IMG/VR virus record: IMGVR_UViG_3300030099_006902
From: an uncultured virus (IMG/VR IMGVR_UViG_3300030099_006902)
Lineage: Duplodnaviria > Heunggongvirae > Uroviricota > Caudoviricetes
Direction: 5' to 3' (one strand)
Length of the DNA: 64,000 bases
Shown: positions 1-64,000 of the stretch, piece after piece
Position numbering within the stretch: the first letter of the stretch is position 1
Layout: each line of letters begins with the position of its first letter
Notes under the pieces: generated by a model
The model's database searches: none
The model's input: only the letters and a program-made list of their open reading frames with translations
Told to the model about the DNA's origin: nothing
Translations under genes and position numbers: made by a program

Positions 1-2
1 CC

Positions 3-203
3 GAGAAGTCCATCTTTACCTATATTCAAGGTCTCCAAGAAATAATTTCCAATCTTAAACCTCGAACGGTTTCCGAGAAAAGAAGACTTCAGCTTGCGAA
101 GCAACACATTCGAGAAGTGCGCAAGTACGCACGTCGTATGTTAAATGAAAATATGGACCTTCAAGAAAAACTAAACCTCTTAGAAGAAAATAAGGAAGAC
201 TAA
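3..203 (+). CDS. Partial hypothetical protein (5' end outside the window)
   Basis: Open frame from position 3 (EKSIFTYIQGLQE...LLEENKED) to TAA at 201-203, 1 nt before the next ATG; not in the ORF track. Confidence 0.75.
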   Translation, partial: EKSIFTYIQGLQEIISNLKPRTVSEKRRLQLAKQHIREVRKYARRMLNENMDLQEKLNLLEENKED

Positions 204-204
204 T

Positions 205-2157
205 ATGGGTGGTGCTGCTGGACACATGAATCACCCATTCGATTTAGGATGGGTAAATACGGGCTCTGACCTTTTAGATTTCTTTGGAAGAGCCAAAGAG
301 TACGTTGAAAAAGAAGGCGCCGCTAGTGTTAAAATAGACGGCGTTAACGTATCTTTTAAGGTTGTGCAAGATGGTGCTGTGCATCAGTTTGCAGTTGATC
401 GAGGCTCAATGAAAGAAATTGATATTGGCGGTATTACTATGGATCGGGTTGATCAAAGGTTTCCCGAAGGACATGGTATGCGGCCTGCTATCAGAACACT
501 TCTAACAATTCTAAATAAAGCACTTCCAAATATCAAACAAGAACTTCAAGCTCTTGGTATGTGGGATAATCCTTCTATGTTTTTAAACACTGAATATGTT
601 GAAGGAACCACAAATGTTACTGATTACGATGAAAACTTTCTTGCAATCCACGGACTAAATCAGTTTTATGAGAGAACTGCAAAGTCTGGCGCTAGTAAAG
701 GTAATGTAAGACCGGGTGCAGAGAGACCAGAAGGTGTTAAGGCACCTTCAAAAGAAGTACCGTATGATGACAAGGTAATGGCTTCTTTAATTAAGAAACT
801 AAATCAAGTCTCCGAAAACTATGGATTCAAAGTTTATGGATCTGTACCAGCGGCAAAAATGGCTGATATTGATTATGATCCTATTTTATCAGAACCGTTT
901 ACAGTTAGAATGTCTGACGATAGAGAAATTACAAAGTCTCTTGGTGAGTGGCTATCTGAGGCTCAGAATCCAAGATACAATTCTATTAAGTTACACACTG
1001 GCAAATCGATTCATCCTCTTCATAAAGAACTTTATAAAACCATTCTTAACGGTTCAGTTCCAATCGATAAATTAGTTGATGACAAAGATTTGTCTGCAGC
1101 AATCTACGGTGCTGTATTTATGCACGCCACTCGTATGCTTGGAAATGTTGTTTTAAGAGCCCTCACAAGTCCTATGGGCGACGTAATGAACCACGAAGGG
1201 GTAGTGCTTAGGGATGAAAAATTATTTGGTCCTAACCCCGTTAAAATTACGGGTGAGTTTATTCTTGGTGGTATGGGCTCGGCGTTTCAAACTGCTGCAG
1301 CACTCGACGAAAATGAAGAAGATTTTATTGGATATGAATTTAAACCAGTAAAGAAAAAATCAGTAACTGAAGAAAACGAAGATGATGATCCAGTAGTTGA
1401 TTCAAGTTTTCCAAAAACAGTTGCAGTTGTTCCTGGAGCATTTAAGCCTCCTCATAAAGGACATCTTGCTATGGTGCGCGAATATTCTAACATTGCAGAC
1501 GAAGTTGTAGTATTAATATCTAAACCTCTTAAGAAAGGTCGTTCACTTCCAAACGGCAGAGAAATAACCGCAGAAGATTCATTAAAAATCTGGGAATTGT
1601 TAGCTTCTGATCTGCCTAACGTATCTATTGAGATATCAACGCATGCGTCACCTATAAGCGCTGCATATGAATACGTTGGCAATGAAGGCTCACTGATGCC
1701 AGAAACAAAAGTAATTCTTGGCGCCAGTATGAAAGGTGATGATTGGAAGCGCTGGACTGGCGCTGAAAAATATGTTAAAGAAGGTGTTACACTGGTTCCT
1801 CCAAAAGAATCAGCCGTTTTACCAGCAACAAGACCAGATGGTACACCATTTAGTGCTACTGATATGAGAGAACTTATTGGTGCTGCTGAAAACGATCCGG
1901 CAGCACTAAAAGATTTAGAAGAGTTTATTGGAGAGGGTAAAGTCTTAGATTTGCTTTCACTTCTTGGTGTTGAGGCCGCCACGCTTGNNNNNNNNNNNNN
2001 NNNNNNNNNNNNTAGCGGCCCTTTGCCATCTGGGTCGGCTAAGCGCAGACCCAAGAAAAAAAGAAGAAAGAAGGCACCGACCGTCATGAAACAAGAAAAT
2101 TTAGATATCGCTAATGAGGTTTTAAGACTAATTAAAGAAAGAGGCATTTTACGATGA
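205..2157 (+). CDS. Fusion of an N-terminal ATP-dependent ligase-like (covalent nucleotidyltransferase) domain and a C-terminal HIGH-family cytidylyltransferase-like domain
   Basis: SVKIDG (KxDG), HEGVVLR and PVKI resemble ligase motifs I, IV and V; PGAFKPPHKGH and SATDMR are HxGH-family motifs; contains a 25-N gap. Confidence 0.6.
   Translation: MGGAAGHMNHPFDLGWVNTGSDLLDFFGRAKEYVEKEGAASVKIDGVNVSFKVVQDGAVHQFAVDRGSMKEIDIGGITMDRVDQRFPEGHGMRPAIRTLLTILNKALPNIKQELQALGMWDNPSMFLNTEYVEGTTNVTDYDENFLAIHGLNQFYERTAKSGASKGNVRPGAERPEGVKAPSKEVPYDDKVMASLIKKLNQVSENYGFKVYGSVPAAKMADIDYDPILSEPFTVRMSDDREITKSLGEWLSEAQNPRYNSIKLHTGKSIHPLHKELYKTILNGSVPIDKLVDDKDLSAAIYGAVFMHATRMLGNVVLRALTSPMGDVMNHEGVVLRDEKLFGPNPVKITGEFILGGMGSAFQTAAALDENEEDFIGYEFKPVKKKSVTEENEDDDPVVDSSFPKTVAVVPGAFKPPHKGHLAMVREYSNIADEVVVLISKPLKKGRSLPNGREITAEDSLKIWELLASDLPNVSIEISTHASPISAAYEYVGNEGSLMPETKVILGASMKGDDWKRWTGAEKYVKEGVTLVPPKESAVLPATRPDGTPFSATDMRELIGAAENDPAALKDLEEFIGEGKVLDLLSLLGVEAATLXXXXXXXXXSGPLPSGSAKRRPKKKRRKKAPTVMKQENLDIANEVLRLIKERGILR
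1988..2012. other. Assembly gap (25 N)
   Basis: Run of N. Confidence 0.99.
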
Positions 2158-2951
2158 ACCAAGACGAAAAAATTCTAAGAAACAATATAAGGCATTTAAT
2201 CCGCGCTGTCAAGTCAAAAAGACTAGATGAGCATAAAAAAATGCACAAGCTTGTCAAGACTTTGGTGCAACATGAGCTTGGCGCTATGTTGACTGAGGGA
2301 TCTACACCCGATGTGGATCCAACACCTAACAAATCTACTGGAATTAACGTCCTTGAAGAGTTACTTAAGAAGATTGTACCAGTTTTAGAAACAGATTACA
2401 AGTCTTTGACAACAAATAATGAACAGCGTCAGTCTTTTCGATCACATATTGTAAATGCTGTGGTTGGGACTCTTACACCTGCGCAAGCAAACAATGACGC
2501 TACAGAAGATGATGCCGTTCCAGAATTACAAGAAATCGATTTAGATATTGAAGAAGATATTAACGTTGATATTGGTGCCGGAGATGATGATAAATTTATC
2601 GACATCCGAACTGATGCTGAAAAGAAAGCTGATGAAGAAGAGGATGAAGTTGATCCGCGTGATGCTTTCGGTGCAAACGTCGGTGGAGACGAAACCGGTC
2701 GCAATATGGCATACCAGTCATTCAAAAAAATTGAAACCTCAATTATTGATTCGTATGAGTTATTATCCGATCCCAGTGATCAAGAACTTTTCTATGACTA
2801 CTTGATTGCTAACTTGAAATTGTATTTTGATAAATTTGAAAATGAACTTTCAGGTGAAGTTGAAGAGCCAACCAACAAAGCGTATGATATGGCTAAAAAC
2901 GATGCTGCTGGTGAAATAAGCGGTGAACCTGAAATTGATTTAGAAATTTAA
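2154..2951 (+). CDS. Acidic hypothetical phage protein
   Basis: 265-aa ORF, ATGA overlap with the upstream gene, D/E-rich. Confidence 0.85.
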   Translation: MNQDEKILRNNIRHLIRAVKSKRLDEHKKMHKLVKTLVQHELGAMLTEGSTPDVDPTPNKSTGINVLEELLKKIVPVLETDYKSLTTNNEQRQSFRSHIVNAVVGTLTPAQANNDATEDDAVPELQEIDLDIEEDINVDIGAGDDDKFIDIRTDAEKKADEEEDEVDPRDAFGANVGGDETGRNMAYQSFKKIETSIIDSYELLSDPSDQELFYDYLIANLKLYFDKFENELSGEVEEPTNKAYDMAKNDAAGEISGEPEIDLEI

Positions 2952-2964
2952 TTAAAAAAAGTAC

Positions 2965-2993
2965 TTGACAAAGTGCTAAACTAACATTAAACT
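2965..2993 (+). promoter_or_regulatory. Sigma70-type promoter
   Basis: TTGACA(2965-2970)-17 nt-TAAACT(2988-2993), A-tract upstream. Confidence 0.65.
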
Positions 2994-3012
2994 AAAGTTG
3001 TGCTGGCATGTG

Positions 3013-3351
3013 ATGGTTGTGAAAGTTAAAGATAAAAGATCAACTACTATAAACACTAGTATCATTAATAAACTAAAAGATCAAAACTTACTAACTGATC
3101 AAACTATAGTAGCTATCAATGCTATCAGTCTTGAAGACTTAATAGCTGTCAAGCTTGAATTAGCTTGCAATCACGTCAATAATAGACTTTATGGTCTAGA
3201 CATATGGCGGAACTCAGTGTATATTGTAAAAGACGCTCTACTTAAATTTGCAATCTCAACGACTAACTCTAAGAAAGATGCCGCTAGGTTTCTAGGTCTT
3301 ACCTATAATGACTTTAAGTTAGCTTGCAAAAAATTTAAAATTGATATTTGA
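3013..3351 (+). CDS. Fis-like helix-turn-helix DNA-binding protein (start uncertain)
   Basis: C-terminal ALLKFAISTTNSKKDAARFLGLTYNDF resembles the Fis/HTH_8 motif. Confidence 0.6.
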   Translation: MVVKVKDKRSTTINTSIINKLKDQNLLTDQTIVAINAISLEDLIAVKLELACNHVNNRLYGLDIWRNSVYIVKDALLKFAISTTNSKKDAARFLGLTYNDFKLACKKFKIDI

Positions 3352-3376
3352 CATATGAAAGTAAAGCCAGTATACT
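3348..3376 (+). promoter_or_regulatory. Sigma70-type promoter driving the 3501 ORF and tmRNA
   Basis: TTGACA(3348-3353)-17 nt-TATACT(3371-3376). Confidence 0.75.
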
Positions 3377-3500
3377 TGGTAACGTGGGGCACCATGCCTA
3401 TTAAAGTGCCTCCGAAGCGTGGAGTTTAAAACAAACAAAACTATAGGATAGCAGGCAGGGAGCAAGAGAACTGCACTGGCTTTTTAATTTAGGAGGGAAT

Positions 3501-3710
3501 ATGTGGAGAGTTTACAAATGGGACGGACACTATATTATGGGTGAACTAGTCTCAAAACATTCTACAGAGGCAGCTGCTCTGAAAGCTGCAAAGAAAAGTA
3601 TAAAATTTAAAAATACTGAAAAAGTAAAAAAAGGAAAAGAAACATTTATTTGGTTAGATGCTGAGAACTCAGAACCTTTAGGTGTTATAGTTAAAAAATC
3701 TCGGGGATGA
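3501..3710 (+). CDS. Small basic hypothetical protein
   Basis: Strong SD AGGAGG; its stop codon lies inside the first 8 nt of the tmRNA. Confidence 0.8.
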   Translation: MWRVYKWDGHYIMGELVSKHSTEAAALKAAKKSIKFKNTEKVKKGKETFIWLDAENSEPLGVIVKKSRG

Positions 3711-4034
3711 CTTGGATTCGACAAGGTAATAAAAAGGAATAGTGCAAGTAGGTTAGATACGACCTTAACAGTTCAAACACAATAGTTGCAAACAACAACA
3801 ATCACTTCGAACAGCGCTTAGCCGCTTAATAGGGAGGCTGATTAGAGCCTTCTATCCAATCTAATCAAAACAACAGACAAGTTGTAAAAATCAAAAAACT
3901 TATCGCAACAGGATGGTAAGCGATATTTTAAAACCATCTACCTTTGTCAGTTTGTGATAGAAACTGAATAAGCTTGTGAATGACTACAATTGGAATTATT
4001 TTGGACGCGGGTTCGACTCCCGCCATCTCCACCA
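3703..4034 (+). ncRNA. ssrA: tmRNA; tag reading frame 3788-3829 encodes ANNNNHFEQRLAA
   Basis: 5' GGGGATGAC..GGATTCGAC; 3' T-arm GCGGGTTCGACTCCCGC and CATCTCC-A-CCA; G3:U70 alanine identity pair; resume codon GCA after ATAGTT; tag ends LAA-TAA-TAG. Confidence 0.95.
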
Positions 4035-4046
4035 TCTACTTATGGT

Positions 4047-4304
4047 ATGACTATAAGTGGTCAGCAAACAAAATATATAAAATACAACGTTGGAGACATT
4101 GTTAGAGAAAGAGAGTGGATTTATATATCAGATGAGCCCCTATATGGTATTATCACTAACATACAAAGATCTGTTTTTGATCAGCGACCATGGATTCCAT
4201 ATAATGATGATTGTCTCGAAGTGTATTGGTTCAAATGGAAAACTACTGAACAATTACCTGCAACGTTTGTAGAATTAGTATCTAAAGTAGAACAGGAGAT
4301 TTAA
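4047..4304 (+). CDS. Small hypothetical protein with KOW/SH3-like start (KYNVGDIV)
   Basis: The ORF-track start lies inside the tmRNA; ATG 4047 is the plausible start. Confidence 0.7.
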   Translation: MTISGQQTKYIKYNVGDIVREREWIYISDEPLYGIITNIQRSVFDQRPWIPYNDDCLEVYWFKWKTTEQLPATFVELVSKVEQEI

Positions 4305-4305
4305 A

Positions 4306-4470
4306 TTGAAAAAAATACTAACCCCAACAAAAAAATATAAACAAAAAATTATTGATAAAACATTTAGTGATCAGCTTGAAGATGCTTGGCATTTAATAGA
4401 AAAAAAGAGAAAACTAAAAAGAAAACAACTTTTTGTAAAAATTGACGACACAAATCAAAAAAATAAATAG
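4306..4470 (+). CDS. 54-aa Lys-rich hypothetical protein
   Basis: AGGAG SD, TTG start at 4306, open to TAG 4468-4470; fills the gap between neighbours. Confidence 0.55.
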   Translation: MKKILTPTKKYKQKIIDKTFSDQLEDAWHLIEKKRKLKRKQLFVKIDDTNQKNK

Positions 4471-4511
4471 ATACTATTAGTAGGAGACTATTTTTGTAGT
4501 ATTATGGTAAG

Positions 4512-4994
4512 ATGAAAATAAAAGTGGCGTTTTATAAAGGCGGCGATGGCTGGCAGCATAAAATTATTCGGTGGTGGACTAAAAGTATATACAGTCACGC
4601 CGAATTAGTAATGCCCGATAATTTTACTTGGATATCTATAAGCCCTTTTTTAGAATCAAAAGTTGCTAAAAGACTAAAAACAGATTTTGATTTAGAAAAA
4701 TGGGATTTTATTACAATCGACATCACCGAAGAACAGCATACGTCAATTATACAGTTTTATGAAAATACCAAAGATAATGTTTACGACTGGTGGGGTATGC
4801 TGTTATCGCAGTTTACTCCATTTAAAGTAAAATCAAAAAAGAAATGGTATTGCAGCGAATGGATTACCAATGCTTTAGTTTTGTGTGGTGTGATAAATTG
4901 GAGTTCTGTGCATATTTATGACAAGATTAATATGAGACCAAGTGATCTTTATGAAATTGTTAGCGAGCACATTACTGATGAAATACAGAGTTGA
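4512..4994 (+). CDS. Permuted papain-like (YiiX/NlpC-P60) amidase/peptidase
   Basis: YSHAEL (His) precedes YDWWG and WYCSE (Cys), the permuted catalytic order. Confidence 0.7.
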   Translation: MKIKVAFYKGGDGWQHKIIRWWTKSIYSHAELVMPDNFTWISISPFLESKVAKRLKTDFDLEKWDFITIDITEEQHTSIIQFYENTKDNVYDWWGMLLSQFTPFKVKSKKKWYCSEWITNALVLCGVINWSSVHIYDKINMRPSDLYEIVSEHITDEIQS

Positions 4995-5181
4995 CGACTG
5001 GGTAGGTTATTGCCCATTGCCAGATATAGAATTATTTAAAGATGAAAGACTCAGAGTCTTGATATTAGATACTCTGGAAGATGATTATTTTTATGATTAC
5101 AAGATATACATAGAAAAAACTCAAAAAATAAAAAAAGTTAGAGAACACCAACTTTTTCCTTTGCCAGACCCTATCTATTAA
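4978..5181 (+). CDS. Small hypothetical protein (SH3/KOW-like)
   Basis: MKYRVDDWV..., overlaps the end of the upstream gene. Confidence 0.6.
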   Translation: MKYRVDDWVGYCPLPDIELFKDERLRVLILDTLEDDYFYDYKIYIEKTQKIKKVREHQLFPLPDPIY

Positions 5182-5197
5182 TAGGGAAGGCACCAAT

Positions 5198-6214
5198 ATG
5201 ATCAAAAAACTGCTTATAGCGGTAGGTCTACTAGTTGGCTGTAGTCAGCCTGATTATGCTATTGTCACTGGCGAAAAAGGCGAAACAGTGTATATTGAAG
5301 TGCCCGGTGAAACTGAGTATGTTGAAGTAGAGGTTGAAGTTCCTGTATATGTAGAAGTTGAGATTCCAGTAAATGAAGGTGAAATATGGATTGATTCATT
5401 TACACAACCAATGTCGGTTGATGGAATTGATATTCTTTGGGTAATCGACCGCTCGGGTTCAATGTATAGATACAATACAGAACTTATTGCTGGCGTTTCG
5501 GCAATGTTAGGAGCTTTGCCTACATCCGATTGGCGATTAGTCATGATTAGTGCTGATCCAACTCGCTCAGTAACAAGCACAGAATTTCCATTGGTTCCTG
5601 GAGACACAGTAACAGATGCAGAAAATATGTTAGCAACTCTTACATCGGCTCCATATGAAGAAGGTTTTAATTCGGTATACGAATACATTGTCAATAACCC
5701 ATATGCGTCAACATGGCTAAGACCAGATGCAGGCTTACTAATTGTTTTTGTATCCGATGAAGAAGAGCAAAGTGATGTTAAATACCCATCACATACGGAC
5801 TTTTTAAACTGGTATCAAACTCAAAGAATGGGCTCGGTTTTTATAGCTAGCGTAGTTAATCAACCAGCAACCACTTCTTTATGTAGTATTCCACCAAACC
5901 CAATAGATGTTGGCGACAGATATATGGATGCAACTAATGCGCTTGGCGGGGTTGTGGTTGATATATGTGATGAAGACTGGGCGCCCGGCGTAACAGATGC
6001 TACACACTCCATAGATCCGTATGAGAAATTAAATCTCTCACACACTCCCAATGATGCATCGTCAATTAGGGTGTTTATTAACGGCACCCTTAATCACGAT
6101 TGGTATTATGCCAGCACAGATAATACAGTGCACTTTACAGTTATTCCGTCCGCTGGTGATTTGGTAGAAATAGGATACCTTTACACTCCATCGCCGCCAG
6201 ATACTGGAGAATAA
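5198..6214 (+). CDS. Lipoprotein with a von Willebrand factor A domain
   Basis: Signal peptide and lipobox LLVG-C15; MIDAS motif DILWVIDRSGSM; SDEEEQS. Confidence 0.8.
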   Translation: MIKKLLIAVGLLVGCSQPDYAIVTGEKGETVYIEVPGETEYVEVEVEVPVYVEVEIPVNEGEIWIDSFTQPMSVDGIDILWVIDRSGSMYRYNTELIAGVSAMLGALPTSDWRLVMISADPTRSVTSTEFPLVPGDTVTDAENMLATLTSAPYEEGFNSVYEYIVNNPYASTWLRPDAGLLIVFVSDEEEQSDVKYPSHTDFLNWYQTQRMGSVFIASVVNQPATTSLCSIPPNPIDVGDRYMDATNALGGVVVDICDEDWAPGVTDATHSIDPYEKLNLSHTPNDASSIRVFINGTLNHDWYYASTDNTVHFTVIPSAGDLVEIGYLYTPSPPDTGE

Positions 6215-6219
6215 ATATA

Positions 6220-6471
6220 ATGGAGATATTCTTTTATACTATTGGGTTGTTGGGGTTGTTTTATTTTTTGTTTGCTTTATTGTATAGAAGCAGTGAAAAA
6301 AAATTAAATAATGTAATACAAAATCAAAATAATGAGATACAATCAATATTAGATAACATGAGCCCAAGAGACTTTTACACTCATAAAATGTCTCAAGCTA
6401 ATTTAATTTGGGATCCAAGAACTCAAGCATATATTAAAAAATGGAGTAAAAATGACACAACCTACCACTAA
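6220..6471 (+). CDS. Small membrane protein
   Basis: N-terminal hydrophobic helix; GGAG SD. Confidence 0.7.
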   Translation: MEIFFYTIGLLGLFYFLFALLYRSSEKKLNNVIQNQNNEIQSILDNMSPRDFYTHKMSQANLIWDPRTQAYIKKWSKNDTTYH

Positions 6472-6498
6472 GAAGTGGCAAAAAATAAGGAAATTATT

Positions 6499-6963
6499 AT
6501 GACTAAAGAAAGACCTACCGTAATGGTATCTGGAGGTTTTGATCCTGTGCATGCTGGACATATTCGCATGATTAGACATGCGGCACAATATGGAGATGTA
6601 ATAGTTATAGCTAATTCAGATGATTGGCTTTTTCGTAAAAAAGGTTTTGTTTTTATGGAATGGGAAAGAAGAGTAGAAATCTTAAATGCTATAAAGGGAG
6701 TTGTTCTTGTTGATTCTGTAGATGATTCTGATGGAACAGTATGCGAAGCTATACGAAGACTAAGGCCGACCTACTTTGCAAACGGTGGTGACAGAGGGCG
6801 TTCAAATACCCCAGAACAATCAGTATGCGAAGAACTAAAAATTGAATTATTGTGGGGTGTTGGCGGAGAAGAAAAAGTTGATAGTTCTTCCGACTTAGCC
6901 AAAAAAGTTAGAGATTTTGATGTGCCACCAGTTCGTTCAACAGGACAACATTCTGAAAGATAA
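6499..6963 (+). CDS. Cytidylyl/adenylyltransferase, HIGH family (TagD/RfaE-domain-II-like)
   Basis: SGGFDPVHAGH, ANSDDWL, ANGGDR and SSS motifs; AAGGA SD before ATG 6499. Confidence 0.85.
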   Translation: MTKERPTVMVSGGFDPVHAGHIRMIRHAAQYGDVIVIANSDDWLFRKKGFVFMEWERRVEILNAIKGVVLVDSVDDSDGTVCEAIRRLRPTYFANGGDRGRSNTPEQSVCEELKIELLWGVGGEEKVDSSSDLAKKVRDFDVPPVRSTGQHSER

Positions 6964-6966
6964 TAC

Positions 6967-6995
6967 TTGACAACCGTAACCAATCTAGTTAAAAT
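6967..6995 (+). promoter_or_regulatory. Sigma70-type promoter for the HNH gene and tRNA-Asn
   Basis: TTGACA(6967-6972)-17 nt-TAAAAT(6990-6995). Confidence 0.7.
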
Positions 6996-6997
6996 AG

Positions 6998-7498
6998 ATG
7001 GACATGATGGCTTTAAAGTTAGACGCGTCGTATAGACCAATAGAAGTTATTGATGCTCTGGAAGCATTAGTGATGTGTATAGTTGGAAAAGCCACACCAG
7101 TAGAGACATATGATAAAAAAATTAGATCACCATCTAATGCTTTTAATTTACCAGCCGTGATAGTATTAAAGACTATAGTAAAATTTAGATTTACTACTGT
7201 TGCATGTAATAGGGCAAACATTGTGTGGAGAGATAACAATCAATGTCAATATTGCGCAAATTATTTTCCGACTGATAAACTTACAATGGACCATGTTTTA
7301 CCAAAATCAAAAGGCGGAAAAAACACTTGGGAAAATTTAGTAGCGTCTTGTATGAAGTGTAATCAAAAAAAAGGCTGCAGAACTACTAAAGAATCTGGTA
7401 TGATACCATTAAAGATGCCAATTAGACCAAAAGCAAATATCTTAAGAACGGTAAGCAAAAATCAAATTAGTGAACTTTGGAAAAATTATTTATGGTAG
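6998..7498 (+). CDS. HNH endonuclease (McrA-like); true start may be 7004 or 7007
   Basis: RDNNQCQYC, TMDHVLPKSKGG, WENLVASCMKCNQKK. Confidence 0.9.
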   Translation: MDMMALKLDASYRPIEVIDALEALVMCIVGKATPVETYDKKIRSPSNAFNLPAVIVLKTIVKFRFTTVACNRANIVWRDNNQCQYCANYFPTDKLTMDHVLPKSKGGKNTWENLVASCMKCNQKKGCRTTKESGMIPLKMPIRPKANILRTVSKNQISELWKNYLW

Positions 7499-7575
7499 TG
7501 CCCCTTAGCTCAGTTGGTTAGAGCAGCTGACTGTTAATCAGCGGGTCCGCGGTTCGAGTCCGCGAGGGGCAGCCA
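7499..7575 (+). tRNA. trnN: tRNA-Asn (GTT), canonical, CCA encoded
   Basis: Acceptor TGCCCCT/AGGGGCA, G73, CCA; anticodon arm GCTGA-CTGTTAA-TCAGC; T-arm CGCGG-TTCGAGT-CCGCG. Confidence 0.97.
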
Positions 7576-7615
7576 CATTAATTAAAATTATAATATTAAA
7601 CAAAAGGAGAAGCCA

Positions 7616-7792
7616 ATGGCTACAACAACACAACTAACAAAACAAACAGAACAATTGCAAGCAAGAGTAAATCAACTTGTTGATCAGATTTATATTCTTC
7701 AAAATGAGTTGAGAGAGTTTAAAACATCTGTTGCTGGCGATGTAAAATATCTAACTGAGCGCGTTGATGGCAGCAATTCTGGAGGAAGATAA
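7616..7792 (+). CDS. 58-aa coiled-coil hypothetical protein
   Basis: AAGGAG SD; MATTTQLTKQTEQLQARVNQL...; absent from the ORF track. Confidence 0.75.
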   Translation: MATTTQLTKQTEQLQARVNQLVDQIYILQNELREFKTSVAGDVKYLTERVDGSNSGGR

Positions 7793-7793
7793 C

Positions 7794-8270
7794 ATGAACA
7801 CAATAGAGCGGCTACAATCATTAAATTTGACCAATAATGCTATGATTAATCTTCGCTACGAAGAAGGTGCAGATGTGTTTCATTTTAACGAAACAGAAAT
7901 TGAAACTGCTTTATCTGAAACATCGGTAGTTAGTGAATTTGCGTCACTTATAGCACAATCAGGGCTTGATGTAAGAACTCGATGGCAAGGAAATGTAATT
8001 GAACATCTTCGCTCTGAAGATTATCTTGAGGATTATGAAAGAGGAAGTTATGAATTCGAAGAATATCTTGCAAATACAATTACTGAAAATTTTTACGATG
8101 TTGAATTAATTGAATACTCAACAGAAAAGTATGACCATAAACGTGGATTCACTACTCTTACAGCTGAAGTTCAAATTCCATATGAAAATTTTATGAAAGT
8201 AATGCCTTTTATTTCAGGTTGGAGTGTTTCTGTAGAAACTGATAACGGAACTCTTACATTTGATGCGTAA
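7794..8270 (+). CDS. Acidic hypothetical protein
   Basis: GGAGG SD before ATG 7794 (MNTIERLQ...). Confidence 0.85.
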   Translation: MNTIERLQSLNLTNNAMINLRYEEGADVFHFNETEIETALSETSVVSEFASLIAQSGLDVRTRWQGNVIEHLRSEDYLEDYERGSYEFEEYLANTITENFYDVELIEYSTEKYDHKRGFTTLTAEVQIPYENFMKVMPFISGWSVSVETDNGTLTFDA

Positions 8271-8299
8271 CTGGTCTATCTATTGTGGGAGGGTTAATC

Positions 8300-8362
8300 A
8301 TGAAAAAATGTAACTGTTGCGGTTGCATTGCACCTTGTGAGTGTGATTGCTGCTGCAAATAA
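8300..8362 (+). CDS. 20-aa cysteine-rich peptide MKKCNCCGCIAPCECDCCCK (metallothionein-like)
   Basis: GGAGG SD at 8288-8292, ATG 8300, TAA 8360-8362; 9 of 20 residues are Cys in CxC/CC/CCC arrays; no aromatic residues. Confidence 0.65.
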   Translation: MKKCNCCGCIAPCECDCCCK

Positions 8363-8373
8363 TCTTCTGCGCT

Positions 8374-8465
8374 GTTCTGCTCGCATTATAAGCGGAACGT
8401 GGTTGCCGATCGTCACGTAGGCAAAGGTTTTCGGTTATCCTAGTTCTAGACAGAAAACCGGTTTT
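8374..8465 (+). ncRNA. Unassigned structured RNA element (hairpin, pseudoknot, hairpin)
   Basis: GTTCTGCT/AGCGGAAC; CGTGG/TCACG crossed with TTGCC/GGCAA; GGTTTTC/GAAAACC. Confidence 0.35.
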
Positions 8466-8470
8466 ATTTT

Positions 8471-8563
8471 TGGGGGGTGGCGGAATTGGCAAACGCACCC
8501 GGCTGTTTCCCGGGCGGTGATTTACGAAAGTTCACCTTGAAGGTTCGAATCCTTCCCCTCCAG
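8471..8563 (+). tRNA. Atypical class II (long variable arm) tRNA with GTT (Asn) anticodon, U37, no encoded CCA
   Basis: Acceptor TGGGGGG/CCCTCCA, G73; D-arm GCGGAATTGGCAAACGC; CCCGG-CTGTTTC-CCGGG; variable stem GGTGA/TCACC; GAAGG-TTCGAAT-CCTTC. Confidence 0.85.
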
Positions 8564-8575
8564 CCTACCTACTAT

Positions 8576-8734
8576 ATGGATGTAGGCGATTTAGTATTAC
8601 AAGCTTTTATGTCAGTATTGATAGGTATGATGGTTTATCTTTGGTTTTTATCACATCTTATACCGCATGGACAATCAATTTTTGAGATTCAACAAAAGCT
8701 TGAAAACACAACAGAAAAAATAACGCCGCCTTAG
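8576..8734 (+). CDS. 52-aa single-pass membrane protein
   Basis: MDVGDLVLQAFMSVLIGMMVYLWFL...; stop lies within the 5' end of tRNA-Thr; the ORF-track start is inside the upstream tRNA. Confidence 0.55.
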   Translation: MDVGDLVLQAFMSVLIGMMVYLWFLSHLIPHGQSIFEIQQKLENTTEKITPP

Positions 8735-8800
8735 CTCAGTTGGTAGAGCAACGGTTTTGTAAACCGTAGGTCATCAGTTCAAGTCTGATAGGCGGCTCCA
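8725..8800 (+). tRNA. trnT: tRNA-Thr (TGT), CCA encoded
   Basis: GCCGCCT/AGGCGGC acceptor, ACGGT-TTTGTAA-ACCGT, ATCAG-TTCAAGT-CTGAT, 76 nt. Confidence 0.97.
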
Positions 8801-8807
8801 CTTACAA

Positions 8808-9056
8808 ATGAAAAAATCAAAATACAAAGTTGGTGATGTAATATTAGTTAAATCATTTGCTGGCCCAAATATTCACGTAAAATTAAAAAAAAGAATAACT
8901 TCTAAAAAAGGTTGGGATGCTGATGGCTGGGATGCTATTATAATATACAAAAAAGATGTTGACGCTTTGCGAAAAAAAAGTGTGCCATACAAAAAAAATG
9001 AAAAGCCAATTGTGTTTGTATTTGATTGGCAAATAATTAAAAAAAAGCATAGATAA
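8808..9056 (+). CDS. Small basic hypothetical protein (KYKVGDVI, KOW-like)
   Basis: 82-aa ORF directly after tRNA-Thr. Confidence 0.7.
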   Translation: MKKSKYKVGDVILVKSFAGPNIHVKLKKRITSKKGWDADGWDAIIIYKKDVDALRKKSVPYKKNEKPIVFVFDWQIIKKKHR

Positions 9057-9099
9057 AATTATTAAACTATTTAAGACACTTGATAAAAGTAAGGTGAAC

Positions 9100-9309
9100 A
9101 TGTTTAATAATTTTTATAATGTAATTAAAAATCGTGTTAATTATTTCAAGCAAGAATCCAATGTTTTTGAAGTGGAAGTCGATGATGAAATAGAATACAC
9201 AGATGAAATCGAAAAAGCCCTATGGGAGGTTAAAGATTCTTTAGATCTACCAACTGAAGAAATAGAAATTGCTATAGCAACACGTCATAAATCCTTAAAA
9301 AATAGTTAG
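9100..9309 (+). CDS. Small acidic hypothetical protein
   Basis: AAGGTG SD before ATG 9100. Confidence 0.65.
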   Translation: MFNNFYNVIKNRVNYFKQESNVFEVEVDDEIEYTDEIEKALWEVKDSLDLPTEEIEIAIATRHKSLKNS

Positions 9310-9353
9310 TGAATAGCACTAACCAACTACTTATTTTTGAAAGCAGAGGCCAC

Positions 9354-10688
9354 ATGGCTAAAAAAAATTATGTTTTAGATACGAGCGTTTATTTAACTGA
9401 TGCAAATGCTCTATATAAGTTTGAAAATCATGATATTTTTATACCTCTAAAAGTTTTAGAAGAGGTAGATAATCATAAAAAAAGACAAGACTCTGTAGGG
9501 TCTAATGCTAGGCAGTTTATTAGAATCCTTGATGAGTTAAGAACAAAAGGAAACTTAGAAAAAGGCATTAGAATCGATAAAGGATATGGGATTGTAAAAG
9601 TAGTATCTTACTCGTCAATGAAAGAAGTGATATTTCCGCCCGATTTAGATATTAGATTACCAGATCACACAATTATTGCCACCGCTAAAACAATTCAAAT
9701 GAATTGTGAAAACAGAAAAACAATTATGGTATCTCGTGATATCAATATGCGTGTTATATGTGATTCTATAGGCTTGAAAGCTGAAGATTATGTGTCGGAA
9801 CGAGCTGTTTCTACTTCTGAAGAACTTTATAATGGTTTTGTAATACAATCAGTCGATGATCAACTAATTGATAGATATTATGGGGGCGAAGAAATATCAA
9901 TTGACGAAGACGAAATTGATCGAATATGGTATCCAAACCAATATATTATGATGGTATCCAATGCTAATGACAAAAAATCAGCCTTAGCGCGCTTTAAAAC
10001 TCACCACGAGCCTTTAAAAAATATCGTGCATAAGAACTTGCCTGATTGGAAAATTGAAGCAAGAAATAAAGAACAGGCCTTCGCAATTGATATGTTAATG
10101 GATCCAAACATTAAAATTGTATCTTTGGTTGGTCGAGCCGGCTCTGGAAAAACATTGTTAGCTATTGCTGCCGGCCTCCAACAAACGATAGGATTACGAA
10201 CAGACGATAATCATTACTCTAGATTGATTGTGTCAAGGCCGGTGCAACCACTTGGTAAAGATATAGGTTTTTTACCAGGAACAATGGAAGAAAAAATGCT
10301 ACCTTGGTTAATGCCTATTCAAGATAATTTAAAATTTCTGATGGGAGACCGCACATCTCTTGAAATGTATATGGAGAAAGGAAAAATTGAAATTGAAGCC
10401 TTAACATACATAAGAGGTAGATCAATAGCCAATGCTTTTATTGTAATTGATGAGGCGCAAAACTTGACAAAACATGAAATTAAAACTATAATTACACGTA
10501 TTGGTGAAGGAACAAAAATAGTTTTGACTGGCGATATTGAGCAAATAGACAATGTATATGTTAATGAAACGTCAAATGGTTTGGCCCATGCTATAGAAAA
10601 TTTTAAAGAATATGCAATCGCCGGCCATGTTACCTTTAGAAAAGGTGAAAGATCAGAACTGGCTACATTAGCATCAAAAGTTTTATAG
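9354..10688 (+). CDS. phoH: PIN-domain PhoH-family ATPase (PhoH2/YlaK type)
   Basis: PIN motifs YVLDTS, VLEEVD, SRDINMR; Walker A GRAGSGKT; IGFLPG, YIRGRS, IDEAQN, GDIEQID. Confidence 0.93.
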   Translation: MAKKNYVLDTSVYLTDANALYKFENHDIFIPLKVLEEVDNHKKRQDSVGSNARQFIRILDELRTKGNLEKGIRIDKGYGIVKVVSYSSMKEVIFPPDLDIRLPDHTIIATAKTIQMNCENRKTIMVSRDINMRVICDSIGLKAEDYVSERAVSTSEELYNGFVIQSVDDQLIDRYYGGEEISIDEDEIDRIWYPNQYIMMVSNANDKKSALARFKTHHEPLKNIVHKNLPDWKIEARNKEQAFAIDMLMDPNIKIVSLVGRAGSGKTLLAIAAGLQQTIGLRTDDNHYSRLIVSRPVQPLGKDIGFLPGTMEEKMLPWLMPIQDNLKFLMGDRTSLEMYMEKGKIEIEALTYIRGRSIANAFIVIDEAQNLTKHEIKTIITRIGEGTKIVLTGDIEQIDNVYVNETSNGLAHAIENFKEYAIAGHVTFRKGERSELATLASKVL

Positions 10689-10739
10689 TAAACAAAAATT
10701 AATTTTTAGTTTATATTAATGTTTAAGGAGTAAAACAAC

Positions 10740-11036
10740 ATGAGTGAACAAAAAATAATCAGTGAAACTGAAGCACATGAAAATCCAATGCTCGCTATGA
10801 CTGCCGAAAAAGGTGATTCTGAACTTAAGGACTATCTTGTAGAGTTTGTAGGAACAAAAATGGATAAAGAAGAAGTCACTGTAAATATGATAGCTGAAGT
10901 TATGGCCGTGGAGTTTCCAGAATTTGTATTTGCTTTTGCTGAAGAAAATTTTTTAAGAGGATATCAATTAGGTATTGACGATGCATATAAAACAATTGAG
11001 AGAGAAGCAGAGCAAAATTCAGAACCAAATGACTGA
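10740..11036 (+). CDS. Acidic hypothetical protein
   Basis: AAGGAG SD, 98 aa. Confidence 0.8.
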   Translation: MSEQKIISETEAHENPMLAMTAEKGDSELKDYLVEFVGTKMDKEEVTVNMIAEVMAVEFPEFVFAFAEENFLRGYQLGIDDAYKTIEREAEQNSEPND

Positions 11037-11682
11037 TTTTTACACACCCCGCGGTCTTCATGTATATTTTAAAGATAACTTACAAAATAAAAACGTTGAT
11101 GCGGAATCTGTATTATCGAAAGTAGAGTCTATGCTACCAGCCCACTTATGTGCTGAAGTGGAAATGATTGTGATTGGCCACTTTGATGAATTTGAAAAAA
11201 GAGATATAAATGCATTTTATGATGGTGGAGCAGTATACGTTTCAAATATACAAGACAACGAAGAAGATATGGTAGATGATATAGTTCATGAAATTTCTCA
11301 TTCTTTAGAAGCTCCGTATGGTATGCTTATTTACGGTGATTCAAAGGTAAAAAACGAATTTTTACAAAAAAGAGTTTTTTTACATGATATTTTATGGAAA
11401 TTAGGATACAAAACACCAAAATCATTTTTTAAAAATGTGGATTATGATTCTGAGTTTGATGACTTTCTTTACAAAAAAGTAGGATATGACAAATTACATA
11501 CTTTATCCTCCGGTGTGTTTATAAGTGCTTATGCACCAACTTCACTTAGGGAATATTTTGCAACCGGATTCACTGATTTTTTTATGAATCCTAATGAACA
11601 TGGATATTTGAAAAAAATAAGTCCACAACTTTATAATAAAATTTTAGAACTTTATTCCGAAGAAAACATTGACAATTATTAA
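11029..11682 (+). CDS. Putative zincin metallopeptidase
   Basis: INAFY..., HEISH (HExxH) and a downstream EYFA motif. Confidence 0.6.
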   Translation: MTDFYTPRGLHVYFKDNLQNKNVDAESVLSKVESMLPAHLCAEVEMIVIGHFDEFEKRDINAFYDGGAVYVSNIQDNEEDMVDDIVHEISHSLEAPYGMLIYGDSKVKNEFLQKRVFLHDILWKLGYKTPKSFFKNVDYDSEFDDFLYKKVGYDKLHTLSSGVFISAYAPTSLREYFATGFTDFFMNPNEHGYLKKISPQLYNKILELYSEENIDNY

Positions 11683-11697
11683 AAATGCGGTTATAAT
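11669..11697 (+). promoter_or_regulatory. Consensus sigma70 promoter heading the Cas4-like gene and the glycan island
   Basis: TTGACA(11669-11674)-17 nt-TATAAT(11692-11697). Confidence 0.85.
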
Positions 11698-11721
11698 AGT
11701 ATATTAAAACAAGGAGCTATC

Positions 11722-12492
11722 ATGCCGCACATTTCATATTCTGAACTTAAAGACTGGAAGTTTTGTGCACACTATCACAAACTTACGAGAGTAGATGGTA
11801 TAGATGGCTTTACAGGTAATGAATATACTGCTTTTGGATCAGCAATTCACTCTGTTTGTGAGAAAAAGTTGCTACAAGAGGAAATAACTGAAAGTTTTTT
11901 TGTTGAAGAACTAAAAAAGAATATTGCTAATTTAGACGATGACCACGAGGTTAACCAGAAGCTAGTTTCTGATATGATTGGTCAAGGTGAAAAAATAATT
12001 CCTGAGATTGAAAATGCATTGTCCGAGTATTTTGATAAATTTGAAGTTTTGGCAGTTGAAATGCCTTTGATGGAATCTATAGACGGTCATGATGATTATA
12101 AGTTTAAGGGGTATATTGATGCAGTAGTTGCTACGCCCGATGGCAAGGTTCATATTTTTGATTGGAAAACATGTTCATGGGGCTGGGATGCAAAAAAACG
12201 TTCCGACAAGATGATTACATACCAACTTACACTTTATAAAAATTTCTTTTGTCAGAAAATGAATATTGATCCAAAAGATGTAGAAACACATTTTGCCTTA
12301 CTTAAAAGAACGGCAAAAAGAAATCATGTAGAGTTTTTTAGAGTTACCAGTGGCCCAAGAAAAACTGAAAATGCCTTAAAATTGCTAAATACGGCACTAT
12401 ACAATATTAAAAATAAAAGGTATATTAAAAACAAGCTATCTTGCACAGGTGGCTATGGGTGCAAATTTTATAAGACAGAACACTGTCCATGA
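11722..12492 (+). CDS. PD-(D/E)xK (Cas4/RecB-like) exonuclease, probably with an Fe-S cluster
   Basis: ISYSEL..C, GSAIH, GYID, FDWKT, QLTLY, C-terminal C..C..C. Confidence 0.85.
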   Translation: MPHISYSELKDWKFCAHYHKLTRVDGIDGFTGNEYTAFGSAIHSVCEKKLLQEEITESFFVEELKKNIANLDDDHEVNQKLVSDMIGQGEKIIPEIENALSEYFDKFEVLAVEMPLMESIDGHDDYKFKGYIDAVVATPDGKVHIFDWKTCSWGWDAKKRSDKMITYQLTLYKNFFCQKMNIDPKDVETHFALLKRTAKRNHVEFFRVTSGPRKTENALKLLNTALYNIKNKRYIKNKLSCTGGYGCKFYKTEHCP

Positions 12493-12499
12493 GGAATAA

Positions 12500-13786
12500 A
12501 TGAGTAAAAAGAAAATTTTGGTCTTATCAGACCATCCGCTTTCACCATCAGGTGTTGGCACACAAACAAAGTATATGATTGAAGCTCTGTTAAAAACTGG
12601 TCGTTATCGATTTGTATGTTTGGGTGGAGCCGTTCAGCATCAGAATTATAATCCAACAGCAGTTCAACCATATGGCGAAGACTGGATGATATATCCTGTT
12701 GATGGATATGGAAATCATGAAATTATACGATCTGTTATGCAGAAAGAAAAACCAGATGTGTTATGGTTTATGACAGACCCTCGTTTTTACGAGTGGTTAT
12801 GGGAAATTGAAAATGAAATTAGACAAAATATGCCAATGGTTTACTATCATGTCTGGGATAATTTTCCAGCACCAAAATTTAACGGTAGGTTTTATCGTTC
12901 CACAGACGAGGTAATTTGTATTTCAAAGGTAACACATCAAATTTTACAAGAGGTGTCACCAGAAGTAAATTCAAGTTACTTGCCACATGCTGTAAACTCT
13001 GATGTGTTTTTTAAATATAAAACAAAAGAACAAAAACAGATAATAGAAGATGCAAGACGCAAAATTTGTATAGACTCTACGGAGAATCTTAAAAACCCAA
13101 ATAAAAAGATTTTCTTTTGGAACAATAGAAATGCTAGACGAAAACAAAGCGGAACTGTTATTTGGTGGTTTAAGGAATTTCTAGACCAAGTCGGCCACGA
13201 CAAAGCTATGTTGCTAATGCACACTGATGCTAGAGATCCGCATGGTCAAGATTTACCACATATTATAAATGAATTAGGCATCACTGACGGGCAAATTTTA
13301 TTATCGACTGATAAAGTGGACCCAAGAGAGTTGGCTAACTTGTATAATGCTGCCGATTTTACCATAAATATCTCAGACGCAGAAGGATTTGGATTAGCCA
13401 CTCTCGAATCTTTATCTTGCGGCACACCAATTATTGTAAATATGACTGGTGGGTTGCAAGAGCAAGTTACAAACGGTAAAGATTGGTTTGGCTGGGGAAT
13501 TCAACCATCTTCACGGGCGGTGATAGGTTCTTTACAAGTTCCATATATCTATGAAGATAGAATTAATAAAGAAGAATTTATCAAGACTTTGAAAAAGGCT
13601 GTTAATGTATCTGCAAAACATTACAAAAAAATGTCTACTCAAGGAATCGCTCATGTCAAAGAAAATTATAATTTTGAAGCATATGAAAGCAGCTGGGTTG
13701 AAACCATGGATCGTGTTGTGGAAGAACACGGCTCCTGGGATAACAGAAAAGGCTATAAACGATGGCATCTTATGGAGGTAGCATAA
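12500..13786 (+). CDS. Glycosyltransferase, GT-B fold (GT4-like)
   Basis: NRNARRKQ, EGFGLATLESLSCGTP (E-x7-E). Confidence 0.9.
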   Translation: MSKKKILVLSDHPLSPSGVGTQTKYMIEALLKTGRYRFVCLGGAVQHQNYNPTAVQPYGEDWMIYPVDGYGNHEIIRSVMQKEKPDVLWFMTDPRFYEWLWEIENEIRQNMPMVYYHVWDNFPAPKFNGRFYRSTDEVICISKVTHQILQEVSPEVNSSYLPHAVNSDVFFKYKTKEQKQIIEDARRKICIDSTENLKNPNKKIFFWNNRNARRKQSGTVIWWFKEFLDQVGHDKAMLLMHTDARDPHGQDLPHIINELGITDGQILLSTDKVDPRELANLYNAADFTINISDAEGFGLATLESLSCGTPIIVNMTGGLQEQVTNGKDWFGWGIQPSSRAVIGSLQVPYIYEDRINKEEFIKTLKKAVNVSAKHYKKMSTQGIAHVKENYNFEAYESSWVETMDRVVEEHGSWDNRKGYKRWHLMEVA

Positions 13787-15048
13787 TGAAAAAGAAAATA
13801 TTGTTAAAAGGTCCTATTTTAACTCGCTCTGGTTACGGCGAGCAAGCTCGTTTTGCTTTACGTTCGCTTCGAAGTAGAGAAGATTTATTTGATATACATA
13901 TCATGCCGCTAGACTGGGGTCGAACATCTTGGATTTCACTAATAGATGAAGAAAGAAAGTGGATTGATGACACAATTGAAAAAACTATTGCATATGTTCA
14001 AGGCGGCGGCAAGTATGATATTAGTCTTCAAGTAACAATACCAAATGAATTTGAGCGCATAGCCACTACTAATATAGGTTATACAGCAGGTATAGAAACA
14101 GATAGAGTAGCACCAGTATGGATACAAAAAGGCAATGAGGCAGTTGATAAACTTATTGTTGTGTCTGAACACTCAAAGCAAGTTTTTGAAAACACTCAAG
14201 TGACTGCTCAAAATGGAGTCACTGGCGAAATAGTTGATGATTATAAACTTAACAACCCTATCGAAGCAGTAGGATATCCAGTAAAGAGTTATAATAATTT
14301 ACCAGAATTAGAAATTAACACTACCACTGACTTCAACTTTTTAGTTGTTGCACAAAACGGACCAAGAAAAAATATACCAAATACAATAAAATGGTTTGTA
14401 GAAGAGTTTGCTGACGATGAAAATGTGGGTCTTATATTAAAAAGCAATTTATCAAAAAATTGTCTAATGGACAGAGAAAAAATGTTTCATGATTTGAAAG
14501 AATTTTTAAATCATTTGCCTGAACATAAATGCAAGGTATACCTTCTTCATGGCGATATGACTGACGAAGAGATGCACTCTTTGTATGTCAACAAAAATGT
14601 TTCAGCATTTTTAAGTTTGGCTCATGGCGAAGGATTTGGCTTACCAATATTTGAAGCTGCCTACAGTTCTTTGCCTGTAGTCTCAGTGGTTTGGTCAGGT
14701 CAAGCTGATTTTCTAGTTCATGAAAATAAAACAATGTGTTACGAAGTAGCATTTGATTTACATAATGTTGGCGATGAAAGTATCTGGGAAGGCGTTATTG
14801 AAAAAGGAGCCCTTTGGGCACACGCTAGGGAACAGTCTGCAAAAGAAAAAATGAGACTATGTTACAATGATATAACCAATAATACATCGGATAGTATCTC
14901 AGCTGCAGCCCCTGAATATGCTGAAATACTAAAGAAAAAGTTTTCAACCGAAAATATGCATGCCAAATTTGTTGATTGCATTGTATCAGAAAAAGAACTT
15001 AATCAAATGCAAGAAGATATAGAAAACTTGTTGGCTGACTTATTATGA
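13786..15048 (+). CDS. Glycosyltransferase, GT4-like
   Basis: TRSGYG, PRKN, HGEGFGLPIFEAA; GGAGG SD before ATG 13786. Confidence 0.9.
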   Translation: MKKKILLKGPILTRSGYGEQARFALRSLRSREDLFDIHIMPLDWGRTSWISLIDEERKWIDDTIEKTIAYVQGGGKYDISLQVTIPNEFERIATTNIGYTAGIETDRVAPVWIQKGNEAVDKLIVVSEHSKQVFENTQVTAQNGVTGEIVDDYKLNNPIEAVGYPVKSYNNLPELEINTTTDFNFLVVAQNGPRKNIPNTIKWFVEEFADDENVGLILKSNLSKNCLMDREKMFHDLKEFLNHLPEHKCKVYLLHGDMTDEEMHSLYVNKNVSAFLSLAHGEGFGLPIFEAAYSSLPVVSVVWSGQADFLVHENKTMCYEVAFDLHNVGDESIWEGVIEKGALWAHAREQSAKEKMRLCYNDITNNTSDSISAAAPEYAEILKKKFSTENMHAKFVDCIVSEKELNQMQEDIENLLADLL

Positions 15049-15914
15049 AACCAGACCAGTCTAGTAAAAAAATTATATTTGTGTCTGATTTATTTATTGA
15101 AGACTATCGCGGTGGTGCGGAACTTACTACAGAGGCATTTATTAGATCTATGCCGATTACCCACCAAGCAGCAAAAATTAATTGTTCAAAATTAACAAAA
15201 GAAATAATTGATGAACACAATGACGCGCATTATGTAATATGTAATTTTTCTGCTCTTGATGACAATGTAAAAGTTTACATGTGCAAAAATTCTGACTATT
15301 CGATAGTAGAATATGATTATAAAATATGTAAATATAGATCTTTGAATAAACACCAAATTATTGAAAATAAGCCTTGTGACTGTCTAGAAACTTACGCTGG
15401 TAAAATAAATCAGGCTTTTTATGGATACGCAAAGCACGTATTATTCATGAGTGAAGGTCAAAGAAATATATTTTTACAAAAACTAAAAACATTAAAAAAA
15501 GAAAAAACATTTGTTTTAAGCTCTGCGTTTTCGAAAGGGGATTTAAATTTTATACAATCCATCAAAGATAATGAGAAATCAGATACGTATCTAATTTTAG
15601 GTTCCAAATCTTGGATTAAAGGAACTAGCGAGTGCATACAATATGCTAAAAACAATAATTTAAAATATGAAATTGTAGAAAATTTACCATATCATGAATT
15701 GTTAATAAAAATGTCCACTTCTAAAGGTCTTATATTCAGACCTCTGGATTATGATACGTGTCCTAGAATTGTTATAGAAGCAAAACTACTTGGATGTGAT
15801 CTTATACTAAATGAATATGTTCAACATAAAGATGAACCATGGTTTAAAACACAAGAGTCTTGCTACGAATACATGGATTCTAGACTCGAAGCATTCTGGA
15901 GTTATTATGAATGA
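15045..15914 (+). CDS. Divergent GT-B glycosyltransferase
   Basis: GGAELT N-terminal motif, WIKG, DTCPRIVIEAKLLGC. Confidence 0.65.
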   Translation: MKPDQSSKKIIFVSDLFIEDYRGGAELTTEAFIRSMPITHQAAKINCSKLTKEIIDEHNDAHYVICNFSALDDNVKVYMCKNSDYSIVEYDYKICKYRSLNKHQIIENKPCDCLETYAGKINQAFYGYAKHVLFMSEGQRNIFLQKLKTLKKEKTFVLSSAFSKGDLNFIQSIKDNEKSDTYLILGSKSWIKGTSECIQYAKNNNLKYEIVENLPYHELLIKMSTSKGLIFRPLDYDTCPRIVIEAKLLGCDLILNEYVQHKDEPWFKTQESCYEYMDSRLEAFWSYYE

Positions 15915-16593
15915 TACTATAGTTATAATGGGAAATGGGCCATCTCTTAAAGATGTTGATTTTGCAATGTTAGATGGTGTTGATACTTTTGGATTAAATG
16001 CAGCGTATCGAGCATATGAACGTTTAGATTGGTGGCCAAAGTATCATGGCTGCTTCGACTATATTGTAACTGAATCGCACAAAGAAAATTATATAAACTT
16101 AATAAAAAATTCACCGATAGAAAAATGCTTCTACATTCTGGATATTGCTGATGATCCAGGATTCCAATTTGTAAATTTGCAAACATACGGAACCACTAAT
16201 AGGTGGAACGGTTCTGAAGCTGATTTTAATAACTTTCACGATAACGGAAATTCAGGAGCCAACTCTTGTTCTGTAGCATCTTGTTTAGGTTATAAAAAAA
16301 TTATTCTTCTGGGTGTTGACTGCAACTATGTTGAATTCGTAGATGGTTGCGCACGCGATGGCTCTGCTTTAAAAATGGAAAAGACACCTGACACAAATCC
16401 AAATTATTGGTTTGATGATTATCAACAACAAGGAGACAAATATAATGTTCCTGACGGTATCAAATTTCACCTACCAACATGGAACACGTTTGCTTACAGA
16501 GCCGCACATGCTGGCATTGAAATAATAAATTGTAGTCCAATAACAACTTTACGTTGTTTTAAAAGAATGTCACTAGAGGAAGCATTAAAGTGA
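15907..16593 (+). CDS. GT42 (Cst-II)/Maf-DUF115-like CMP-sugar transferase
   Basis: IVIMGNGPSLKDVD...FGLN..Y, NSG, LGYKKIILLGVD match the Campylobacter Cst-II/Maf-type motifs. Confidence 0.65.
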   Translation: MNDTIVIMGNGPSLKDVDFAMLDGVDTFGLNAAYRAYERLDWWPKYHGCFDYIVTESHKENYINLIKNSPIEKCFYILDIADDPGFQFVNLQTYGTTNRWNGSEADFNNFHDNGNSGANSCSVASCLGYKKIILLGVDCNYVEFVDGCARDGSALKMEKTPDTNPNYWFDDYQQQGDKYNVPDGIKFHLPTWNTFAYRAAHAGIEIINCSPITTLRCFKRMSLEEALK

Positions 16594-17810
16594 AAAGAAA
16601 TCATTGTTTAATTTGCGGTGGGCAGCATCTAACAAAAATTCTAGATCTGGGCAATCACCCATATGCTGACACATTTATAGCTGAGAAAGATAACTGTAAC
16701 TTACTCCCAGTTTATAAATTATCTTGCGTGCTGTGTCAAGATTGTGGTCAGGTGCAGACAGAATCTGTTACCAATCCAGAAGATAGATATAATCTATATG
16801 ACTATTCATACACATCATCTAATTCATCTGTGTCAAGAAGTCATTGGCAAAATTATTCACAAGATGTTATTAGCAAACTGTCTGTAAAAGAAAAAGATAG
16901 AATTTGTGAAATTGGTTCAAATGATGGATTTCTACTTGATTTTTTTAAACAACACGGCGCGATTGTTTTAGGAATTGATGCGTCAAAAAAGCTAGTTGAA
17001 ATAAGTAACTCAAATGGAATCCCAGCAATCCAAAAAATATTTAGCTTAAATATTTCTGATGAGATATTAAAAAGTCATCCTAAATTTGATGTTGTGGTCG
17101 CTAATAACGTATTTAACCATGCAGATGAACCAATATCTTTTTCAAAGGGAGTAAAAAATCTATTGAAAAGTAATGGTCATTTTGTTTTTGAAGTTCCATA
17201 TTGGAAAAGCACTATTGATTCCCAAAAAATAGACCAAGTTTATCATGAACATGTTAGCTATTTTACAGCAACATCTGTTAAAAAAATGATGGAAAAGATT
17301 GACTTTAGTGTTGTTGATATAGAAGTGGTGGATTATCATGGTGGATCGCTTAGGGTATATGCACAAAAATCAGACAATATTGAACACTGTGAAAAATTAT
17401 ATGACCTAATGAAGAATGAGTCTTATCTGTTTGATGAAATTACATATGATAATTTAATAACTGATTTACAAAGAAAAAAACATTTATTTTTGAAAGACTT
17501 ATTTGAGGCTAAAGTTTTAAAAAATATACCTATTGTAGCCATTGGTGCCGCCGCCAAAGGCAACACTTTTTTAAACTATATGAACTTAAACTCTACACTT
17601 GTAGATTATGTGACTGATAGTTCTCCCTTAAAACAAGGAAAGTCGACTCCGCTAACTAATATTCCAATAACATCAGATGAAATATTGTCAAAATATGATG
17701 ATGTTTATGCTATAATATTATCATGGAATTTATCAGATAAAATAAAACAAAAATTATACCACATTAATAAAAACATAAAATTTATAAACTTCTATAAGGA
17801 CTATCAATGA
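16590..17810 (+). CDS. NDP-sugar C-methyltransferase (N-terminal Zn finger, SAM-dependent)
   Basis: CLIC..CQDC, EIGSNDG, YHEHVSYF, HGGSLR, GAAAKGNT. Confidence 0.9.
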   Translation: MKRNHCLICGGQHLTKILDLGNHPYADTFIAEKDNCNLLPVYKLSCVLCQDCGQVQTESVTNPEDRYNLYDYSYTSSNSSVSRSHWQNYSQDVISKLSVKEKDRICEIGSNDGFLLDFFKQHGAIVLGIDASKKLVEISNSNGIPAIQKIFSLNISDEILKSHPKFDVVVANNVFNHADEPISFSKGVKNLLKSNGHFVFEVPYWKSTIDSQKIDQVYHEHVSYFTATSVKKMMEKIDFSVVDIEVVDYHGGSLRVYAQKSDNIEHCEKLYDLMKNESYLFDEITYDNLITDLQRKKHLFLKDLFEAKVLKNIPIVAIGAAAKGNTFLNYMNLNSTLVDYVTDSSPLKQGKSTPLTNIPITSDEILSKYDDVYAIILSWNLSDKIKQKLYHINKNIKFINFYKDYQ

Positions 17811-18214
17811 AACACAAGAACATTTGGACTACCACAGAGCCTCCGTTGGAATTGCATTCTGATGATCGCGGAGATATAACAGATATATTTTACAAGTCTG
17901 ATGTAAATCATGTTGCTGTTGTTCGATCAAACAAGGGCGCTGTTAGAGGTAATCATTACCACAAACAAACAACTCAATACATGTTGATCACTAAAGGATC
18001 TTTAGAATACTGGCATAAACCGCTTGATTCAAATAAAGAAGCTGAGTGTGTTTTATTGTGTGAGGGTGATTTTGTTGAAACTCCACCTAACGAAATACAT
18101 GCATTGAATATTGTAGAAGATAACGAATTTGTAGTTTTCACTACCGGTGTTCGTGGTGGTCAAGATTACGAGTCTGATACTTTTAGAATTGGCGAGAACA
18201 TCATAAAAGGGTAA
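17807..18214 (+). CDS. Cupin (sugar 3,5-epimerase/isomerase-like)
   Basis: DDRG, RGNHYH, PPNEIH. Confidence 0.8.
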   Translation: MKHKNIWTTTEPPLELHSDDRGDITDIFYKSDVNHVAVVRSNKGAVRGNHYHKQTTQYMLITKGSLEYWHKPLDSNKEAECVLLCEGDFVETPPNEIHALNIVEDNEFVVFTTGVRGGQDYESDTFRIGENIIKG

Positions 18215-18217
18215 AAA

Positions 18218-18796
18218 ATGACTGAAGAAAAAATTAGACTACACTTGGGATGTGGACATCGATATTTACCGGGTTTTTTGCATATAGATATTGATAATTC
18301 AGTTCCTCATCTTGATTATTGCTCAGACATTAACGACTTGAGTATGTTTGATGATGGATCAGTTGATGAGATTTATACATGCGGCGCTATTGGGTATTAT
18401 GACTCCGAAGAACGCACAGTTTTATTTGAAGAGTGGAATCGAGTTCTAAAAAAAGGCGGCAAACTGAGAATATCAGTAGTAGATTTTGAGAAACAAATTG
18501 AGGTATATCTTAAAACAAACAAAAATTTAAGAAGCCCGGGCGTAATTGGACCAATGTTTGGAATATGGCCATTTACAGATAAACAAGGAATAGAAAGAAA
18601 AGCATTTAAAAAAACTGCATACGATTATGATACTTTAAAAGATGTTCTTTTAAGTTTTGGTTTTGAAGATTACAAGAGGTATGATTGGAAAGAATTTAAT
18701 CCACCTGGATATGATGATTATTCAGCAGCGTATGTTCCGCACATGGATGAAAGTGGAGTTCATATTATGCTTAATGTAGAGTGTGTAAAGTGTTAA
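18218..18796 (+). CDS. Class I SAM-dependent methyltransferase
   Basis: LHLGCG, DGSVDEI, EWNRVLKKGG. Confidence 0.85.
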   Translation: MTEEKIRLHLGCGHRYLPGFLHIDIDNSVPHLDYCSDINDLSMFDDGSVDEIYTCGAIGYYDSEERTVLFEEWNRVLKKGGKLRISVVDFEKQIEVYLKTNKNLRSPGVIGPMFGIWPFTDKQGIERKAFKKTAYDYDTLKDVLLSFGFEDYKRYDWKEFNPPGYDDYSAAYVPHMDESGVHIMLNVECVKC

Positions 18797-19209
18797 ATTT
18801 ATACTCTCGTGTTGAGCCATCAAAATTGATATTGACTCTTATAAGAAAAGAAGATATAACACACTCTCGGCACAATATTACGCCCGACGAACAATATCTT
18901 CAAGCGGGAGCTAAAAAACTAAAAATAGATGAATATTTCCCGCCACACTATCATCTTCCGTGTGAAAAATTGGCCACTATAACAGAAGAGGCATGGGTAA
19001 TCCTAAATGGCAGGGTAGAAGGAAAGTTTTACGACTTAGATCATAAATTATTAGACACTATCGTCTTGGGAGATGGAGATTGTATAGTATTATATAAAGG
19101 TGGCCACTCGCTAAAAAATTTAGATGAAGGAACAATTATGTATGAATTTAAAACAGGCCCATACTTTGGCAGAGAACAAGATAAAGAATACATTACTGAA
19201 AGCGATTGA
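18790..19209 (+). CDS. Cupin (WbuC-like)
   Basis: PHYH, E, GGH and EFKTGPY cupin motifs; start uncertain. Confidence 0.7.
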   Translation: MLNLYSRVEPSKLILTLIRKEDITHSRHNITPDEQYLQAGAKKLKIDEYFPPHYHLPCEKLATITEEAWVILNGRVEGKFYDLDHKLLDTIVLGDGDCIVLYKGGHSLKNLDEGTIMYEFKTGPYFGREQDKEYITESD

Positions 19210-19211
19210 TT

Positions 19212-19829
19212 ATGAGTAATATAGATTTTGATGTTATTAGAATTTTTGAAGAACAGGTTGCTTCTTTTTTTGGTTCACCTTATGCGGTTGCTGTAGATTG
19301 CTGCACGCACGCTTTAGAATTATGTTTAAGGTATCAAAATATTAAACAATTTTCGACCCCAAAAAGAACATATATTTCGGTTCCTTTTCTAGCTAATAAA
19401 TTAAATATTGAACACTTTTGGAGGGACGAAGAATGGTCAGAGTTTTATTTTCTTGGAGACACAAATATTGCAGATGCGGCAGTCCTATGGAGAAAAGATT
19501 CATTTATTGAAAACACTTTTATGTGTTTAAGTTTTCAATATCGTAAGCATCTTAGTTTAGGTCGTGGGGGTATGATATTGACTGATAATAAAAAAGCAGC
19601 AAAAGACTTGAAAAAAATGTCATATGATGGTAGAATACCAATGGTGCCTTGGAGAGAACAAAATATTTCATCCATTGGCTATCATTACTATATGACACCC
19701 GAAACAGCGCAACTAGGTTTGGATAAATTACCAGAAGCTATAAACACTGAGCCAAAAAAATGGATTACTACCGACTGGCCTGACCTAACACAATTGGATG
19801 TTTTTAAACACAGAAATGGAGATTTTTAA
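19212..19829 (+). CDS. Shortened DegT/DnrJ/EryC1/StrS-family PLP enzyme
   Basis: FEEQVASFFGSPYAVAVDCCTHALEL, DAA, SFQYRKHL..GRGG; only about 205 aa. Confidence 0.8.
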   Translation: MSNIDFDVIRIFEEQVASFFGSPYAVAVDCCTHALELCLRYQNIKQFSTPKRTYISVPFLANKLNIEHFWRDEEWSEFYFLGDTNIADAAVLWRKDSFIENTFMCLSFQYRKHLSLGRGGMILTDNKKAAKDLKKMSYDGRIPMVPWREQNISSIGYHYYMTPETAQLGLDKLPEAINTEPKKWITTDWPDLTQLDVFKHRNGDF

Positions 19830-19831
19830 TA

Positions 19832-20818
19832 ATGAAAAAAGCCTTAATTACAGGTATTGCTGGCCAAGATGGTAGCTATTTAACAGAATACTTATTGTCC
19901 AAAGGCTATGAAGTTCATGGTATTGTTAGAAGGCATTCTGTTGCTGAAAACCAAAATCATAGATTGAATAAAATTGGACTAAACAAAAATGTTCAAACAT
20001 ATTATGGTGATCTGCTTGATTACCCTTCTCTTGTTAGAGTAGTTAGCAAGGTTATGCCAGATGAGATATACAACCTTGGAGCAATGAGTCATGTAAGAGT
20101 TAGCTTTGATATGCCATCATTTACCATTCAAACTAACGCACTTGGTGTTTTGCACATGCTTGAAGTATATCGAACAATAGTTCCACATGCAGCATTCTAC
20201 CAGGCTTCATCTTCTGAAATGTTTGGTAATTCTGTAGACGCTGACGGAGTTCAAAGGCTAACAACGCCTATGAACCCTGTTAGTCCTTATGGGTGCGCTA
20301 AAGTTATGNNNNNNNNNNTTATGGGATATAATCTTGTTCGACACTATCGGCATGCTTACGGTCTTCATGCTTGTAATGGAATCTTATTTAACCATGAGTC
20401 ACCACGCCGCGGCTCAAACTTTGTTACAAATAAAGTTGTAAAAGGAGCAGTATCAATTAAGAAAGGTTTGCAAGACAAGTTAGAATTAGGAAATATGGAT
20501 TCATATCGAGATTGGGGTCACTCTAAAGATTATGTCCGTGCTATGCATATGATAGCAAACCACCATGAGCCAGATGAATTCATTGTTGCAACTGGAGAAA
20601 CCCACTCAGTTCGTGATTTGTGCGAAGCTGTGTTTAGCAAACTGGATATGGACTATCGAGATTATGTTGTGCAAAATCCTAAATATATGCGCCCAGAAGA
20701 ATTAAAATATCTAAAAGGTGATTCATCAAAGGCAAGAGAAATACTAAATTGGAAACCAGAATACACATTTAGCTCAATGTTGGACGAAATGATAGAAAGA
20801 TGGCAGCAAGAACTGTAA
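19832..20818 (+). CDS. gmd: GDP-mannose 4,6-dehydratase
   Basis: ITGIAGQDGSY, SHVRVSF, YQASSSEMFG, PYGCAK, LFNHESPRRG, RDWGH. Confidence 0.95.
   Translation: MKKALITGIAGQDGSYLTEYLLSKGYEVHGIVRRHSVAENQNHRLNKIGLNKNVQTYYGDLLDYPSLVRVVSKVMPDEIYNLGAMSHVRVSFDMPSFTIQTNALGVLHMLEVYRTIVPHAAFYQASSSEMFGNSVDADGVQRLTTPMNPVSPYGCAKVMXXXXMGYNLVRHYRHAYGLHACNGILFNHESPRRGSNFVTNKVVKGAVSIKKGLQDKLELGNMDSYRDWGHSKDYVRAMHMIANHHEPDEFIVATGETHSVRDLCEAVFSKLDMDYRDYVVQNPKYMRPEELKYLKGDSSKAREILNWKPEYTFSSMLDEMIERWQQEL
20309..20318. other. Assembly gap (10 N) with duplicated flanks
   Basis: TTATG occurs on both sides of the Ns. Confidence 0.95.
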
Positions 20819-21045
20819 ATACTAAAAACAAAAATTTAGAGATTGGCGAACTAGTAAAATGGTATGAGTCATATGCTGACGGTTATATAACAAAAGATGC
20901 GGGTTATGGTGTTGTAGTTGGTATTAACACATATGAACTTGGGTTTTCCGAGGGACCTTACACAAATTACACTGTCTACAGAAACAAGCACTCAGACACA
21001 ATGCGCTTTGGCATTGAAGAACTGGAGTTACTAATTGATGAATAA
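20800..21045 (+). CDS. Small hypothetical protein (LEIGELVKW, SH3/KOW-like)
   Basis: 81-aa ORF filling the gap between gmd and the next gene. Confidence 0.65.
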   Translation: MAARTVNTKNKNLEIGELVKWYESYADGYITKDAGYGVVVGINTYELGFSEGPYTNYTVYRNKHSDTMRFGIEELELLIDE

Positions 21046-21898
21046 AAGATTATGTATTCTACAGGTAACACCGTCTACACCAACACAAAGTCATGTAGAA
21101 CTATTTGGCAACAAAGAGCAATGTGATTTTTATTTTGTCACCCATGATAAACCACACAAAGAAGCACTAGAATATTGCCCAAACACAACTTGGACTGACA
21201 CTAGAAATGTTCTAATAGAAAAAGTTCCTAAAAAGTATGATTATTATGGCTTTGCTGATTATGATTATGGATTTCGTCCATTAGGCACTTTAGGTGCTCT
21301 GGAGCAAGTGTTATATGATTTAGACAAGTTTAATCCTGCTGTGTTGACTTATTATCCTGGACGTGGTATGATAACGCCATTTGCAGATAACATTGATTAT
21401 CGAAACAGTAAAGAATATTCGGTTTTACCGTTTGCTCATGCTGGGTTCAAAATGATACATCACAGCTTATTAGATTGGTTTTTTCCTATGATTACTCAAT
21501 ATGGCGGCGGTGTTGAAGCCTGTCATTTATTCAACATATTGGAAATACCATTTTTAAAAAACACTGTATGTAGCCATAAAATGGTATATGATAATGGACA
21601 CACAAATATGGAATCTCCACATAATCGTGACTCTTACAAAAATCAATATAACATGCATATGATGTGGAACTGGCTGCGACCTTCAATTAAAAGAACAAAA
21701 ATAATTGATTACTATGCAAAAACAGAAAAAGAAAAAGCAGACCCAATGTTAATAAAACGAGCATTTATTGACATTGTAATACAACAAAACATACAACCAG
21801 TTGAATCAGAAAAAACAGTAAATTATTACGATATAAACAAAATTTCAACATTTTTTAATCCCACTCACGAGTGGTTTGTTCAAAAACTTAATAAATAA
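21038..21898 (+). CDS. Hypothetical protein, possibly a GT-A-like glycosyltransferase
   Basis: TWTDTRN and YDYYGFADYD (DxD); located in the glycan island. Confidence 0.5.
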   Translation: MNKRLCILQVTPSTPTQSHVELFGNKEQCDFYFVTHDKPHKEALEYCPNTTWTDTRNVLIEKVPKKYDYYGFADYDYGFRPLGTLGALEQVLYDLDKFNPAVLTYYPGRGMITPFADNIDYRNSKEYSVLPFAHAGFKMIHHSLLDWFFPMITQYGGGVEACHLFNILEIPFLKNTVCSHKMVYDNGHTNMESPHNRDSYKNQYNMHMMWNWLRPSIKRTKIIDYYAKTEKEKADPMLIKRAFIDIVIQQNIQPVESEKTVNYYDINKISTFFNPTHEWFVQKLNK

Positions 21899-21900
21899 TA

Positions 21901-22551
21901 ATGAATATATTTATTCCAATAAAGCACAACTCACAAAGAGTGCATCGAAAAAATTTTAGAAGATTCGGAAAAGAGCCTTTGTTTAAGCACACATTGCTTA
22001 AATATAAAAATCATAACGTTTTCGTTGATACCGACAGTCAAGAGGTCATAGATCTAATTGGGCAAGATAAAAGACTTAGGCATGTCAATGTTTTTTCTCG
22101 CAGTGAATCCCTAATAGGCGATAAGGTATCAGTATGTGATTTAATAAAAGATTTTATTATTAGATTAAAAATACAAGAACCAATTGCTCAAATTCACGTT
22201 ACAAGTCCATTTTTAAAAGAAAAAACAATAGCCGATGCATTTACGTATCTGCGTAATTACGACTCTGTTGTATCATGTAATATATACAGATCTAGATTCT
22301 GGAGAAAAGAAAGTTATGGCTTTTGTCCAGTAAACCATAATCCGACTAAAATGGAACAAACACAAGATCTACCAGCATTTTATGAGGAAAACTCGGCCTT
22401 TTATATTTTCAAGCCGGAAGTAATTCTATCACAAAATAGTCGCATTGGACAACAGCCGTATTTTTATCCGATTGACACTCAGGAAAGTATTGATATTGAT
22501 ACAGAAGATGATTGGGATCTTGCGACAAGGGCACTTTTAAATGAATATTGA
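21901..22551 (+). CDS. Acylneuraminate cytidylyltransferase-like (NeuA/KdsB family)
   Basis: IPIKHNSQRVHRKN, VDTDS, HVTSPF, TQDLP..YEENS, DIDTEDDW. Confidence 0.85.
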   Translation: MNIFIPIKHNSQRVHRKNFRRFGKEPLFKHTLLKYKNHNVFVDTDSQEVIDLIGQDKRLRHVNVFSRSESLIGDKVSVCDLIKDFIIRLKIQEPIAQIHVTSPFLKEKTIADAFTYLRNYDSVVSCNIYRSRFWRKESYGFCPVNHNPTKMEQTQDLPAFYEENSAFYIFKPEVILSQNSRIGQQPYFYPIDTQESIDIDTEDDWDLATRALLNEY

Positions 22552-23152
22552 TTTAGTGATTTTTGACTTAGATGGGGTCTTGGTTGATGCTTGTGAGTGG
22601 CACAGGTTGGCATTAAATGAGGCGCTAAAAGAAGTGTGTAATTATGAGATTTCATTAGATGAACATTATTCAACGTTCAATGGGATTCCAACAAAAAAAA
22701 AGCTTAATATTTTAACTAAAACTGATATAATAAAACAAAAAGATATTCAATGTATTTATGACAAAAAACAAGCAAAAACGTTAGAAATCATAAGAACTCA
22801 TTGCAAAATCAGGCAAGAAAAAATAGATATGTTGAAGTATCTCAAAGCAAATAACGTTAAAATAGCATGCTACACCAATAGTATTAGACAGACGGGCTCG
22901 CTGATGTTAAAGAAAACAGGTATTTATGATCTTTTCGATTTGTTTCTATCTAATCAAGATGTACCAGAACCAAAACCAAACCCAATAGGCTATACTCAAG
23001 TGATGGAATATTTTGGCATAAGCAAGCAAAATACTTTGATAATCGAAGATTCACCAAAGGGACTAAGTGCTGCTCTTGATTCTGGCGCTAGAGTTGTAAA
23101 GGTTAATAACCCTGATGATGTTGACGTTTTACTTTTTAGGAGCGCCCAATGA
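22541..23152 (+). CDS. HAD-family phosphatase
   Basis: IFDLDGVL, TNS, KPNP, IEDSPKG. Confidence 0.9.
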   Translation: MNIDLVIFDLDGVLVDACEWHRLALNEALKEVCNYEISLDEHYSTFNGIPTKKKLNILTKTDIIKQKDIQCIYDKKQAKTLEIIRTHCKIRQEKIDMLKYLKANNVKIACYTNSIRQTGSLMLKKTGIYDLFDLFLSNQDVPEPKPNPIGYTQVMEYFGISKQNTLIIEDSPKGLSAALDSGARVVKVNNPDDVDVLLFRSAQ

Positions 23153-23874
23153 AGATTTTGATACCAATGGCAGGAGAAGGAAGCAGGTTTGTAAAAGAGG
23201 GCTACACTTTCCCAAAGCCGCTGATTGATGTTGATGGAAAACCGATGATCCAATCTGTTGTTGAGAATTTAGATTTTGATGCGGAATATATTTTCTTAGT
23301 TAGAAAGAAGCATTTGGAAGAGTACACTGGATTAGAATCAACTTTGTGTAGAATTACTAATGGCAGATATAAACTTGTTACAGTCGATGGACTAACCGAA
23401 GGGGCAGCTTGCACAGCGTTGCTGGCAAAGGAGTTTATAGATAACGATGAAGATCTATTAATTGCTAATTCTGATCAAATTATTGAATATGAGCCAGAAA
23501 ACTTTATGCTGATTAAAAATATAACTAATTGTGATGCCGCTGTCTTCACCTTTAATGCCGTGCATCCGAAGTGGTCTTTTGTAAAAACTAACTCCAGAGG
23601 TTTTGTCGTTGAAGTTGCTGAAAAGAAGCCTATATCAAATATAGCAACTTGTGGCATCTATTGGTATCGCAAAGGCTCCGACTTTGTTAAATATGCAGAA
23701 TCTATGATTAGAAAAGATATCCGCGTAAACAATGAATTTTACATCGCTCCCGTATACAATGAACTTATTCAAGATGGGAAAACGTTGGTTCCTTTCTATG
23801 TTCACAAAATGTGGGGTATTGGTACCCCAGAAGACTTAAACCATTTTTTAAAAAACTATTTTCCAAGGAGATAA
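23149..23874 (+). CDS. Sugar-phosphate nucleotidyltransferase (NTP_transferase family)
   Basis: IPMAGEGSRF..PKPLI, EGAACT, NSDQ, AEKK, GTPEDL. Confidence 0.9.
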   Translation: MKILIPMAGEGSRFVKEGYTFPKPLIDVDGKPMIQSVVENLDFDAEYIFLVRKKHLEEYTGLESTLCRITNGRYKLVTVDGLTEGAACTALLAKEFIDNDEDLLIANSDQIIEYEPENFMLIKNITNCDAAVFTFNAVHPKWSFVKTNSRGFVVEVAEKKPISNIATCGIYWYRKGSDFVKYAESMIRKDIRVNNEFYIAPVYNELIQDGKTLVPFYVHKMWGIGTPEDLNHFLKNYFPRR

Positions 23875-23877
23875 GAA

Positions 23878-24525
23878 GTGTCACATCAAGATAAATTTTT
23901 TGACTTCATTGATGATTTAAACAAGAATAATATAAAATATTATTTTTTGAGAGGGTTTACAAAATTACCACACAAGCCAGATACAGATATTGATTTAGTG
24001 TGTCACATGTCCGATTGGGATTTCTTCAACAAGATTGCAGAAAATCATTTATCCGGAGAGGGTTTTCAAAACTTTGGTTTTGCTGAATATTGTGATATGA
24101 GATATCATCCATTCTTTACTCCCGGACCTACGGATCATTCCATACCAAATGGTAGATTTAGAATTGATTCCTATAACTGTCTACATATGAGCAGCCCAAT
24201 GAATAATTTTAGAACTTATTGGACTTTGCCATACAAGTTTGGCGAATACGTGTTTGAGAAAAGAATTAAAGTTCCCTATGAAACACCGTATTATATACCA
24301 TCTGTTGAGTGTGAGATTTTGTTATTGGTATTGAGGAATATTTTAGATTTTCAAGGATCTTGGAAAGCAAAGCACATCAACAGAATTAGAGACTTGAAGG
24401 GCAACTTTGATCAAGAAGAGTTACTAAACTGTACAAGTATGGTGTTACCACATAGCGACAAAGTTGTTGAATATGTGTGTAGCGATCAGTATAATAAAAT
24501 TTTTAACCTAGTGATGGAGAATTAG
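23878..24525 (+). CDS. Pol-beta-fold nucleotidyltransferase-like protein (LicD-like?)
   Basis: YFLRG...DTDIDL (DxD), later RID; AGGAG SD, GTG start. Confidence 0.5.
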   Translation: MSHQDKFFDFIDDLNKNNIKYYFLRGFTKLPHKPDTDIDLVCHMSDWDFFNKIAENHLSGEGFQNFGFAEYCDMRYHPFFTPGPTDHSIPNGRFRIDSYNCLHMSSPMNNFRTYWTLPYKFGEYVFEKRIKVPYETPYYIPSVECEILLLVLRNILDFQGSWKAKHINRIRDLKGNFDQEELLNCTSMVLPHSDKVVEYVCSDQYNKIFNLVMEN

Positions 24526-24529
24526 AACT

Positions 24530-24742
24530 ATGAGTATCATAACTAAAGTGCTCGTCGATACTACTATCGATTGGCCAATGAAAGGATCTAGAATTTTAGT
24601 AGAAAACAATATTGGTGACCTGGAGGCAATCCACATGCACATTCTTAGTGATTGGGATCGTGGGTGGACCTATAGGTTGCATTTTACTTTAGATGAATTT
24701 AAGGAATTCAGCAAAAAAATCATCGATGGAGGAAGATTATAA
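24530..24742 (+). CDS. Small hypothetical protein
   Basis: GGAG SD, 70 aa. Confidence 0.65.
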   Translation: MSIITKVLVDTTIDWPMKGSRILVENNIGDLEAIHMHILSDWDRGWTYRLHFTLDEFKEFSKKIIDGGRL

Positions 24743-24942
24743 TGGGACACATTGTTAAGCACATTATGGGTGAAGGACAAGAAGAGGCAACACCAAAATA
24801 TCAAAAGTGGACAATTGAACTAAATTCTGATGGTAAAATTCACATTCACCTTAATAACATCAGAATGGATTTGACTGTTCCAGAGTACAACCAATTTCAT
24901 GATATCATAAAGGCTTCTCATGACAAACTTTTTAAATCTTAA
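24742..24942 (+). CDS. Small hypothetical protein
   Basis: GGAGG SD, TAATG coupling, 66 aa. Confidence 0.65.
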   Translation: MGHIVKHIMGEGQEEATPKYQKWTIELNSDGKIHIHLNNIRMDLTVPEYNQFHDIIKASHDKLFKS

Positions 24943-25585
24943 GGAAACTATAAAGTCTTCTTATACGATATCGGATGATTCCAGATTTTTTATTATTGAT
25001 TCTAAATCTAAAACTGATTTTATAACCCTTACGCCACAAAAGATAAAAGAAGTAATTGATTATTCTCAACAAGAAAATAGTAATATTGTTGAGATATATC
25101 AATTGACATCTAATAGGTGTGTTAGTAAGTTTTATTCTGAACTAACTCCAATGGTTATAATTGAAAAAAATAGTTTTTATAGTTCTGAAGTTTTCTTAGA
25201 AAAATCTAAGAATTATACCAAATTCATTAGAGATTATGACAAGGTTTGCGATTTATACAATAAAATTGTTGATTCTTATATAGACTTTTCTATCAATACT
25301 GGTTGTTACTTTAGCGATATGTCTGGTAACAATATAATGGTGAATTCTGATTTTAGTAAGTTTAAGATTATTGATGTTTTTTCTATAAAGAGAGCTTACC
25401 CAAACATGTCAATAAAGTTCGATCCTTGGTCTATTATGTCTTGCATTAACATCAAAAGAGAGAACAACAAGGTGTTTGTTTCTGGTGACGATACTTTGAG
25501 CAATTATCTATCAAATCTTGATTTGAATCAACTCGATAAACAGGTTTTTAGTAAAATCAAAACCAGAGAATTTATTTTTCAATAA
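24920..25585 (+). CDS. Kinase-like protein (protein-kinase/choline-kinase fold)
   Basis: FSDMSGNNIMV (catalytic loop D..N) followed by KIIDV. Confidence 0.5.
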   Translation: MTNFLNLKETIKSSYTISDDSRFFIIDSKSKTDFITLTPQKIKEVIDYSQQENSNIVEIYQLTSNRCVSKFYSELTPMVIIEKNSFYSSEVFLEKSKNYTKFIRDYDKVCDLYNKIVDSYIDFSINTGCYFSDMSGNNIMVNSDFSKFKIIDVFSIKRAYPNMSIKFDPWSIMSCINIKRENNKVFVSGDDTLSNYLSNLDLNQLDKQVFSKIKTREFIFQ

Positions 25586-25594
25586 GACAGTTAT

Positions 25595-26050
25595 ATGCTA
25601 TTGATATCACACAGAGGAAACATCAGCGGACCTAATCCTGATAGGGAGAACCACCCAGAGTATTTAGAACAAGCGATAAATCAGGGCTTTGATGTAGAAG
25701 TAGACATTCGCGGTAACCTTATTGATGGTTTTTGGCTTGGGCATGATGAGCCACAATATGAGGTTTCTACTGAGTGGATTTTTGAAAGAAGTCGTTTTCT
25801 GTGGCTTCACGCTAAATCTTTGGACACTCTTTTTACTTTTACCTCACAATTAACAGGTGTGCATTGTTTTTGGCACCAAAATGATTCTTATACACTTACA
25901 AATACGGGATATATTTGGACTTATCCCGGTAAAACCCTAACACCCCAAAGTATCTGCGTTATGCCAGAAAAAGTACCAAATTTTTATAGCACAGATGATC
26001 TAACGGATTGTTTTGGTATCTGCACTGATTTCGTTGAGAGTTACAGATGA
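25595..26050 (+). CDS. Short glycerophosphodiester phosphodiesterase-like protein
   Basis: ISHRGN, RENHP, VEVDI, LGHD, GICTD. Confidence 0.75.
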   Translation: MLLISHRGNISGPNPDRENHPEYLEQAINQGFDVEVDIRGNLIDGFWLGHDEPQYEVSTEWIFERSRFLWLHAKSLDTLFTFTSQLTGVHCFWHQNDSYTLTNTGYIWTYPGKTLTPQSICVMPEKVPNFYSTDDLTDCFGICTDFVESYR

Positions 26051-26772
26051 AGGTGGCTATTCTTATACCTGGGTTGGTTAGGACCTACAAGCAAACATAT
26101 GATAATTTTTTATTAAATGTAATTGAGCCCAACAAGGATGAACATGAAATTGATTTATTTTTAGCTTTTTGGGACCACACACATGAAAGAGGCGAAGCCG
26201 GAAAAAAAGACAATATCAAACAACTAGAAGAGGAAGAGCGACAAAGTATTTTGAGCTTGTATTCTCCTAAAGATTATCTGATTATGGATGATTATTTTCA
26301 TAAAAATAATCAAGAATTTTTTGAAATAACTGAAAAACTAGTCAAGTCGATAGGCACCCCGAAACACCCCGATGGCAACAAATTGATTCAAAATGCCGTC
26401 GTAGCACAATACTATTCATGGTACAAGTGCTATTCTCTTATAAAAGAGGATTACGATATTATAGTAAAAACAAGATTTGACATCACAACAGAAAAAATAT
26501 ACTTTAATGATTTTAGAGAGAATCTTTTTAATTGTGCCGGTCCACCCCATCAATACCCTCAATATAAATTATCAGATGTTTTTTTTGCTAGCAACCAAAA
26601 GAACATGAAGGCAATAATGGATGGAATGTACTGTGATATATTGAATGATAAATTGGCAAATATTTCAAAACTTTATCCAAATGTTTTTCCTGAGTATATT
26701 CTAAAAGATTTATTAAAAAAACAAAAAATAAAAGTAAATTATCTAGACAAAAAGGTTTGTATCATAAGATGA
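26047..26772 (+). CDS. Putative glycosyltransferase-like protein
   Basis: KVAILIPG.VR, YDIIVKTRFD, SDVFF, PEYIL; glycan-island context. Confidence 0.5.
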   Translation: MKVAILIPGLVRTYKQTYDNFLLNVIEPNKDEHEIDLFLAFWDHTHERGEAGKKDNIKQLEEEERQSILSLYSPKDYLIMDDYFHKNNQEFFEITEKLVKSIGTPKHPDGNKLIQNAVVAQYYSWYKCYSLIKEDYDIIVKTRFDITTEKIYFNDFRENLFNCAGPPHQYPQYKLSDVFFASNQKNMKAIMDGMYCDILNDKLANISKLYPNVFPEYILKDLLKKQKIKVNYLDKKVCIIR

Positions 26773-27455
26773 GATTAGCTTGGCAACAAATACCCTCTAC
26801 AGTTATATCAGAACTGCTATGTCATATCGGGCTCGACGGGGTCGTTATTGACACAGAACATAGCTTTTTTAACAATGAAACGTTATATAATTGTATCCAA
26901 TTGATTACGTCGATGAATAAAGTCTGCTTTGTCAGACTAACAGAACCAAGCAAGACTTTAACAAGAGCGTGTCTTGACGCCGGCGCCGACGGGATTATAT
27001 TTTCTACTGTGGAAACTGAAGAACAGTGTCAAAAGATTCACGAGATTTGTAAATTTCCTTCGCAAGGCGGTAAAAGAGGCCTTGGTCTTGTTAGGCAAAA
27101 CAAGTGGGGTATGGATAAACTAATTTCAGATAGACCTTTTATGGTAGCACAAATTGAAACAATTAACGGCATAAACAATTTAGATAAAATAGCATCTTTT
27201 GGTTTTGATCATTATATGATAGGACCTTATGATTTATCAGCTAGTTTGGGTATACCAGCAGAGTTTGATAATCCAAAGTTTTTAGAAGCGATTGCTAAAG
27301 TAAAAGAAACAATCACAGACAATAGCCAAATGGCTGTTCATATTCCTACGGATGTAGACAAACATATTGACAAATATTGTGATTATGGTATAATAGCTGT
27401 TGGTATGGATACCACAATATTAATAGAGGGTTACAAGGAAATAACAAATGCTTAA
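26769..27455 (+). CDS. HpcH/HpaI class II pyruvate aldolase
   Basis: IDTEH, LDAGADG, GKRG, QIET, IGPYDLSASLG. Confidence 0.9.
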   Translation: MRLAWQQIPSTVISELLCHIGLDGVVIDTEHSFFNNETLYNCIQLITSMNKVCFVRLTEPSKTLTRACLDAGADGIIFSTVETEEQCQKIHEICKFPSQGGKRGLGLVRQNKWGMDKLISDRPFMVAQIETINGINNLDKIASFGFDHYMIGPYDLSASLGIPAEFDNPKFLEAIAKVKETITDNSQMAVHIPTDVDKHIDKYCDYGIIAVGMDTTILIEGYKEITNA

Positions 27456-28422
27456 TTTTGAAAACATTGGAGACAAATTTACACAAGTTGTTCATACAGA
27501 AGAGTGGGAACAATTGCAAGAAAAATATAATCAATGTAGCGACATTTATGTTTTAGGTCATGGCGGAAATATGGCGGTCGCTGACCATGCTGCTGTAGAC
27601 ATGACAAGATTATCAAACGGAACTAAAAATGCAATTTGTCCAAGCTCTGGTTGTGTAGCTACATCATATATCAATGACACCAGTTTTGAGCAATGGATGG
27701 TTAATTGGTTGATTGCTAGAACTTCAACTAGAACTGTGTCGCAAATGAAAAAGTCACTAGTTTTAGGTATTTCGTCTTCTGGTAATTCTATTGATATCCT
27801 TAAGGCTTTGCAATGGGCCCAGGCAAATGGAATGCAAGTTGCCATGATTACATCAAGAGACATCACAGTTGAAATCGACGATCTCACCAAGGTTGTTCTC
27901 GGCGCAAACTACTATCATACAGCAGAAGTGTTAACACTACTTTTGACCTATCAGTTGACACATGGTTCAGGTAACGTATGCCCTCCTATTGGGCAAAACA
28001 ACCCTAATGAACTCAAGAAGTTAAACTGGAAGGGTGGCAAGATTAGGGAACATAGTTATCCTGATGAACAAATTAACGTTGGGGTTGATTTTGATAAAGT
28101 TATTCATAAATGTTCTAAAGGATATTACGATGGGACAATTTATGACGTTCCAATTGAGGGATCATACGAAGCATTAGAAAGGCTTTCAAAAGATTACACT
28201 GTTATTGTTTATACTTGCAAGGCGAAACCTGACCGCGGATTGGTTAATGGTAAAACGGGAACTGAGTTGGTGTGGGAATGGCTAAGAGAACACAACATGG
28301 CTCAATTTGTTAGCAAAGTTACTGCCGAGAAGCCTCGTGCAAGATTTTATATTGATGATAAGGCTATCAGATTCACTGACTGGGATTCTGCATTTAAAAT
28401 GATTGAGGAAATAGATGGCTAA
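27448..28422 (+). CDS. Fusion of a GmhA-like SIS phosphosugar isomerase and a HAD phosphatase
   Basis: GHGGNMAVADH, GISSSGNS; then VDFDKVIH, YTC, KP..YIDDK. Confidence 0.8.
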   Translation: MLNFENIGDKFTQVVHTEEWEQLQEKYNQCSDIYVLGHGGNMAVADHAAVDMTRLSNGTKNAICPSSGCVATSYINDTSFEQWMVNWLIARTSTRTVSQMKKSLVLGISSSGNSIDILKALQWAQANGMQVAMITSRDITVEIDDLTKVVLGANYYHTAEVLTLLLTYQLTHGSGNVCPPIGQNNPNELKKLNWKGGKIREHSYPDEQINVGVDFDKVIHKCSKGYYDGTIYDVPIEGSYEALERLSKDYTVIVYTCKAKPDRGLVNGKTGTELVWEWLREHNMAQFVSKVTAEKPRARFYIDDKAIRFTDWDSAFKMIEEIDG

Positions 28423-29260
28423 TTGCTTAGTCACTGGTCACAAGGGCTATATAGGTTCTAAGCTTTTTGCCAAACTTGTTGAGCTTGGTCACAATGTTTA
28501 TGGAGTGGATATAGCATCTGATAACATCGATGAAAAATTAGATATACGTCATCATCTATTTCATAACAATAAACCCTGGCTTAAATGTAAACCTGATTAT
28601 ATTTTCCACCTTGCAGCTAAGCCAAGTGTATCATGGAGTGTAGAGAACCCTTCTGAGTCATTGTCACATAATGTTCTTGGGTCCTCTCGTGTATTAGAAT
28701 TTGCAAAAGCAGTCAATGCTAAGCGTGTAATTTTTGCAAGCTCTGCGGCAATTTACGGCGCATCTAGTCCATATGGCATTCATAAGTTAATGACCGAGAA
28801 AGAGTGTAAGTTATACGCTGACTTATACGATATAGATACAGTATGTTTGAGGTATTTTAATGTTTATTCAAAAGACCAAAAATATGGCGGCCCATACTCT
28901 ACCGTAATATCAGCTTGGATGGAGATGATAAGGCAAAATAAACCCTTACGTATTGATGGTGATGGTTCCCAGACAAGGGATTTCATTCATGTTAATGATA
29001 TTGTAAATGCAAATATATTTTGTATGAATTATAAAAACAATTTTAATGGTGCAGCCTGCGATATCGGAACAGGGGTATCAACATCGCTTTCTGATATTCG
29101 TAATATAATTAATAATACCTTAAGTGTTGATTGGGATGAACAGCCAAGTAGAATTGGTGATATACAAAATTCTAAAGCTGATGTAAAATATATAAGTAAA
29201 CTGGGATGGTCGCCCCAAATAAATATTGAAAGTGGCCTAAAACAATGTTTTGGAGAATAA
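28415..29260 (+). CDS. NAD-dependent sugar epimerase/dehydratase (extended SDR)
   Basis: VTGHKGYIG, FHLAA, SSAAIYG, YGIHK (YxxxK), RYFNVY, RDFIHV. Confidence 0.92.
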   Translation: MANCLVTGHKGYIGSKLFAKLVELGHNVYGVDIASDNIDEKLDIRHHLFHNNKPWLKCKPDYIFHLAAKPSVSWSVENPSESLSHNVLGSSRVLEFAKAVNAKRVIFASSAAIYGASSPYGIHKLMTEKECKLYADLYDIDTVCLRYFNVYSKDQKYGGPYSTVISAWMEMIRQNKPLRIDGDGSQTRDFIHVNDIVNANIFCMNYKNNFNGAACDIGTGVSTSLSDIRNIINNTLSVDWDEQPSRIGDIQNSKADVKYISKLGWSPQINIESGLKQCFGE

Positions 29261-29266
29261 AAACAA

Positions 29267-29491
29267 ATGAGTAACACACAAAATCAATTAAAATTATCTG
29301 ATCAAGCACTTGGTGCGATTATGATGGCTTTACAGGAATCACTATTAAATCAAATTGATATAGTTCCCATTCTTAAGGGATTTGAATTAATAGAGGGAGA
29401 TAATGGACTAGTTGTCCAGAATCCGCCAACTGTAAGATTTTCTAATGATAGTTCGATTACTAACGAAGACTTAGAAAATATGATTAAGTAA
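29267..29491 (+). CDS. Small hypothetical protein
   Basis: GGAG SD, 74 aa. Confidence 0.75.
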   Translation: MSNTQNQLKLSDQALGAIMMALQESLLNQIDIVPILKGFELIEGDNGLVVQNPPTVRFSNDSSITNEDLENMIK

Positions 29492-29763
29492 TGCCGCGTT
29501 ACACTTACGAATGTCAAGCGTGTGGTGAGTCTCATAGTTACATGTTAACTATTGGTGATACTCCGCACACCTGTATTCTGTGTGAGGCTACTGGATCGCT
29601 TAATAAAGTATTCGGTAAAAATTCTTTTATAGTTCCCAATAAAAGTAAAAATGCTGGTGAACAATCTGTAGGAACTATAACAAAAGAATATATTGAAAAA
29701 AATAGAGAAATCTTAAATCAACAAAAAAAGGAAGCTAAAAGCAAAGATTATGAGCCGACTTGA
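29491..29763 (+). CDS. FmdB-family zinc-ribbon protein
   Basis: MPRYTYECQACG...CILC. Confidence 0.8.
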   Translation: MPRYTYECQACGESHSYMLTIGDTPHTCILCEATGSLNKVFGKNSFIVPNKSKNAGEQSVGTITKEYIEKNREILNQQKKEAKSKDYEPT

Positions 29764-30085
29764 GATAATACTGTCTGCATTTTTAATTTTGTCAGTTATA
29801 ATTAATGTTGGTCTTGTAGTTTATGTTAGAGCAGCTATAGCTAGACTTTTATTGGTATCAGAAGAATTAGGAGATTTGCAGGATATGATTAATTCTTTTT
29901 TGGACCACACAAAAAATGTATATGAAATGGAAATGTTTTATGGAGACCAGACATTACAAAGCTTATTGCAGCACGCAAGAGACTTTAGTAGTCAGATGGA
30001 ATCATTTGAGTTTATATATTCATTAACAGATGAGGAAGAAGCGCCGGCGATAACAGAAGAAGAATTTATAGAAAATGACAACTAA
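29750..30085 (+). CDS. Membrane-anchored hypothetical protein
   Basis: N-terminal TM helix, acidic C-terminus. Confidence 0.75.
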   Translation: MSRLEIILSAFLILSVIINVGLVVYVRAAIARLLLVSEELGDLQDMINSFLDHTKNVYEMEMFYGDQTLQSLLQHARDFSSQMESFEFIYSLTDEEEAPAITEEEFIENDN

Positions 30086-30782
30086 AAAAAGAACTAGAAG
30101 AAGACGTAGTAGAAACAAAAATCACTATTTTACACAAGATCACGAAGATGCAATTATAAAATATTGTTTAACAAATTGTTCCCGCGAAAGAACACAACTG
30201 TATGTTAACTGGATAGAGCCAGCATTTAATGAAATGGTGGACAAAATTGTTTTTACATATAAGTTTACAAATTTACCTAATATTGATTATCTACGTGATG
30301 AATGTAAAGTGTGGCTAATGACCATACTGGATAAATATGATCCAGCAAAAGGCTCAAAGGCGTTCTCATACTTTTCAGTAATCACTAAAAACTGGTTTAT
30401 ACACAAAGTTAAGCGCCAACAAAAACGAAACAAAAGAGAAGTTGATATTGGCAATATACCTAAAAACTATGAAGAAGAATTTTTATCAACAACTGAATCT
30501 TATGTCTCAACCCGAGTAGAAGAAGAATTTTGGAAACTTTTTTATAATGAATTAAAATCGTGGGATTCTTCTCAAATGAAAGAAAATGATTTTAAAGTTT
30601 ATCAAGCAATCAATATACTTTTTGAATCAAAAGAGGACATAGAAATTTTTAACAAAAAAGCTATTTACCTATACCTAAGAGAGATAACAGGTCTAAACAC
30701 TAAACAAATTGTTAACTCACTTAAAAAATTTAGAAAAAAATATTATACCTTTAAAGATGATTGGACCAGCGGTGAATTATGA
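30075..30782 (+). CDS. Phage RNA polymerase sigma factor, T4 gp55-like (late transcription)
   Basis: NHYFT..., ILDKYDPAKGSKAFSYFSVITKN matches sigma region 2; sits after an FmdB-like gene and before the virion genes. Confidence 0.75.
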   Translation: MTTKKRTRRRRSRNKNHYFTQDHEDAIIKYCLTNCSRERTQLYVNWIEPAFNEMVDKIVFTYKFTNLPNIDYLRDECKVWLMTILDKYDPAKGSKAFSYFSVITKNWFIHKVKRQQKRNKREVDIGNIPKNYEEEFLSTTESYVSTRVEEEFWKLFYNELKSWDSSQMKENDFKVYQAINILFESKEDIEIFNKKAIYLYLREITGLNTKQIVNSLKKFRKKYYTFKDDWTSGEL

Positions 30783-31075
30783 GCAAAAAAGACTTAGATA
30801 GCCTTATTGAAGAGGCTCTTGGCAACATAAGAAACGATAGAAAAGTAGCTAGAGAGTTTTTAAATGAAGTGGCAACACAAATAGCTAATGACCCAGATCA
30901 AAATAAATACTTGAGTCCTGTCGCCGCAAAACATGTTGAGACATTACAAAGATCAAACGAGCAATTAGTAAAAATTATTGCCCTAACTCAAAAAAATCAA
31001 GTTCAAAGTTCAATACTGTCAGATTCAGATAAAGATTCATTGTTTGATATGATACAGCAAAAAGAGGCCGACTAA
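30779..31075 (+). CDS. Hypothetical helical protein
   Basis: 98 aa, ATGA overlap with the sigma gene. Confidence 0.8.
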   Translation: MSKKDLDSLIEEALGNIRNDRKVAREFLNEVATQIANDPDQNKYLSPVAAKHVETLQRSNEQLVKIIALTQKNQVQSSILSDSDKDSLFDMIQQKEAD

Positions 31076-31128
31076 TATTTTTTTGAAAAACTATTTATTA
31101 AGCAACACTTTCGAGGTAATTTTTTAAC

Positions 31129-32544
31129 ATGTCATTTACAGATAGCATACATTGGGATGATATATCTAATCCAAGACAAGCTCGAAAGCTTAGAGAATAC
31201 TTAATTAAACAGGTTACTTCGCGGAGCCCTTATGGTCCTGTTCAATCAGCTATTATAATGAGTGAACCTAGAGATGAATCTACTGAAAACTTGTCTGGAT
31301 TTATGCCGGCTGGCCCAGAAGCAGATACTTCGTATTCATCAGGTCGTATAAGAGATGCAAAAGTTTTTAGAGTTAAGTTTTTAAAAGGCGACAACAAAAG
31401 AAAATCAGCTAGTGGCGCCATACCAGATTTTGAAGCACTTTCTTTAACTAACGACGTTCTTATCGCTAGAAACAAAACAGTAAATTTACCTATATGCGTT
31501 GCGCTAGGTGATTTATCAACTGGATTAAAAGTTGGTGATAGAATTAAAGTTCAAACACAAAAAAGCAATATTGATCCTGACGTCCCATCGTTACAGTTTT
31601 GTTCCATGGTAGAATTAGAGCATTCTGCTTTAATGTCTGATGATGGAATGCAAAAAAATACAATTGCAAGAAAATATGAGTTTTTGTTTGAAGGGATTGA
31701 AACAACTCTAGAAGATATGAATATAGGACCAGAAGAAAGATCAAACGCGCCCGTGGTTTCTAACTCAATTAGAATCTCATGGAACGAAGCAATTGAAATT
31801 AGTCAAGTGCCGGCATTCAAAAAATTAGGAAAATGGATTAAGGCATCAGAAGGTGTCTATGAGAGTGTTATTGGGCATCTAACAGGCTGGACGGATCCAG
31901 CAACAGGCAAAAGAGTTGATCAAATGACACTATCTGAAATTAGAACCTCACAAAATCCAGGAGGAACAATTGACACAATTCCTGGTGTCACATCTGACGC
32001 TGTAGGAGCTTATCAATGGATTGGACCCACATTTAAAGAAACTGTCGATTATTTTAAAAAGACATCGCCAGGTATAGATTTTGACTCTGTAATTTTTAGT
32101 GGCCAAACGCAAGAAGCCTTGGCTGTATATCTTGTATTTGTTAAAAGACCAATTGTCGGAAATTATTTATTAGGTGCTCACGATAATTACTCGGAGGCCG
32201 GCCAAGCCATGGCCTATGAATGGGCGTCAATCCCACTTCAATACGCTGTCAGATCACCTTTGCCTAGTTGTAATAAGATTGTTCGAAAGGGCCAAAGTGC
32301 ATATGAAGGTTGTGCTGGTAATAGATCATCTTCACGTTCTGGACACGGTCCAGATGATTTAGTTGCACTACTAAAAGAATCACAACAAAGCTTTTTAGGC
32401 TCTGGTGCAATAACAAGTGTTTTATTAAAAAATGAAATTGAAGTCGTAGCTAATGCTTCTAGTGCTTCTGCAGGCGGTGATGTAACTGAAACAGAAGAAG
32501 AAGATTTAGATGCCATGGCCGCGGCTCTAGGGATGCCCACTTAA
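31129..32544 (+). CDS. Virion/baseplate-associated protein with a C-terminal lysozyme-like (lambda R-type) domain
   Basis: ASEG.Y, MTLSEI, AVGAYQWI, TQEALA and EWASIP motifs. Confidence 0.7.
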   Translation: MSFTDSIHWDDISNPRQARKLREYLIKQVTSRSPYGPVQSAIIMSEPRDESTENLSGFMPAGPEADTSYSSGRIRDAKVFRVKFLKGDNKRKSASGAIPDFEALSLTNDVLIARNKTVNLPICVALGDLSTGLKVGDRIKVQTQKSNIDPDVPSLQFCSMVELEHSALMSDDGMQKNTIARKYEFLFEGIETTLEDMNIGPEERSNAPVVSNSIRISWNEAIEISQVPAFKKLGKWIKASEGVYESVIGHLTGWTDPATGKRVDQMTLSEIRTSQNPGGTIDTIPGVTSDAVGAYQWIGPTFKETVDYFKKTSPGIDFDSVIFSGQTQEALAVYLVFVKRPIVGNYLLGAHDNYSEAGQAMAYEWASIPLQYAVRSPLPSCNKIVRKGQSAYEGCAGNRSSSRSGHGPDDLVALLKESQQSFLGSGAITSVLLKNEIEVVANASSASAGGDVTETEEEDLDAMAAALGMPT

Positions 32545-32557
32545 TTAGGATAAAAAA

Positions 32558-33637
32558 ATGCCAGGTTCAAAAAAACAAGATAAATTTGTAAAAGACTTTT
32601 GGGAAAGAATGGAAAAAAGTCCTCCCAATACGATGGCGGGTCGTAAGGCGGTGGCAAATGCTGTGGGTGCAAATGCTCGCTCACAGGCGATGCAATCTTT
32701 TTTAAATTCTTCAAAGGTTTTGCCACCAAATACAGGGTTAATGGGAACTCAGGTGCCCGAGCCCACAATCAATTTTGTAGAACAAGAGGGCGGTAAATCT
32801 ATTAAAAATTATAACAATCGCGCTGCAATTGTTTTAGGCACTGACCGCCCACACGTTCAAGCTTCAGGCGAAGGTGGCGCCGGCTCTACCGGTGCATATA
32901 CTATTGATATAGTGGCCGGAAGAATGTCGTGTAAAGATAAAGAAATAGCAAGGGGAAAGATTGAAGCTGTAAACCCTAATTTTGCATGTGATGCTGCTAG
33001 AATATACGTTAGTCAGTTAACAAAAGTTGATTTACATTTTGGATTAGCATCAGGAATTATTGGTTCAAAGCATGAAATAGGGGTCTCTGAACAACCACGC
33101 TCAGCGGTAGCAATTAAAGCCGACAACGCCAGAATTATTGGTCGAAATGGAGTTAAAATTGTATCGGGTCGTTCGTATGCGTTTAGAGGCGCAGGTCTTA
33201 AGGGAGAAACTAATTCACGCGGTGGCGCCATTCAAGAACCCGCCCCACCAATTGAATTAATTGCAGGAAACGTTACAGATTCATCATATGTTTTTGGTGG
33301 ACTACGTAACCCAATTGAACTGGTATATGATTTGCAAGGTGTTGCTCGTGGAGATTTCACAAGAGATGCGCTTCAAGAATTAGGATATATGATTGAAATG
33401 TTAATAGGTGTTGTAGATCGTATTGCAATTATGACAGAAGTTGACACAGCACTTATGGGACCAAGCGTCTGGGAACCATGGCGTCCACCTGGGTCGGCAG
33501 CATTAGGTATTACGGAGCTTACCTCACTGAATCTTGCAATTTGGAATATTAGAATTGATAAAGTATTGTGGGAATTTAACTATATATATGACTTCGGATA
33601 CAAGTATGTTACAAGTCAAAATGTGTTTTCGACATAA
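32558..33637 (+). CDS. Putative baseplate hub/spike-associated protein
   Basis: Short beta-repeat-like segments (IVLGTDR, IDIVAGR, IKADNARIIGR); lies between the lysozyme gene and the baseplate genes. Confidence 0.45.
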   Translation: MPGSKKQDKFVKDFWERMEKSPPNTMAGRKAVANAVGANARSQAMQSFLNSSKVLPPNTGLMGTQVPEPTINFVEQEGGKSIKNYNNRAAIVLGTDRPHVQASGEGGAGSTGAYTIDIVAGRMSCKDKEIARGKIEAVNPNFACDAARIYVSQLTKVDLHFGLASGIIGSKHEIGVSEQPRSAVAIKADNARIIGRNGVKIVSGRSYAFRGAGLKGETNSRGGAIQEPAPPIELIAGNVTDSSYVFGGLRNPIELVYDLQGVARGDFTRDALQELGYMIEMLIGVVDRIAIMTEVDTALMGPSVWEPWRPPGSAALGITELTSLNLAIWNIRIDKVLWEFNYIYDFGYKYVTSQNVFST

Positions 33638-33647
33638 GGGTGTATAA

Positions 33648-36600
33648 ATGGCAGACGAATCTAAATTTTTAAAATACCAAGATAAAAACAATGACGGCAT
33701 GCCCGATGTTTGTGATGACGACAAGATCATAAAGGTCAGCAATTGTCCATCTTGCAAGCCAAATCCAAGCGCCGTCGTTCCAAAATGGAAAAAAAGAACT
33801 GTCGATGAGCCATGGTTTAATGACAAGTATTGCACATTTCAAATAACTGTTGTAACAATGTCGAAAACATTGAGATCACCAACGCCAGACTTAACTGACG
33901 AAGAATTTGTCGAAAAATTGTTTAAAGATAATGCTGCGGCAGCAGTCCAAGGTCTGTTAGATGGTTTTAACAAAGAAGAAAGCTCTGACACTGTTAATAG
34001 CTTAATTAATACGATAGATTATACAAAATATGATCTTGACACTCGATATGGTTCTGTTGTAAAACTTTTGTATACATTACCATATGATGTTTTTGCGCCA
34101 ATTGAAGAAAGAGAAGAAGATAATGATATTGACGACGAAGCGGCCGGTCAAGGGGTTGAAATAACTTATAGTGCTAGTGCTATAAATCCCAAGCTTTTAA
34201 AATTGAGAAAGGCAATGTATATGTATTCGCGCTATTATAGGGTCTTTCAGGCACTAGAGGGTGGTAGTTTTCAATTTGTCAAATCTGGTAAAACCTTTAC
34301 AAAATCTCAGTTTGATCGATATGGGGATCTAGGATTCTTTTTTGGAAGTTCAAGAATGAGCGATTTGTTAACTGATTTAGATAATTGGTTAAATGATCGA
34401 GGTATGAATATATTTGGCGTTGGCACTGGTTGGGGATGGTTTAGAGAAAGAGTAACTAGAATTACCTTTTACTTCACTCCAGAAATGAAGCTTAGAAAGA
34501 TGAAAGTGTATACATCTAGATGCACTAAGCGACCACGTGTTTATGGGAAAAAACGATTAAAATCTTTAAACAGCAAAGCTGCTTGGAAAGATCCAACCGC
34601 GGTTGGCTATTTTACACAACTAAATCAAATTGATAACTTTTTGTCCGCGAGAGTTGAACGCCCGTGGATTGAGTTTGTAGAAAAATTTACCTTCCCAGAG
34701 GTGCAATCATCATTTACTATCCCGCCACCAGCAGAAGCGAAACCACAAACAGCTATGAGTTGTATCGGGGATGCATTAGCGAAAGAAGGAAAGCAGCTTG
34801 GAATGGACATATTGGATGACGTGTTTAGTATAGGTGATGCAATTGCTTATCAATTTCATAGAAATGTTTGCCAAAAAACACTGCAAGATGTAGATGATGA
34901 AAAAAATGCACTTGGGTTAGCTTATAAACCATCGAAAAAAGATCCAGACAAGCAAGTAATAGATCCCTTTAAAGTCGTCGATAAGGCTACTGGAGAAACT
35001 AAAAACGCATTAGGTATGGCAACAGAGCAAGCGTTCCAAACGTTATACGAAGATGATAGAATGTTTGTTCAGTTGTGTGCTCGAATGATTTCTGCTGCTT
35101 TACCGTTTCCTGGTGGTGGTCAACAGATGATTCACGATATGTGGCGATTTGGCTTTGGTCGTATGAAATTGTGTGGCCTTTTGGATTTGATGATAGATGC
35201 TTTACAATGCTTATTCAAAGGTCTATCACTTGAAGAAGCATTAGCTAGTGCTATAAAAGCTGCATTAAACGCCATGTCAATTGAAAATTTTGGTGATTTG
35301 TTTATTGGTTTGCCGCCTGATAAACAAAATGAATTAGAAGATTTGGTTAATAAAAAATTAGAAAATAGTGATATATTTGGTGAAGGTTCTAATTTACAGA
35401 GAATGTCCGACGCCGGCCAAGGTATGGATTCTGGCGCTGGCACCTTGCAAGACAAGCCGTTTTATGGTAAAATTAGTGTTAAAAAATATCGCCCATGGGA
35501 AAACGAAGATATTATAAATCGTGAACGTTCTCAACTAAAAGAAGGAAACTATGGAACTTTTCCTCGACCTAAGAATTTAAAAGGTGCGACTGAACAACCG
35601 GTTAAAAGAACTTTAGCACAACAATTTGATGTTTCTGCACGCGCTCAAGAGGAGCTTGATCCTAACAATATTATGCAAGCATATGTTATGGCGCTCATAG
35701 AGGTTTATGGCGATAACCTTCTGGGGCTTACTGACTTGCTTAACAAGTATCCTGGCGCCCAAATTATCGCATCAATTATTGCTTTGGTTGATTGTCCGCG
35801 CCCACCAATGTTTGATCCTACATTTTTTGACTTTTTAAAGACACTGGAGTTGCCTTTCTGTCGAAACATTAATGAAATAAAGATGTTTAGACTGGAAAAC
35901 CCAGGAACAATTATTCCATACATTATGGATTGGCCCAAGCTATTATTTGAAGCGATGGTGTTGGCAATTACTACGTTGGTAATTCATATCATTATGAAAA
36001 TTTTAGTTAAGATATGTCAGATTATTGGCGATGCAATTTGCAAAGCACTAGAGATTACTGGTGATCTTGCGCTAGCTATCCCTTCTGTCATAGCTGGAAA
36101 AACAACGTTTGCTGATGTTATAAGGGAAAGTATATGTGGCCCAGAAGCAGATGATAATCAAGTAAATGCGACTATTATTGAAATGTTTGAAAAACTTGGT
36201 GTAGGTGGAGCAGCCTTAGCTGACACACAAGCAGTAGCTAATTTTACAGGCGATATAAGTAATGCAACCACTAGAACAGAACTTATGGAAGCATTCATGG
36301 GTAACGCTAGCAACGATTTTATTGATATAGTCTATACTATTATGGAAAATCAATATCCTGAGTTCCTTGAAGGCATGCCAACCAAGGGACACCTGCAGGA
36401 CTTCTTTTCCGATGTAGGAAATTTGTTCCCAGTAGACGTAAGAGCAGCCATGAACGAGATTCTGGATGCACTACCAGATGACGATGAATTACCAGCTAAC
36501 CCCTCACTATGTGCTAGTCCCGAAGATATTGAGGCGTTTCAAGATAGAAGGTGCTTACTTTTAGAAGGTCGTGCGACACCAGAGCAGTGTGCGGCTATGT

Positions 36601-39600
36601 TTAATAACTTACAAAACGAAAATTTAGAAGATTTAGAAGAAATTACCACAATTTTACAAGGAGGTGTTGCACAAGCAATAGAAGATGCGATGCCTCCAAT
36701 CGTATCACAGCCAGGCTGTGATGATGGCTTGATACCTTTTGAATCAGAAGAATCACAAGCAGCAGTTGGGATTGTTTTAGGTAGCGGCCTTAAACAGCTT
36801 CAAATGGAATTTGCTCAAGATATGTTGGGTAAAGGTGATTTTGGTTCTGGCGAAAAAGGCTGGGGCATGTTAAACATGATCCTTTCGGACACTAATGGTC
36901 ATCCATTTACTGAACACCAGAGAAAAGTTGCCAGAAACATTAGCTCAGTTGACTTTATTCAAGATTCATCTGATTTGGTTGAAGAGGTAGCTGAAGAGGT
37001 TGGTGAAGTGCTGGCTCCGTTTTTTGTTCCTTCAGTAGTAGAACAACAACATCAATACCCTGCATATGTTGCTGAGTGGATGTGGGAACAGATGATGTTA
37101 ACTAATGTAGAATTTAAAACCAACACTGATTTACAAAAACCAAAGAATTATTTTAAAAGCTTTGACGACTTAGGATGGGAAGGGTGGTTTTGGACAAACA
37201 TAAACCTTATAGCTTTACCAGACTACGGATGGAATGTTAAATTGCAAGCACAAATGGGCCCAAAGCAATTGAAAATTACCAAGAGAAGTAGAAAAGCAAC
37301 TCCAGATTTAGTAATCTCATACGAGAATAATGCTAATGGTTATCGTGAACACGATGGCGAGGATCCGTCATGGGGCTATGATATAGAACTTTATACTCCC
37401 GAGTTGGTGGCTATAAATCCAAGCCCAAAACAACCAAGTCTTAGTTTTCAAACATATGACGTTATAGACCCAGAAACTGGCAGAATAACAACAGGTTCCG
37501 CACCATCACCGCTTGAGATGGAAGGCGCCGAATTGGCACAACAAAGAGTCGATGAGCTATTACAGAGAATAGAGGCGCTAAGAATGATGTTAGCAACCCA
37601 TAGATTTAGAAAAGGGGATAATGCAAGAATTACAATAAATGAATACCAAAGATTTGGAGATGATTCGACCCAAAAATCTAGGGAATTTGAGTTTTATTCG
37701 GTTGATCCAACACTAGACGATTTGAATACAGAAGAATATCCAAAATTTAATTCTTCTTTTGAATACGGAACTGAAAAGCCACCTCAAATAATATTATTGC
37801 AAGAAATATTATCAAAATTTAACGATACGCAAATAATTGTGTCTACCCAAAACTATAACGCTGCTATGAGTCAGATGTTTAATGAAATAAAGCGTGAGAT
37901 ACATGGCGAGGCAGATCCTCTTCAGACAAAACCTGGCCCGTCAAAGCCCGCGTGGTTATATGGTGCTTTGTATGATGATCTCACAATGGACGATACACTG
38001 TATGTTGTTGATAAAAAGCAAACATTATCTCCTGGTGGAACTTTTTATGGTGACGCGGAAGTAGCAAATTACGACGAAGGCGAGCGAGATGGTAACAGAG
38101 AAATTGAAAACGACGACATGATTCTAGGAATCAGCAAAATGGAATATGAAGAGAAATACGAGGATAGTGGGCGCCCCAACCGAGTGTTCTATTTACACCC
38201 TGATACTTACGGTGGAACATATACCAAGCCAAAAATTTACATAACCCCTGTTCAAAACAAAGGCTGGCGTGGCTTTGTAGATGTAATTTTTCCTGAATTA
38301 AGTCCATGTAAGCCATCAAAAAAGAATATGGTAGAATTTAACGATATTCAAGATGAAATTTCTAGAGCATATACATTTATGCCGGACGATCAACGACTTA
38401 GAGAAAAAGAATATTGCGCAGTAGAAGTTCCATACAATAGAATATTAGAAAGAAGTAGTAAGTCAGGAATCCAAGGATTAGTCAAGGCAGCTTGTAGAAT
38501 TTGGGGAACAACTCACATGATTAAAGCCATGGCTACATTTAGCACTTTTGCTCCTAAATTTCCAGAAACTTGCAGTTCTCTTTTTTCAGCATATGTCGCT
38601 GAACAAATGGAGTTATCTTTTAAAGATCCTGGCGGCGCTTGGTGGGAATGGTTTTTATCATTTAAAGATGAAGAATTTTGGTATGCCTTTTTAGAGCAAT
38701 CTGTCCAAACATACGCTCGACTAGTTGATGACGGTGAAATCACAGACCCTCCGGAATCTGTCTTAAATGCACTTTATAAAATAAATGACATGCAAGAAAG
38801 ATATAGTTTTCAATATGATGAGCAACTAAAAGCTGCGCGTTCTTCTGGTCGCGCCGAGCCATGGCCATTTGATACTTTGGATAGTTTCCGCTATGAAGAA
38901 AAATTAAATGCCGTCAGAGCAACAGAAGAACATGCTAAACTTGTTCTAAAAGAAATGATTTCTATGGAAATGAATACAATTGGTGAAATTTTCACTCAAA
39001 ACATGAAATCAATAAATATGTCTCCCACATATTCTGACATGGATTACTACGCAATGAGTAATTTATCTGAAGGAGCCATAGGTTTATCATTAGACAAAGT
39101 AATAAAGGAAGAAGTTGTCGGCTTAGAAACGTCCGGCTCTGGGCACTACACTAACGGAACCGAGCTAGCGTTACCAGATGGCACACCATACAGTGGCTTT
39201 TATCATATTCACGAAGACGAGGACGGTAATTCAATTTATATGGTCGGAGAGGCACACTCAGATGAAACGCACTCAGAACTTACTGTTTTTGCAAACAAAA
39301 TAATTGTTCCAATTGGCGATATAACTCCGATAAGCAACGGAACAACAACTCCTGGCGGTAAATTTTTTAGATTAGAAAAATATATTAGTATTAACGGTGA
39401 AAGATACGCTCCCGACGATGCAATTGCTATTTTGAGAGCCGGTGATCCCTCGAAAAACGTTTCAGATGTGTTTCCCGGAACACTAGAACATGTTCACTTT
39501 GAGCCGAGAGATGCTAATTTATATGATGAACCAGCGTCCCCTGATTCAGATGATACAGCCATGGGAACTGACACTCGTGTAGTCGGACTGAAAGGAGAGC

Positions 39601-40298
39601 TTGGTGTTCGATACGGATTGAAATTTTCTGTAACAATGGGAGGACAATCTTTGGAAGCATGTAACGTCGAAATAGATGTATTAGATTTAAAATTAAATCA
39701 AGTTCCTAACTTAGAGGGTAATTCAAAATTATTGTTATGTCTAATAAACAAACTAAAAGAGCACAAAGATTTCCAATTAATTGTCAGATATGTGTTTCCA
39801 TTAAATAAAATGATAGCCACGTGGGCTATTTATAATGATTTTGGATTTTTGCCGTCAATTGGTCAAAAGACAGTAGATCGAGGCGAAAACAGGTCCGGTA
39901 TACCAGATGAAAAACCTGGCGTATTTGTAAAGATAGGAGATGATGACGAGCTTTTAGGTTATGAGTTCACACCAGGCTGGGAGCATAAATCAGATCGAGC
40001 CAATCCAGCCGGCTGGCCTATGAGTTGGTTTGTGAACGATAATCCTTGGGATGATTGGGATAAGGAATTATTAAGAAACTCAAGAAGCAGAATTAGAAAT
40101 CTATTTAAACGTTACTATCACAGTAGAGATTTTGGACATGTCCCAGACGATGGCGGGTTTAGTCCCGGTAAAATTTTACTGAAAAACTTAAAAGCTGCGT
40201 TTGCATTACCTCCTTTGGCTGGTCAAATGCCATGGTCGATGAAACGAAGAATTGTAAGTAATCCATTCAATGCGCTTGGTCAGGTGTGCAAAAAATAA
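33648..40298 (+). CDS. 2216-aa putative virion protein with an internal hydrophobic segment
   Basis: Long uninterrupted ORF in the baseplate module; acidic and Cys-containing. Confidence 0.85.
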   Translation: MADESKFLKYQDKNNDGMPDVCDDDKIIKVSNCPSCKPNPSAVVPKWKKRTVDEPWFNDKYCTFQITVVTMSKTLRSPTPDLTDEEFVEKLFKDNAAAAVQGLLDGFNKEESSDTVNSLINTIDYTKYDLDTRYGSVVKLLYTLPYDVFAPIEEREEDNDIDDEAAGQGVEITYSASAINPKLLKLRKAMYMYSRYYRVFQALEGGSFQFVKSGKTFTKSQFDRYGDLGFFFGSSRMSDLLTDLDNWLNDRGMNIFGVGTGWGWFRERVTRITFYFTPEMKLRKMKVYTSRCTKRPRVYGKKRLKSLNSKAAWKDPTAVGYFTQLNQIDNFLSARVERPWIEFVEKFTFPEVQSSFTIPPPAEAKPQTAMSCIGDALAKEGKQLGMDILDDVFSIGDAIAYQFHRNVCQKTLQDVDDEKNALGLAYKPSKKDPDKQVIDPFKVVDKATGETKNALGMATEQAFQTLYEDDRMFVQLCARMISAALPFPGGGQQMIHDMWRFGFGRMKLCGLLDLMIDALQCLFKGLSLEEALASAIKAALNAMSIENFGDLFIGLPPDKQNELEDLVNKKLENSDIFGEGSNLQRMSDAGQGMDSGAGTLQDKPFYGKISVKKYRPWENEDIINRERSQLKEGNYGTFPRPKNLKGATEQPVKRTLAQQFDVSARAQEELDPNNIMQAYVMALIEVYGDNLLGLTDLLNKYPGAQIIASIIALVDCPRPPMFDPTFFDFLKTLELPFCRNINEIKMFRLENPGTIIPYIMDWPKLLFEAMVLAITTLVIHIIMKILVKICQIIGDAICKALEITGDLALAIPSVIAGKTTFADVIRESICGPEADDNQVNATIIEMFEKLGVGGAALADTQAVANFTGDISNATTRTELMEAFMGNASNDFIDIVYTIMENQYPEFLEGMPTKGHLQDFFSDVGNLFPVDVRAAMNEILDALPDDDELPANPSLCASPEDIEAFQDRRCLLLEGRATPEQCAAMFNNLQNENLEDLEEITTILQGGVAQAIEDAMPPIVSQPGCDDGLIPFESEESQAAVGIVLGSGLKQLQMEFAQDMLGKGDFGSGEKGWGMLNMILSDTNGHPFTEHQRKVARNISSVDFIQDSSDLVEEVAEEVGEVLAPFFVPSVVEQQHQYPAYVAEWMWEQMMLTNVEFKTNTDLQKPKNYFKSFDDLGWEGWFWTNINLIALPDYGWNVKLQAQMGPKQLKITKRSRKATPDLVISYENNANGYREHDGEDPSWGYDIELYTPELVAINPSPKQPSLSFQTYDVIDPETGRITTGSAPSPLEMEGAELAQQRVDELLQRIEALRMMLATHRFRKGDNARITINEYQRFGDDSTQKSREFEFYSVDPTLDDLNTEEYPKFNSSFEYGTEKPPQIILLQEILSKFNDTQIIVSTQNYNAAMSQMFNEIKREIHGEADPLQTKPGPSKPAWLYGALYDDLTMDDTLYVVDKKQTLSPGGTFYGDAEVANYDEGERDGNREIENDDMILGISKMEYEEKYEDSGRPNRVFYLHPDTYGGTYTKPKIYITPVQNKGWRGFVDVIFPELSPCKPSKKNMVEFNDIQDEISRAYTFMPDDQRLREKEYCAVEVPYNRILERSSKSGIQGLVKAACRIWGTTHMIKAMATFSTFAPKFPETCSSLFSAYVAEQMELSFKDPGGAWWEWFLSFKDEEFWYAFLEQSVQTYARLVDDGEITDPPESVLNALYKINDMQERYSFQYDEQLKAARSSGRAEPWPFDTLDSFRYEEKLNAVRATEEHAKLVLKEMISMEMNTIGEIFTQNMKSINMSPTYSDMDYYAMSNLSEGAIGLSLDKVIKEEVVGLETSGSGHYTNGTELALPDGTPYSGFYHIHEDEDGNSIYMVGEAHSDETHSELTVFANKIIVPIGDITPISNGTTTPGGKFFRLEKYISINGERYAPDDAIAILRAGDPSKNVSDVFPGTLEHVHFEPRDANLYDEPASPDSDDTAMGTDTRVVGLKGELGVRYGLKFSVTMGGQSLEACNVEIDVLDLKLNQVPNLEGNSKLLLCLINKLKEHKDFQLIVRYVFPLNKMIATWAIYNDFGFLPSIGQKTVDRGENRSGIPDEKPGVFVKIGDDDELLGYEFTPGWEHKSDRANPAGWPMSWFVNDNPWDDWDKELLRNSRSRIRNLFKRYYHSRDFGHVPDDGGFSPGKILLKNLKAAFALPPLAGQMPWSMKRRIVSNPFNALGQVCKK

Positions 40299-40331
40299 TA
40301 GTAAAGCATAATTAATAAAGAGGAAATATAA

Positions 40332-40700
40332 ATGGCGTCAATTGGTGTTAAATTACCTATTACATACGATTCTGGTGATGGATTCACAATGTTGAAAACA
40401 TTAGATGAAACTGTAAGACAAAATTTAAAAATGCTTATACTCACAAATCCTGGCGAGAGGGTGATGGAACCAGATTTTGGAGTTGGAATGCAGCAATATT
40501 TATTTTATAATTTTTCTGAAAATATTGAGACTCAAATATCGGAAAGAATTAAAACTCAAGTTGCTCGCTATATGCCATCTGTCATAATAAATAATATAAG
40601 ATTTTACGGAAATGATCCAGATACAAACTCACTATCTTTTGCAATAGAATATTATGTGCCTGATATTGGGTTGAGTGATTTATTAGAATTTACTATTTAG
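40332..40700 (+). CDS. Baseplate wedge subunit, gp25/GPW family
   Basis: QNLKMLILTNPGERVMEPDFGVG, YMPSV.I. Confidence 0.92.
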   Translation: MASIGVKLPITYDSGDGFTMLKTLDETVRQNLKMLILTNPGERVMEPDFGVGMQQYLFYNFSENIETQISERIKTQVARYMPSVIINNIRFYGNDPDTNSLSFAIEYYVPDIGLSDLLEFTI

Positions 40701-40714
40701 ATTGAGGACAAAAT

Positions 40715-42511
40715 ATGTCAAAAGATCAAAAAAAGAATTTACCAATCAATTATACAAATAGAGAATTTTCCGGAATTCGAGATGACCTTATGGAATTAGC
40801 AGAGAGATTTTATCCTGACACATTCCAGGATTTCAGCGAGGCATCCTTCGGCGCAATGATGATTGACGCTGTTGCATATGTGGGTGATCAGATGTCTTTG
40901 CATCTTGATTATAACATTAATGAATCGTTTCTTGATACTGCGTATCAATTAGGTAACGTTTTAAGACATGGCCGAGTATTAGGATACAAAGATCCCGGGC
41001 GCCCTTCTACATTTGGGGAGGTAGCACTTTATATAATGGTTCCAGCTAGTTCTACGGGAATGGGTCCTGATACGGCATATATACCTATTCTTTCTCGTGG
41101 AACATCATTCTTGTCCGACACTGGTTTAAAATTTGTTCTTACCGAAAATGTAAACTTTGCCGACGAAAAAAATAGTGTGGTGGTTGCACAGGTAGATAAT
41201 ACGACAGGTGCCCCAACAAGATATGCTATAAAAGCATATGGTAATGTTGTGTCTGGTGATTTTGCGCAAAAAGATGTTAAGGTCGGTGCTTATGAAAGAT
41301 TTAGAAAAGTTAGCCTTAACATTGACAACTTATCTGAAATTATATCTGTATTTGATGCTGAAGGTAATGAATACTTTGAAGTTGATTACCTCGCGCAAGA
41401 TATGGTATACAAAGAACTTAAAAACAAAAATTACAAAAACGATAACGTTCCTTCGATATTAAAACCAATGTTGGTTTCTAGAAAATACGTTGTTGAGAGA
41501 ACCGCAACAGGATATGCGTTACAATTCGGCAGCGGAGAAGATGGTGGTTCCGGTGTAGTTGCACAACCTCAAAGCATTGCACTAGATGTTTTTGGCAAAT
41601 CATATGTGACAGACACAACGTTTGATCCCACAAGATTAACTAAAAATCAAAGTTTTGGTATTGTTCCTTCAAACACTACACTTACAGTTGTTTACCGAAC
41701 CAACAACCCCACAAATTCAAATGTTGGTGTTGGATCCTTAAAAACTGTTGCAAATGCTAGATTAATTTATCAAAACAAAACCTCATTAAGTGTGGACTTG
41801 GTAAATCAAATTAACACAACCATCGAGGTTTCAAATGAAACACCTATTGTTGGAGATATTACTAATCCATCAACTAGTGAGATTAAAAGAAGAATTTACG
41901 ATACATTCCCAACTCAAAACAGAGCAGTAACACAAACAGATTATGAAAGTTTAGCCACACGTATGCCAGGTAAATTTGGTTCTATAAAAAGAGTTAGCGC
42001 ACAAAAAGATAATGATTCACAAAAGCGAAATATTAATTTATATATTATATCTGAAGACTCTTTTGGAAAATTAATAGAATCTAATGGGACCATAAAACAA
42101 AACCTAAAAACATGGCTAAACCAACATAGAATGATTAACGATACAGTTGATATTTTAGATGCATACATAATCAACATTGGAGTTGAATTTGTAATTAAAA
42201 CTGTTGATGGAGCGAACAAGTCAACCGCGTTAGCATCAGCCATAAGAAGAATAGCCGACAGATTCTCAGAAGGATTCTTTATAGGTGAACCAATTTACAT
42301 CAGCGATATTTATTCAGAATTGAAAAAAGAGCCAGACGTTCTCGATGTTTTAAAGGTAAAAATAGTTCCAAAAACAGGGGGCTCATATTCATATGTAGAT
42401 TTGCAAGTTAATAAAAACTTATCTCCTGATGGAAGCTATTTAATGTGTCCAAAAAATGCTATTTTTGAACTTAAATTTCCACAAACTGACGTCAAAGGAA
42501 AGGTTAGATAA
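40715..42511 (+). CDS. Baseplate wedge protein, T4 gp6/baseplate J-like
   Basis: YTNREFSGIRDDL, DFSEAS.G, ESFLDTA, LQFGSG, QNRAVTQTDY. Confidence 0.88.
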   Translation: MSKDQKKNLPINYTNREFSGIRDDLMELAERFYPDTFQDFSEASFGAMMIDAVAYVGDQMSLHLDYNINESFLDTAYQLGNVLRHGRVLGYKDPGRPSTFGEVALYIMVPASSTGMGPDTAYIPILSRGTSFLSDTGLKFVLTENVNFADEKNSVVVAQVDNTTGAPTRYAIKAYGNVVSGDFAQKDVKVGAYERFRKVSLNIDNLSEIISVFDAEGNEYFEVDYLAQDMVYKELKNKNYKNDNVPSILKPMLVSRKYVVERTATGYALQFGSGEDGGSGVVAQPQSIALDVFGKSYVTDTTFDPTRLTKNQSFGIVPSNTTLTVVYRTNNPTNSNVGVGSLKTVANARLIYQNKTSLSVDLVNQINTTIEVSNETPIVGDITNPSTSEIKRRIYDTFPTQNRAVTQTDYESLATRMPGKFGSIKRVSAQKDNDSQKRNINLYIISEDSFGKLIESNGTIKQNLKTWLNQHRMINDTVDILDAYIINIGVEFVIKTVDGANKSTALASAIRRIADRFSEGFFIGEPIYISDIYSELKKEPDVLDVLKVKIVPKTGGSYSYVDLQVNKNLSPDGSYLMCPKNAIFELKFPQTDVKGKVR

Positions 42512-44034
42512 TGCTTAAAAGATATACGGCTTCTATAGATACAACAATAGTTAACGCGTATCAGCCAAATCTAAGAATTCGAGGCACCGGCTCTAATGCT
42601 GGTCAAGCTGATGTATTGGAAACCTTCTCTATATATGGTCGTCAAAGTCAGTCTTCTTCAGCATCTCCAGCATCCCAAGAGCTGTCTAGAATTTTAATAA
42701 AATTTCCTACTTCTAAAATAGTTTCAGATAGGGCCGCTGGCGTAATACCAGCGAGTGGTAGTGTTAATTTTTATCTTAAAATGCACAATGCTGAGCATTC
42801 AAAAACAGTTCCTCGTGATTATAAATTAGTAGTATTACCAGTTTCGCAATCTTGGCAAGAAGGTGAGGGCCTTGATTTGGAGGGATACAAAGATTTGACT
42901 AAAGGTCGCCCCGGCGCCAACTGGATATCAGCATCAAATTCTTCAGCCTGGACAAAAGTTGGTGGTGATTATTTAACAAACTCTTCTTCTATAATGTATG
43001 AACAAACTTTTGAATCAGGATTGGGGGATTTAGAAGTTGACATAACCGAGTTGGTTGAGCGGTGGGTGGCCGGCTCGACTAGCAATTATGGTGTTGGAGT
43101 ATTTTTATCTTCAAGCTACGAGGCTTATTTCTCTGGCTCTGCTGGGGCAGATAGCGGAAGTGTATTAAATAACCTTGCAGGTGCAAAAGAATCATATTAT
43201 ACTAAAAGATTTTTCGCTCGGGGAACACAGTATTTTTTCAAAAGACCAGCATTAGAAGCGCGCTGGGATGATGCACGAAGAGATGAGCGAGGTGAATTTT
43301 ATTTCAGTAGTTCCTTGGCTCCCGCAGCAGATAACTTAAACACTTTATATCTTTACAACTTTATAAGAGGCAGACTAACAAATATACCCTCTGTGGGCAC
43401 CGGAAAGTTATTGGTTAGCTTATATTCTGGCTCTAGTGACAATAGTAAACCATCGGGCTCTAAATTGTCATTGCATGATGGTAACAATAATGTTACAGCT
43501 AGTTATGTTTCAACTGGAATCTATTCGTGTTCCATAGGCATAAATTCTTCATCAATTACAACTTTGTATGATGTTTGGCATAGCGGTAGTTTGGAGTTTA
43601 GCACAGGCTCTATTGCACCTTTGGTATTCAATACGAGACCCACAACAAAAGAGCCGATATATTATATTAATATTACCAATTTGGCTAACACATATAGATC
43701 TGACGAAACAGCAAGAATGAATTTGTATGTAAGGCATAAATACTGGAATCCAACAATATATACCAAAGCAACGACAGATCCGGCCACAACCAGTATCCAA
43801 AGTGCTTCATACCGAGTGATAAGAGCCCTTGATAACTTAGAAGCTATACCTTATGGAACCGGCTCAGATTTTCACACTGGTCTATCATTTGACGTATCAG
43901 GAAATTATTTTGACTTTGATATGAGTTTATTAGAGCCTGGATACGAATATATCTTTAAATTTTCCTTTTATGATAGTAGAATGAATACTTGGAAAGAACA
44001 AAGACAAGAATTTAGATTTAGAGTTGATAAATAG
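42511..44034 (+). CDS. Ser/Gly-rich virion structural protein
   Basis: TAATG coupling to the baseplate gene; SRILIKF, DLEVDIT..V..W, P.LEARWDD; many SGS/TGS/SAS triplets. Confidence 0.75.
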   Translation: MLKRYTASIDTTIVNAYQPNLRIRGTGSNAGQADVLETFSIYGRQSQSSSASPASQELSRILIKFPTSKIVSDRAAGVIPASGSVNFYLKMHNAEHSKTVPRDYKLVVLPVSQSWQEGEGLDLEGYKDLTKGRPGANWISASNSSAWTKVGGDYLTNSSSIMYEQTFESGLGDLEVDITELVERWVAGSTSNYGVGVFLSSSYEAYFSGSAGADSGSVLNNLAGAKESYYTKRFFARGTQYFFKRPALEARWDDARRDERGEFYFSSSLAPAADNLNTLYLYNFIRGRLTNIPSVGTGKLLVSLYSGSSDNSKPSGSKLSLHDGNNNVTASYVSTGIYSCSIGINSSSITTLYDVWHSGSLEFSTGSIAPLVFNTRPTTKEPIYYINITNLANTYRSDETARMNLYVRHKYWNPTIYTKATTDPATTSIQSASYRVIRALDNLEAIPYGTGSDFHTGLSFDVSGNYFDFDMSLLEPGYEYIFKFSFYDSRMNTWKEQRQEFRFRVDK

Positions 44035-44045
44035 AGATAAATTAA

Positions 44046-47000
44046 ATGAGTATAAAAAAGCTATTCGATAAAAGCCGTAAGGATTCTAGAAATTTTTCGG
44101 ACTATTCTACTGATAAGGAAACTTTTGATGAAGTAGAATCTTCAAGAAACGCAGAATCGATACAGCAAGAAAAAAGAACATATGTTCCACAAGTTGATTA
44201 TTCAGAGCCAAAGAATTTTATTAAATTTGGTTCCGCAGAACTTTTTTATAGTGGTGCATTAAATAGGATAATTGATTACTATCCTTATGATGGTTCTGAG
44301 GCTGAGAGAAACGAGTTTTATAATAAATTATTTGATGGCGAAAAATACATTTTTGATAATTTGTATCCAAGATACAACGGGTTTGCTATTTTAGGCGCTA
44401 ATGGTGTAACTTATTCACTAAAAACAGCAGATGGTTATGGTCGCCCTGCCGCAGCCTCAACAGAATATATATCCTTTAAGGGTGGCCCAGGAACCGGTTC
44501 TGGTGGAACCTTGTCGGCCATAAGCCCAAACCCGTTTAATAATAAAAAACAAGTTTCTAACATATATGACAAAACAATTTACAAAACGGCCGGCCTGCCA
44601 AGTGATTATGGGACTGGCACTAGAGAATCGAATTTAAAGTCTAATTTTGATACTGGTGTTACTGTTGAGTTTTGGCTTAAGAAGCAATCTTTCTTAACTG
44701 CTTCGACTTCAAAAGAAGTTATATTTGATCTTTGGAACAGTAACTTATCTTCGTCGACCTCTTACGGAAGGCTCACTATCGAGCTTACTGGAGCCGCCAC
44801 TGGTAGCCCATTTACAATCACAGCACAGTCAGGAACAGTATCAAGCTCTATATTTGCACAATCGATTGGTTCATCTATAACCACAGGCTCGCTTGAAGCT
44901 TGGCACCACTACGCCTTTAGATTTTATAATTCTGGTAGCAGCTTTATGGCTAAATTATATGTAGATGGTAAGATTAACGATACAAAAACATATAGTTCTA
45001 GAAGATTAGGAGAAATATCTAACTCCACCATGCTTGGTCGTATTGGTGCATTGATGACAAGCCCGTCAGGCTCAAGCGCTATAGCGGGGGATGGAACACT
45101 TAGTGCGTCTATAGATGATTTTAGATTTTGGAAAACCAACAGAAACGCAAGACAAATTGGAATAAACTATTTTACCGCGGTTGGTGGTGGAGCAAATACC
45201 GACATATCAAATGCTGACTTGGGTGTTTACTATAAATTCAATGAAGGCATTACTAACAACAGCAGTGTTGACAGTATTGTTTTAGATTATGCAGGTCGAG
45301 TTACTAATGCCGTTTGGACTGGATATGATACAAGTTCAAGAAATACAGGATCTGCCATAATTTTAGCATCTGCTGCTGAAAGAGAATATAAAGATCCTGT
45401 TGTTAGACGAAACCACCCTAATTTTATACAACTTCGGTCTGATTTATATGAAACCGGCTCATCTTATGATATGAGCAACAATGCAGCATTTTTAAATTAT
45501 GCCCCATCTTGGGTTCTCGATGCACATGATAATACTGAAAATAAAAATCTTAAAAACTTATCTCATATTGTTGGAACCTATTTTGATAAAATATATCTTT
45601 TAGGAAAAGAATTACCAAAAATCAGGCACTTAAATTACACAACTGCATCAAACTCGCCCGTTCCATTTGCATCGCACATGCCAACATCAATGGGTCTATA
45701 TGTGCCTGAATTGTTTGTTGATGCATCAATATTAGAAAATCTTTATGATAGAACAGATACGGAACTATTCGAAAGCAAACTTAATGAAATTAAAAACCTA
45801 ATTTATCTAAATTTATACAACAATATTACAAACATATATAAATCAAAGGGAACAGAAAAATCAATTAGAAATGTTTTTAGATGCTTTAACATAGACGACT
45901 CTTTGATCAAAATGAACGTCTATAATAAGAATGCCACATATGAAGTAAAAACAAATCTGAAACAAGCAGTAATTGAAAAATCAATGATTAATTTCAATAA
46001 TGCGTATAATACAGAGGCTGTAGTATATCAAGCTGCTGACTCTACTAACCCAGAATCTCGTGGGTATATATCTGGTTCAACTGGCGATGGTTCAGCAACT
46101 GGGCCAGAAGAATACAATGGTGCTACAATAGAAGCGGATATAATGTTTCCAAGGTTTTTTCTAAGCAAAGATAAGTTTGCTAGAAACTTCCAAGATGTTT
46201 CGCTCTTTGGTATACACACAGTAGACACTGGCTCAGCTGACTCACTCACAGGTGTTGATACAAAATTATTAGCTGGTGGGGTTGATTACGCAAACTTCCA
46301 GGTGTTTGCAGTCAGAGATGAAGCATTTTCAGATAATGTATATTTTAAATTAACTTCTTCTAACAGCCCATACCCGCTTCCTGAATTGACAAGTAGTGTA
46401 TACTTTGATGTTTATGATGAGTCAAGATGGAATATATCAGTCAGAATTAAACCAAAAGACTATCCAAACGCTGGTATGGTTAGTGGCTCGCTAAGTAATA
46501 GCTATGATGTTATTTTTAAAGGCGTGAATGCTGACCTAGGCGTTGTAAAAAATTCATTTGAACTGACAGGCACATTAACAAATACTGTTGGTGCTGCCTT
46601 CTTGAGAGCACCTAAGAGAATGTATGTCGGTGCGAGAAGAGAAAATATAACCGGAGCCATACAACAAAAAACTGATGTTCTTGCATTAGCTTGTCGTTAC
46701 TGGACAAAATATCTTGATAATACATCTCTTGAGTTACACGCTCACGGAGAAGAAAATGTAGGCGTGACAGACTCTTATAGAATGATGCGCCCGATAGATC
46801 CATTCATAGGGACTTCTGCTAACACAGAATTAACTAATAAAAATACGCTAGCGCTCAGTTGGAACTTTGATAATGTAACAGCATCAACTGCTACGGGAAC
46901 TTTCACTGTCAATGATTACAGTTCAGGCTCTTACTCATTAAGACAAAATTATGGCTGGCTTGGTAAAATTGTTGGTTATCAACACAACGCAAAGGGTTTT

Positions 47001-50000
47001 GGGTTCGCTCAGTCTTCAAATACGGTTGCCAATAAAGAACGAATTAGTTCATTCTCGTTTGTTGATCCAGAACAAGCCGCGGCAACCAATATGATTAATA
47101 TCTTATCTGAAGATGATGAGGTTTTAGAATTTTACGAAACATTACCTAACTACGTGTTTACCGTAGAAAAAAGCATGTATGCTGCAATATCAGAAGAAAT
47201 GGTTAACTTCTTCGCCGGCGCCGTCGACTTTAATAACGTTATTGGAGAACCAGTTAACCGATATAGAAGCAGATACAAAGCTCTTGAAAAATTACGTCAA
47301 TCATTTTTTGAGAGAGTAACAACTACATCTGAAGTTGAAAAATATGTAGAATATTATAAATGGTTTGATGATGCTATAAGCACAATACTTTCTCAATTAG
47401 TTCCTGCTTCAGCCGATTTTGTTGAGGATGTCCTTAATGTTGTTGAAAGTCATACATTAGAGCGAAACAAATATGAAACCAAATTCCCTACACTAGAAGC
47501 AAGAGATCCGGTAGTCGAAAGTGCAACTCACGGTTACACTGAAAAATCATATTTATATCGTTTAGGTCGATCAACAGTTCCTAGTTCACCTCGCGACACC
47601 ACTAAAAATATAGAATATTGGAAGCGCCGCGCTGAAAGAAACGCATCAGAAATTACGTCAGGCGATGCCACTATTGACAGCCAAAGAGAAATATATCGTA
47701 AAATTATTAATTCAAATCCACACCTTAGTAGAAGTGCCTCAACACTGTTTGATTCCGCTACGTCCACTGGATATTTACAAACTTCATATGCTAGAAGAAA
47801 CTTTATTAAAAACTTCTCAGAAACAGTTAATGTTATAAAGCCAATAAAAGGCGGAGTTAACTTTGAAGACAGCAAAAATATTCACTTCATTTATAATTCA
47901 GTGCACCCTGTTGGGCCAATCAATACATCTGGTAGCCTTTATGTTCCATTAAATGTTTTATTATCATTTATGGAAGATTTGGTAAAAGAAGAAGTTAATA
48001 ATGATCCAAAACTTGTTACTGAAAAAACAAAAAGATATCTAAAAGTTTTGAGTGGTCGAGATTACGAAGAGGGACAAGGCTATAGTAATGCCAAGTCCAC
48101 AATCTCGTTTCCCTTTAACATAATTAGTTCATCCATATCGACTGGTTACCAAAGACAAGTTGCAGATAGAATTAGCGCGTCAATTATGTTGACAAACTTA
48201 CATAACGATGTATATGGCCCAGACATGGAAGTCCCGATGCAGGGTCCGTTTACAAATTATGCAGTCGGTGGCCACCAATCCAGACACATAAAACTTAACA
48301 AGGGCTCAGATTCTTCTACGACTCGTCCAGAGGCGTGGAGAATATTATTGGGAACTTGCCCAGGAATACCATCAGGAGCAATAGGACTTGTCGGGCCCGA
48401 CTATCCAGATCCAAGCACAGGCCTTTCAGGGTCAGCAGCTTATCCGTATAGACCACACCAAAAAGCAGTTTACTACAGAGATATGACTGCCAAGCGGCCG
48501 GTAAATATAAAAAATATTCGCTTAACAACTGGTTCTACTATTCTTGGTAACTACTCCGAAACTTATCAGTATGTTCAAACAGTTGGCGCGTTTAATAACC
48601 CAAGACATTTTGTAGATCAACAACCCAATTTACCACAAAGAGTATTTGTAAACAATGCTACATCTTCCATGTTTGTTAGAACATTTTTAGACATGCACAG
48701 ACAAACTAATGGCCACAATACCAATGTTGACGAATATAGCACAGCATACTTAACTGGTAATATGAATAAATCTGTCATCATTAACAGATTCTCAGCCCCA
48801 GGCGGAATTGAAACACTTACTAAGGGTTATCAAGACTTCAGATCCTCAGAGTTTTCAGTATACAACGGTCTTAATAACAGAAATTTATCAGTCAGAAAAC
48901 CATGGCAAGCATCATCTGGAACCATATCAACACCAGCAACACTTGGGGATACAACAAATATTCAAGTATATGATATACACGGAAAAGATTACGGACTTAC
49001 ATCTCACTTATCTAGACATACCGCTAGGTTTGGTAGAGATTCGCTCTTTGAAACTAATCCGGGAGTTTCCTACGAAGAATTACCAGGTTTCCACAAAGTT
49101 CATCGTAACAACCTCACCCGTAAGGAGCTTTGTGACTATACAACGTGGGCAGCAGGTAACAGGCTCACTAACACTCAGGGCTTCTCTTACGACCCAGACG
49201 TTAACAGGCTAGCAACAATATGGAACAGTGATACAACTGCCACTTCAGATCTTAGAACAGCTATTCAAGATAATTCCTCGGAGGGCTTCTCCTGGTCTGG
49301 CTGGATTAAGTTTGGTGCACAAAAAACTAATCAGAGTGAAGCTATTGTTCAAATTGGAACTTATGGAGGCGCGAAAGCAAATCCAGGAATATCAGGTTCT
49401 TTTTTCCAAATTTCAAAAATTTATGAATCCGGAGCATACAAGATAAAAGTTAAATTAGCTACGCAACAAACTGGTAATAGTGCGTCAGATGGGTCTAGAC
49501 TTGAGTGGACCTGGACTTCCGGTGCTGATCTGCGCGCTGATTGGAATCATTATGTTGTTTCCTGGACACAGATAGCAGACGGTAGCTTAAATACAACTGC
49601 TGCAAAGAGAAATCTTACAATATATGTTAATGGTGTTTCACAATCTGTAGCGCTTGATGCTGGTAGTGATTATGCATTTTATGATGGTGATGCAAACTTT
49701 ATACATAACTTAAGATCACATGCGTCTATTGATGTAGCAGGCACAAGTATGATGTTGCTGGGTGGTTTGGCAAATGGTGGCGAAATTTTGTCGGCATCCA
49801 TTGATGAGTATACTTTTTGGACTAAACCATTAGATTCAACTGAAGCACAAGAACTTTACAACAGCGGAACACCGTGCGATGTAACTGCATCAACTACATA
49901 TACGTCTGCTACCGTAGATTTATGGGATTGGATTAGGTTTGAAGCTCGTGGTGGTGATAGTCAAGCAAATATTAATAATGCAAACCCTGGAATATTTGAC

Positions 50001-53000
50001 GCCAGTAATAGAATTCAAGGGTTCAAGAACGCTTTCAAGGGCGTTCCGTTAACTACCAATGGAATAAACAATGACAGCTTCTTTATAACTGATGTTAAGG
50101 CTGGCTGTGGCTCATCCACAACTGTGATACAGGGTGTTTGTGACAAGGGAACATTCGACAACTTCTATGTTCAACATCAAATTCCTCGCTCATCAAAACA
50201 ATATTCATGGATTAAATCATCTTTAGAATCAGATAATGGCTGGGTTGGCTTTACACCTAAAGACTTTTTAGTTAAACAATCAAAGCTTTTTTCCAGTTCT
50301 CAAGGTGATAAATATGTTCCAGTTTATAACTTTGCTAGTGCTAGTGACTACGGAACTTACTATAAAATATCCACCGACAAGGTCTTCTTTGGCTCTAATC
50401 AAGAACGGCTTGATGGTGATGCAGATAGAGTTCAACATCTGCCGGTTGACTTTGTTGGTTTAAACACGATTATTTATGAACCAATTACAGCATCTTCTAA
50501 CACACTTGGATACCCTACAAAAGTAAGAACAGCCGATAGCCACATTGAACCATATACAACTACAGAAAAGCCGTATTTAAATGCTTTTTATATTGACGGC
50601 GAAACTGGCACCGAGACCGGTTGGCCTGCACGTCTAGGAACACCTGTAATTTTAAACAGTATTCTTCTCAATAGAAATGGACCTTATGGCTGGCCATCCT
50701 GGAAACCACTTCGACAAGCAAATCATCCAATTATTAGAAACGAAAGAGCGACCAACACAATTACTGTTGTAGGCCCACAAGGCAACGATGACGATCTTGT
50801 AACACACAAATTCGCACCTGTATCAAATCGTGGTAAACCAAATATGGTTAGTTTTAATATTGGAAATAACTCACAAGCCCACACGTTTAAAGTTACAGAT
50901 GAAAATGAGAGAATATACTATAACTCTGTTCAAATGGATAATCAATTTGCCCCGCCTTTCAATACATTTGTTACGCCCGGTGAGCAATTAATGGCGGTTG
51001 CCAGAAGTGGCCAAAATAAAATTAATTGGGTTGTTTATCATCAACAGCTGTTCCCATCGATTAAGAATGAATTTGTTAGTAGCTCAAACAATAAAGTAAA
51101 TTATGACAATTTGTTTTGGAGGCGAAATAGAACTGATCGCAACACTGTAAATACGGTTTATGAAAGACCAACAATGCCGTCTGGATCTTACACAGCAGAA
51201 AACGCATTTGGTATTTATGTTTCACAAAGTTGTTGGCCACTAGATGCTCCATCAGACTTCTTAACAAGAAAAACATGTTTTCATAATTCAGGATCTGGCA
51301 CCGATACAACCTGGACGTCCATAGGGCCCATTGCTACTCTTGCAACAGCATCAGCTGGACAATTACAAAATGCTTATATGGGCTTAATGACTGGATCTTT
51401 TTCTAGAGAGTCCATAGATTCTGCAGGCAGTTTCCGTGGTGGTTATCAAGTTATGACTTATGCAGGCGGTATTGGGCCTCTGTATGCTAGAAAGCATGTG
51501 CTGCAAAGCCGATTTTCAGTTAGAAACCCTAACGGTCCAGAGTTGCCATTTTTCCAACTTACCGGCGCATACACGCCGGGAGATGTATCAGCGTCATTTG
51601 CATTCAGAGATGACCCGCTTAATAGTTATGTTGATGTTGGTGGCGGCGAAGCTCAATGGGAAGCTGGTCAACAAGCTGGCTACATAGGTAAATTTAGAGG
51701 CAATACAGATCCCTACACGTTAGATAGAGATTGGTCATATGGCCGTGATCTTTATGGAGAATATGGTTATCGATCAGCGGCCTCATTACAGGCTTGGTGG
51801 AGATTTAATGAAAGCTCATCGTTGGCTACAGGCCCACGTGATTCTAGTGGCAGAGGAAGACACGGAACGTTCCCAGCGGCTACAGAGGTCACTACGTTTT
51901 TATCAGGAACGAATCCCTCACCATACATACAAGATAATTGTGCGTCGTTTTTCACCACTGCCTCAGTTGATATTGGCACTGGTAATACATGGGACGCTAT
52001 TATAGGAAACAACACTGGTGGTGGTTCAACCCAACAAATGACTATTGGAGGCTGGTTTTTTAAGACAGGCGACGGCGGCGGTGGTTTTGGGCGTATCGTT
52101 AGTTTTAGTAATGGTGATATTGTAGTTTATTCAAATACCACAGACACAATACTTATGCAATTAAAATGGTCTGGCGGATCTGGATTTTCTATCTATACCA
52201 CTAAAGCAAGGGCAATTACAAAAAACACTTGGTTTCACTTAGCTGTGAGTTATGATGCAAACAGCGCTTCCAATGAGCCAAAATTTTATATTAACGGAGT
52301 GCAAGTGTATAGCGAACGCTCTGGTGGTTCCACACCTTCCGGTGGTTTTTCTGGTATCGGCACTAACGATTGTATTATTGGAGATAGAGCATCCACTGGC
52401 CGTAACTGGGACGGATATATGGCTGATTTTGCCATATGGAATTCTATCTTGACAGACAAAGAGATAGAAGCAATATATGAGCAAAGAAAAGCAGACTATG
52501 GCATTATATCAGCACCATCGCAACCATGGTTTACCGATTATGAAACTTATAGATATGATCTAAAACTAAAAGCACAAGGATACTCTGTGGTACCAGAGTT
52601 TAGAATCAGTGAGCACATAGACGATTTTCTTCTTGACGATGGTAGTCCAAATAGATATGTTGGCCTTAATTTAGAAATTCCACACGTTGCAGGAGCCAAC
52701 AGTGAAGAAGATCCAACATTTTTTACAACATATACAAACTCAGAATTCTTGAAAGATTTCTTAAGAATTAAAAACACATCGTTATTGAATGCTAAAGAAA
52801 TAAGAATATCGTGCACCGGTGCAATTAGATTTAATCCCTACAAGGGTTTTTATCCTGCACAAAGAACAGTGCAAATGGTCGAAGAATTTAAAGATTCTTA
52901 TGTCAACAATATGATGGCAACCAGTCCAAAATTCTCAGGTTTGCCAGCATACACTTGGTTTCCTGGAACCTCTTCTTTTTGGTCTGTTTTGGCTCCCGGA

Positions 53001-55856
53001 TTAAAACAATTTACTGTCTTTGGAGTACCAATTGGTAATGCCACATCAAAATCAAGATTTCTTAAGCCGTTGACTGATACGTTATTCTCTCCAGGCATAT
53101 TGTATAATACAATAAAATCAGGTATGGCTGTCGATTATCCAATCGTTACCAATCCAACTAAGTTAGATTATCAGGACGATGGTAGGGCGCAAAGAACCGG
53201 CACCACTTACAATACTTCCGCATCGTGGACCACTACGTTTAATCCTGCTTATCAAGTAACCGCCCAAGGCGCCCTTGACTATCAACCGAAATACAGCTTT
53301 TTTGATACGCGCCTTCCTTTTGAAACAATGTTGGAGCCTGAAAAATATCTAACAAATAGATCTTTTTATGACATGGAAGCTAATCCATATATGCAAGCTC
53401 ACGCAGTCACCGCTTCCTTTATTAAAAATGATTTCAAAAATGATTATAAAAAAATGGCTAACAACTTTTTTGGAAGTGTTCCAACATTTTTCCTTGAAAA
53501 CGAAGAATTTACAAGTATAAAATCGGCTCTTAATACTGATACTTTTAAATTTAAAGGAACCGAAACTTACATGATGAGGGTTGTTTTAAACCGAAGCACA
53601 ACTGGACCTCGAACATATGAACACGAAATTGATGGTTTTGGTAGAATTTATTCAAACTCTGCTGGTGTATTTACAAGTTCATTTGGTTTATATGGCGGAA
53701 GGCCGATTCTTTTTGCAGGAGCGACCTCCGGTGGCGGAACAATACCCACAGGAGCCGCCGGTTATCCTATTATGCTCTCTGGCGCCTACAATATCGGCCT
53801 TGGCGCCGCATCGAACACACCTGCTGCCTATTATGAGATACCTCAAGATCCAATATACAACCCAAGCTTCGCAGAAACATTTACAATGTATAGTAGGCCG
53901 TCAGCATTTGGGCCAGACTTACAAGGAAGACCGGGTGGAGGTGCTCATTTATTAGTGCCAACAACCCCCCCGGTCGCCGCTGCGCAAAATGTTCTGAGCG
54001 GATTAACATCAGGAGCATTAGACTCTCATGTGGGAATTAACCCAGCATATACTCCGCCTTATTATGATGGTGAAGCTTGGGTCGATTTAATATTCAGACC
54101 AAATTCTGGTTCTACATATACCTTAAAAGATATTATGGCTGAAACTAGTCCCGTTTGTTGGAGATTTGATCCAGGTCCGAGGCGTTGTTTTGTTGACTTG
54201 GGGGGGCCAACCTCGGGTTTCTCAAACGCACTTATACCAGATTATGCCAATGATGCTGATGGAAATCCGATATCCTATCTGCCTTATGGTGGTTCTCAGA
54301 TTAACTTAAATTCAATGCAATTAACATCAAGCTTTAACTTATTTGGTCTTGAAAGAGAGCAGTTTGTTGAAGTTGATAAATTTGGAAATGTATCCTCAAC
54401 CCGTCCCGGGACCACTGTAGGAGAAAGATGGGTCATCAGAACTAAGTTTGAAACTCCAATGCTAAACTTTAATTCAGCTAGTGTGACATATCCGCATCAT
54501 TATAGCCAAGAATCAACTCCAAAAGGAATGTGGCATCAGTTTGGTAAAATACCTAGTAGCAAAGAGGGAGTATTTATTGGTATTCAAGATATTCCTGATA
54601 ATTGGCTGCGAAATCATTATTTAGTCAAAGATATGAAGAGTATATATAATAATTTTACAAACGATGGCGTTGTAGATTATGAAGTTCTTTCTTTGGCCGA
54701 CTTGGTAGGATTCGACACCAAATTAAAACAAAAAATTGGTAAAATAAAGCAAAAAACCACTCTTCGTGAGGCTGTTGTGGCAATACCATACATAATTGAA
54801 AAGCCAAAACGGTTTGATCAACAAAATGATGCAAGTAAGTATAGAAAATCATTTATTGAAATTCCTAAACAAAGATACGAAGCTGCCAAGAACAAAGCAA
54901 TAGGAAGCGCTGTTGGCGACTCACTGCAAGCTGCCGGTGCCTCCATTAGTAAGCAAATACAAAAAATGGAGCGATATATATTCCCACCACAACTTGACTT
55001 TGTTAGTAACCCAGAAGGCGCTGTAGATCCTTTTGTTATGTATATATTTGAATTTAAATATGAGCTTGATAAAGATGATTTGTCATATATCTGGCAGAAC
55101 TTAGCACCAAGAGAATATCAAAAAATAGAATTTCAATATGAATCAATTGCACATGAATTAATTGACGCCGAACTTCTTAATGAAGAAACATTAGAAGAAA
55201 ACCAACAATTGCGTTGGATGGTCTTTAAGGTTAAGCAAAAAGGGCAAGATAGTTATTGGGATAAAACAGACACACAAATTGCAAAAAGACGTGATGATTC
55301 AGGCTCTAAACAAATAGCGTCCCTCAACATCAGTCAAAAATCAATTAATGATAATCTTAAGATGTTGAACACCTATAGATACTCTCACAACTGGCCATAT
55401 GACTATGTCTCGTTTGTTGAGATGATCAAAGTTAATTCTGAAATACTATTCAGCGATATGCCACAGCTTACACAACTTAGAGGCGAAATGCAAATGGCTG
55501 ATTTGAGTAAATCAAAAGTAGGAACACTCAAGTTACAAAAAATGGTTAACCCAGTTGTCGCGCCGTTTGCATCAAGTGTATTAAAATTTAATCCTATTGG
55601 TTCTCTTAAGGGTGCAAAATTAAGCAGAGCCAAGAAAGAGTTTGCTAGTAAGAAAGCACGTAAAATGAGCAAGAGAACAAAGAAAGCTGGAACAGCAGAA
55701 ATGATCCCAACATCGAGAAAAGGTGGCAAAAAAGGAAAATCAAGAGGCAGTTCTGGTGGTGGAACCGGAACTGATATAATGTTTGGTAACAACCGCGGTG
55801 GCAACCAAGGTGGTGGTGGCAGTGGTGGTAATTCTGGTGGAGGTTCTAGTTACTAG
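44046..55856 (+). CDS. 3936-aa giant baseplate/tail protein with several LamG (concanavalin A-like) domains
   Basis: YKSKGTEKSIR (wedge/tail-I-like); LamG signatures TVEFW..WHHYA..LYVDG..IDDFRFW, SWSGWIK..WNHYVV..IYVNG..IDEYTFW, TIGGWF..WFHLAV..FYING..DFAIWN. Confidence 0.85.
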   Translation: MSIKKLFDKSRKDSRNFSDYSTDKETFDEVESSRNAESIQQEKRTYVPQVDYSEPKNFIKFGSAELFYSGALNRIIDYYPYDGSEAERNEFYNKLFDGEKYIFDNLYPRYNGFAILGANGVTYSLKTADGYGRPAAASTEYISFKGGPGTGSGGTLSAISPNPFNNKKQVSNIYDKTIYKTAGLPSDYGTGTRESNLKSNFDTGVTVEFWLKKQSFLTASTSKEVIFDLWNSNLSSSTSYGRLTIELTGAATGSPFTITAQSGTVSSSIFAQSIGSSITTGSLEAWHHYAFRFYNSGSSFMAKLYVDGKINDTKTYSSRRLGEISNSTMLGRIGALMTSPSGSSAIAGDGTLSASIDDFRFWKTNRNARQIGINYFTAVGGGANTDISNADLGVYYKFNEGITNNSSVDSIVLDYAGRVTNAVWTGYDTSSRNTGSAIILASAAEREYKDPVVRRNHPNFIQLRSDLYETGSSYDMSNNAAFLNYAPSWVLDAHDNTENKNLKNLSHIVGTYFDKIYLLGKELPKIRHLNYTTASNSPVPFASHMPTSMGLYVPELFVDASILENLYDRTDTELFESKLNEIKNLIYLNLYNNITNIYKSKGTEKSIRNVFRCFNIDDSLIKMNVYNKNATYEVKTNLKQAVIEKSMINFNNAYNTEAVVYQAADSTNPESRGYISGSTGDGSATGPEEYNGATIEADIMFPRFFLSKDKFARNFQDVSLFGIHTVDTGSADSLTGVDTKLLAGGVDYANFQVFAVRDEAFSDNVYFKLTSSNSPYPLPELTSSVYFDVYDESRWNISVRIKPKDYPNAGMVSGSLSNSYDVIFKGVNADLGVVKNSFELTGTLTNTVGAAFLRAPKRMYVGARRENITGAIQQKTDVLALACRYWTKYLDNTSLELHAHGEENVGVTDSYRMMRPIDPFIGTSANTELTNKNTLALSWNFDNVTASTATGTFTVNDYSSGSYSLRQNYGWLGKIVGYQHNAKGFGFAQSSNTVANKERISSFSFVDPEQAAATNMINILSEDDEVLEFYETLPNYVFTVEKSMYAAISEEMVNFFAGAVDFNNVIGEPVNRYRSRYKALEKLRQSFFERVTTTSEVEKYVEYYKWFDDAISTILSQLVPASADFVEDVLNVVESHTLERNKYETKFPTLEARDPVVESATHGYTEKSYLYRLGRSTVPSSPRDTTKNIEYWKRRAERNASEITSGDATIDSQREIYRKIINSNPHLSRSASTLFDSATSTGYLQTSYARRNFIKNFSETVNVIKPIKGGVNFEDSKNIHFIYNSVHPVGPINTSGSLYVPLNVLLSFMEDLVKEEVNNDPKLVTEKTKRYLKVLSGRDYEEGQGYSNAKSTISFPFNIISSSISTGYQRQVADRISASIMLTNLHNDVYGPDMEVPMQGPFTNYAVGGHQSRHIKLNKGSDSSTTRPEAWRILLGTCPGIPSGAIGLVGPDYPDPSTGLSGSAAYPYRPHQKAVYYRDMTAKRPVNIKNIRLTTGSTILGNYSETYQYVQTVGAFNNPRHFVDQQPNLPQRVFVNNATSSMFVRTFLDMHRQTNGHNTNVDEYSTAYLTGNMNKSVIINRFSAPGGIETLTKGYQDFRSSEFSVYNGLNNRNLSVRKPWQASSGTISTPATLGDTTNIQVYDIHGKDYGLTSHLSRHTARFGRDSLFETNPGVSYEELPGFHKVHRNNLTRKELCDYTTWAAGNRLTNTQGFSYDPDVNRLATIWNSDTTATSDLRTAIQDNSSEGFSWSGWIKFGAQKTNQSEAIVQIGTYGGAKANPGISGSFFQISKIYESGAYKIKVKLATQQTGNSASDGSRLEWTWTSGADLRADWNHYVVSWTQIADGSLNTTAAKRNLTIYVNGVSQSVALDAGSDYAFYDGDANFIHNLRSHASIDVAGTSMMLLGGLANGGEILSASIDEYTFWTKPLDSTEAQELYNSGTPCDVTASTTYTSATVDLWDWIRFEARGGDSQANINNANPGIFDASNRIQGFKNAFKGVPLTTNGINNDSFFITDVKAGCGSSTTVIQGVCDKGTFDNFYVQHQIPRSSKQYSWIKSSLESDNGWVGFTPKDFLVKQSKLFSSSQGDKYVPVYNFASASDYGTYYKISTDKVFFGSNQERLDGDADRVQHLPVDFVGLNTIIYEPITASSNTLGYPTKVRTADSHIEPYTTTEKPYLNAFYIDGETGTETGWPARLGTPVILNSILLNRNGPYGWPSWKPLRQANHPIIRNERATNTITVVGPQGNDDDLVTHKFAPVSNRGKPNMVSFNIGNNSQAHTFKVTDENERIYYNSVQMDNQFAPPFNTFVTPGEQLMAVARSGQNKINWVVYHQQLFPSIKNEFVSSSNNKVNYDNLFWRRNRTDRNTVNTVYERPTMPSGSYTAENAFGIYVSQSCWPLDAPSDFLTRKTCFHNSGSGTDTTWTSIGPIATLATASAGQLQNAYMGLMTGSFSRESIDSAGSFRGGYQVMTYAGGIGPLYARKHVLQSRFSVRNPNGPELPFFQLTGAYTPGDVSASFAFRDDPLNSYVDVGGGEAQWEAGQQAGYIGKFRGNTDPYTLDRDWSYGRDLYGEYGYRSAASLQAWWRFNESSSLATGPRDSSGRGRHGTFPAATEVTTFLSGTNPSPYIQDNCASFFTTASVDIGTGNTWDAIIGNNTGGGSTQQMTIGGWFFKTGDGGGGFGRIVSFSNGDIVVYSNTTDTILMQLKWSGGSGFSIYTTKARAITKNTWFHLAVSYDANSASNEPKFYINGVQVYSERSGGSTPSGGFSGIGTNDCIIGDRASTGRNWDGYMADFAIWNSILTDKEIEAIYEQRKADYGIISAPSQPWFTDYETYRYDLKLKAQGYSVVPEFRISEHIDDFLLDDGSPNRYVGLNLEIPHVAGANSEEDPTFFTTYTNSEFLKDFLRIKNTSLLNAKEIRISCTGAIRFNPYKGFYPAQRTVQMVEEFKDSYVNNMMATSPKFSGLPAYTWFPGTSSFWSVLAPGLKQFTVFGVPIGNATSKSRFLKPLTDTLFSPGILYNTIKSGMAVDYPIVTNPTKLDYQDDGRAQRTGTTYNTSASWTTTFNPAYQVTAQGALDYQPKYSFFDTRLPFETMLEPEKYLTNRSFYDMEANPYMQAHAVTASFIKNDFKNDYKKMANNFFGSVPTFFLENEEFTSIKSALNTDTFKFKGTETYMMRVVLNRSTTGPRTYEHEIDGFGRIYSNSAGVFTSSFGLYGGRPILFAGATSGGGTIPTGAAGYPIMLSGAYNIGLGAASNTPAAYYEIPQDPIYNPSFAETFTMYSRPSAFGPDLQGRPGGGAHLLVPTTPPVAAAQNVLSGLTSGALDSHVGINPAYTPPYYDGEAWVDLIFRPNSGSTYTLKDIMAETSPVCWRFDPGPRRCFVDLGGPTSGFSNALIPDYANDADGNPISYLPYGGSQINLNSMQLTSSFNLFGLEREQFVEVDKFGNVSSTRPGTTVGERWVIRTKFETPMLNFNSASVTYPHHYSQESTPKGMWHQFGKIPSSKEGVFIGIQDIPDNWLRNHYLVKDMKSIYNNFTNDGVVDYEVLSLADLVGFDTKLKQKIGKIKQKTTLREAVVAIPYIIEKPKRFDQQNDASKYRKSFIEIPKQRYEAAKNKAIGSAVGDSLQAAGASISKQIQKMERYIFPPQLDFVSNPEGAVDPFVMYIFEFKYELDKDDLSYIWQNLAPREYQKIEFQYESIAHELIDAELLNEETLEENQQLRWMVFKVKQKGQDSYWDKTDTQIAKRRDDSGSKQIASLNISQKSINDNLKMLNTYRYSHNWPYDYVSFVEMIKVNSEILFSDMPQLTQLRGEMQMADLSKSKVGTLKLQKMVNPVVAPFASSVLKFNPIGSLKGAKLSRAKKEFASKKARKMSKRTKKAGTAEMIPTSRKGGKKGKSRGSSGGGTGTDIMFGNNRGGNQGGGGSGGNSGGGSSY

Positions 55857-55867
55857 AGGTTTGAAAA

Positions 55868-56932
55868 ATGGCAAAGTTTTTAAATAAAAAAGAACAGGTA
55901 TACGATTTCAAATTAACTTCGTATGGTCACTATTTGTTGTCTAATGGGACATTCGATCCTAAATATTATGGTTTTTTTGATGATAATATAATTTATGATG
56001 GCAAGTATGCTAGCATAACAGAAAATCAAAACGATGCACATGAAAGAATCAAAGACAATACTGCGTATATTGAAAGCCTTGTTTTGTTTGAAGAAGTAGA
56101 AAAGTCGCCAAACACTCTTGTAGAGAAATCGGATCCCTTCGGAGGCGACTCAACAACATTAAGAGATCCTGGACAAAGATACTTTGAAGTAGATTATATA
56201 CCTACAAACTTAAAGCCAAGAAAAGATATATTTAGATTTGAGCATATGATTGGCGATGCGCTCCTTGAAGGTGAAAAGCAGGTTGCCCCAGCTTGGAAGC
56301 TTGTAACTTTAAAGGGGCAGATATCTTCTTCAACTAAGCGTGACACTAAGAATGATGTTTTAATTCCACAGATAAATATAGATGTAAACTATGAACTAAA
56401 AATACATGACAGAGCTTCAAAAAATATGGTAGAAAACACATCAATTAACCAAGCAGAAATGCAGACAAGATCATTTTCTGATAATAAATTTATAAAATTA
56501 GAACAAGATGATACAATTTTATATTTAGAAGAGCTAAATACAATTTTATTAAACGAAAATTATGATGTAGAGGTGTTTGAAATTAATATTGATGCATTCG
56601 ACCCCACGTATACTGGTGGAAACAAAACAGATGAACTTATAAGAAAAACTTTTGTGAAAGACTTTTTATCAATAAAAGATGGCTTAATAACGGAAGAATA
56701 TTTTACGGGATATGACAATATTCCTATGGAAACAAACAATACTCAAGTTGAATATTTCTTTAACTTAAGAACAGACGAACAAGTTAGTCACAAAGATGCT
56801 TGCAAAGGTTTAGAATTATTTTCAAAAGAATCATATTATATTGATTTGGACTTTGATTGTGAACAAACAGAAGCTGAAAGTGTATACTATGATATATATG
56901 GACCAGTAACGGAGCCAGAAATATGCCCATGA
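55868..56932 (+). CDS. Putative virion structural protein
   Basis: GAGG SD; DFKLTSYG..L..G..YYGFFDDNIIYD; structural-module context. Confidence 0.75.
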   Translation: MAKFLNKKEQVYDFKLTSYGHYLLSNGTFDPKYYGFFDDNIIYDGKYASITENQNDAHERIKDNTAYIESLVLFEEVEKSPNTLVEKSDPFGGDSTTLRDPGQRYFEVDYIPTNLKPRKDIFRFEHMIGDALLEGEKQVAPAWKLVTLKGQISSSTKRDTKNDVLIPQINIDVNYELKIHDRASKNMVENTSINQAEMQTRSFSDNKFIKLEQDDTILYLEELNTILLNENYDVEVFEINIDAFDPTYTGGNKTDELIRKTFVKDFLSIKDGLITEEYFTGYDNIPMETNNTQVEYFFNLRTDEQVSHKDACKGLELFSKESYYIDLDFDCEQTEAESVYYDIYGPVTEPEICP

Positions 56933-59900
56933 ACATAGATGGAGATTTTGTAACACGATTTGGTGCTAGGTTACCAGTGCCATATATGGAAAAAATTGTA
57001 ATAAAAAATCAATCCTTTGAAATACAATTATCTTTTTATATAAAACCACCAAAAAATGATGAGTTAGAATCTAATTTTTATACTGATTATATTAACTCTC
57101 TTGAAAACCTTAAGGTATCAATTGTAACTGTTGCTGATGGGGTGAAAACTGAACGTTACGATAGCGTTACATCGCTAACTGTAGACGACAACTACGAAGA
57201 ATATACAAAAAAATACGGTCCCATATCACATACAACCACAGGAACAGCTTTATTTGACAAATTATTAGATAACACAATAAATGTTTTACAAATAGCTACT
57301 CCCACCAATATAGTTTACAATATTGATACAACTGTTGGAGATGATGAAAGGTTTTTTGCTGATCAAGTAAGAACATATGATGATCTTTCTTGGGCTCCTC
57401 CAAATTGTTCTACTGTTTTATATCACGATCCATTATCTTTAAGTGAATACACCAAAGAAGATTTGTATAATTCTCAAGGAGAATTGATACACAAATATAC
57501 AACAAACATAGAAATAACACATAACCCCGAACTTAGGGTAGGCGGAGATACTATATCTGCGTTTGTAAATAAGATGTTATCTGGGTTAAAAACCAATTTT
57601 GTAGCTTTCACTACCAGTCTACAAGAATATCCTAACGAATTTACTGAAGAACAGAGGACTCGCATAATCAATAATAGCGCTCGTGCAAACATAATGTTTT
57701 CACAAGTTTCGGACTTGTCTTATGAGCAAATATCAGCAGATAGAGCTATTAAAGGAAGCGAGACTACTGTTTTTAAAACAGCTAACGGCGAACATTTTGA
57801 CGGCTTTGTGTTGCAAGCGATTGATAGCATGTATTATGGAAATTCACAACTAACAAACGATAATATTGTAAGTTCGTTCAGTGATCTAATAGGCACTACT
57901 AGTGATTCAGAGTTGCAGGCAAAATTTGACGATTTGGCTTATACCTTAATTGTTCACGGAGGTGGGTCAGATATATTGGTAAAATTAAACGAATTTAGAA
58001 AAACATTTGTTGAAACGTCTACGGCAACCCCTGTGGGAAGATTTCATGAAAAACTAGAAATCAGACTGTATAACACCAATAATGCTGTTAAGAGAGGTAT
58101 TCCGTTACAAAAAATGTTTAATTTAAGTCCAACAGTTGTTGATGGCAGAGAAACATCACTAGAAATTTATGAGCACCCAGAGTTTAATGAATACTACAGC
58201 TGGCAAAAAGCAACAAACTACATATACACAAAAAGGGCTAAACTCGGAGCATACTCACTCCCATGTGGCTATAGTTTTTCTACCGATGCAGCACAAGCGC
58301 AAGTTGACGGTATGTCAGAACAATTAGCAAGATTGACCGATGGCCTGGAAGCTATCGAAGCTCAGTGTCAAGAAGCATATGACCAAATCTGGGTTAAAAT
58401 TAACGAGGCCTTCCAAGAATTAGAAGATAGCACAAAAGGTTCTCAGTTAAACGAAGGTATACCAGAATTTGTTCCATCTCCATGCAGATTACACAGAGGC
58501 GATTACTTATTTATGAGCATTGATGGTCTTCACGGCCCGAATGACCCAACTACAATATCATCAAACTCTGTCCCTAGTCTCGGCCTTACTGTTGATTTAA
58601 ATGAAATGTATCTTAGTGAAGGTGGTGATGTTGATGGTGATGGTTTTTTCAATGGGAGCCCATCAGCAACTTCTCTTACGGTTAAGTTATGGCCGTTTGA
58701 TCATAGATACTATGCTAGACTGCTTAATGATAAAAATATAAAAATAGGCCCAAAAGGCGCAAGCAGAACATCAGTTACTGCTGAAGCACTTGAAGAAAAT
58801 ACACGCAAACAAACATATGCATTTCTTGACTCCAATGCTACCAGAAGAAGAAAGATATATAAAACTCTTGATGTCACAGGTATGTCATGGACCTCCAGCG
58901 CTGAACAGGACGCTGCGGATGATTCAGGTTTTGATTGGGGCAGGGTACTCATCGCAGGCGCCGTCTCGCCCGTCGGCGCCGCCATCGCAGCCGTTGATGA
59001 GGCGACCGAGGCCGCAACAAGTGGAAATATAGACGCCAGCGGTGGCAAGGTTGATTATATGAATTATTTCCTGCTAGTTAAAGACGCAGACCTTGAAGAG
59101 CCAAACACGTTTATTGAACTTGCCACAGCCCTAATGTATGCTGATTGGCAATCTGGTGATAAAACTAATATTATTCGCACGGATGACTCTGAAGGCGAAT
59201 GGGCAGGCATCGACTGGACAGGTTCTGATGACGACAAAGAAGTAAAATCAGTAACTTTTGATTCTGGTATGAAAATTAAAGGGGCTATAGAAAAATTTAC
59301 ACAAAATTATGAAGCTTATCTTGATGCCCTTATAGAAGCATCTCACATTAACGAAAGCATAAAATTATATGAACAGGTGGTTGCGCTTGGTGGTGAAGCT
59401 GGCGTGGACTTAATTTATACAAAATATAATAACTACCTAAGAGGGTTTGTCTTTTTTGATTATGAAAAAGCGCTAAATAAAATGTCTGACATTTCAAAAG
59501 CGCTAAATGTAGAAAAAATTGAAACATTGTTTGGAAGACAGCTCACACACACATACTTTAAAGTAATGAGTGCTGAAATGGAAAAGTTTTATGATTTAAG
59601 GTACGCAGATCTAGACCCAACACAGCCTGTAGATTATGCACAACAAGTTATCCCCGCGAGTGAGTTAATCATGGAGGGAGTTACTACAGACTTTAATTAT
59701 AGTCATTTGTCTGGTTTAAATTCTATTGGGGCTAACGTTCCGAACCACAATGATCGAGTAACATATGATAGCGTTTATCCGTCCGAGCCGGAGCCATTAG
59801 GTCGTATTATATCGTATCCTTATAACCAAGACCCGACAGAAGGTGACGGGATCCCAGATTATGGTGGAGATAATCATAATTCAAGCTATCACCTCACAGC

Positions 59901-60873
59901 AATTGCACTACCAGACGTTCAGCATATGAGTTTTCCTACTAAACAACGCTATGCTGGTGATGCACAGGGTGCTGAACTTGGCACATATGTTTCACAGCCA
60001 TCGTGGGGTAATCCTGGATTTTTGGGCCAAGACGAAAGAAAATTTACATATCTAATACCTAGAAGTTTTCAATTTGCATCCCCAACTGCAGATCATAACT
60101 ATAGATTGTTGTGCTATGAGTTTCAAGATGTAGCTGGATCATTTGAGGTAGGTGCAGGCGCAGATGGCCACGGTCAGCCAAAAAGTGATGTTGGCGGTGG
60201 CGGTGGTAGCGATTATGGGGCAGACTATTTATTTGATCAAAATCAATTTGGAAATTCATATATAATGGCAGTTAATGTGGAAGATAGAACAGCAGATATG
60301 TATGCCAATATAGTAAAAACGTTTACGCAAGCAATAAACGAATATGATGTTTATTATGATGCATTAATCGAAGAATGTAGTCATAATTTTTCAGATGGCA
60401 GAATGAATAAGTTTTTTATTGACGGAGTTTTAGATAGTTATTCTGGTGCACCTCATTTAGCGCCTTGGTATAGAGTTCCATTGGTTTACTTTACCCACCA
60501 AGATTTAGTTTTAAATCGATTTGGTAGTTCTATGGAGTTGATAAAAGCAGCCGCAATAGATTTATCACAAAGACTACACCCAGCAAATATAACATTAAAT
60601 GAAGCAGAAAGTTTTAGAGATTTATTAAGAGATTTTTTCGAAAGATTTTACAGAGGTGGAACAGGTTCCGGCACCGGTGCGGTCACAGATAGGATGCCTG
60701 TAGATCTTTATAAAAAAATACATAAATTTGGCGGTAGTGACCATTCAACTAATGGATATGTCGCAATTATACCATCAGATTTATTACCAAAGTCAATTAA
60801 CTTAGATTATCTAGGATACAGTTATTTGACAGGTGATGTTGTTGCTGTTGATACTGATGACATGGATGTATAA
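56923..60873 (+). CDS. 1316-aa acidic putative virion protein
   Basis: Long ORF coupled to the upstream gene. Confidence 0.8.
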   Translation: MPMNIDGDFVTRFGARLPVPYMEKIVIKNQSFEIQLSFYIKPPKNDELESNFYTDYINSLENLKVSIVTVADGVKTERYDSVTSLTVDDNYEEYTKKYGPISHTTTGTALFDKLLDNTINVLQIATPTNIVYNIDTTVGDDERFFADQVRTYDDLSWAPPNCSTVLYHDPLSLSEYTKEDLYNSQGELIHKYTTNIEITHNPELRVGGDTISAFVNKMLSGLKTNFVAFTTSLQEYPNEFTEEQRTRIINNSARANIMFSQVSDLSYEQISADRAIKGSETTVFKTANGEHFDGFVLQAIDSMYYGNSQLTNDNIVSSFSDLIGTTSDSELQAKFDDLAYTLIVHGGGSDILVKLNEFRKTFVETSTATPVGRFHEKLEIRLYNTNNAVKRGIPLQKMFNLSPTVVDGRETSLEIYEHPEFNEYYSWQKATNYIYTKRAKLGAYSLPCGYSFSTDAAQAQVDGMSEQLARLTDGLEAIEAQCQEAYDQIWVKINEAFQELEDSTKGSQLNEGIPEFVPSPCRLHRGDYLFMSIDGLHGPNDPTTISSNSVPSLGLTVDLNEMYLSEGGDVDGDGFFNGSPSATSLTVKLWPFDHRYYARLLNDKNIKIGPKGASRTSVTAEALEENTRKQTYAFLDSNATRRRKIYKTLDVTGMSWTSSAEQDAADDSGFDWGRVLIAGAVSPVGAAIAAVDEATEAATSGNIDASGGKVDYMNYFLLVKDADLEEPNTFIELATALMYADWQSGDKTNIIRTDDSEGEWAGIDWTGSDDDKEVKSVTFDSGMKIKGAIEKFTQNYEAYLDALIEASHINESIKLYEQVVALGGEAGVDLIYTKYNNYLRGFVFFDYEKALNKMSDISKALNVEKIETLFGRQLTHTYFKVMSAEMEKFYDLRYADLDPTQPVDYAQQVIPASELIMEGVTTDFNYSHLSGLNSIGANVPNHNDRVTYDSVYPSEPEPLGRIISYPYNQDPTEGDGIPDYGGDNHNSSYHLTAIALPDVQHMSFPTKQRYAGDAQGAELGTYVSQPSWGNPGFLGQDERKFTYLIPRSFQFASPTADHNYRLLCYEFQDVAGSFEVGAGADGHGQPKSDVGGGGGSDYGADYLFDQNQFGNSYIMAVNVEDRTADMYANIVKTFTQAINEYDVYYDALIEECSHNFSDGRMNKFFIDGVLDSYSGAPHLAPWYRVPLVYFTHQDLVLNRFGSSMELIKAAAIDLSQRLHPANITLNEAESFRDLLRDFFERFYRGGTGSGTGAVTDRMPVDLYKKIHKFGGSDHSTNGYVAIIPSDLLPKSINLDYLGYSYLTGDVVAVDTDDMDV

Positions 60874-60914
60874 TAATTTTTTTATTTTCTATTTATTAAA
60901 AAGAGGACAAGATT

Positions 60915-61481
60915 ATGCAAATTAATATGCAAGCTTTGATAAGCGATAAAATAGCAAAAACTAGAGTGCGCTCTTCGACAACAAGAGTATTTAACGGACG
61001 TCTGACATCGCCATTAAGTCCAATGTCTTTTCACTCCATGAAAATTAATAAATTAGGAATTAATTTAGCCAAGAACGGTAACCTTAAAATAGAAGCACAC
61101 AGTGATAACAACAAAGTCGCACAAGACATACTAACAACCTTGGGATGCTCACAGGTTTTAGATCCCAAAATAAACATCCCTGACTTTTCATTATTAACTC
61201 AACAAACTGATTCAGAAATAGTTTTAAATCCTAATAAAATAGATATGGGTATTTTTAAAAACATTGGTAAAGGAAAAATTTATATTAAAAATGTTATGAA
61301 AGACGAAGCAAATTACTTTTATCGTTTAGACCAAGATATTCCAAAAAACTATGCCCGTGAGCAAGAAAAAATAAAAGAAGAAAATCCATATGAATACGAT
61401 ATAGTTGTCTCAAAATTGTATGACATAAACTTTTTAAATCCATACACTCCAGCATTAAGATCACTAAGGAACAATAGATAA
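60915..61481 (+). CDS. Hypothetical protein
   Basis: GAGGA SD, 188 aa. Confidence 0.75.
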   Translation: MQINMQALISDKIAKTRVRSSTTRVFNGRLTSPLSPMSFHSMKINKLGINLAKNGNLKIEAHSDNNKVAQDILTTLGCSQVLDPKINIPDFSLLTQQTDSEIVLNPNKIDMGIFKNIGKGKIYIKNVMKDEANYFYRLDQDIPKNYAREQEKIKEENPYEYDIVVSKLYDINFLNPYTPALRSLRNNR

Positions 61482-62365
61482 TGTTTAATGAATTTGAAGA
61501 TGATGGCGACGACGACGAGTTTATCTTTCTTAATATAAAGCCTTTTGAGTATGACCCAACTGAAGATCAGACTACAAGCCCAAATATGTATCCATCTGAA
61601 GCTGTGCTGTCAGATCCTGAAGTTAGGGATAGTGTCATGAATCATGTAGATGAAATGATAGAATATTCTAGACAATTTAAAAGTGATAAAATATTTTATG
61701 ATATTTCATTTGACATCGAAGGTAATCATGATACTGAAGGTTATTTGTTAGATCAGTTTAAAATATCAACTAAATCAATAAGTGAAGTGGTTAATGGTAG
61801 AGCAGCCTTTGATCCGGACACCTATATTAACGGAAATATAGCAATCTATATGGATACTATAGAAGATTCTGTAACTGCTGGTGGAGAAATAGGCACTGGA
61901 GAGTTTAAAATATTTTCTCCATGTGGTAAACACGGAAACCCCCAACCGGCAATTAGTTTGGTATATGATACTGGGCGTTCAAGAATGGACGATGGGGTCA
62001 CACCAAACCCTTTTTATGGTGGAGCTATAGATTTTTCTGATTCAGAAACTTGGGGTTTTGAAGTTCGAACAGGTGTTGGTTATAGTTCAAATGAAAAACT
62101 TGGCTTTAGAACAAAATATGGAGCAATTTCCGGAGTTGATCAGGCTAGCCCAGATTTGGCAACACAAAATTATTTAAATAACATTTTTGATACCGCTGCA
62201 CTTGATGTTTACAATACTGTTATAACAAGAGAGTTTGTTCCCAAAATAATAAAACAAGAAAGAAACGTCATATCTAAATTACTAAAAACATCTATTGGGG
62301 CAGAAGCAGATCCAATGTCTGCCACAAGTTTTAATACTACTACTACATACGACGAAGAGAGCTAA
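61481..62365 (+). CDS. Acidic hypothetical protein
   Basis: TAATG coupling, AAGGA SD, 294 aa. Confidence 0.8.
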   Translation: MFNEFEDDGDDDEFIFLNIKPFEYDPTEDQTTSPNMYPSEAVLSDPEVRDSVMNHVDEMIEYSRQFKSDKIFYDISFDIEGNHDTEGYLLDQFKISTKSISEVVNGRAAFDPDTYINGNIAIYMDTIEDSVTAGGEIGTGEFKIFSPCGKHGNPQPAISLVYDTGRSRMDDGVTPNPFYGGAIDFSDSETWGFEVRTGVGYSSNEKLGFRTKYGAISGVDQASPDLATQNYLNNIFDTAALDVYNTVITREFVPKIIKQERNVISKLLKTSIGAEADPMSATSFNTTTTYDEES

Positions 62366-62372
62366 TTAAATT

Positions 62373-64000
62373 ATGTCCATCGACAGAATAAGCATTACCA
62401 ATATTGACAACAACATGCTATCAGGCTCAAGAGATGCACTGAGAACAGAGTTTGGTTTATATCACTACGTGGTAACTGACGATGAAGGCCACACCAAAAT
62501 TGTTAAAAACGCTGTTGAGGCCGATGATTGGTTAGTTGGTTCAGGACCCGGCGATGAACCACCCATATATATAGTGCCTCCTTCCACATACATAGCGGGA
62601 ATGCAAACACGCGATTTTGGCCCACGTATGTCATCTTCTGCAGATGTAGCAGTAGAAACTAGAAAATTCAATTGCAGATTAATTGGCGATGAAGAAAATG
62701 TTGATTCTGATCTACATTGGAAAACATTATTACTGGGCGGAACTTTAAATAATGAAAATTATAAAAATATTTTTGAAAGTGCAACATTTAACGATCATTC
62801 ATATGATTATGTTAGGCCGTTAAATATCACAAGAGCTAAAGAGTTAGCAAGGGATGTTGATACCATCACCTCATATCAAAACTTCTTGCACTACGAAATA
62901 GCATATAACTATAATTATCATTTGCCAGAATATGAAAATGCAATCAAAGAGACCAATAATCTAATTTTACCTAACGTTTATATGTTGCAAATGACTGCAA
63001 ACTCAACAGATTTGATAAAAGAATATCCAAAATACATAAGAGACTTTGTAACTCTTGATAAATACGCGCCGACTGGCGATGGTCCAATTCCAGGTTTAAA
63101 ATCGTTATTTAATGACGCAAGCACGGAAGAGCCTCCACCACACTATAAGGCAGAAAGAGATATATATAGCGCACCCGGTGAGCTTAGATATTTTGATCAG
63201 ACGAAGAGATTCAGAGATTATCTTGGAAAAGACTATACAAGCGCCTCGTTTTCAGCCGAAACAGAAAACATTATTAAACAAGCATCCAGCACACTATATT
63301 ATGATTCTGACTTTACTGGCACTTGGTTTAAACATGTTAACGATGAAGTGCATCGAATGCCAATGTCGGCATATGTAAAATTTCCAACTGAAGGAGCGTT
63401 TTCGTCAACTAGCAGTTTATACTATTCTGATATCATTAAAGATAACAATATTCAAGAAGATTTATTGTATTTCTTAAAAAATAATTTTGGAGCAGCTAAC
63501 GAAAATCTTAATTTTGTTCAAGAAACTCATATGCTACAAGGCGGCTATAAAAACGAAGATGACGACACCGTGCTTGTTTATGAAACTAAGCTGTCTAACG
63601 ATAAAAGAGCTTCCATAGATTTTTTGGCTGCGCTCGGTGGGATATATGATTCGACAGGATTTTCCAAGGAATCAGATGGAATATTTATGGGCCCTCGCTC
63701 ACTCAACACCATAACAACAGAAAACGCTGATTCTAGATTTAGTTTCTACAAGCGAATGAAAACTGCACAAGCAATCGAAGACACGATAAACAAAATGAAC
63801 AATATTGTTACTGCTACCGATGGACAATATGATGTTAGAAGGATTTTAGATACTTTAGAAAATAACAAAGGTCCAGCCGAAACAATAGCGTATCGATTAA
63901 AAAAGACTGGTGGTTCCTTTTTGGATAGTGATCGAAGATTAACAACAATACAGAACATGTATTTTATGAATGATAATGATTTGAGAACTGAAGGTGCTGA
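62373..64000 (+). CDS. Partial large hypothetical (probably virion) protein running off the window
   Basis: ATG 62373 (MSIDRISITNIDNN...); the frame was open wherever checked, through to ...YFMNDNDLRTEGA; missing from the ORF track because it has no stop. Confidence 0.8.
   Translation, partial: MSIDRISITNIDNNMLSGSRDALRTEFGLYHYVVTDDEGHTKIVKNAVEADDWLVGSGPGDEPPIYIVPPSTYIAGMQTRDFGPRMSSSADVAVETRKFNCRLIGDEENVDSDLHWKTLLLGGTLNNENYKNIFESATFNDHSYDYVRPLNITRAKELARDVDTITSYQNFLHYEIAYNYNYHLPEYENAIKETNNLILPNVYMLQMTANSTDLIKEYPKYIRDFVTLDKYAPTGDGPIPGLKSLFNDASTEEPPPHYKAERDIYSAPGELRYFDQTKRFRDYLGKDYTSASFSAETENIIKQASSTLYYDSDFTGTWFKHVNDEVHRMPMSAYVKFPTEGAFSSTSSLYYSDIIKDNNIQEDLLYFLKNNFGAANENLNFVQETHMLQGGYKNEDDDTVLVYETKLSNDKRASIDFLAALGGIYDSTGFSKESDGIFMGPRSLNTITTENADSRFSFYKRMKTAQAIEDTINKMNNIVTATDGQYDVRRILDTLENNKGPAETIAYRLKKTGGSFLDSDRRLTTIQNMYFMNDNDLRTEGA

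Follow-up and report, generated by a model that had tools for sequence, protein, structure and literature searches.

Within the 64,000-nt stretch of viral DNA analysed here (the window; IMG/VR record IMGVR_UViG_3300030099_006902) lies a very short ORF with start signals of its own (Table 1). The encoded peptide has cysteine at positions 4, 6, 7, 9, 13, 15, 17, 18 and 19, that is, at nine of 20 residues (45%), arranged in CxCC, CxC and CCC motifs, and F, W, Y and H are absent. An earlier reading of the window (the sequence-only reading) had proposed such a nine-cysteine, 20-residue ORF lacking aromatic residues and histidine, led by a GGAGG Shine–Dalgarno (SD) sequence 7 nt before the ATG and by a CTATCTA word ahead of the SD. 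All of these features were found in place, and CTATCTA proved to be one instance of a conserved CTAnnTA element. GTG at 8285 offers an alternative start that would give 25 aa; relatives keep only the ATG with its SD.

Table 1 Features at and around the micro-gene locus (positions in the window)
Feature	Position	Strand	Remarks
69-aa ORF	3501–3710	+	
tmRNA, tag ANNNNHFEQRLAA	3703–4034	+	
HNH endonuclease gene	6998–7498	+	
Normal tRNA-Asn	7499–7575		
168-aa gene, no assigned function	7764–8270	+	Anchor for finding related loci; 44 viral relatives
CTATCTA (CTAnnTA element)	8276–8282	+	5 nt before GGAGG
Shine–Dalgarno GGAGG	8288–8292	+	7-nt spacing to ATG 8300
20-codon ORF plus TAA, encoding MKKCNCCGCIAPCECDCCCK	8300–8362	+	ATG 8300–8302, TAA 8360–8362
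Conserved structured RNA, ~93 nt	8369–8461	+	58 distinct sequences aligned
Long-variable-arm tRNA, Asn anticodon GTT	8471–8563	+	ARAGORN; Rfam tRNA 47.9 bits
52-aa membrane-type ORF with the sequence before its ATG	8565–8734	+	ATG 8576
tRNA-Thr	8725–8800		

With a single exception, the sizeable ORFs of the window are on the + strand, and the G+C content is ~35%. Upstream of the cysteine-rich ORF lie a cytidylyltransferase-like gene, the HNH endonuclease gene, the normal tRNA-Asn, a small coiled-coil gene and the 168-aa gene; downstream follow the 93-nt RNA, the long-armed tRNA, the 52-aa ORF, tRNA-Thr and a PIN-PhoH gene. The 168-aa gene matched no Pfam or PHROG family, and distant relatives of it are followed downstream by a RecA-family (UvsX-like) gene. 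On the + strand, the HNH gene ends one base ahead of tRNA-Asn, and this abutment, together with the varying gene content among relatives, suggests that small genes and stable RNAs form a plastic island here. The 52-aa ORF has CTACCTACTAT directly at its ATG and no SD, a layout that relatives repeat (for example, CATAGTTACTAATG); its stop in the window falls inside the 5′ end of tRNA-Thr, and this small gene may be leaderless or use an unusual mode of initiation. Farther upstream, the 69-aa ORF overlaps the 5′ end of the tmRNA by 8 nt.

A 195,690-bp virus record rated complete (G001) matches the window at 100% identity over 401 nt and contains the cysteine pattern once. Because G001 encodes a T4-type major capsid protein (PF07068, 198.5 bits) and the window carries baseplate wedge genes, the carrier was assigned to the uncultured T4-like phages.

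The cysteine-rich composition alone is weak evidence for a gene at this position. In a first-order Markov simulation covering 100 times the window, small ATG-initiated ORFs with at least seven cysteines arose at 0.05 per window. The micro-gene was accepted as real because conservation, not composition, decides the matter.

Census of the nine-cysteine family and selection on its peptide

An unbiased sample was assembled by gathering 44 viral loci through the neighboring 168-aa protein, with the ORF itself not used as a criterion. A cysteine-rich ORF occupied the same place in 16 of the 44. These comprised 14 complete copies with 20 codons and nine cysteines, one copy truncated at the edge of its contig (L019) and one 12-codon remnant (L011). 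The remnant (MEKCDCCNCECC; L011 3517–3555, on the same contig as L053) has an intact SD and CTAnnTA element and is probably a decayed or shortened copy of the micro-gene.

A wider census was made with the nucleotide pattern ATG-N15-TGY-N3-TGY-N9-TGY-N3-TGY-N3-TGY-TGY-TGY-N3-TAR, which forces 20 codons and seven cysteines (C7, C9, C13, C15 and C17–C19) and leaves C4 and the ninth cysteine free. The pattern would miss longer or shorter relatives; the unbiased samples support the length of 20 codons but are small. It returned 34 stretches (including one repeat) from viral contigs, four from genome contigs and at least 120 from metagenome contigs, for 80 of which the flanks were examined. Matches with more than ten cysteines, which are poly-Cys repeats, and three peptides ending in CCCC, which belong to a bacterial group, were excluded. 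The family then comprised at least 99 distinct instances, at least 92 distinct ORF DNAs and at least 72 distinct peptides. A looser pattern with seven TGY codons returned at least 122 stretches from viral contigs, and the 80 loci examined were TGY trinucleotide repeats only, with no family member among them.

Among the matches listed, exactly nine cysteines were present in 71 of 72 distinct peptides, eight in one and ten in none, and C4 was kept in 71 of 72 although the pattern does not force it. Eight cysteine positions are thus fixed in the family (4, 7, 9, 13, 15, 17, 18 and 19). The ninth cysteine lies at position 6 in 41 of the listed peptides, at position 2 in 14, at position 11 in 14 and at position 3 in two. 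None of the 72 listed peptides contains F, W, Y or H, and between the cysteines E, D, N, Q, G, K, T and S predominate. GGAG or GAGG occurs within 20 nt upstream of the ATG in 94 of the 99 instances listed. The loss of frame, SD or cysteines at homologous loci would have spoken against the proposal of the sequence-only reading; across the family, the frame, the SD and the cysteine columns were all kept.

Twenty entries from marine metagenome runs of several studies contained the micro-gene region of the window or part of it. In RNA libraries, matching contigs covered only 7629–7786 and a tRNA-Thr-like piece, both in one library, and two other RNA runs gave nothing, an outcome that speaks neither for nor against transcription of the ORF. 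Among cultured phages, blastn of 7700–9200 returned tRNA-Thr matches only, and neither the 168-aa neighbor (tblastn) nor a type-D locus, one with the ninth cysteine at position 2 (blastn), found a match. The nine-cysteine peptide likewise matched nothing in cultured phages by tblastn, a search in which the low-complexity filter may mask it.

The pattern of nucleotide variation was examined within the family. In 15 close relatives, variable sites fell at the first, second and third codon positions in a ratio of 6/2/17, with a pN/pS of 0.18. Eight of the nine cysteine codons were polymorphic between TGT and TGC, Gly8 used all four GGN codons and Pro12 used two codons. For the type with the cysteine pattern of the window (54 DNAs), pN/pS was 0.147 and variable sites were distributed 8/6/19, such that 19 of 19 third positions varied; the other two main cysteine-pattern types had pN/pS values of 0.202 (17 DNAs) and 0.333 (18 DNAs). 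Over the whole family, TGT (449) and TGC (378) were both common among the matches listed. Cysteine-preserving synonymous variation, which the sequence-only reading had put forward as a check, was therefore borne out, with TGT and TGC swapping freely at pN/pS of 0.15–0.33. The non-cysteine residues G8, A11 and P12 are also selected, G8 and P12 being kept through synonymous changes. This variation indicates that selection acts on the peptide itself and not merely on codon content. Judged from these comparisons, the ORF is almost certainly a real, previously unannotated gene of uncultured marine T4-like phages, and its translation is to be expected.

The upstream element and the RNAs beside the cassette

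The micro-gene forms a compact cassette consisting of CTAnnTA, 5 nt, GGAGG, 7–8 nt, ATG, 20 codons and a stop. In the three types other than type D, CTAnnTA (mostly CTAnTTA) was found in 69 of 71 distinct upstream sequences among the matches listed, and 63 of these 69 copies lie exactly 5 nt ahead of GGAG. The element is absent from type D (23 instances among the matches listed). On the + strand of the window, 10 of 48 CTAnnTA sites lie 10–40 nt before gene starts, compared to 1.4 expected (P = 1.4 × 10−6), with a gene-start list that includes the ORF at 8300 itself. The + strand sites include 8276, 5171, 8565, 40693, 55846 and 60889, among others. One of these sites precedes the baseplate wedge gene at 40715. 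The late promoter of T4 is TATAAATA, which differs from the CTAnnTA word. From its placement, CTAnnTA is a probable late-type phage promoter element of the cassette, and late expression of the micro-gene is probable because the upstream element is common to structural genes.

Among the 99 instances listed, the cassette is followed by an RNA like that at 8369–8461 in 57, by tmRNA in 13, by protein genes or other sequence in 27 and by the contig end in two. It therefore stands directly before a stable RNA, 0–8 nt from the stop, in 70 of the 99 instances listed. Where tmRNA follows, it starts 0–6 nt past the micro-gene stop in all 13 instances, and ARAGORN confirmed it at L205, L207 and L208. In related phages (L205, L207, L208, L244, L298 and L349), the cysteine micro-gene holds the slot directly before tmRNA that the 69-aa ORF takes in the window. 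One of these loci, L244, is a 1755-bp contig with the phage cassette and tmRNA that was binned in a Rickettsiales-titled metagenome-assembled genome (MAG); most likely, a piece of phage DNA was grouped there with a bacterial genome, and as a clue to the host the contig is weak at best. Each of the 23 type-D instances is flanked on both sides by a protein gene, and the gene upstream matches SMC_N-type ATPases weakly. Comparison of the loci indicates that the cassette has moved between genome positions in uncultured marine T4-like phages.

The 93-nt RNA downstream of the micro-gene has helices that are 100%, 99.5% and 100% paired across the alignment, with compensatory changes, and its 3′ hairpin is kept through at least three sequence solutions. 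One 3-bp stem has a loop that pairs with sequence farther downstream, forming a pseudoknot, and a second stem-loop has a probable loop–flank pseudoknot. The pseudoknot helix 38–41/55–58 is 65.5% paired in one register; by eye, three variants seem to be register-shifted. RNAs of this type begin 1–8 nt after the stop of whichever ORF precedes, and they often occur where the cysteine ORF is missing, immediately behind the stop codon of the 168-aa gene or a different gene. A tRNA-Asn usually follows at once, and a U-run is found instead when no tRNA follows. No Rfam family matched the RNA at the gathering threshold or at E ≤ 10. We read the element as a putative tRNA-linked stable RNA. In the window, the tRNA that follows it has G73 and a U at position 37, and its long arm shows compensatory changes between loci by eye; a normal tRNA-Asn is present besides this GTT tRNA.

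Function of the peptide and its relation to known systems

Several known systems resemble the micro-gene. According to an excerpt of PMC7826182, nine-cysteine metallothionein domains hold three divalent ions, and CxC, CC and CCC are typical motifs. The animal beta-type domain combines nine cysteines in such motifs with small polar spacers and no aromatic residues, a make-up that the phage peptide shares. The animal domain has ~30 residues and is part of a two-domain protein, whereas the phage peptide has 20 residues and stands alone; the two show no detectable sequence relationship, and metal binding by the phage peptide is a prediction. The metallothionein of Neurospora crassa has seven cysteines and binds Cu(I). 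This 26-residue copper protein was once considered among the shortest metallothioneins, as stated in part of PMC4755600. Like the phage peptide, it is a free-standing, single-cluster, cysteine-rich peptide, but the phage peptide is shorter, has nine cysteines and a CCC end, and is unrelated in sequence. Bacterial SmtA-type proteins have ~55 aa, histidine and cysteine ligands and a zinc-finger-like fold. SmtA, BmtA and NmtA are described in an excerpt of PMC8790569 as cysteine-rich metal-binding proteins under an ArsR/SmtB-family repressor. No regulator adjoins the phage gene, in contrast to the SmtA-type systems, and the phage peptide matches nothing in Pfam or NCBIfam.

Bacterial look-alikes of the phage peptide likewise follow an ArsR/SmtB gene. 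Apart from repeats, the cellular pattern matches among those listed were only peptides of 18–20 aa (for example, MTHGADCDCGPDCQCDCCCC) encoded ~25 nt behind an ArsR/SmtB regulator. They have eight cysteines, their own SD and the consensus M[TA][HP][GR][AS][DA]C[DA]C[GD]PDC[QP]CDCCCC, with their own AAAGGAGG, and were found in a Chloroflexota MAG (L245, 1504–1882) and on two metagenome contigs (L286 and L307). The adjoining regulator matched NF033788 with 84.6 bits, compared to a cut-off of 55. Regulator orthologues in genomes of the same class gave 30 loci, from which two loci of unpublished genomes and L390, where the gene was not found by motif, were set aside. In most of the 27 remaining loci, the regulator is followed, by eye, by the start of an arsenite-methyltransferase-like gene; two of these genes matched NF008823 with 292.6 and 290.7 bits, compared to a cut-off of 263. 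At L389 (1791–2655), an 18-aa ORF with eight cysteines (MTHQCDCPCDSDCTCNCC) lies between arsR and arsM. Tiny peptides with the cysteine motif have thus been placed under a metalloid sensor in bacteria, and the Chloroflexota-type micro-ORF is a candidate arsenite-binding peptide of ars operons. The ArsR-linked peptides, with eight cysteines, may be convergent with the phage family rather than related to it.

The favored explanation is that the phage peptide is a minimal, metallothionein-like peptide that would form one metal(loid)–thiolate cluster, a prediction in which our belief slightly outweighs our doubt. The selected feature of the 20 residues is the nine cysteines, eight of them fixed and one needed at position 2, 3, 6 or 11, with small, polar or acidic residues between them. 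The nine thiolates would wrap a single cluster, as in the nine-cysteine beta-type domains with their three divalent ions, and the peptide, probably made late in infection given an upstream element common to structural genes, would capture soft metal ions in the infected cell (Zn, Cu(I), Cd and possibly As(III)), buffer them or pass them on. Pointing this way are the fixed cysteine count, the coding selection, the retained SD, the variation in neighbors, the ArsR-linked look-alikes and the element before a baseplate gene. A ninth cysteine that moves among four positions fits a flexible cluster, unlike a disulfide map or a codon counter. The peptide has the low mass, the very high cysteine content in CxC, CC and CCC motifs and the lack of aromatic residues (no F, W, Y or H in any of the 72 peptides among the matches listed) by which metallothioneins are defined as a class. 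It belongs to none of their established sequence families: four family members gave no Pfam family and four gave no NCBIfam family at E ≤ 10, and a profile of 75 family sequences matched no PDB chain at E ≤ 10. The comparison with metallothioneins is therefore one of make-up and not of homology. The proposal of a metallothionein-like micro-gene consequently stands as regards a genuine, selected, SD-led gene with metallothionein-like make-up and a conserved count of nine cysteines. A purely metal-binding peptide would leave the frequent position before stable RNAs unaccounted for.

A narrower version of the favored explanation, which we regard as unlikely, is that the peptide would be a late-made sponge for arsenite or soft metals, neutralizing arsenic that enters marine cells via phosphate uptake in phosphate-poor water. 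As(III) binds three thiolates, and nine thiolates would suffice for three As(III)S3 sites or a single M3S9 cluster. Among the matches listed, cellular look-alikes occur only within ars operons (arsR, micro-ORF, arsM). In the window, a phoH-type gene lies 950 nt downstream of the micro-gene.

Other accounts of the locus were weighed against the metal(loid)–thiolate reading. That the ORF is no gene at all, but TGY-rich sequence that owes its retention to some RNA- or DNA-level role or to chance, gains something from the ease with which repeats give TGY-rich frames and from the small ORFs with at least seven cysteines in about 5 of 100 simulated windows. It is hardly credible given the codon-position periodicity, the pN/pS values of 0.15–0.33, the conserved ATG, SD and stop, and at least 72 peptide variants with intact cysteine columns; as far as sequence evidence goes, the comparative data refute it. 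The sequence-only reading had also raised a RiPP-like precursor, for instance of a thioether-crosslinked peptide. This fits a short, cysteine-rich peptide with no known family, but it is very doubtful because no maturase-like Pfam family occurs among the neighbors at 6.4–10.7 kb, which are a cytidylyltransferase-like gene, an HNH endonuclease, PhoH-PIN and proteins with no assigned function. The context also differs between lineages, and 20 aa are too short to hold both a leader and a core. A cysteine-rich peptide with a different job (thiol/redox buffer, Fe–S or cofactor carrier, disulfide-knotted host inhibitor, or virion or assembly part) is rather unlikely. In its favor, the same conservation evidence applies to it, the late-type upstream element is common to structural genes and there is no homology to metallothioneins. 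Against such jobs, inspection by eye revealed neither CxxCxxC…CP nor any further known cofactor motif, an odd number of cysteines is ill suited to full disulfide pairing, the movable ninth cysteine suits a flexible cluster over a fixed disulfide map, and the cellular look-alikes are tied to a metalloid regulator.

The remaining account, also raised by the sequence-only reading, treats the ORF as a cysteine-codon sensor: when Cys-tRNA runs short, be it from sulfur limitation or from an attack on tRNA-Cys, ribosomes would slow on the nine cysteine codons, and their position beside the stop codon would alter the folding, processing or read-through of the downstream RNA and tRNA-Asn or of the tmRNA. 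The ORF has the form of a leader, with nine sensed codons among 20, a cysteine triplet at its very end, and CTAnnTA and the SD directly upstream. A precedent exists in mycobacterial polycysteine short ORFs, which are presented in an excerpt of a preprint as very short, cysteine-dense attenuators at the 5′ end of the transcript that respond to cysteine (bioRxiv 10.1101/834739). The mycobacterial ORFs are leaderless, precede cysteine-metabolism operons and act through a duplex that sequesters the ribosome-binding site, whereas the phage ORF has a strong SD, precedes stable RNAs or unrelated genes and encodes a selected peptide sequence. Its partners are the 93-nt RNA with tRNA-Asn, tmRNA and unrelated genes, not genes of cysteine supply. 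That the cassette stands before three kinds of neighbor (pseudoknotted RNA, tmRNA and protein genes) argues against a leader, as do the 27 listed instances, all 23 of type D among them, that precede protein genes or other sequence, and the abundance of the 93-nt type of RNA without any cysteine ORF. The gap from stop to RNA varies among loci, a 205-nt region was no more stable than its shuffles (z = −0.38), no terminator-like site was found on the + strand, and the U-run after the last hairpin of the RNA is gone where a tRNA follows. Because synonymous sites are free, with every third position of the window's type variable, no RNA pairing appears to constrain the ORF. G8, A11, P12 and the number and spacing of the cysteines are selected, and a codon counter needs none of these. 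The leader proposed for the downstream RNA and tRNA is accordingly disfavored by its varied neighbors, by the RNA occurring without the ORF and by the synonymous retention of G8 and P12. We keep it as a quite improbable reading because we see no other ready explanation for the 70 listed instances that abut a stable RNA; this adjacency could possibly reflect the plasticity of an island made up of small genes, tRNAs and an HNH gene of homing type.

The sequence-only reading had stated that no phage peptide of this form was known to it, and full-text literature searches on phage, viral or cyanophage metallothioneins and on very small bacterial metallothioneins with ArsR/SmtB indeed found none. 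By make-up, the nine-cysteine family would thus constitute a new, phage-borne and minimal family of metallothionein-like peptides in the operational class. It has been invisible in phage annotation because gene callers skip genes of 20 codons, and it recurs in marine metagenomes of several studies. In uncultured T4-like phages, the cassette flags what is likely a late promoter, along with an island of stable RNAs that includes an undescribed pseudoknotted RNA, and the rule of nine cysteines with one movable member is a sharp and cheaply testable prediction. Should the arsenite-sponge version hold, the peptide would be the smallest gene-encoded metallothionein-like protein known or found in the literature searched and the first known from any bacterial virus, and its gene would represent a novel type of auxiliary gene. 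If the peptide binds metal, its length would undercut that of the 26-residue fungal protein once regarded as the shortest metallothionein, its gene would be the first phage gene of such a kind in the literature searched, and ocean viruses would manage the trace metals or arsenic of their hosts.
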